This document shows positions 1-24,445 of a stretch of 24,445 nucleotides of DNA, in pieces. The notes below the pieces were generated by a model. The model made no database searches. It worked only from the letters and a program-made list of their open reading frames with translations, and had not been told where the DNA came from. Source of the stretch: Candidatus Hydrogenedentota bacterium (GTDB lineage Bacteria > Hydrogenedentota > Hydrogenedentia > Hydrogenedentales > SLHB01); assembly GCA_034408725.1 (NCBI GenBank), contig JAWXCN010000251.1:1-24445 (forward strand), written 5' to 3'. Every line of letters begins with the position of its first letter. The first letter of the stretch is position 1. The translations under genes were made by a program, and so were the position numbers.

Positions 1-8
1 TCCTTGTT

Positions 9-1166
9 ATGGGTTGCGCCACGTCCGCGCGCGGGGCGGATGGCAATGAACTCATTGGCATTGGCGCGGTGCAAAAAGGCACCGCTGGCGCGGGTGTCGC
101 GGCGCCGCAGGACGCGACCTGGGCACTGTTGAATCCCGCGGGGATCATCGCGCTCGAAAAGCGGCTGGATGTCTCCGTCGAATTCCTGGATTTGTTTCGG
201 GGCGCCGAACCGCACGGTCTGCCGCTCGTGGTGAACCCCACGGCGCGACAGGTAAACGACCATGGCACGATTTTCGTGCCGTCTTTCGGCATGATCTGGC
301 CACTGGAGCACGGTGCCCTTGGCTTCGGCATATTCGGGTGCCAGGGCAATAACCTCGACTATGATCGCTCGCGCACCACCTGGCCGCTTTCGCGCAACAA
401 TGATCGGCGCTCCGAACTCCAGGTCGCACGCCTGCCTATTTCCTACGCATACCAGTTCGACAGCGGCTGGACCCTCGGCGCGTCGATTCTTCCCGTTATC
501 ACCACGTTCCGCACCGATTCGCTTACGTTGAACCTCCGGCCCACGGAGGGAAACTACAAACGCGAGCTCGGATTCGGCATCGGCGTTCAACTTGGCGTGT
601 ACAAGGAATGGGAGCATCTTAACATCGGCGCGGTATGGCGTTCGCGCCAATTCGTCGAGCAGTACGAACATTACACCGATGTCATCAAGTGGAACCTCGA
701 TCTGCCCGAGGTCATTCAGGTTGGTGTTGCATGGAAACCAACCGACCGCTGGAAGGTGCTGTTCGACTACAAATTTCAGCACTGGACCGCGATCAAACAA
801 TTCAGCGAAGAATCCATTCGCGGCGGATTGGGCTGGAACGATCAGCACATTTTCAAAGCGGGACTCATCTATCAGCCAAACGGCAACTGGATTCTGCGCG
901 CCGGTTACTCACGCGGCAATCCACCTGTGGACGAAGCCCACGTATTCGCAAACGCCCTTACCCCCGCCATCGCGGAAGATCATCTCACCTTCGGGTTCTC
1001 GCGCAAACTCACCGAACGGTCGGAAGTTCACTTCGCATGGACGCACACCTTCGACGAAGCCCGGCGAGACGACGGCTCCGGCGACATCTTCTCGGCGATT
1101 GGACGAGGCACCCGCGTTCAGTACGAGGAAGACGCCTACACCTTCCAGTACACGTACCGCTTCTAA
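9..1166 (+). CDS. OmpP1/FadL/TodX-family outer-membrane transporter (5' end probably outside the window)
   Basis: N-terminal hatch motif G..Q.GTAGAGVA..DAT....NPAG; alternating beta-strand pattern; C-terminal YTYRF; the frame is open to the window edge, so the signal peptide appears truncated. Confidence 0.85.
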   Translation: MGCATSARGADGNELIGIGAVQKGTAGAGVAAPQDATWALLNPAGIIALEKRLDVSVEFLDLFRGAEPHGLPLVVNPTARQVNDHGTIFVPSFGMIWPLEHGALGFGIFGCQGNNLDYDRSRTTWPLSRNNDRRSELQVARLPISYAYQFDSGWTLGASILPVITTFRTDSLTLNLRPTEGNYKRELGFGIGVQLGVYKEWEHLNIGAVWRSRQFVEQYEHYTDVIKWNLDLPEVIQVGVAWKPTDRWKVLFDYKFQHWTAIKQFSEESIRGGLGWNDQHIFKAGLIYQPNGNWILRAGYSRGNPPVDEAHVFANALTPAIAEDHLTFGFSRKLTERSEVHFAWTHTFDEARRDDGSGDIFSAIGRGTRVQYEEDAYTFQYTYRF

Positions 1167-1173
1167 CCTTTAC

Positions 1174-1236
1174 GGGAGGGCGCGTGTCCCCACGCGCTCG
1201 CTTCCATAATGGGATGCCGGTGTTCCCACGCGCCGC
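1174..1236. repeat. REP-like palindrome plus a degenerate second copy (may also terminate the FadL gene)
   Basis: Hairpin GCGCGTG-TCCC-CACGCGC at 1180-1197, preceded by GGGAGG; partial direct copy GGTGTTCCCACGCGCC at ~1219-1234. Confidence 0.45.
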
Positions 1237-1249
1237 AACATCCAGCTTT

Positions 1250-1258
1250 TGCTACACT
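1250..1258 (+). promoter_or_regulatory. Putative extended -10 promoter for the sigma54 activator gene
   Basis: TGCTACACT, followed by GAGGAG at 1271-1276 and ATG at 1287. Confidence 0.45.
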
Positions 1259-1286
1259 ATCCAGTTTGGCGAGGAGATCAACGCGC

Positions 1287-2654
1287 ATGTTGAGCGAGGG
1301 AATGCCGACCGTCCTGCTGGTGGACCACGACCCGGAAATCGTGCGGGAGATCATGTCCTACCTCGCAGGTCGTGGCTATGCCGTCGAGCATGTAGACGAT
1401 GGCGAGAAAGCCTACAATCTTTTGGATGATCGGCCTTTCGACGTGCTGATCACTGAACTTAATGCGCACCGCATTAACGGCATGCGACTCATGGCCGTTG
1501 CGAAAGACCGCAACCCGGAAGTCTGCGTGATTCTGATCACGCGGGAGCCGGAAATCGAACATGCCACCGAAGCGATGCGCCAGGGCGCGCTCGATTTTCA
1601 GACGAAACCGTTGAATCTCGGTAAACTCGAAGCCGTGATTCAGCTCGGACTTGGCCGCCAACGTCTGGTATTCGAGCAGCACGAGCTCCGGCGCAGACTT
1701 GATGAGCAATACGGACTCGGCAGTCTCGTCGGCAGGTCGCGCGGCATGGTGAAGGTCTACGAGGCCGTGCGCCAGATCGCGCCGACACGCGCCACCGTGC
1801 TTATCCAGGGCGAAACGGGCACCGGCAAAGACCTCGTCGCGCAAGCAATCCACACCAACAGCCCCCGCCGCGATGCGCCGTTCGTGAAACTGAACTGCGC
1901 GAGCATTCCCGAAGCGCTCGTCGAAAGCGAATTGTTCGGTCACGTTGCGGGAGCGTTTACCGGCGCGATTCAAACGCGCAAAGGGCGCTTTGAACTCGCG
2001 GACAAAGGCACCCTCTTTCTCGATGAAGTGGGGGAGCTTTCGCTCGGGTTGCAGGCAAAACTCTTGCGCGTGCTTGAAAGCCAGCAATTCGAGCGTCTCG
2101 GCGATTCGCGCACCATGACCGTCGATGTGCGTCTTATTGCGGCCACGAACCGCGCGCTCGAAAAAATGGTGGCGGAAGGCGCGTTCCGCGACGATCTGTA
2201 TTATCGGCTGCGCGTTGTGACGATTGGCATGCCCGCATTGCGGCAGCGGCGCGAAGACATTCCGCTGCTTGTCGATCATTTTGTGCGCGAAGCCTGCCGG
2301 GCGAACAATAAGCAGCTCGAAGGCATCACGCGCAACGCAACAGACCTGCTCATGCGCTACGATTGGCCGGGCAACGTGCGCGAGTTGAAAAACATTATCG
2401 ACGGCATCGTGATCATGGCGCGGCCAGGCCGTTTGCTGGATGTGCAGGACATTCCCGAACACCTTCGCCGGACCACCGCGCCCGAAGTCCGCGAGATGCG
2501 CATTCCCACCGGCGCGAGCATGAGCGAAGTCGAGCGCATCGTCATCGAAGAAACGATGAAAATATCCGGGTACAACAAAGAACAATGCGCAAAAACGCTC
2601 GGCATCGGTTTGCGAACGCTGTATCGAAAGCTCAAAGAATATGATATCCGGTAA
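1287..2654 (+). CDS. NtrC/AtoC-family sigma54-dependent activator (receiver, AAA+, Fis-type HTH) with an atypical receiver
   Basis: Walker A GETGTGKD, ESELFGH, GAFTGA, LFLDE, WPGNVREL, C-terminal HTH LGIGLRTLYRKL; start placed at ATG 1287 behind the RBS (ATG 1302 is an alternative). Confidence 0.93.
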   Translation: MLSEGMPTVLLVDHDPEIVREIMSYLAGRGYAVEHVDDGEKAYNLLDDRPFDVLITELNAHRINGMRLMAVAKDRNPEVCVILITREPEIEHATEAMRQGALDFQTKPLNLGKLEAVIQLGLGRQRLVFEQHELRRRLDEQYGLGSLVGRSRGMVKVYEAVRQIAPTRATVLIQGETGTGKDLVAQAIHTNSPRRDAPFVKLNCASIPEALVESELFGHVAGAFTGAIQTRKGRFELADKGTLFLDEVGELSLGLQAKLLRVLESQQFERLGDSRTMTVDVRLIAATNRALEKMVAEGAFRDDLYYRLRVVTIGMPALRQRREDIPLLVDHFVREACRANNKQLEGITRNATDLLMRYDWPGNVRELKNIIDGIVIMARPGRLLDVQDIPEHLRRTTAPEVREMRIPTGASMSEVERIVIEETMKISGYNKEQCAKTLGIGLRTLYRKLKEYDIR

Positions 2655-3609
2655 GTACCAGCGCGCTTTTCGCATCATGGGATACGTCACCATCGCCGCC
2701 GTGTATTTCCTTATTCTTGTCGGCGGCGTTGTGCGCGCGTCCGGATCCGGCATGGGTTGTCCCGATTGGCCGAAGTGTTTTGGCCGATGGGTACCGCCGA
2801 CGGATGTCTCCCAACTGCCGGATAATTATCAGGAAATCTATGCGCATCGCGGTTATGCCGACACCGAATTCAATGCGATCAAAACCTGGATCGAATACAT
2901 CAACCGTCTCGTCGGCGTGATCATTGGCTTCCTGATTTTCGTGACACTATTGCTGTCGCTTTCCTACTGGAAGACCGACAAGCCCATCGTGATCGCGAGT
3001 TTTCTGTCGTTTGTGCTCGTCGGGTTCAACGGATGGCTCGGCGCGGTCGTTGTCGCCAGTAATCTTGTTCCCGTGATCATTACGCTGCACATGATCGCCG
3101 CGCTCCTTGTTGTCGGTACGCTTATTTACGCAGTAGCGCGTACCCGCCGCGGCCCGGAACATTTCGGCGCAATGCGCGCGCACGCCGGTATCCCGTGGAT
3201 GATTGGCGTCGTGCTTAGTCTTTCGCTGATCCAGCTCATACTCGGCACGCAAATCCGTGAACAGGTTGACGAACTTTCGATAGTTCTCGGCGACGCCAAC
3301 CGCGCGCAGTGGGCAAACGAATTCGGCAGATCGTTTTACATTCACCGCACGCTCTCGGTGGCGGTGCTCATTGCGAATGTCGCGCTGGTCATGCTCATCG
3401 CGCGCAACACGGTCTCGAAAGGCGCGCTCCTGCGCGGCGCGTATGCGCTAGTTGCGCTGATCGCCGCCGAAATCATCGCGGGGATTGTGTTGTACTACGG
3501 CGGCATGCCCGCGTCTTTTCAGCCCGTGCATTTGCTGTTGGCGGCGCTGCTGTTTGGCACGCAGTTTTATGTGGCGATTGCGTATCGACTGAGGACACAC
3601 AGGGACTGA
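2641..3609 (+). CDS. ctaA: Heme A synthase, COX15/CtaA family
   Basis: GGVVRASGSGMGCPDWPKC cysteine loop, EYINR, LHM, IHR and VHL motifs, about 8 hydrophobic segments; overlaps the upstream stop codon. Confidence 0.88.
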   Translation: MISGKYQRAFRIMGYVTIAAVYFLILVGGVVRASGSGMGCPDWPKCFGRWVPPTDVSQLPDNYQEIYAHRGYADTEFNAIKTWIEYINRLVGVIIGFLIFVTLLLSLSYWKTDKPIVIASFLSFVLVGFNGWLGAVVVASNLVPVIITLHMIAALLVVGTLIYAVARTRRGPEHFGAMRAHAGIPWMIGVVLSLSLIQLILGTQIREQVDELSIVLGDANRAQWANEFGRSFYIHRTLSVAVLIANVALVMLIARNTVSKGALLRGAYALVALIAAEIIAGIVLYYGGMPASFQPVHLLLAALLFGTQFYVAIAYRLRTHRD

Positions 3610-3645
3610 CATGGACGTTGTGGATGACGTGGACCGTATGGACAG
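3610..3645 (+). repeat. Short 9-nt-period tandem repeat (four units, TGGAC core)
   Basis: catggacgt tgtggatga cgtggaccg tatggacag. Confidence 0.55.
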
Positions 3646-3647
3646 CG

Positions 3648-3656
3648 TGCTATAAT
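3648..3656 (+). promoter_or_regulatory. Extended -10 promoter of thiH
   Basis: Consensus TGCTATAAT ending 10 nt before GTG 3667. Confidence 0.6.
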
Positions 3657-3666
3657 TCACTTCGAG

Positions 3667-4803
3667 GTGCATGAAGTGTCCTTTCTTGATGGACTACATT
3701 TCTGGCCCGCCGAACGGGTCCTTTCACTAATCGACGCCGCGATCCCCGGCGACGTGGACCGCGCGATTGCGCGCGACGAGCGCACACCGGAAGACCTGTG
3801 CGCGCTGTTGTCGCCGCATGCGCTCGCGCTGTTGGAGCCCATGGCCCGCGAATCGCAGCGGCTCACGCGCTGGCACTTTGGCCGGACGATCAGCATGTAC
3901 GTGCCGCTATACTTGTCGAACGTGTGCGGCGCGGACTGTACCTACTGCGGGTACGCGGTGCGTTCTGGCAACAAGGAGAAACGCCTCACGCTCACCGCGG
4001 ACCAAATCCGCGTGGAATGCGAGACGCTTGCGTCGCAAGGGTTCCAAAGCGTCCTGCTGTTGACCGGTGAAGCGCGTCGCGCCGTGCCGCCGTCGTATAT
4101 CGCCGAGGCGATCACCATCGCTCATACTTATTTCCCGTCCGTTGCAGTCGAGGTGTATTCGCTCGACCAACCGGACTACGAAGAATTCGTGCGGCGCGGA
4201 CTCGATGGCGTCACCATCTACATGGAGACTTATGACCGCGCGACGTATGCGCAAGTGCATCTGCTCGGCGAGAAGAGTGACTACAACTACCGCATCAACG
4301 CGATCGAGCGCGCGGGCCGCTCGGGCGTCCGCAGGCTCAGCGTCGGCGCGTTGCTCGGATTGTTCGATTGGCGCGTGGAAGCATTCTGGACGGCGCTGCA
4401 CGCGCGGCACGTTCAGAAGCATTGCTGGCAAAGCTCGGTGTCGGTGTCGTTTCCGCGGCTGCAACACGTCCCCGAACGATTCCATATTCCGTCATTGGTC
4501 AGTGACGCGGAATTGGTGCAACTCATGATCGCCATGCGATTATTCCTTCCCGAAGTTGGATTCAACCTTTCCACGCGCGAAAAGCCAGCGTTTCGCGACA
4601 AGTTGATTCCGCTCGGCGTGACCACCATGAGCGCGGGCTCTTCGACCCGCCCCGGCGGCTACACGCTCTATGGCGAAGAAACGCTGGAGCAATTCGAGAT
4701 CGAAGACCACCGGTCTGTCGACGAAGTCGCCGAGGCCATCCGCCGCGCCGGCTACGATCCTGTCTGGAAAGACTTCGATCACGCTTTCGACACCGCGCGC
4801 TAA
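3667..4803 (+). CDS. thiH: 2-iminoacetate synthase (radical SAM tyrosine lyase)
   Basis: YVPLYLSNVCGADCTYCGY (CxxxCxxC), ETY, GALLGL, SVSFPRL, LSTRE, SAGSSTRPGGY, EQFEIEDHRS and PVWKD. Confidence 0.92.
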   Translation: MHEVSFLDGLHFWPAERVLSLIDAAIPGDVDRAIARDERTPEDLCALLSPHALALLEPMARESQRLTRWHFGRTISMYVPLYLSNVCGADCTYCGYAVRSGNKEKRLTLTADQIRVECETLASQGFQSVLLLTGEARRAVPPSYIAEAITIAHTYFPSVAVEVYSLDQPDYEEFVRRGLDGVTIYMETYDRATYAQVHLLGEKSDYNYRINAIERAGRSGVRRLSVGALLGLFDWRVEAFWTALHARHVQKHCWQSSVSVSFPRLQHVPERFHIPSLVSDAELVQLMIAMRLFLPEVGFNLSTREKPAFRDKLIPLGVTTMSAGSSTRPGGYTLYGEETLEQFEIEDHRSVDEVAEAIRRAGYDPVWKDFDHAFDTAR

Positions 4804-5026
4804 GGCGTAAGCGCCGACCGCCTTCGGCATTCAAATTCCTTTTCTAATCTTGCCGATGTTTGTGGCGAACCTGCGTTCCTTACAGATCTGCCCAACGCGT
4901 TGCAGTTGAGGTATTCGCGATTTAACCCGTAATTGATTGACGGTGCGCGCTTGGCTGGAAATTAATTCAAGGATATTTGATGGAAATTCGGGGAATGCGG
5001 TAGGTGTGTTTATTGATCACTCGCTG

Positions 5027-5704
5027 TTAGCTGCGGGGGGGCGCGGATTTCGTCAAGACGGCCTCGATGTGTTTGGCGATTTCCTGCGCGAGGATTTTCG
5101 AGCCCTCCGGGGTGAAATGGACGTTGTTGGGGAGTTGGATTTCGGCGAGGCGGGGTAGCGCAAAGGAACAGAGATCGTCTATCGCCACCTCGTGGCGTTT
5201 CATGATCTCCAGTGCGGCCGCGTTGTAACGCTCGACGTCCGCTGTTTCGCGAAGGGGACCGGACGGTTTATCCGGGTAGGGCGTGGTCGTCGCGAAAATT
5301 AGTTTTGCGCCCGTCGTTTTCAACCGGACGACAATGGCTTCCATATTTTTTTTGTACTGATCGAGCGGCACCTGGATGTGTCCATTCTCCTTTGTGGAAA
5401 TGTTTTTGCCATTCGCGTCGACGTACTTGAGATCGTGCAGGCCGTGGTTGAAGTGAATCACGTCCCACTTGGTGTCGCCGAGCCATGCGTCGAGTTTCGC
5501 AAGACCATTGCCGGAATGGGTTGCGTTGCCGGGGTTGTGCACGGCGTTTGCTTTGCCCGCGAGCAGTTCTTCCAACGGCTTCATGTAGCCGATGGAGATT
5601 GAATCGCCGATGATCAGGACGTTGGGAAGAGAAGATTTTGAATCGGCGGAATCAGCGTAAAATGCGATACCTGCAGCGACTATTGCGGCCAGTAAATTGT
5701 GCAT
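5027..5704 (-). CDS. Secreted SGNH/GDSL hydrolase
   Basis: GDSIS (block I), FNHGLHD (block III), NVHF (block V); signal-like MHNLLAAIVAAGIAFYA; GGAG RBS before ATG 5704. Confidence 0.88.
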   Translation of the reverse strand: MHNLLAAIVAAGIAFYADSADSKSSLPNVLIIGDSISIGYMKPLEELLAGKANAVHNPGNATHSGNGLAKLDAWLGDTKWDVIHFNHGLHDLKYVDANGKNISTKENGHIQVPLDQYKKNMEAIVVRLKTTGAKLIFATTTPYPDKPSGPLRETADVERYNAAALEIMKRHEVAIDDLCSFALPRLAEIQLPNNVHFTPEGSKILAQEIAKHIEAVLTKSAPPRS

Positions 5705-5811
5705 GGGGTCACTCCGAAGTTTGCGCAAGTTCGCATTGTATACAAATCGCGAAATCTGCGCGAGCGCGATGCCCCGATGCGTTTTAATCTTCATCCGCCC
5801 TTCAAAACGCG

Positions 5812-5820
5812 TGGTATAAT
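5812..5820 (+). promoter_or_regulatory. Extended -10 promoter for the 5878 ORF
   Basis: TGGTATAAT about 57 nt upstream of the ATG. Confidence 0.5.
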
Positions 5821-5877
5821 TGTGACGCGGTGTGTGCATTGTAATGCGGGTCAAATGCGATCAAGGTATCTACTCCC

Positions 5878-6315
5878 ATGAATATGAATAGCAGTTCTGC
5901 CGCCGTGAGCGCGGCGCGAAATACTTTCTCAGGGGTCAACAGCTTCTTACAGGAATGGCAGCTTTTGGGGCGTAACCGATCGAAGTTCGTCGAGCAAATG
6001 GAGCCGTTCCAGTATTGCCCGGCGGACATCACCTACAACAGTTTCAATCCTGACGCGCAACGCTTTGCCGAGGACTTCGCAAACGCGTTGTCGGAATCGG
6101 GGTGGAACATTACGATCGGTCCTTCATCGAAAGCAACGGACGGCATCAAAATCGTCACAAAATCCAGCGCGTTGCATGCCGGCGAAATCAGTGCGGTCGT
6201 GAAATGGCTGCGAAGCGCAGGCCTCGACGCTAAAGTACGCGTCAGACAGGAACTGGAAACCGAGGCGATCCAAATCGTATTCGGATCGATTCCCGAGGCC
6301 ATGCGGAAACTTTAG
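5878..6315 (+). CDS. Hypothetical alpha/beta protein, 145 aa
   Basis: Protein-like composition and an upstream promoter; pattern DAQRFAEDFANALSESGW..GIKI..L..AG..IQIVFG; family not recognised. Confidence 0.6.
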   Translation: MNMNSSSAAVSAARNTFSGVNSFLQEWQLLGRNRSKFVEQMEPFQYCPADITYNSFNPDAQRFAEDFANALSESGWNITIGPSSKATDGIKIVTKSSALHAGEISAVVKWLRSAGLDAKVRVRQELETEAIQIVFGSIPEAMRKL

Positions 6316-6651
6316 GTGATTTTGGATTCTGGATTGGGGGGCGCGGAATAGCATCCGTGTCTGTCCGTTTTATTGACTTGTCGTGGCATTTCACCGCTCA
6401 TACGGAATCCGCCGTTGGTGATGTTCATTGCGCACGAATTGCGCGGCAACGCAAAGCTACGCAATGGGCGCTTCGCGCCAAGCCTGGTCGAGGCGTTGTA
6501 TCCAGAACTCGCGATAAGCTGCTTTACGTATAAACTGATTAAATGTAAAGTACGCTTATAATCCGTCTTAAAAAGCAAAAATAAGTAAATAATAATTGAA
6601 ATAATCATATTTATTGTTGCGTGTTCGACATAAATATGAGATTATGTTTTT

Positions 6652-6923
6652 ATGCGTACCACGTTCGACCTTCCCGATGACCTCCACCGTTTGCTCAAAG
6701 CTCGGGCTGTGTTAAGCGGCGTATCCACATGGCAAATCTGCAGCAGTTTATAGAAGAAGGTTTGCGTGGCATGACCGAGAAACCGTTCCAACAATCCAAT
6801 CGGCGGGAGCCGCCCCCTGTGATTATCCCGCCGCGTGGCGTGCCGATTCCCGCTACTCCGCCAGCGGAACGCCGGCGGTTGGAAGAATCGGAGGACGAGG
6901 CGAAGCATGCCCGATCTTCTTGA
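6652..6923 (+). pseudogene. Frameshifted VapB-like ribbon-helix-helix antitoxin
   Basis: ATG 6652 reads MRTTFDLPDDLHRLLKARAVLSGVS and stops at 6753; the natural continuation MANLQQFIEEGLRG...PPVIIPPRGVPIP...EDEAKHARSS lies in another frame from 6729. Confidence 0.7.
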
Positions 6924-6960
6924 CAGTGAGCGCCCGGTTTCCATGCCGGGCGAGACTTGA
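6907..6960 (+). pseudogene. Truncated start of a VapC/PIN toxin
   Basis: ATG overlapping the antitoxin end reads MPDLLD, resembling PIN beta1 with its first Asp, then runs straight into a REP-like element. Confidence 0.45.
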
Positions 6961-7013
6961 AGCGGTAAAATCCTGCTCATAATCACGCCCGCCATGGAAG
7001 GCGGGGACGCTAC
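6926..7013. repeat. Inverted REP-like doublet
   Basis: GTGAGCGCCCGGTTTCCATGCCGGGCG (+, 6926-6952) and GTAGCGTCCCCGCCTTCCATGGCGGGCG (-, 6986-7013); each has an internal hairpin. Confidence 0.65.
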
Positions 7014-7061
7014 AAATTGAGATATTGGGACGTCTGCGACGGGCGTGTTAGGCGGCGATCC

Positions 7062-7283
7062 TTACGGATAGTAATCGTGGTTCCGGGAGGCGTCGGATGG
7101 AGTGCCCTTAATGAACCCGGCGAACTCCATCAAGTCGGAGTACATGCTATCGTGGGAGTTGGACCCGGACGACTGCGAAGCATCAAGGGAAATCAATTCA
7201 CATTGCACCCTGCTGCCGTCGGGCAGATCGATTGGGTCGTCCAGCACTACAGCACCGTTTTGGATTCGGCCTCGGTATGTCAT
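7062..7283 (-). CDS. Antitoxin-like protein (AF2212/DUF104-like), probably shortened at the C-terminus
   Basis: MTYRGRIQNGAVVLDDPIDLPDGSRV start and a PSDASRNHDYY end typical of small proteins upstream of PIN toxins; reads HDYYP*GSP where HDHYLYG-like sequence is expected. Confidence 0.65.
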   Translation of the reverse strand: MTYRGRIQNGAVVLDDPIDLPDGSRVQCELISLDASQSSGSNSHDSMYSDLMEFAGFIKGTPSDASRNHDYYP

Positions 7284-7435
7284 CGCGTGAATCCTCTAGT
7301 TCTTGCAGCAATATTATACAAGATGGACGTGCAAATGGACTAGACCACCATCGCCGGTGATGGGATACCCCATTTCCCGCACGTTTTCCCGGTTGACGTG
7401 GTAACCGATGCAGCCGGATTTTAGGAATGCCTGAC

Positions 7436-7636
7436 ATGCCAACGCTACAGGAAATCCAGTCACAAGTAACCGCGCTTTCGCAGGAAGATCTGGCTGCGTT
7501 CCGCGCGTGGTTTGACGAATTCGAGGCGGACGCATGGAACCGGCGAATCGAAGCCGATGCCAGGGCCGGTAAACTGGATGGTCCCATCGAACGGGCAAAG
7601 CGCGATGATGCGGCCGGGAAATCGACTCCGCTTTGA
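7436..7636 (+). CDS. Small antitoxin-like protein (addiction-module type, usually paired with a RelE/ParE toxin)
   Basis: MPTLQEIQSQVTALSQEDLAAFRAWFDEFEADAWNRRIEADARAGKLD pattern; AGGA RBS at 7423-7426. Confidence 0.7.
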   Translation: MPTLQEIQSQVTALSQEDLAAFRAWFDEFEADAWNRRIEADARAGKLDGPIERAKRDDAAGKSTPL

Positions 7637-7808
7637 GAAGATTCTGGGTGACCGTGGCTCCTTCTGCGACGATTTGAGTAGTCAGTCCCGGAATTGCACT
7701 CGCGCGCGTCCAATCTGCAGTCCATCCGTGATCCTCAGAACTCACTGTAATCTTGTAAGTGCAGAGAATTAGCATTACAATCCCATCTAGGTAGGGGAGT
7801 CGAATGCT

Positions 7809-10800
7809 ATGAGTACAAATCGAAAGCACCAAGTATTCGTCAGTTCCACCTTTTCTGACCTAGACAAAGAACGTTTGGGCGTGCTTGATGTTATTGCCAA
7901 AATGGGATGCATCGCAGCAGGCATGGAACTGTTTCCAGCCTCTCACAATACCGCATGGCGAGAAATTAAGCGAACAATAGATGAGTCGGATTACTATCTT
8001 CTGATTTTGGGCTCCCGATATGGCTCGCCCGGTCCTGACGGCATAAGTTATACTGAAATGGAATACCGCTATGCTTTAGAATTAGAAATACCAATCGTAG
8101 CGTTTGTACGCAAGTTAGACAATGTAGAGGAGTTGATAAACGATCCGCTTGAAATTCAAAAATTCATCCAGTTTCGCTCTTTAGTGAGCAAGCGACTATT
8201 CAAGCACTGGGTGACAACCCATGATCTGCAAATTGCTGTCTCAACAAGCCTACATCAATTGATATCTGATTATCCATCTCAAGGATGGCTCCGCGCCAAC
8301 CCAAAACCAATATCAACACCGGAAACGACATTGGAATCCAGCGAAACGCAAGCTGTGTCGCTTCGGGCACTAATAGCGTCGACATCTTGGATCGTCGGTG
8401 CCGTTAATTTTGATGAAGATCTGCATTTTTCTAGCTTCTACTTGCGGGCCTCAGCAAAGAAGAACCTAACGAAAGAAATCAAAGAACTTGGGTACAGTGC
8501 AATTATCGCAATTTACGAAGACTTCAATGAAAGGTACTATCTGCCCGAAAGCGAATGTGGAGATGTTGCCAAGGCCCTAGTAGAGAAGATGTTGATGGAG
8601 CCAGATTGGTTTCAGAAAGCGATACTGGATCAAATAAGTCTAAGGCTGCAAGCTTTAACCACTGTATTTAAGGATACCGCCCAAGCTCGTCCCTTTGAAA
8701 ACTTAACAGACAAGCAAATACTTGCGCTATACAAAAAACACAACGATGTGCATTCGTCGCTGTACGAAGTAGCTCGGATACCTGAAACACTTGATAGAGG
8801 TGTCGGATATTTTACGAAATACCTTAATGATTACCCGCGAGCACGTCTTGGGCCTTCTGCGTCGCCGTCCGCTGTTGGAGAAGTGTTCAGTGCCCTAACG
8901 CAGCCGGAAGAAAAGAGCAAAAAACTTGAAGAGCTTGAAGAGTTACTCTCCCTCTCGGTGCAAATAAGGCATGCTGCGAAAGACGGCATCTTTCAAGGCT
9001 CCTCGAAGCGCATGCTCTTGGAGTTAGATCCGGAGATGCTTGGAAAGATTATGAGACATCGGGACAGATGGTCTTTCTGGGGCTATCATGGTTACGGTAC
9101 CCGAGCAACTTTTGATATTAATCATTATTTAAAGCAAATTGGAGAAGCGTTAACAAAAGGTGCAATAAGCGGAATAGATCCAGTTCGTTATAGCGATATG
9201 CTCAAAAAGCACGAACTCCGCAGGATAGAACTTTTTGGCAAGCTCGATATAGATTCTCGACACCAAATGCTTTTTCGATTTTATTCCAGAATTGGCAACG
9301 CGAAACTCTCTAGGCGATTCGTTCAGCTGCGAAATTTCTATTATCTCGATTTGCTGATGATTGAAATTTCTCGACGTTTGCATCTTCGTGAAGGACAAGT
9401 AAGGTCGCTCCTTCCGGAGGAAGTAGAGAATTTGCTTCGTTCGAAAAAACGACCAGCGTTTCTGACTGCATCTCAACGAGCTCGCACAGAAAAGGCAGTT
9501 TTCATCATTTCCTCGAAACAAGAAGCGGTTCTTTCCGGTAAGGACCTGAGTTGGGTGAAGATAGAGATAAAAAAATATAGCCGCCCGGAATCCTCACGAG
9601 GACGGCAACTTACTGGAAATGTATTGTGTCAGGGAATTGCCCAGGGAAGAGCAGTGGTGATAAACCGTCGGGAGGACGCGATTGCATCCGGATTTAAAAA
9701 AGGCGATATTCTCGTCAGTCAAGCGGCTGATCCGGAACTAGCCGAAGTTATGGCTATGGCTTCTGCCGTTCTTGTCGAAACCGGTGGTGTTACATGTCAC
9801 GCCGCGATCATATGTCGTGAGTTGGGTAAGCCTGCGTTGTCTAACATCCATTCTCTGCTTGAGGAAATAAATACAGACGATTATGTCGTCGTGGACGCTT
9901 ACAATGCCACAGTGGAGATTCGTAGGCCGGAGGCACTCAAATATTGTAAGTGGCCCAAGGACTTGTCAGATAGTGATTCCGCAGAATTCGGGAAGAAGGC
10001 AACGACTTTGGCGCAGCTGTCTAGGAGCGGAATGAACGTTCCGCGCTTTTTTGCCATTTCTCTTAATCGCATTGAATTTACTAAAGACCCTCAGGATGCC
10101 ATTGGCCCGGAGAAAAATGATCTTATCGAAGAATTAAAAATAATGGCGGAATCCCTTGACGGACCCATGTTTATTATTCGAAGTAGTTTTGCAGATGAAG
10201 ATGCTGATTCATTAATAGCCGCGGGGCAGTACCCAAGTATTTCAAACATTGACAAGGAGGACTTTGCCTCCACAATTTTAGGAATGGTAGAACGAGCATC
10301 AGGTTTGCCAAAGGAAAGACTTGGCTCCCTGATTGTTCAGGACATGGTTTTGGCAGACTATTCAGGGGTATGCATTACAGAAGACGCTGTCACTGCATTT
10401 GCAGATAAAATCACTATCGAAATAGTACCTGGCAGTAACGAAATCCTGACGAATGGAAATGTTGTGCCAAAAACATATTCGTACAATAAGAATATGCATG
10501 TTGTAGACGAAGTAAATTCTGCGTCGTCTTGGGGGCGCTTAGTCGAGGGGGAAAAACTCCGGGAGATTGCCGAAGCGTGTATTAAGATTGAGACAATTTG
10601 CGGCCAGCCTCAGGATATCGAATGGACGCTAAAGGAGGACACGCTTTGGATCTTGCAATCACGGAGTATTCGTCGAGATAGACGCCGTGTGCTGGCACGT
10701 GCAGACTCCCTGTCTCATATCGAGCATGGGCTTCGGGATATTTCCATAATTTGCCGAGCATACTATGTACCGCCAAATGTTAAATTGCATCTACTTAGAG

Positions 10801-11390
10801 TCGCCGCAATTGGGGATTTTATTTGTGCTAAATGGAACGGCCCCAGAATAAATAGGGCCGTTATAATTAAAGCTCTGCTTTTGCATGACATTGGTAATAT
10901 AGTCAAGGCGGATTATCGCAGGTATCCAGATCTGTTTCCTGAAGAAACGCGAAATCTGAAGTATTGGATTGCCGTACAGCAACGCATCCGCGATAGATTT
11001 GGAGAAACGGACTTGAAAGCTACATTGAATATAGCTCGAGATATCGGAGTGGATAATGAAGTCTTAGAATTGATTCAGAACAAACAGTTTTTGCTGAATC
11101 AGGATACGTTAACTTCCGATTCTTGGGAACGTAAGATCGCGGCGTATGCGGATCAACGAGTCGGGCCACACGGAGTTCTCGGTCTTAATGCCCGACTCGC
11201 TGAGGCGAGGCGACGATACCATGGTGTTGATAACGCGAGCGTCAACTCTTCAAGCTTCGATCAGTTGGCGAGTTGCGCTATCGAAATCGAAAACAAACTT
11301 CAGAAAAATATGGCAGTGTTACTGCGCACCATCGATGACGCGTGTATAGCTATAATTATGAATGAAATTAGACGCGAGCCACTCTTTTGA
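7809..11390 (+). CDS. Multidomain protein: DUF4062, helical domain, PEP-utilizer phospho-His domain, PPDK/PEP-synthase-type ATP-grasp, HD domain
   Basis: VFVSSTFSDL..ER, GMELFPA, LGSRYGS, SYTEMEY (aa ~8-90); ETGGVTCHAAIICRELGKP (His664); GKKA, RSS..ED..AGQY, VQDMV, SGV, DIEW, LQSR (aa ~725-955); H994, HD1026-27, D1115; GGGGAG RBS; lower GC than the flanks. Confidence 0.88.
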   Translation: MSTNRKHQVFVSSTFSDLDKERLGVLDVIAKMGCIAAGMELFPASHNTAWREIKRTIDESDYYLLILGSRYGSPGPDGISYTEMEYRYALELEIPIVAFVRKLDNVEELINDPLEIQKFIQFRSLVSKRLFKHWVTTHDLQIAVSTSLHQLISDYPSQGWLRANPKPISTPETTLESSETQAVSLRALIASTSWIVGAVNFDEDLHFSSFYLRASAKKNLTKEIKELGYSAIIAIYEDFNERYYLPESECGDVAKALVEKMLMEPDWFQKAILDQISLRLQALTTVFKDTAQARPFENLTDKQILALYKKHNDVHSSLYEVARIPETLDRGVGYFTKYLNDYPRARLGPSASPSAVGEVFSALTQPEEKSKKLEELEELLSLSVQIRHAAKDGIFQGSSKRMLLELDPEMLGKIMRHRDRWSFWGYHGYGTRATFDINHYLKQIGEALTKGAISGIDPVRYSDMLKKHELRRIELFGKLDIDSRHQMLFRFYSRIGNAKLSRRFVQLRNFYYLDLLMIEISRRLHLREGQVRSLLPEEVENLLRSKKRPAFLTASQRARTEKAVFIISSKQEAVLSGKDLSWVKIEIKKYSRPESSRGRQLTGNVLCQGIAQGRAVVINRREDAIASGFKKGDILVSQAADPELAEVMAMASAVLVETGGVTCHAAIICRELGKPALSNIHSLLEEINTDDYVVVDAYNATVEIRRPEALKYCKWPKDLSDSDSAEFGKKATTLAQLSRSGMNVPRFFAISLNRIEFTKDPQDAIGPEKNDLIEELKIMAESLDGPMFIIRSSFADEDADSLIAAGQYPSISNIDKEDFASTILGMVERASGLPKERLGSLIVQDMVLADYSGVCITEDAVTAFADKITIEIVPGSNEILTNGNVVPKTYSYNKNMHVVDEVNSASSWGRLVEGEKLREIAEACIKIETICGQPQDIEWTLKEDTLWILQSRSIRRDRRRVLARADSLSHIEHGLRDISIICRAYYVPPNVKLHLLRVAAIGDFICAKWNGPRINRAVIIKALLLHDIGNIVKADYRRYPDLFPEETRNLKYWIAVQQRIRDRFGETDLKATLNIARDIGVDNEVLELIQNKQFLLNQDTLTSDSWERKIAAYADQRVGPHGVLGLNARLAEARRRYHGVDNASVNSSSFDQLASCAIEIENKLQKNMAVLLRTIDDACIAIIMNEIRREPLF

Positions 11391-11766
11391 TCTGCAGTGT
11401 GTGCAATTTTAAACTTGTACACGTATTTATACAAAGTTTTGGAATGTTGGGCCAATTTATGTTACAAACCAATAAAAGCTGACAGGGGCAATCCGGCGGA
11501 GCTGATGGTGGAGGCAGCGGCTGAGTAAACACGAGAGAGAGTCTGTCGCAAGTTTCTTTGGGATTGTCGAGGTTCCCGGTAAGGCTGTTTCATGTCCTGT
11601 GCTGCGGTTGGATTGTGGTAATGCAAAGCGGAAACTTCAAGAAGGCGTGCACTCACGTGAACAACTCGGGAGTGAACATTCGATTAAAGCGCGTACCACT
11701 TGGGAGCTCGGCGGAAGTCCAAGCAAAAACGCACTTTCCTACCCCATAACTCTTTTCAACTTAGAT

Positions 11767-11796
11767 TTGCCCCGCATCCCCGCCATATGCTATTCT
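11767..11796 (+). promoter_or_regulatory. rpsB-tsf promoter
   Basis: TTGCCC (11767-11772), 18-nt spacer, TG-C-TATTCT extended -10 (11788-11796). Confidence 0.6.
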
Positions 11797-11811
11797 CCCG
11801 CGTTCGCAAAT

Positions 11812-11920
11812 TCACAGGGGTCCGTCCTCATTACACGGACAGGGTGTCCGCCTTTGCCAAAACGGCTTGGTGGATAGTGCCGTGGGACCCCAAGGTTAAA
11901 CCCAAAGGGAGAGAAGAATC
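11812..11920 (+). promoter_or_regulatory. Structured rpsB 5' leader (S2 autoregulatory, t44-like)
   Basis: GGGGTCC (11817-23) pairs with GGACCCC (11885-91); CACGG (11834-38) with CCGTG (11880-84); GGGT in the internal loop; inner stem TGTCCGCC/GGTGGATA. Confidence 0.6.
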
Positions 11921-12778
11921 ATGCCTGTTGTCACCATGAGGCAACTGCTGGAGGCTGGAATCCATTTCGGCCACCAGACCCGCCGCTGGAACCCGAAGAT
12001 GGCCCGATATATTTTCGGGCAGCGCAACGGAATCTACATTATCGATCTGCAGAAGACGTTGAAGCAGATCAGCAAGGCGCACCAGTTTGTGCGGGACAGC
12101 GTTGCGCAGGGCGGATCGGTGCTGTTCGTGGGCACGAAGAAGCAGGCGCAGGAACCGATCCAGCGCGAGGCGGCGCGTTGCGGCATGTATTACATGACCA
12201 ACCGCTGGCTTGGCGGGACGCTCACCAACTTTGAGACCGTCCGCACGAGCATCAAGAACCTTGTCCGGCTCGAAGAACTCGATACCACCGGGCAGCTTGA
12301 AAAATATTCCAAGAAGGAGGCCGCGCGCCTTCGCCGCGAGATGGGCAAGCTGCGCAAAAACCTCGACGGCATCAAGACGATGGAAGGTCTTCCGACGGTC
12401 ATGTTCGTGATCGACGCGAAGAAGGAAGCCATCGCGGTGCGCGAAGCCGAACGCCTGGGCATCACCTGCATCGGCGTTGTCGATACGAATGCCGATCCGG
12501 ATGCGGTGCCGATTCCGGTTCCCGGAAACGACGACGCTATCCGCGCGATTGGTTTGTTCTGCTCGATCATCGCGGACGCGGCGATTGAGGGCAAGACCCA
12601 GTTCGAGAAAGTCCGCTCGGAACAGGCGCCACGCGGTCCCCGCGTTCGCCGCATTCCTGCGGGAAGCAGCGCCGCGGCAGATGCTTCGGCCGAACCCTCC
12701 GTGGAAACGGCTGAAGAACAATCCGAGGCGGGTGAACCCGTTGCAGTGGGCGTCGGCGATTCTGAAGGAGAGAAGTAG
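11921..12778 (+). CDS. rpsB: 30S ribosomal protein S2
   Basis: LLEAGIHFGHQTRRWNPKM, RWLGGTLTN, PGNDDAIR; low-complexity C-terminal tail. Confidence 0.99.
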   Translation: MPVVTMRQLLEAGIHFGHQTRRWNPKMARYIFGQRNGIYIIDLQKTLKQISKAHQFVRDSVAQGGSVLFVGTKKQAQEPIQREAARCGMYYMTNRWLGGTLTNFETVRTSIKNLVRLEELDTTGQLEKYSKKEAARLRREMGKLRKNLDGIKTMEGLPTVMFVIDAKKEAIAVREAERLGITCIGVVDTNADPDAVPIPVPGNDDAIRAIGLFCSIIADAAIEGKTQFEKVRSEQAPRGPRVRRIPAGSSAAADASAEPSVETAEEQSEAGEPVAVGVGDSEGEK

Positions 12779-12781
12779 AAC

Positions 12782-13384
12782 ATGGCCGAGGTCACAGCGA
12801 AGATGGTGAAGGACCTGCGCGAATCCACGGGCGCGGGGATGATGGATTGCAAGCAGGCGCTGAGCGAAGCCGCGGGCGACTACGACAAGGCGGTGATCTG
12901 GCTGCGCGAAAAAGGCATGGCGTCGGCGGCGAAGCGGGCAGACCGCGACGCGGGCGAAGGCGCGGTGTTTTCTTACATACACCTTGGCGGCAAGATTGGC
13001 GTGATGGTCGAGATTAATTGCGAGACCGATTTCGTTGCGCGCGGCGAGAAGTTCCAGCAGTTCGGCAAAGACGTGTGCATGCACATCAGCTTTGCCGATC
13101 CCAAATGGCTTCGTCGCGAAGACGTTCCCGGCGACGCGATGACCGCTGAAAAAGACATCTACGTCAAGCAGGCGGCCGAATCCGGCAAACCCGCGAATAT
13201 CTGCGAGAAGATCGCCGACGGCAAGATGAAGTCCTGGTACGAAACGGTATGTTTGCTCGAACAACCGTTTATCAAGGACAAGGACCGCACCATCGAAGAG
13301 ATCATGAAAGAGCTCAGCGGGCTGGTCGGCGAGAAGATTCAGGTACGCCGGTTCGCACGGTTCCAGTTGGGCGAGGGCCTGTAG
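12782..13384 (+). CDS. tsf: Elongation factor Ts (short ~200-aa form)
   Basis: [48 protein letters not shown]. Confidence 0.98.
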
Positions 13385-13416
13385 CCGCGCGTCTGCGCGA
13401 AGGAGATCGTGACCGC

Positions 13417-14136
13417 GTGGCAGTGCCTGTATACAAGCGCATTATGTTGAAGCTCAGCGGGGAGGCTTTGGAAGGCGATGGGGAAGACCCCATCGATTTC
13501 AAGACGGTCAGCCGTTTTTGCGACGAGATTGCGGAAGTGCGGAAGCTTGGGGTGGACATTGGCCTTGTGGTTGGCGGAGGCAATATCTTTCGCGGCGCGA
13601 AAGGTCTTGAAACCGGACTGGACCAACCCACTGGCGACTACATGGGCATGCTCGCTACGGTGATCAACGCGCTCGCGTTGCAGGCCATGCTCGAGCATAA
13701 AGGCGCGGCGACCCGCGTTATCACCGCCATCGAGATGCGGCCCGTCGCCGAGCCCTATATCCGCCGCCGCGCAATCCGGCATCTCGAAAAAGGGCGCGTC
13801 GTGATTTTCGGCGCGGGTACGGGCAATCCGTTTTTCACTACGGACACCGCCGCGGCCTTGCGCGCAAACGAAATCGGCGCGGAAATTCTGTTCAAGGCGA
13901 CCAAGGTGGATGGTATCTACGACGTGGATCCCGTCAAAAATCCGAACGCCAAGAAGTACGACGAGTTGTCGTATACGACCGCGCTGGCAAAGAATCTGCG
14001 TGTGATGGACGCCACGGCCATCTCCATGTGCCGCGAAAGCAAACTCCCGATACTGGTCTTCAATTTGAACGAGCCGGGCAGTATTATGAAGGCGGTGTGC
14101 GGTGAACGCATCGGCACACTGGTTAAAGGAGATTAA
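13417..14136 (+). CDS. pyrH: Uridylate kinase
   Basis: [41 protein letters not shown] 13417 after AGGAG. Confidence 0.98.
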
Positions 14137-14140
14137 GGCG

Positions 14141-14701
14141 ATGCTGCAACATCCTGTCCTGACAGACGCGCGCGCGAAAATGCAGAAAAGCCTCGAAGCG
14201 CTCGATCACGAGCTGGTCCACATTCGCACGGGCCGCGCATCAACGGGGATGCTCGACGCGCTCGAGATTGAAGTCTACGGCCAGAGAATGAAGATTAATC
14301 AGTTGGGGACGGTGTCCGCCCCTGAAGCGCGCCTGCTAACGATTACCCCGTGGGACAAGTCGCAGATGCCCGCGATCGAGAAAGCGATCTCGACGTCGTC
14401 GCTCGACCTGAATCCGTCGAACGACGGCAAGGTCATTCGCATTCCGATTCCGTCGCTCACCGAACAGCGGCGCAAGGACCTCGTGAAACACGTTCACAAG
14501 CTGGCGGAAGAGCAGCGCGTGTCTGTCCGGAATATTCGCCGTCACGCGGTGGAAGAGATCAAGAAAGAGCAGAAAGACGGGAAGGTTCCGGAAGACGACG
14601 CGCACAAGCTTACTGGTGAAGTTCAGAAAAGCACAGATGACCTCATCGCGAAGATCGACTCCAGCGTCAAGCGCAAAGAAGAAGAGATCATGGAAGTGTG
14701 A
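14141..14701 (+). CDS. frr: Ribosome recycling factor
   Basis: IRTGRAS, LNPSNDG, PSLTEQRRKDLVK, VRNIRR; ATG 14141 after AAGGAG. Confidence 0.98.
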   Translation: MLQHPVLTDARAKMQKSLEALDHELVHIRTGRASTGMLDALEIEVYGQRMKINQLGTVSAPEARLLTITPWDKSQMPAIEKAISTSSLDLNPSNDGKVIRIPIPSLTEQRRKDLVKHVHKLAEEQRVSVRNIRRHAVEEIKKEQKDGKVPEDDAHKLTGEVQKSTDDLIAKIDSSVKRKEEEIMEV

Positions 14702-14800
14702 CGGCGGCCCAGCGCCGGACGCCGGCGCGGGGTGCTGTTGATTGTATACTCGGCACCGCGGTTTGGCGCCCAAGCGCTTTTCCGCGGTTATTTTTTTGAC

Positions 14801-15553
14801 ATGCAGACATACAAAAGCACAACGATGATAGAAGCACCAGAGATCGATCCAGAGCGCCTGCCCCGGCACGTCGCCGTCATCATGGACGGGAATGGCCGTT
14901 GGGCCAAGCGGGAGGGTGTGTCGCGCGCCGCGGGGCACGAAGCCGGGGCAAAAAGCGTGCGCGCGATTGTCGAGGCGTGCCGCGAACTGCAACACATTGA
15001 GGTGCTCACGTTGTATGCGTTCTCGACCGAAAACTGGCGGCGTTCGGCGTTGGAAGTAAACGCACTGTTTCGACTTTTGAGCAAATACGTCAAGATCGAA
15101 CTCGAGAGCATTCACAAGGAAAATATCCGGGTTACCGTCATGGGCAGAATGGCGGGTCTTCCGAAGCAGGCCGTAGCCGATCTCGAATATTCGATGGACC
15201 GCACCCGATCGAACTCGGCGATGATTCTGAACGTCGCCATCAACTACGGTGGCCGCGCCGAGATCGCCGACGCCGCGAAACGCATCGCGCGAGACGTGAA
15301 TGACGGCAAACTCGAAGCGAATGATATCGATGAAGCGACGTTCGCGAAGTACCTGTACGTGCCCGATATCCCCGATCCGGACCTGTTGATTCGCACGAGC
15401 GGGGAGTTGCGCCTCAGCAATTTCATGCTCTGGCAGATGTCGTACACGGAAATCGTCGCGCTTCCAACGCTGTGGCCGGACTTCCGCAAGCAGCATTTGC
15501 ACGAAGCCATCGCGGAATTCCAGGCGCGCGGCCGCAGGTTTGGGGGCCGCTAG
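14801..15553 (+). CDS. uppS: Isoprenyl transferase / undecaprenyl diphosphate synthase
   Basis: HVAVIMDGNGRWA, YAFSTENWRR, NYGGRAEI, IRTSGELRLSNF, RRFGG; start is 14801 or 14825. Confidence 0.97.
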   Translation: MQTYKSTTMIEAPEIDPERLPRHVAVIMDGNGRWAKREGVSRAAGHEAGAKSVRAIVEACRELQHIEVLTLYAFSTENWRRSALEVNALFRLLSKYVKIELESIHKENIRVTVMGRMAGLPKQAVADLEYSMDRTRSNSAMILNVAINYGGRAEIADAAKRIARDVNDGKLEANDIDEATFAKYLYVPDIPDPDLLIRTSGELRLSNFMLWQMSYTEIVALPTLWPDFRKQHLHEAIAEFQARGRRFGGR

Positions 15554-15556
15554 GAC

Positions 15557-16399
15557 ATGGCCGCAAAGACACTCAGCGGCGTTTCGCTTCGCGTGGTGAC
15601 GGGCGTCACCCTGCTGGCGATTTTCCTGTTTGCCATCTGGATGCCCGGCATGCGGATATTGTTTACCGTCCTCGTCAGCATACTCGTGTTCGTCGGACTC
15701 TATGAGTTGTTCGCGCTCGCGCGCGCACGCCAAATATCGCCCGAGACTATCGGCGGAATGCTCTCCGGCACGATCGTCGCTGTCAGCGGGCATTTCGGCA
15801 ACACCACGCTCACGAGCTTCATGCTCTACGGCGGGTGCCTATTGTGCGCGGCGCTTCACGTCGTCCGCGGTCACTACGCCGTGGCCGGTCTCGCGGGAAC
15901 CATATTCGGCATCATCTACGTCGGTTGGTTCGGTGCGCACATGATCATGCTTCATGGATATGGCGAGCAGGGACCTGCGCTTGTAACACTGTTAATCGCG
16001 GTCGTCGCGCTCACCGATACCGGCGCGTTCTTCGTGGGCCGCGCCTTCGGAAAGCACAAGCTTGCGCCCAAGGCCAGCCCCGGTAAAACGTGGGAAGGCG
16101 CAATCGGCGGATTTTGCGCGTCAGTCCTCGGCGCGTTCGCGGTCTACGCGATCTCGCGCGCGTATCCCCAACTTCATTTTCCCAACTGGCACGTCGCGGT
16201 ATATTTGTATACTGGCGCCGCGTTGTCGGTGGCTTCGCAATTTGGGGATCTCGCGGAGTCCGTCATGAAACGCGATGCCGGCATCAAGGATTCCGGGAAT
16301 TTCTTTCCCGGACACGGCGGCGTGCTCGACCGGTGCGACAGTTTTCTATTCGCGGCGCCCTTTTTGTATTACATCGTAATTTTCTCCGAGACCCCATAG
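15557..16399 (+). CDS. cdsA: Phosphatidate cytidylyltransferase
   Basis: DTGAFFVG, SPGKTWEG, GDLAESVMKRDAGIKDSG, PGHGGVLDRCDS. Confidence 0.97.
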   Translation: MAAKTLSGVSLRVVTGVTLLAIFLFAIWMPGMRILFTVLVSILVFVGLYELFALARARQISPETIGGMLSGTIVAVSGHFGNTTLTSFMLYGGCLLCAALHVVRGHYAVAGLAGTIFGIIYVGWFGAHMIMLHGYGEQGPALVTLLIAVVALTDTGAFFVGRAFGKHKLAPKASPGKTWEGAIGGFCASVLGAFAVYAISRAYPQLHFPNWHVAVYLYTGAALSVASQFGDLAESVMKRDAGIKDSGNFFPGHGGVLDRCDSFLFAAPFLYYIVIFSETP

Positions 16400-16420
16400 T
16401 TCCCATCACTGGAATTAGCC

Positions 16421-17533
16421 ATGTACGAAGACGAATCAACAGCGATTAAAGCCTACTCAGCGCGCCTCACGGAACTGCGCAAATGCCTCAACGTCGACGC
16501 CACCAAGGCGGACATCGCGGCCATTGAACGCGAAATGACTGCATCCAATTTCTGGGACGACGTCGAGGCTGCGCAAAAGGTCATGCAGCGCCTGAAATTG
16601 CTCAAAAGCTTTATCGCTTCGCCTGACGAACTCGAACGCGAGATCGAGGACGCCGGCGTGCTCGCGGAACTTGCGCAATCCGAGAATGACGAGTCCATGG
16701 CCGCGGAGCTCGCCAATTTAGCGAAAGGCCTTGGGGAGAAACTGGACCGCCTCGAAATCACGAGTTTGTTCACCGACCCGCGTGATTCAAAGGCCGCCAT
16801 CATCAACATTCATCCCGGCGCGGGGGGCACGGAATCCTGCGACTGGGCGCAGATGCTCTATCGCATGATCACGCGCTGCTGCGAGCGTCACGAGTTCGCC
16901 GTCGAAGTGGTGGACTACCAGGAAGGCGACGAAGCGGGGCTCAAAAGCGCCACGATTATCGCCGATGGACCTTTCGCGTATGGCAACCTCAAGTCCGAGG
17001 CGGGCGTACACCGCCTGGTGCGGATATCGCCGTTTGACGCAAACAAACGCCGCCACACGTCCTTCGCGGCAATCGAAGTCGTGCCGCAGGTCGATGAAGA
17101 CGTCGACATCGAATTGAACGAAGACGAAATCGTCATGCAGGTTTTTCGTTCAAGCGGGCCGGGCGGACAAAAGGTCAACAAGACCAGCTCCGCCGTGCGC
17201 CTCACGCATACGCCCACGGGCATCGTCGTGGCCTGCCAGATGGAGCGATCGCAGCACCGCAACCGCGCGACAGCGATGCAGATGCTCAAGGCGAAACTGT
17301 GGGACATCGAGATGCAGAAAAAGGAAGTCGAACGATTGGCGTTGCGTGAAGGGCAGCAAGACGTCGCGTGGGGCAGTCAAATCCGGAGTTACACGTTGCA
17401 TCCGTACCAGTTGATCAAGGATCATCGGACCGACACGGAAACCGGTAACGTTGACCGCGTGCTCGACGGCGACCTCGATCTGTTCATCAGCGCGTACCTG
17501 AAGTGGAACCTGCAGCGAAAGGGACGAAACTAA
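16421..17533 (+). CDS. prfB: Peptide chain release factor 2 (single reading frame)
   Basis: GAGGTESCDWA, GVHRLVRISPFD (SPF), GPGGQ, WGSQIRSY. Confidence 0.98.
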   Translation: MYEDESTAIKAYSARLTELRKCLNVDATKADIAAIEREMTASNFWDDVEAAQKVMQRLKLLKSFIASPDELEREIEDAGVLAELAQSENDESMAAELANLAKGLGEKLDRLEITSLFTDPRDSKAAIINIHPGAGGTESCDWAQMLYRMITRCCERHEFAVEVVDYQEGDEAGLKSATIIADGPFAYGNLKSEAGVHRLVRISPFDANKRRHTSFAAIEVVPQVDEDVDIELNEDEIVMQVFRSSGPGGQKVNKTSSAVRLTHTPTGIVVACQMERSQHRNRATAMQMLKAKLWDIEMQKKEVERLALREGQQDVAWGSQIRSYTLHPYQLIKDHRTDTETGNVDRVLDGDLDLFISAYLKWNLQRKGRN

Positions 17534-17537
17534 CGCC

Positions 17538-19040
17538 ATGTCCGACACACACCATTCAACCGAAGACGATTTGAAGCAGCACCGTCTCGAAAAACTTGAG
17601 CGCATCCGCGCGCGCGGCGATGAACCGTTCAAATACAATTTCTCGCGCACCGCGACAATTGGCGAAGCGCGCGCTTCGTTCGAAGCGCAGGAATCGGCAG
17701 CGTCCGATCCCGCTGCCGTGCAGCTTTCCGCAAGTCTTGCGGGGCGCGTTGTATCCTTTCGTGATCACGGCAAAAGCGCGTTTGCCGATATTCGGGACGA
17801 ACGCGCCCGTATCCAGGTGTACTTTGGCCAGAAGAAGATCGGCGATGATGCTTTCGCGGCGTTGTCCGATCTCGATCTCGGCGATTTCATTGGTGTAACC
17901 GGCGTAGTTCACAAGACGCGAACGGGCGAGGTTACCATCTTCGCCGATTCGTACACCGTTTTGACCAAGTCGCTTCGCGCGTTGCCGGAAAAATATCACG
18001 GTCTTACCGACGTCGAAACGCGCTACCGCCAGCGGTATCTCGACATGGTTGCGAATCCCGAAGTGCTCGAGGTGTTCCGCAAACGCATCACGTTGATCGA
18101 CGCGATGCGATCGTGGCTCACGTCCCGCGGCTTTCTGGAAGTGGAAACGCCGATGCTCCAGCCGCTGCCCGGCGGCGCAAGCGCGCGCCCGTTCATCACG
18201 CACCACAACACCTTCGACTGCGACCTCTACATGCGCATCGCGCCTGAGCTGTATCTCAAGCGGTTGATTGTGGGTGGGTTCGAGCGCGTCTTCGAGATCA
18301 ACCGGAATTTCCGCAACGAAGGCGTGGACACGCGGCACAATCCCGAATTCACCATGATGGAACTCTACGAGGCTTACCAGGATTATTTGGGATTGATGGA
18401 TGAAACCGAGGAATTGTTTTGTGCGGTCATTGATGCCGTGAACGGCGGGCCGCAATTCGAGTATCAGGAAACGACCATTGACGCGACGCGTCCGTGGAAG
18501 CGGATAAAACTGTTTGACGCGATTCGAGAGTACGCGGGCATCGATCTCGAATCCACGCGCGACCGCGATGAAGCGGCGCGGCTTGCGAAAAGCGCCGGGG
18601 TGAAGATTGACAACACCATGGGCTACGGTAAAATCGTGGACGAAGTCATGAGCGCGAAGGTAAAGCCGAACCTTGTGCAGCCCACGTTTCTCTACGATTA
18701 TCCCGTCGAGATTTCGCCGCTCGCAAAGAAACACCGCGATAATCCCGCGCTCACCGAGCGGTTCCAGGCGTTTATCGGCACGCTCGAACTGTGCAATGCG
18801 TTTTCCGAACTCAACGACCCAATCGATCAGCGCGAACGATTTATGCAGCAGGGCGCGGAACGCGAGCGCGGCGACGAAGAAGCGCAGCAACTCGACGAAG
18901 ACTTTATCACCGCCCTGGAAATCGGCATGCCGCCGACTGCTGGGCTCGGAATCGGGATTGATCGCCTGGCCATGCTGCTGACCAACTCCGGGTCGATCCG
19001 CGACGTGATACTATTCCCGCTATTACGGCCCATCGAGTGA
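17538..19040 (+). CDS. lysS: Lysine--tRNA ligase (class II)
   Basis: RYRQRYLD, FLEVETPML, RNFRNEG, HNPEFTMMELY, GMPPTAGLGIGIDRL. Confidence 0.99.
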   Translation: MSDTHHSTEDDLKQHRLEKLERIRARGDEPFKYNFSRTATIGEARASFEAQESAASDPAAVQLSASLAGRVVSFRDHGKSAFADIRDERARIQVYFGQKKIGDDAFAALSDLDLGDFIGVTGVVHKTRTGEVTIFADSYTVLTKSLRALPEKYHGLTDVETRYRQRYLDMVANPEVLEVFRKRITLIDAMRSWLTSRGFLEVETPMLQPLPGGASARPFITHHNTFDCDLYMRIAPELYLKRLIVGGFERVFEINRNFRNEGVDTRHNPEFTMMELYEAYQDYLGLMDETEELFCAVIDAVNGGPQFEYQETTIDATRPWKRIKLFDAIREYAGIDLESTRDRDEAARLAKSAGVKIDNTMGYGKIVDEVMSAKVKPNLVQPTFLYDYPVEISPLAKKHRDNPALTERFQAFIGTLELCNAFSELNDPIDQRERFMQQGAERERGDEEAQQLDEDFITALEIGMPPTAGLGIGIDRLAMLLTNSGSIRDVILFPLLRPIE

Positions 19041-19044
19041 TCGC

Positions 19045-20307
19045 ATGAAGTTTGAAGCCTACGTTGCCCTCCGCTACCTTCGTGGTAAACGGAAGAACCG
19101 TTTTGTAAGTCTCATCACGATCATCTCCGTTGCGGGGGTGAGCGTCGGTGTCATGGCGCTCATCGTCGTCATGAGTGTCATGACTGGGTTTGACGAAGAA
19201 CTCACCGCCGCCATCATGGGCAACAACGCGCATCTGCAAGTGTTCAACGCGTTCGGCGATCCCATCGAAGACGCCGATACTCTCATCGCGGAATTGCAGG
19301 CCGGCGTGCCGGAAATTCGCGCGGCCGCGCCATTCACCACGTTCAACGCAATCCTGCGCCGCAGCGGAAATTTTCAGGACTATGGATATTCGTTCATACT
19401 GGGCATCGACGTCGAACGCGAGCAGCAAGTCACCGACATCGAAGAAAACCTTACCAGCAATCGCGGCCGCGAAAATGGTTATGGGGAACTGCCCGGGGAC
19501 GACGAAATTGTCCTGGGCTGGATTCTTGCGCGCGACCTTGGCGTATATATCGGCGATCAGGTCGTCGTAATCACGCCGAAGGACCGCCCGAGCCCGCTAT
19601 CCAGCGATCCCGTGCGCCAAAAATTTCTCACGGTTAGCGGAATCGCCGAAGCGCAGGTGCAGGACTTCGATTCACTCTACGCCTTCATCACGCTTGACAC
19701 AGCGAACCAGATCAAGGGTCAGCAAGGCGCGGACGGCGTCCATTGCATGTTGCACGATCCATTGGTGGCCGGAGAACTTGCCGCGAAGATCGAGAACGAC
19801 TTTGGATACCAGGTTTCAACGTGGTACGACAGCCAGAGCTATTTCTTTGAAGCGCTTCAGCAGGAAAAAGTCGCGATGTTCATTATCCTCATGTTCATCG
19901 TGCTGGTTGCCGCGTTTAACATCACCAGCACGCTGATCATGATCGTCATGGAAAAGAAACGCGATATCGGAATTCTGCGAACACTCGGTGTGAGTCCCAC
20001 GGCAATCATAACCCTGTTCATGATCGAAGGATTGTACATTGGTCTTGGGGGCACCTTTCTGGGCGTTATCCTGGGCATTGTGTTCGCCCAATACCTCAAT
20101 CCGATTGCCGGATTTATCGCGTGGCTGCTTGGCGTGGATTTGTTTAACAGCGTAATCTATCACTTTACCCATATTCCTGTTTCCATACATCCCTCCGATA
20201 TTATCGCAATTACAATCTCGGCCGTAATACTCACGTTTATTTCAACGCTCTATCCCGCGTGGAGCGCGTCGCGCCTCGACCCGGTGGATGCCTTGCGCTA
20301 TGAGTGA
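19045..20307 (+). CDS. lolE: Lipoprotein-releasing ABC transporter permease (LolC/E)
   Basis: VMSVMTGF, VAAFNITSTLIMIVMEKKRDIGILRTLG, YPAWSASRLDPVDALRYE. Confidence 0.92.
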   Translation: MKFEAYVALRYLRGKRKNRFVSLITIISVAGVSVGVMALIVVMSVMTGFDEELTAAIMGNNAHLQVFNAFGDPIEDADTLIAELQAGVPEIRAAAPFTTFNAILRRSGNFQDYGYSFILGIDVEREQQVTDIEENLTSNRGRENGYGELPGDDEIVLGWILARDLGVYIGDQVVVITPKDRPSPLSSDPVRQKFLTVSGIAEAQVQDFDSLYAFITLDTANQIKGQQGADGVHCMLHDPLVAGELAAKIENDFGYQVSTWYDSQSYFFEALQQEKVAMFIILMFIVLVAAFNITSTLIMIVMEKKRDIGILRTLGVSPTAIITLFMIEGLYIGLGGTFLGVILGIVFAQYLNPIAGFIAWLLGVDLFNSVIYHFTHIPVSIHPSDIIAITISAVILTFISTLYPAWSASRLDPVDALRYE

Positions 20308-20980
20308 CGCCGTTATCGAATGCAAAGGTATTGAAAAAACCTACCACGATGGCGCGCGGGAGCTGCGCATTCTCCGTGGCGTGGATTTGCTTGTGCGCGT
20401 GGGGGAGAGCCTCGCGATCAGCGGGCCTTCCGGAGTTGGGAAAAGCACGCTGCTGCACATCATGGGTACGCTCGACAAACCGAGCGCGGGCGACGTCTAC
20501 TTTCGCGGAACCGCGTACTCGAAAACACCGCGCGGCGTTATCAACCGCATCCGCAACGAAAACATTGGATTTGTTTTCCAGTTCTACCATTTATTGCCGG
20601 AGTTCACCGCGCTCGAGAATGTGATGATGCCCGCCATCAGCATGGGCAAGCGACGCGACGCGTGCCGGCCCCGCGCCGAGGAGTTGTTGGAGAAGGTCGG
20701 GCTGGCCGAGCGCATGACTCATAAACCCGGCATGCTCAGCGGAGGCGAGCAACAACGCGTCGCGATTGCGCGAGCACTGTTCAACAAGCCGAGCGTGGTG
20801 CTGGCGGATGAGCCCACGGGAAACCTCGACGAAAAAACCGGTGCGGGAATTGTGGATTTGTTGTGGGAGCTGAATGATTCCGAGGATATGACGCTGGTGA
20901 TTGTCACCCATCACGAAGCGCTTGCGAAACAGGCGGATCGGTGGGTGTACTTGCACGAGGGTCTCGCGGAGGAACGTTAA
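20300..20980 (+). CDS. lolD: Lipoprotein-releasing ABC transporter ATPase
   Basis: GPSGVGKSTLLH, GFVFQFYHLLPEFTALENV, LSGGEQQRVAIARAL, ADEPTGNLD. Confidence 0.95.
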   Translation: MSDAVIECKGIEKTYHDGARELRILRGVDLLVRVGESLAISGPSGVGKSTLLHIMGTLDKPSAGDVYFRGTAYSKTPRGVINRIRNENIGFVFQFYHLLPEFTALENVMMPAISMGKRRDACRPRAEELLEKVGLAERMTHKPGMLSGGEQQRVAIARALFNKPSVVLADEPTGNLDEKTGAGIVDLLWELNDSEDMTLVIVTHHEALAKQADRWVYLHEGLAEER

Positions 20981-20983
20981 CTG

Positions 20984-21277
20984 CGGGTATCGGGTATCGG
21001 GTATGGAGCGGTTTTGTGCTCGTCGTCGTAATCGAATTTTCGACTTGCGCGGCATTTTGCTGCATCACGATTGAATATGGATTTCCACGGAGGCGATTGC
21101 CCCCTTCGCTATGTCGCGTCGCGCCATTGGCGCCTGAGATTGCGGGCCGGAAGTTTGGGTGCGTTGTGACTTCGGGGATCGATTACGATACGAGAACGAT
21201 TACGACCCAACACTCGCGCGAGCGCCAATTACGATTACAACCCGGAACCCGACACCCAATACCCGAAACCCGATACC
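20984..21277. repeat. Nested inverted short-tandem-repeat region between the convergent lolD and ferredoxin genes
   Basis: (CGGGTAT)x3 at 20984-21004 opposite five ACCCGAN-like heptamers at ~21240-21277; inner CTCGTCGTCGTAATCGA (~21019-21035) opposite TCGATTACGATACGAG (~21179-21194). Confidence 0.7.
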
Positions 21278-21279
21278 AA

Positions 21280-21618
21280 CTACTTCCCGCCGGGGGTACG
21301 GTCCAATTCGCCCAGTTTGTTTTCCTGGTCTTTGGATTCTTCCGCTGTCGGAAGGGCTTCGCCGGTCTCGTTTATTACGGGCCATTCTGGGGAAAGTTCC
21401 TTGTTTAATTCGATGAAATGGTTCCACTTCTCCGGCAGGTCTTCCTCCGGATAGATGGCATGCACGGGGCACTCGTCCACACATGCCCCGCAATCGATGC
21501 ACTCATCCGGATCGATGACAAGCATATTCGCGCCTTCATGGAAACAGTCAACGGGGCACACCGCAACGCAATCGGTATATTTGCACTTGATGCACGGATC
21601 GGCAACTACGTGGGACAT
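21280..21618 (-). CDS. fdxA: Ferredoxin, FdxA / Azotobacter FdI type
   Basis: [18 protein letters not shown] and [22 protein letters not shown]. Confidence 0.93.
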
Positions 21619-21809
21619 GATAACCTCCTGTAAGCCGCTATGGATACCATCTTGGAGGGGTGAGTGTCAAGAACGTGGCCGCAACACAATCATGTTCTCA
21701 TACCGGTGCGCTGGCTGCAAGACGGGGTTTTCCGCAACTATCGCGGAATTCCGGCACCGCATTATTACATCGTTTGCGCCGGAATGCCGGGGAAACGTAC
21801 AATTGCCCG

Positions 21810-22511
21810 ATGGTCTGCCATTTCCATCGCCGGGTGTCCGGCTTTACGCTTGTCGAGCTGCTCGTGTCTATCGCCATCATGTCCGTTTTGCTCGCCCTGT
21901 TGCTGCCCGCGCTATCGAAGGCACGGGAAAGCGCGCGTAGGGCGAGTTGCACGAACAACCTCAAACAGATAGGCATGGCCTTCGAGTTGTACGCTCTCGA
22001 GAACAAGGAATATTACCCCGCCGCCACCGATCCGCTGAGCACCAGCCCTTTCTACTGGCTGTGGATGGGCCGCGGCTGGCGCACCATGATCACGGAGTAC
22101 ATTCCCGGCAACAAAGAGAATCCCGGTGTGTTTTGGTGTGCAAGCGACCACACGGCGGAAAAAGATTTTGAAAGCACGTCCTACGCGTACTCGATGGCGT
22201 TTTATCACTCCCCGGACCAAATCAATGCAATGACCACGACCGATGCCTGCTACTCGAACCCGGTTGAAACCATTCCGCAGCGGATGCCCGCGCTGCGCGA
22301 TCCGAGCAACAAGATTCTCGTCGGCGAGTGGTTCTCCAACCACAACGCGTGGGGGAAGGATCAGGGATGGTTCGATACCGGTGGCAAGCGGCTTTTTCTG
22401 TTCGCTGACGGACACGTCGAATACCTAAACTGGGACGATATTACTCCCGCGAACGACGGGTTGCCGAATCCGAATTTGACCAAAGACGGCATTAGCGGAT
22501 CGGACCGATAG
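21810..22511 (+). CDS. Prepilin-type N-methylation protein (DUF1559 / H-X9-DG type)
   Basis: [35 protein letters not shown]-terminal FLFADGHV; start placed at ATG 21810. Confidence 0.88.
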
Positions 22512-22582
22512 CCGGTAACATGCAGCGCAACGATGCCGTGGTTTACAATGAGAGCGGCAGTAGCACAACGAGGTATGGAACC

Positions 22583-23287
22583 ATGATTAAGAACGCGAAG
22601 ACACTACGGGCCGTTGTCGCCACCATGCTGGCGTGCGGCGTGGCGTTTGCCCAAAAAGACGGCGCGGAAATCAAGGGCGCGCCCATTGATGCGCCCGTGA
22701 AGGGCGAGGAATCACCGCGCGGGAGCGCGCCCGCAGGCCAGCCTCTGGGGCAGGCGTTGCCGCAGGAATCGCTGGATTTGCTTGAACAGGCGGAGGCAGG
22801 CGCGTCCAAAGACCCCACGAAATTCGAGAAGACCAAGGACGGAAAATACCTCAAGGTCACGTTCAATGCCCTTGGGAGTTTTCCCTATGAAGTGCCCGAT
22901 CCAGACGCCATCCTGGCAAGCCCGACACCGAATAAGCCACTGGTGGACCAAATCCCCACGCCGATAAAGGAGCTGAACACGAAGCCCGCCGTCGTGGTCG
23001 GGTTCATGGTCCCCGTCGAAGTCGATAATAAAGGCGCGGTGAAAACTTTCGCGCTGACCCAAAACCAGATGTACTGCTGCTTCGGCGTGCCGCCTTCGAT
23101 GAACGAATGGATCATGGTCAGCATGGAAGGCGAACCCGCGAAATACTATTCAGAACTTCCCGTCGCCGCGTTCGGCAAACTCGAAGTTGGCGAGGAATTC
23201 GAAGACGGTTACGTCATGAGCGTCTATCGCATCAAATGCGAGAAAGTCATGGACGTGCGCGAACTGTTGCAACAGGCTAAAGGCTGA
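22583..23287 (+). CDS. Exported DUF3299-like protein
   Basis: Signal peptide ending in AFA; GFMVP, CCFGVPP..NEWI and VYRI motifs. Confidence 0.7.
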   Translation: MIKNAKTLRAVVATMLACGVAFAQKDGAEIKGAPIDAPVKGEESPRGSAPAGQPLGQALPQESLDLLEQAEAGASKDPTKFEKTKDGKYLKVTFNALGSFPYEVPDPDAILASPTPNKPLVDQIPTPIKELNTKPAVVVGFMVPVEVDNKGAVKTFALTQNQMYCCFGVPPSMNEWIMVSMEGEPAKYYSELPVAAFGKLEVGEEFEDGYVMSVYRIKCEKVMDVRELLQQAKG

Positions 23288-23301
23288 CAAGCCCACACCG
23301 C

Positions 23302-24219
23302 ATGGGCGTCGACGTAATCGTCGTCAGCTACAACACACGCGACCTGCTCCGCGCGTGCCTTACAAGCGTCGCGGCAACCACTGCTGACGTCGACGGCGTC
23401 TCCGTATATGTAGTCGATAACGCCAGCAGCGACGGTTCGGCCGGCATGGTCCACGCCGATTTCCCTACCGCGCACTTGACAGCTCTCGACCGTAACATCG
23501 GATTCGGACCAGCGAACAATCGCGGCTTGCGCGCGGGCCACGGCGAACTTCTGCTCTTTTTGAATTCCGACGCCGAGCTCACGCCGGAAGCGTTGCGCAC
23601 GCTCGTGTTATTCCTGGCGGGCCATCCCAGATGCGTCGCCGTGGGTCCCCGGCTAGAATATCCCGATGGCCGGTTCCAATTTTCGTGCCGGCGTTTCCCA
23701 ACGCTCTTGCGAAGCATCTGGAACACAACAGGTCTGCAACGGCGGTTTCCCAAAGCGTTTCGCTCGCTGCATTCATGGCTGACCGAAGCTGAACACGTCG
23801 ATGGAGCGATTGTGGATATGGTTTCCGGCGCATGCTTCCTGATGCGACGCGACTACCTCGAATCAATCGGCGGATTTGACGAAAACCTGTTTCTTTACGA
23901 AGAAGAAATGGACATCATGTTGCCCGCGCGCCGCCGTGGAAAGGACGTTTGCTACTGCGCAAGTGCGTGCGTGGTGCACCATCACGGCGCAAGCAGCGGA
24001 GAACAGGAAGCCAGCGACATCTCGCTCTCGCACCTGTACCGAAGCAAATACTATGCGTTCCGCAAACACTACGGCGAATTGACCGCGTGGCTGGTATTTG
24101 CCACCGACTACGCAGTGTTTCAAATCAGTATCGTTCTGAATCGCCTACGCGGGACGTCAACACCCGCAACCCGCAACGCGGCGTTCTGCCTCCGCGGCTA
24201 CAAAAACTCCCGCCCTTAA
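23302..24219 (+). CDS. Family 2 glycosyltransferase (WbbL/rhamnosyltransferase-like)
   Basis: VIVVSYN, VVDNASSDGS, NIGFGPANN, LNSD, SGACFL, GGFDENLFLYEEEMD, HHHGAS. Confidence 0.92.
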   Translation: MGVDVIVVSYNTRDLLRACLTSVAATTADVDGVSVYVVDNASSDGSAGMVHADFPTAHLTALDRNIGFGPANNRGLRAGHGELLLFLNSDAELTPEALRTLVLFLAGHPRCVAVGPRLEYPDGRFQFSCRRFPTLLRSIWNTTGLQRRFPKAFRSLHSWLTEAEHVDGAIVDMVSGACFLMRRDYLESIGGFDENLFLYEEEMDIMLPARRRGKDVCYCASACVVHHHGASSGEQEASDISLSHLYRSKYYAFRKHYGELTAWLVFATDYAVFQISIVLNRLRGTSTPATRNAAFCLRGYKNSRP

Positions 24220-24240
24220 CAAGACTGAAAACCCAAACTG

Positions 24241-24393
24241 GCCCGCGCGGCAGCGCCTTGGAGTGCGGTAGCGAAGCTACCGCTTTCCCTTCGGCGATAG
24301 ATGGACGCGGGTATCGGCGCAAGACTACGTCCACACAAAGCGGTGACTGCGCTACCCGCTTCGCCACCGCAGTCCAAGGCGCTACGCGCGGGC
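24241..24393. repeat. Long inverted REP-like element (REPIN-like)
   Basis: GCGCCTTGGAGTGCGGTAGCGAAGC matches the reverse complement of the right arm (GCGCCTTGGACTGCGGTGGCGAAGC) at 23/25; outer GCCCGCGCG/CGCGCGGGC; internal hairpin GCGGTAGC-GAA-GCTACCGC. Confidence 0.75.
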
Positions 24394-24445
24394 TAGCGTA
24401 GTTTGAGCCGGGTTGGGGGTATTGCTGCAAGACTGAGTCTACGCA

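Follow-up and report, generated by a model that had tools for sequence, protein, structure and literature searches.

A DUF4062 effector head on a dikinase-HD enzyme chain points to an undescribed bacterial immune switch

We have found a single gene whose product, here called P0001, joins a predicted NADase head to a putative small-molecule dikinase and an HD domain, a combination that points to an undescribed bacterial immune switch in which the effector would be controlled by the dikinase and HD activities. The gene lies in a 24,445-nucleotide stretch of DNA from a Candidatus Hydrogenedentota bacterium (the window). We see about an even chance that P0001 is an abortive-infection-type immune protein, one that governs its NADase through a dikinase/HD cycle on a small ligand, probably nucleotide-like. 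A preliminary description made from the letters of the window had not recognized the architecture from any described system and, in keeping with this, we found no description of a dikinase-HD module with an effector head in the searchable literature.

Gene and domain composition

The P0001 gene (7809..11390 on the + strand, with an ATG start and the stop codon included) is an uninterrupted open reading frame of 1193 residues that lacks any internal stop, and a search of its own genome returned it as a single copy. In order, the protein consists of a DUF4062 head (aa 1-178), a helical domain (aa 186-595), a phospho-histidine swivel, an ATP-grasp domain (aa ~713-960) and an HD domain (aa ~975-1193). 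The same reading frame and the same five parts had been proposed in the preliminary description, and all five were confirmed with Pfam, with profiles of PDB chains and with models searched by Foldseek; the Pfam matches of P0001 all exceed the gathering score. A Shine-Dalgarno-like GGGGAG (7794-7799, + strand), read from the sequence, is found 9 nt upstream of the ATG, and a consensus scan returned a promoter-like TTGTAA-17-TACAAT (7753-7781, + strand), which is weak because the scan gave 8 sites against 6.5 expected.

We considered, and reject, an assembly chimera as the origin of the fusion, an outcome against which the preliminary description had warned. A single contig of run X2 spans 7459-11995 with 0 differences, and the architecture recurs in two proteins of other provenance, P0003 (1188 aa) and P0005 (1143 aa). 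The left edge of the island in which the gene resides (see below) is bridged by contigs of runs X2 and X3, although these and related runs may represent one sampling campaign, because all are 2018 microbial-mat metagenomes.

A head related to a defence NADase

The head and its stalk (aa 1-178; 7809..8342, + strand), in which DUF4062 motifs had been noted at aa ~8-162, match DUF4062 (PF13271, aa 8-89, E 2.8e-27), and aa 3-178 share ~50% identity with the NADase domain of KpSwz, the Swarozyc defence protein (chain 10wc_A, E 2e-36). E85 (codon 8061-8063) aligns with the mutated Ala of this KpSwz E97A chain, that is, with the position of the catalytic Glu, and E83, E85 and Y86 are retained in P0003 and P0005 too. 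KpSwz is reported to be a phage-portal-activated NADase that causes abortive infection (10.64898/2026.05.01.722283), and DUF4062/NIR is presented in a second report as a modular effector in several defence systems (10.64898/2026.09.04.749371); three 2026 preprints show DUF4062 to be an NADase effector, and hence its function is now assigned. Sequence comparison thus places the head close to a defence NADase whose activity has been shown by experiment, and P0001 is itself a predicted NADase.

Like P0001, the single-gene systems Swarozyc, Evangelion, Vulcan, Vesta and NIR-Avs place a DUF4062/NIR NADase before a C-terminal region, and KpSwz shares with P0001 the N-terminal DUF4062, the stalk and the conserved catalytic Glu (E97 in KpSwz; the corresponding Glu of the Vulcan NADase is E98). 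What follows the head differs: in KpSwz (326 aa) it is a small AUX domain that recognizes the phage portal by binding, in Vulcan a set of HEAT repeats and in NIR-Avs a STAND NTPase, whereas the C-terminal region of P0001 is a dikinase-HD enzyme module of ~1000 residues. The AUX domain is absent from P0001, whose similarity to 10wc_A ends at chain residue 179/326, unlike that of a 346-aa protein from a relative's genome, which aligns with chain residues 2-324. We note that dikinase, PEP-utilizer, ATP-grasp and phosphohistidine go unmentioned in the main texts, as distinct from the figures and supplements, of the three DUF4062 preprints.

A dikinase core with a charged pocket

The phospho-histidine swivel (aa ~596-712; 9594..9944, + strand), identified earlier by its GGVTCH motif with His664 (codon 9798-9800), matches PF00391 (PEP-utilizers, aa 629-699, E 3.9e-19) as well as PpsA and RPH chains in the PDB. 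The ATP-grasp domain (aa ~713-960; 9945..10688, + strand), whose motifs had been called PEP-synthase-type, is of the PpsA/PPDK kind and matches PF01326 (PPDK_N, aa 780-960, E 1.5e-19) and the profiles of RPH (5hv1/5fbs) and PpsA. H664, K730, R791, E797, D936, E938, Q950 and R952 are invariant in 42/42 family members. Pfam returned no match in P0001 to the PEP/pyruvate barrel (PEP-utilizers_C, PF02896), and the NCBIfam models for PpsA, PPDK, RPH and PigC all score far under their cut-offs (PpsA 122 bits vs 598; PPDK 46 vs 843). An identity as PpsA or PPDK, which had been discounted at the outset for the missing barrel, is rejected on both grounds.

Between the head and the swivel lies a helical domain that is specific to the family (aa 186-595; 8364..9593, + strand), with no match in Pfam and no sequence match in the PDB at E<=10. 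The region had been described as ~400 helical residues, and its model (pLDDT 91.1) is indeed mostly helical. Foldseek placed RPH-Lm at ranks 1-5 and 7, with E values from 8e-3 to 0.1 that are all >0.001, and VIA aligned the model with residues 323-753 of RPH chain 5hv1_A (Z 11.3, rmsd 6.2, 340 aligned, the next row at Z 6.6), a score to be read beside the tool's warning that Z ~14 is attainable by chance for helical models. When the profile of the domain was compared with those of two RPH-like sequences, no relationship emerged (probability 0.2%). As modelled, the helical domain matches the rifampin-binding, that is, substrate-binding, fold of RPH, which argues that the core would be a small-molecule dikinase with its domains reordered, plus an HD hydrolase. 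Comparative evidence supports a barrel-less RPH-type small-molecule dikinase joined to an HD domain.

RPH resembles P0001 in lacking a PEP/pyruvate barrel and in combining an ATP-grasp domain with a His swivel and with a substrate-binding domain of helical fold, but it carries them in one chain in the order ATP-grasp, substrate-binding, swivel, whereas P0001 is permuted, with substrate-binding (186-595), swivel (596-712) and then ATP-grasp (713-960). This is the order obtained when HpeH (substrate-binding and swivel) is followed by HpeI (ATP-grasp), the halves of the two-component dikinase HpeHI (cf. CreHI, PpsAB; PMC12167813). Unlike RPH and HpeHI, P0001 has a fused HD hydrolase, an effector head of a kind that varies in the family, and a charged pocket.

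The residues of the helical domain that are invariant in the family are D202, E203, D204, H206, R323, E326, D329, R330, H427, K499, R502, R503 and Q506, and a pocket lined by such acidic, His and Lys/Arg side chains suggests that the ligand bears phosphate or metal and is probably derived from a nucleotide. Typical sensors of phage proteins diversify; this domain is strongly conserved and is not diversifying, which we count against the immune reading. The RPH family comprises a wide range of small-molecule dikinases (PMC4844700; PMC12167813), and with RPH as the nearest modelled fold P0001 might, like RPH, transfer phosphate to xenobiotics or antibiotics, or might resemble HpeHI as a catabolic kinase of the phenol type, its extra domains being incidental. 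We consider this very improbable, because the helical domain lacks sequence-level similarity to RPH-like proteins and the invariant charged pocket (DED-H, K/R/R) is ill suited to a hydrophobic drug or phenol, while an NADase head, and an HD domain that undoes the modification, would be senseless for resistance or catabolism.

The HD domain

The C-terminal domain (aa ~975-1193; 10731..11387, + strand) is a predicted HD-type metal-dependent phosphohydrolase that matches PF01966 (aa 994-1097, E 1.4e-5, 25.7 bits vs a cut-off of 22). The H...HD...D pattern first seen there corresponds to four metal ligands, H994, H1026, D1027 and D1115, that are invariant in 28/28 HD-bearing members. Among the 50 structural matches listed for its model (pLDDT 87.5), which we take to be solved HD-domain proteins, HD-superfamily folds score Z 7.4-9.7. 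The model resembles nucleotide phosphohydrolases and phosphodiesterases, and links in sequence to HDDC2/OxsA/YfbR are weak. The residues that the preliminary description had singled out across the protein are well placed: E85 falls on the catalytic Glu position of KpSwz, and H664, K730, H1026 and D1027 are invariant in the family.

Interchangeable heads and split operons

Relatives of P0001 keep the core, with every catalytic residue invariant, and exchange the head. The 33 headed full-length relatives carry heads of 9 classes that are mutually unrelated by BLAST clustering, with an hhalign probability <1% in every pair of classes compared: PNP_UDP_1 (6), PRTase-CE (5), DUF4062 (3), a class of ~480 aa without a name (12), a nameless class of ~206 aa (3), Metallophos (1), wHTH+BTAD (1, in P0051) and two nameless singles. 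The swapping also takes in AAA, and the nearest relative, P0002 (54% identity), has another head yet is nested within the DUF4062 clade. PNP, PRTase-CE and DUF4062 are recurrent effector domains of defence systems (10.64898/2026.09.04.749371; PMC13712802), and the sequences support a conserved core carrying interchangeable effector-type heads. A comparable layout is known from STAND/NLR-like conflict systems, in which an NTP-consuming central module likewise bears swappable heads (TIR-like, PNP and others; PMC7159879), but the P0001 family has an ATP-grasp/phospho-His dikinase with an HD domain and no P-loop NTPase; the text of Kaur et al. 2020 (PMC7159879) does not mention the swivel, PEP-utilizer, ATP-grasp or DUF4062.

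Two lineages, L103 and L100, carry the parts in split form, and identity between their cores is no more than 41%. In both, a separate HD gene (217-239 aa) is followed by a gene for a two-TM Cap15-like protein and then by an HD-less core, and the middle genes (L103:7203-7829 and L100:5520-6200) match PF18153 (Cap15_CD_rec) above the cut-off, with E 1e-18 and 2e-19, respectively. CBASS and Panoptes use S-2TMbeta proteins as membrane effectors that bind nucleotides (PMC12657218). These operons resemble CBASS and Panoptes in pairing a possible signal maker with a receptor-domain effector, the HD protein being a possible eraser. Unlike in CBASS and Panoptes, the role of signal maker would fall to a phospho-His dikinase, and in P0001 the effector is fused and lacks a separate receptor domain; no CD-NTase, mCpol or cyclase was found in P0001 (Pfam) or in the 10 neighbours scanned at L100, L103 and L099. 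Five of the seven independent HD-less cores (L101, L102, L105, L008 and L010) have no adjoining HD or Cap15-like gene, and some HD-less cores adjoin ordinary genes (LysR, MFS, 3-keto-disaccharide hydrolase).

Two other views of the core bear on these observations. The dikinase-HD core could be no sensor but a second weapon that, once triggered, works beside the NADase, PNP or PRTase heads, running a futile cycle of dikinase phosphorylation and HD dephosphorylation from ATP to AMP and phosphate, or degrading a nucleotide pool, and so depriving the phage of nucleotides. The full invariance of the catalytic residues of both enzymes, the preponderance among the named heads of domains that attack nucleotides or NAD, and the likeness of the HD model to nucleotide-cleaving enzymes would fit; we nonetheless think it unlikely, as it leaves the sensing of infection unexplained, accounts neither for the non-enzymatic wHTH+BTAD head of P0051 nor for an operon with a Cap15-like ligand-receptor barrel, and sits badly with the existence of HD-less cores. 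Alternatively, the logic could be inverted as in Panoptes, with a constitutive dikinase product keeping the effector off until infection, through a drop in ATP or a phage sponge or hydrolase, depletes that product or halts its synthesis and so frees the NADase. The S-2TMbeta effector OptE is kept inactive by its ligand (PMC12657218), the OptE-type effector family is present in the split operons, and a strongly conserved pocket fits a self-made ligand, but an eraser in the same chain would favour self-killing unless it were itself regulated, and we regard this inversion as distinctly improbable.

A rare gene in an accessory island

The P0001 gene belongs to the accessory genome, being rare and low in GC, and its horizontal acquisition is supported. 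It lies, together with short ORFs without a family, in an island (6290..11760, delimited by GC profile and blastn) whose edges are where similarity to the same-genus genomes L181-L183 stops. The low GC ascribed to this setting is borne out (~0.45 in the island vs ~0.58), and at other family loci gene GC is under flank GC in 10/13. The island has no flanking repeats beyond matches of chance size. Its description as rich in toxin-antitoxin genes finds hardly any support: the one candidate is a 33-aa fragment (6652..6750, + strand) that resembles the N terminus of an RHH antitoxin (PF22513, FitA-like_RHH, E 4.5e-4, under the cut-off) and is probably a gene remnant. No full-length orthologue was found in 40 related genomes, and the helical-domain profile found no match in other sampled genomes (0/134, 0/400 and 0/398; 0/932 in all). 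Mobile-element genes adjoin several relatives, and our searches of plasmids and phages recovered no family member.

With regard to defence, which the preliminary description had proposed to judge from neighbourhoods and PADLOC, the relatives give a mixed, loosely defence-like picture. Among 57 neighbouring genes pooled from five HD-containing loci, 4 have defence-type matches (YhcG/PDC-S02, MTase, mad3 and viperin-like), and the same pool holds housekeeping genes, among them plsX, rnc and smc. No system model in PADLOC-DB v2 matches P0001 (0 families at E<=1).

The P0001 gene adjoins rpsB, with rpsB-tsf-pyrH alongside in the window. PNP, PRTase, NDT-like and HD proteins are ordinary enzyme types of nucleotide salvage too. 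P0001 could accordingly be imagined as a metabolic multi-enzyme of nucleoside or nucleotide salvage or modification, in which the dikinase phosphorylates, the HD domain (5'-nucleotidase-like) dephosphorylates and the heads exchange or remove bases, as the ordinary genes beside several HD-less cores might also suggest. We find this quite unlikely, given a head that is nearest to a proven toxic NADase, a family so rare and patchy, its atypical GC, an exchange of heads that extends to wHTH+BTAD and AAA, and an operon with a membrane effector.

A proposed switch and its significance

In the abortive-infection reading that we favour, the DUF4062/NIR head would serve as the weapon, breaking down NAD+ as a TIR-like NADase, and the remaining ~1000 residues would be a conserved control module made of a small-molecule dikinase of the RPH/HpeHI kind and an HD phosphohydrolase. 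The ATP-grasp domain would move phosphate from ATP to His664 of the swivel, the swivel would pass it on to the ligand in the pocket of the helical substrate-binding domain, and the HD domain would strip the phosphate off again or break the product down. How much phosphorylated product is present, or a linked state of the enzyme, could then set the effector on or off, so that control might be either activating or inhibiting. Fused proteins such as P0001 would exert this control within their own chain, and in split operons its target would be the separately encoded Cap15-like membrane effector, reached by way of the nucleotide-binding barrel of that protein. A more far-reaching version, which we hold only tentatively, is that a phospho-histidine dikinase writes a nucleotide-like second messenger, the HD domain erases it and swappable fused or Cap15-like effectors read it, all without CD-NTases, cyclases, TIR or Cas10.

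Known anti-phage effectors are switched in three main ways: by P-loop NTPases, by direct binding of a phage protein, and by nucleotide messengers that nucleotidyltransferases, cyclases or TIR domains produce. If our proposal is correct, a conserved dikinase of the ATP-grasp/phospho-His type, carrying its own HD eraser, would be a new type of control module in a head-swapping immune family, possibly with a new messenger chemistry. The split operon of HD, Cap15-like effector and core gives a way to reach the ligand, which can be captured on the receptor barrel. The architecture itself, moreover, gives the newly recognized DUF4062/NIR NADase effector an enzyme-type partner.

Results

The gene at 7809-11390 (+) is, as the preliminary description had it, a single uninterrupted ORF; it has an ATG start and no internal stop, encodes 1193 aa and is single-copy in its genome (an assembly of 280 contigs, 92% complete). 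Pfam places four domains above gathering score, namely DUF4062 (aa 8-89), a PEP-utilizers swivel (aa 629-699), a PPDK_N ATP-grasp (aa 780-960) and HD (aa 994-1097), and finds no PEP/pyruvate barrel. NCBIfam models of PpsA, PPDK, RPH (rifampin phosphotransferase) and PigC match only piecemeal and far under their cut-offs, and the earlier exclusion of PPDK and PpsA therefore holds. No PADLOC model matches the protein, and neither Rfam nor tRNA scanning found anything in the window, which is the entire contig of 24,445 bases. The possibility of an assembly chimera was checked, and the fusion is genuine. A contig from another sequencing run spans 7459-11995 with 0 differences, and the left edge of the surrounding island is bridged by contigs of two runs, these runs all being microbial-mat metagenomes of one year that may not be source-independent; the same five-part architecture occurs in two further proteins from other sources, at 45-46% identity. 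Around window positions 8465 and 8493, other contigs in three runs (X3, X4 and X5) share ~8368-8581, a stretch coding for the most conserved helical-domain motif, and then continue into dissimilar sequence; the community may thus contain another, related gene.

Between head and swivel lies a helical domain (aa 186-595) that matches no Pfam family, and a search of solved structures with a 17-sequence profile gave no hit even at E<=10. Its model, built from the same alignment, is confident and mostly helical (pLDDT 91.1, pTM 0.88). Foldseek places Listeria RPH at ranks 1-5 and 7, with weak E values (8e-3 to 0.1) and probabilities of 0.94-1.00, and an independent structure search has RPH 5hv1_A as its top hit (Z 11.3, with 340 of the 410 residues aligned to chain 323-753; next row Z 6.6), Z values that, as the search tool warns, helical models can reach by chance alone. 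At the sequence level there is no link to RPH-like proteins, local hhalign comparison aligning only the last helices and the start of the swivel. Because two programs agree, and given the coverage, we regard the RPH fold match as credible, though not as proof. The domains run from substrate-binding to swivel to ATP-grasp, an order permuted relative to that described for RPH (PMC4844700), from which the protein also departs in sequence, and equivalent to a head-to-tail fusion of HpeH (substrate-binding and swivel) and HpeI (ATP-grasp), the two-component small-molecule dikinase described in PMC12167813. The protein is thus predicted, from sequence and modelled fold, to work as an RPH/HpeHI-type dikinase; lacking the barrel, it is distinct from PpsA and PPDK. 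Separately, on Deinococcus radiodurans plasmids (e.g. NC_000959.1:1616-2777) a swivel gene and an ATP-grasp gene lie side by side in this same order, swivel first.

Among 5.8 billion proteins searched, 42 were recovered as family members at E <= 2.6e-114, the query being one of them; further members emerged when 1.84 billion cluster representatives were searched exhaustively. From ~aa 186 on the core is conserved, and each catalytic residue is invariant wherever covered: H664, K730, R791, E797, D936, E938, Q950 and R952 in all 42 members, and the HD metal ligands in 28 of 28. The helical domain has invariant residues of its own, D202, E203, D204, H206, R323, E326, D329, R330 and H427 (39/39) and K499, R502, R503 and Q506 (40/40). 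A charged pocket so invariant points to a fixed small ligand bearing phosphate or metal, and does not resemble a surface that diversifies to recognise phage proteins. The HD domain itself is modelled with a pLDDT of 87.5 and has an HD fold (Z 7.4-9.7). By sequence, its nearest though weak matches are HDDC2, OxsA and YfbR. Structure comparison does not single out one HD subfamily, the Z values failing to separate phosphodiesterases, alarmone hydrolases, HD-GYP, 5'-nucleotidase-like proteins, cGAMP and c-di-AMP phosphodiesterases and small HD hydrolases. Two proteins, P0176 (442 aa) and P0090 (439 aa), consist of two tandem HD copies of the family's type without a dikinase.

The head is closely related to a known defence effector. 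Over residues 3-178 it matches the DUF4062 domain and stalk in the solved KpSwz structure, about half of the residues being identical (E 2e-36), and E85 coincides with the residue mutated in the KpSwz E97A construct. KpSwz is the Swarozyc defence protein, reported to be a phage-portal-activated NADase (10.64898/2026.05.01.722283). The similarity runs only up to the point at which KpSwz's small AUX domain would start; because that domain is missing, the window's protein does not belong to Swarozyc. A genome of the same family as the window's encodes a 346-aa protein (L082:988-2028 (-), genome G014) with 46% identity to the head. It matches KpSwz end to end (E 6.9e-60, chain 2-324) and is therefore the product of a complete Swarozyc-type gene; the window's head plausibly derives from such genes.

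Other members carry other heads. Among 33 full-length proteins with a head, 12 have an unexplained head of ~480 aa (class A) with no Pfam match, for which the only Atlas lead is HD-CE at 0.89, six have PNP_UDP_1 (three recognised by Pfam, the other three placed with them by BLAST clustering), five PRTase-CE, three DUF4062 and three a ~206-aa head of no known family; Metallophos, wHTH+BTAD and two further unassigned classes occur once each. One protein instead has an AAA domain at its C-terminus. Neither BLAST clustering nor hhalign (probability <1% in every comparison run) relates any of the classes to one another, and head classes E, F and I match no Pfam family and are unrelated to DUF4062. 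In a maximum-likelihood tree of the core, built quickly, head type mostly tracks clade but has been replaced several times: the closest relative (P0002, 54% identity) lies inside the DUF4062 clade with another head, and PNP heads fall in two separate clades. There are also ~770-aa forms without head and HD, and ~515-aa forms comprising only the helical and swivel domains. A helical-plus-swivel protein with 26% identity to aa 189-704 is encoded at 14007-15491 of MT835728.1, an unannotated phage contig from human faeces. By tblastn, Patescibacteria and Woesearchaeota MAGs (L020, L028, L034 and L039) have long ORFs with 4-7 tandem phospho-His swivels, some with ATP-grasp; such multi-swivel giant proteins are unusual.

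The gene behaves as an accessory one. The low-GC setting noted in the preliminary description is confirmed (~0.45 for the gene, ~0.58 for the contig), and gene GC is under flank GC in 10 of 13 other loci. The TA-rich setting described alongside it reduces to one sub-threshold match, a 33-aa RHH-antitoxin-like fragment at 6652-6750, the island otherwise holding, besides the gene, only short ORFs without families. To the left, resemblance to genomes of the same genus stops at ~6290; to the right it restarts at ~11760, just before rpsB. No clean empty site was found in those genomes, because the flanks are not adjacent there, lying on different contigs or in other contexts; searches for integration-marking repeats at the island flanks gave only short imperfect matches. 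The ~1.5 kb upstream of the gene (6300-7800) has no convincing gene, its ORFs at 7062-7283 (-), 7427-7636 (+) and 6729-6920 (+) matching no Pfam family, and looks like the decayed remains of small genes. Directly downstream, ORFs at 11921-14701 were read by eye from their translations as rpsB, tsf, pyrH and frr, an unusual location for a defence-type gene.

The family is extremely rare. No full-length orthologue was found in 40 relatives, and the helical-domain profile found nothing in 134 other genomes of the window's phylum, in 400 genomes sampled from the phylum of the genome holding relative locus L005 or in 398 genomes scored from the class of that holding L003. By record title, members are scattered across Bacillota, Syntrophaceae, Planctomycetota, Caulobacteraceae, Acidobacteriota, Nitrospira and one Thermoplasmata archaeon; viral contigs, phage records and plasmids gave single-domain matches and no family member. 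Genes directly beside those of relatives encode, among others, IS66 TnpB, a YhgA-like transposase, a YhcG/DUF1016 nuclease (PADLOC candidate PDC-S02), a dCTP-deaminase-like protein and TPR proteins, and no partner is conserved across lineages in these neighbourhoods. In the Thermoplasmata MAG (L009, marked unpublished) a ~1.4 kb insertion with a 448-aa ORF on the opposite strand splits the family gene inside the ATP-grasp, and a viperin-like radical-SAM gene adjoins it (PADLOC pVip, full length, E 3.6e-69). Members with the ~480-aa head are directly followed by a TPR_12/TPR_10 gene of ~301-305 aa at L004:12988-13902, L099:4898-5800 and L104:8455-9357, close relatives whose pairing counts as one observation.

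Two metagenome loci, whose cores are just 41% identical, split the system into three tightly packed genes: a stand-alone HD of the family's type, a protein with two predicted TM helices and the Cap15 cyclic-dinucleotide receptor domain PF18153 (E 1e-18 and 2e-19, above cut-off), and a core without HD. They lie, in that order, at 6460-7176, 7203-7829 and 7838-10153 of L103 and at 4870-5520, 5520-6200 and 6200-8500 of L100, the latter being the same element as L005. No nucleotidyltransferase is found among the scanned neighbours. S-2TMbeta proteins are described as membrane effectors whose barrel binds nucleotide messengers (PMC12657218). These operons give the strongest hint that a diffusible nucleotide-like ligand is made and removed by dikinase and HD. 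Cap15_CD_rec was not found in the genomes of L005 (where the contig ends within the gene), L006, L008, L010 and L011, and in five of the seven independent cores that lack HD, no HD gene and no Cap15-like gene lies close by. The L010 core adjoins a 213-aa protein with three hydrophobic segments, and that of L105 has a convergent neighbour with a nucleoside-deoxyribosyltransferase domain and ~6 hydrophobic segments; as partners, these membrane proteins are leads only.

Discussion

Building on the parts list, fold, residue invariance, modularity, operon and accessory nature observed here, we infer a chemistry, a ligand identity and a sign of control, in which the NADase head would be the effector and the dikinase-HD module its controller. 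ATP would load phosphate on His664, the swivel would hand it to a ligand in the invariant pocket, and HD would reverse or destroy the phosphorylated product, whose level would set the state of the effector, in cis in the window's protein and via the receptor barrel in the split operons. As rival readings, the core could be a second, nucleotide-wasting weapon, or control could be inverted, as in Panoptes, where OptE is reportedly held off by a ligand of the kind that switches Cap15 on (PMC12657218). Readings as a nucleotide-salvage multi-enzyme or as an RPH-like drug or phenol kinase are both poor fits to the Swarozyc-type head, the extreme rarity, the swapping of heads (a DNA-binding one included) and the membrane-effector operon.

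We rate the window's protein as a putative effector-plus-controller immune protein whose controller is unprecedented. That this architecture lacked a described match had been suspected from the outset, and in the literature searched we likewise found no description of it, nor of a dikinase module in any defence or conflict system; the terms dikinase, PEP-utili, ATP-grasp and phosphohistidine occur in none of the main texts of three DUF4062/NIR preprints, additional architectures appearing in their figures and supplements. Those 2026 preprints describe DUF4062/NIR as a modular NADase effector, which was thus already known; the dikinase-HD controller is the new part, and there is a fair chance that the family represents a new messenger chemistry.
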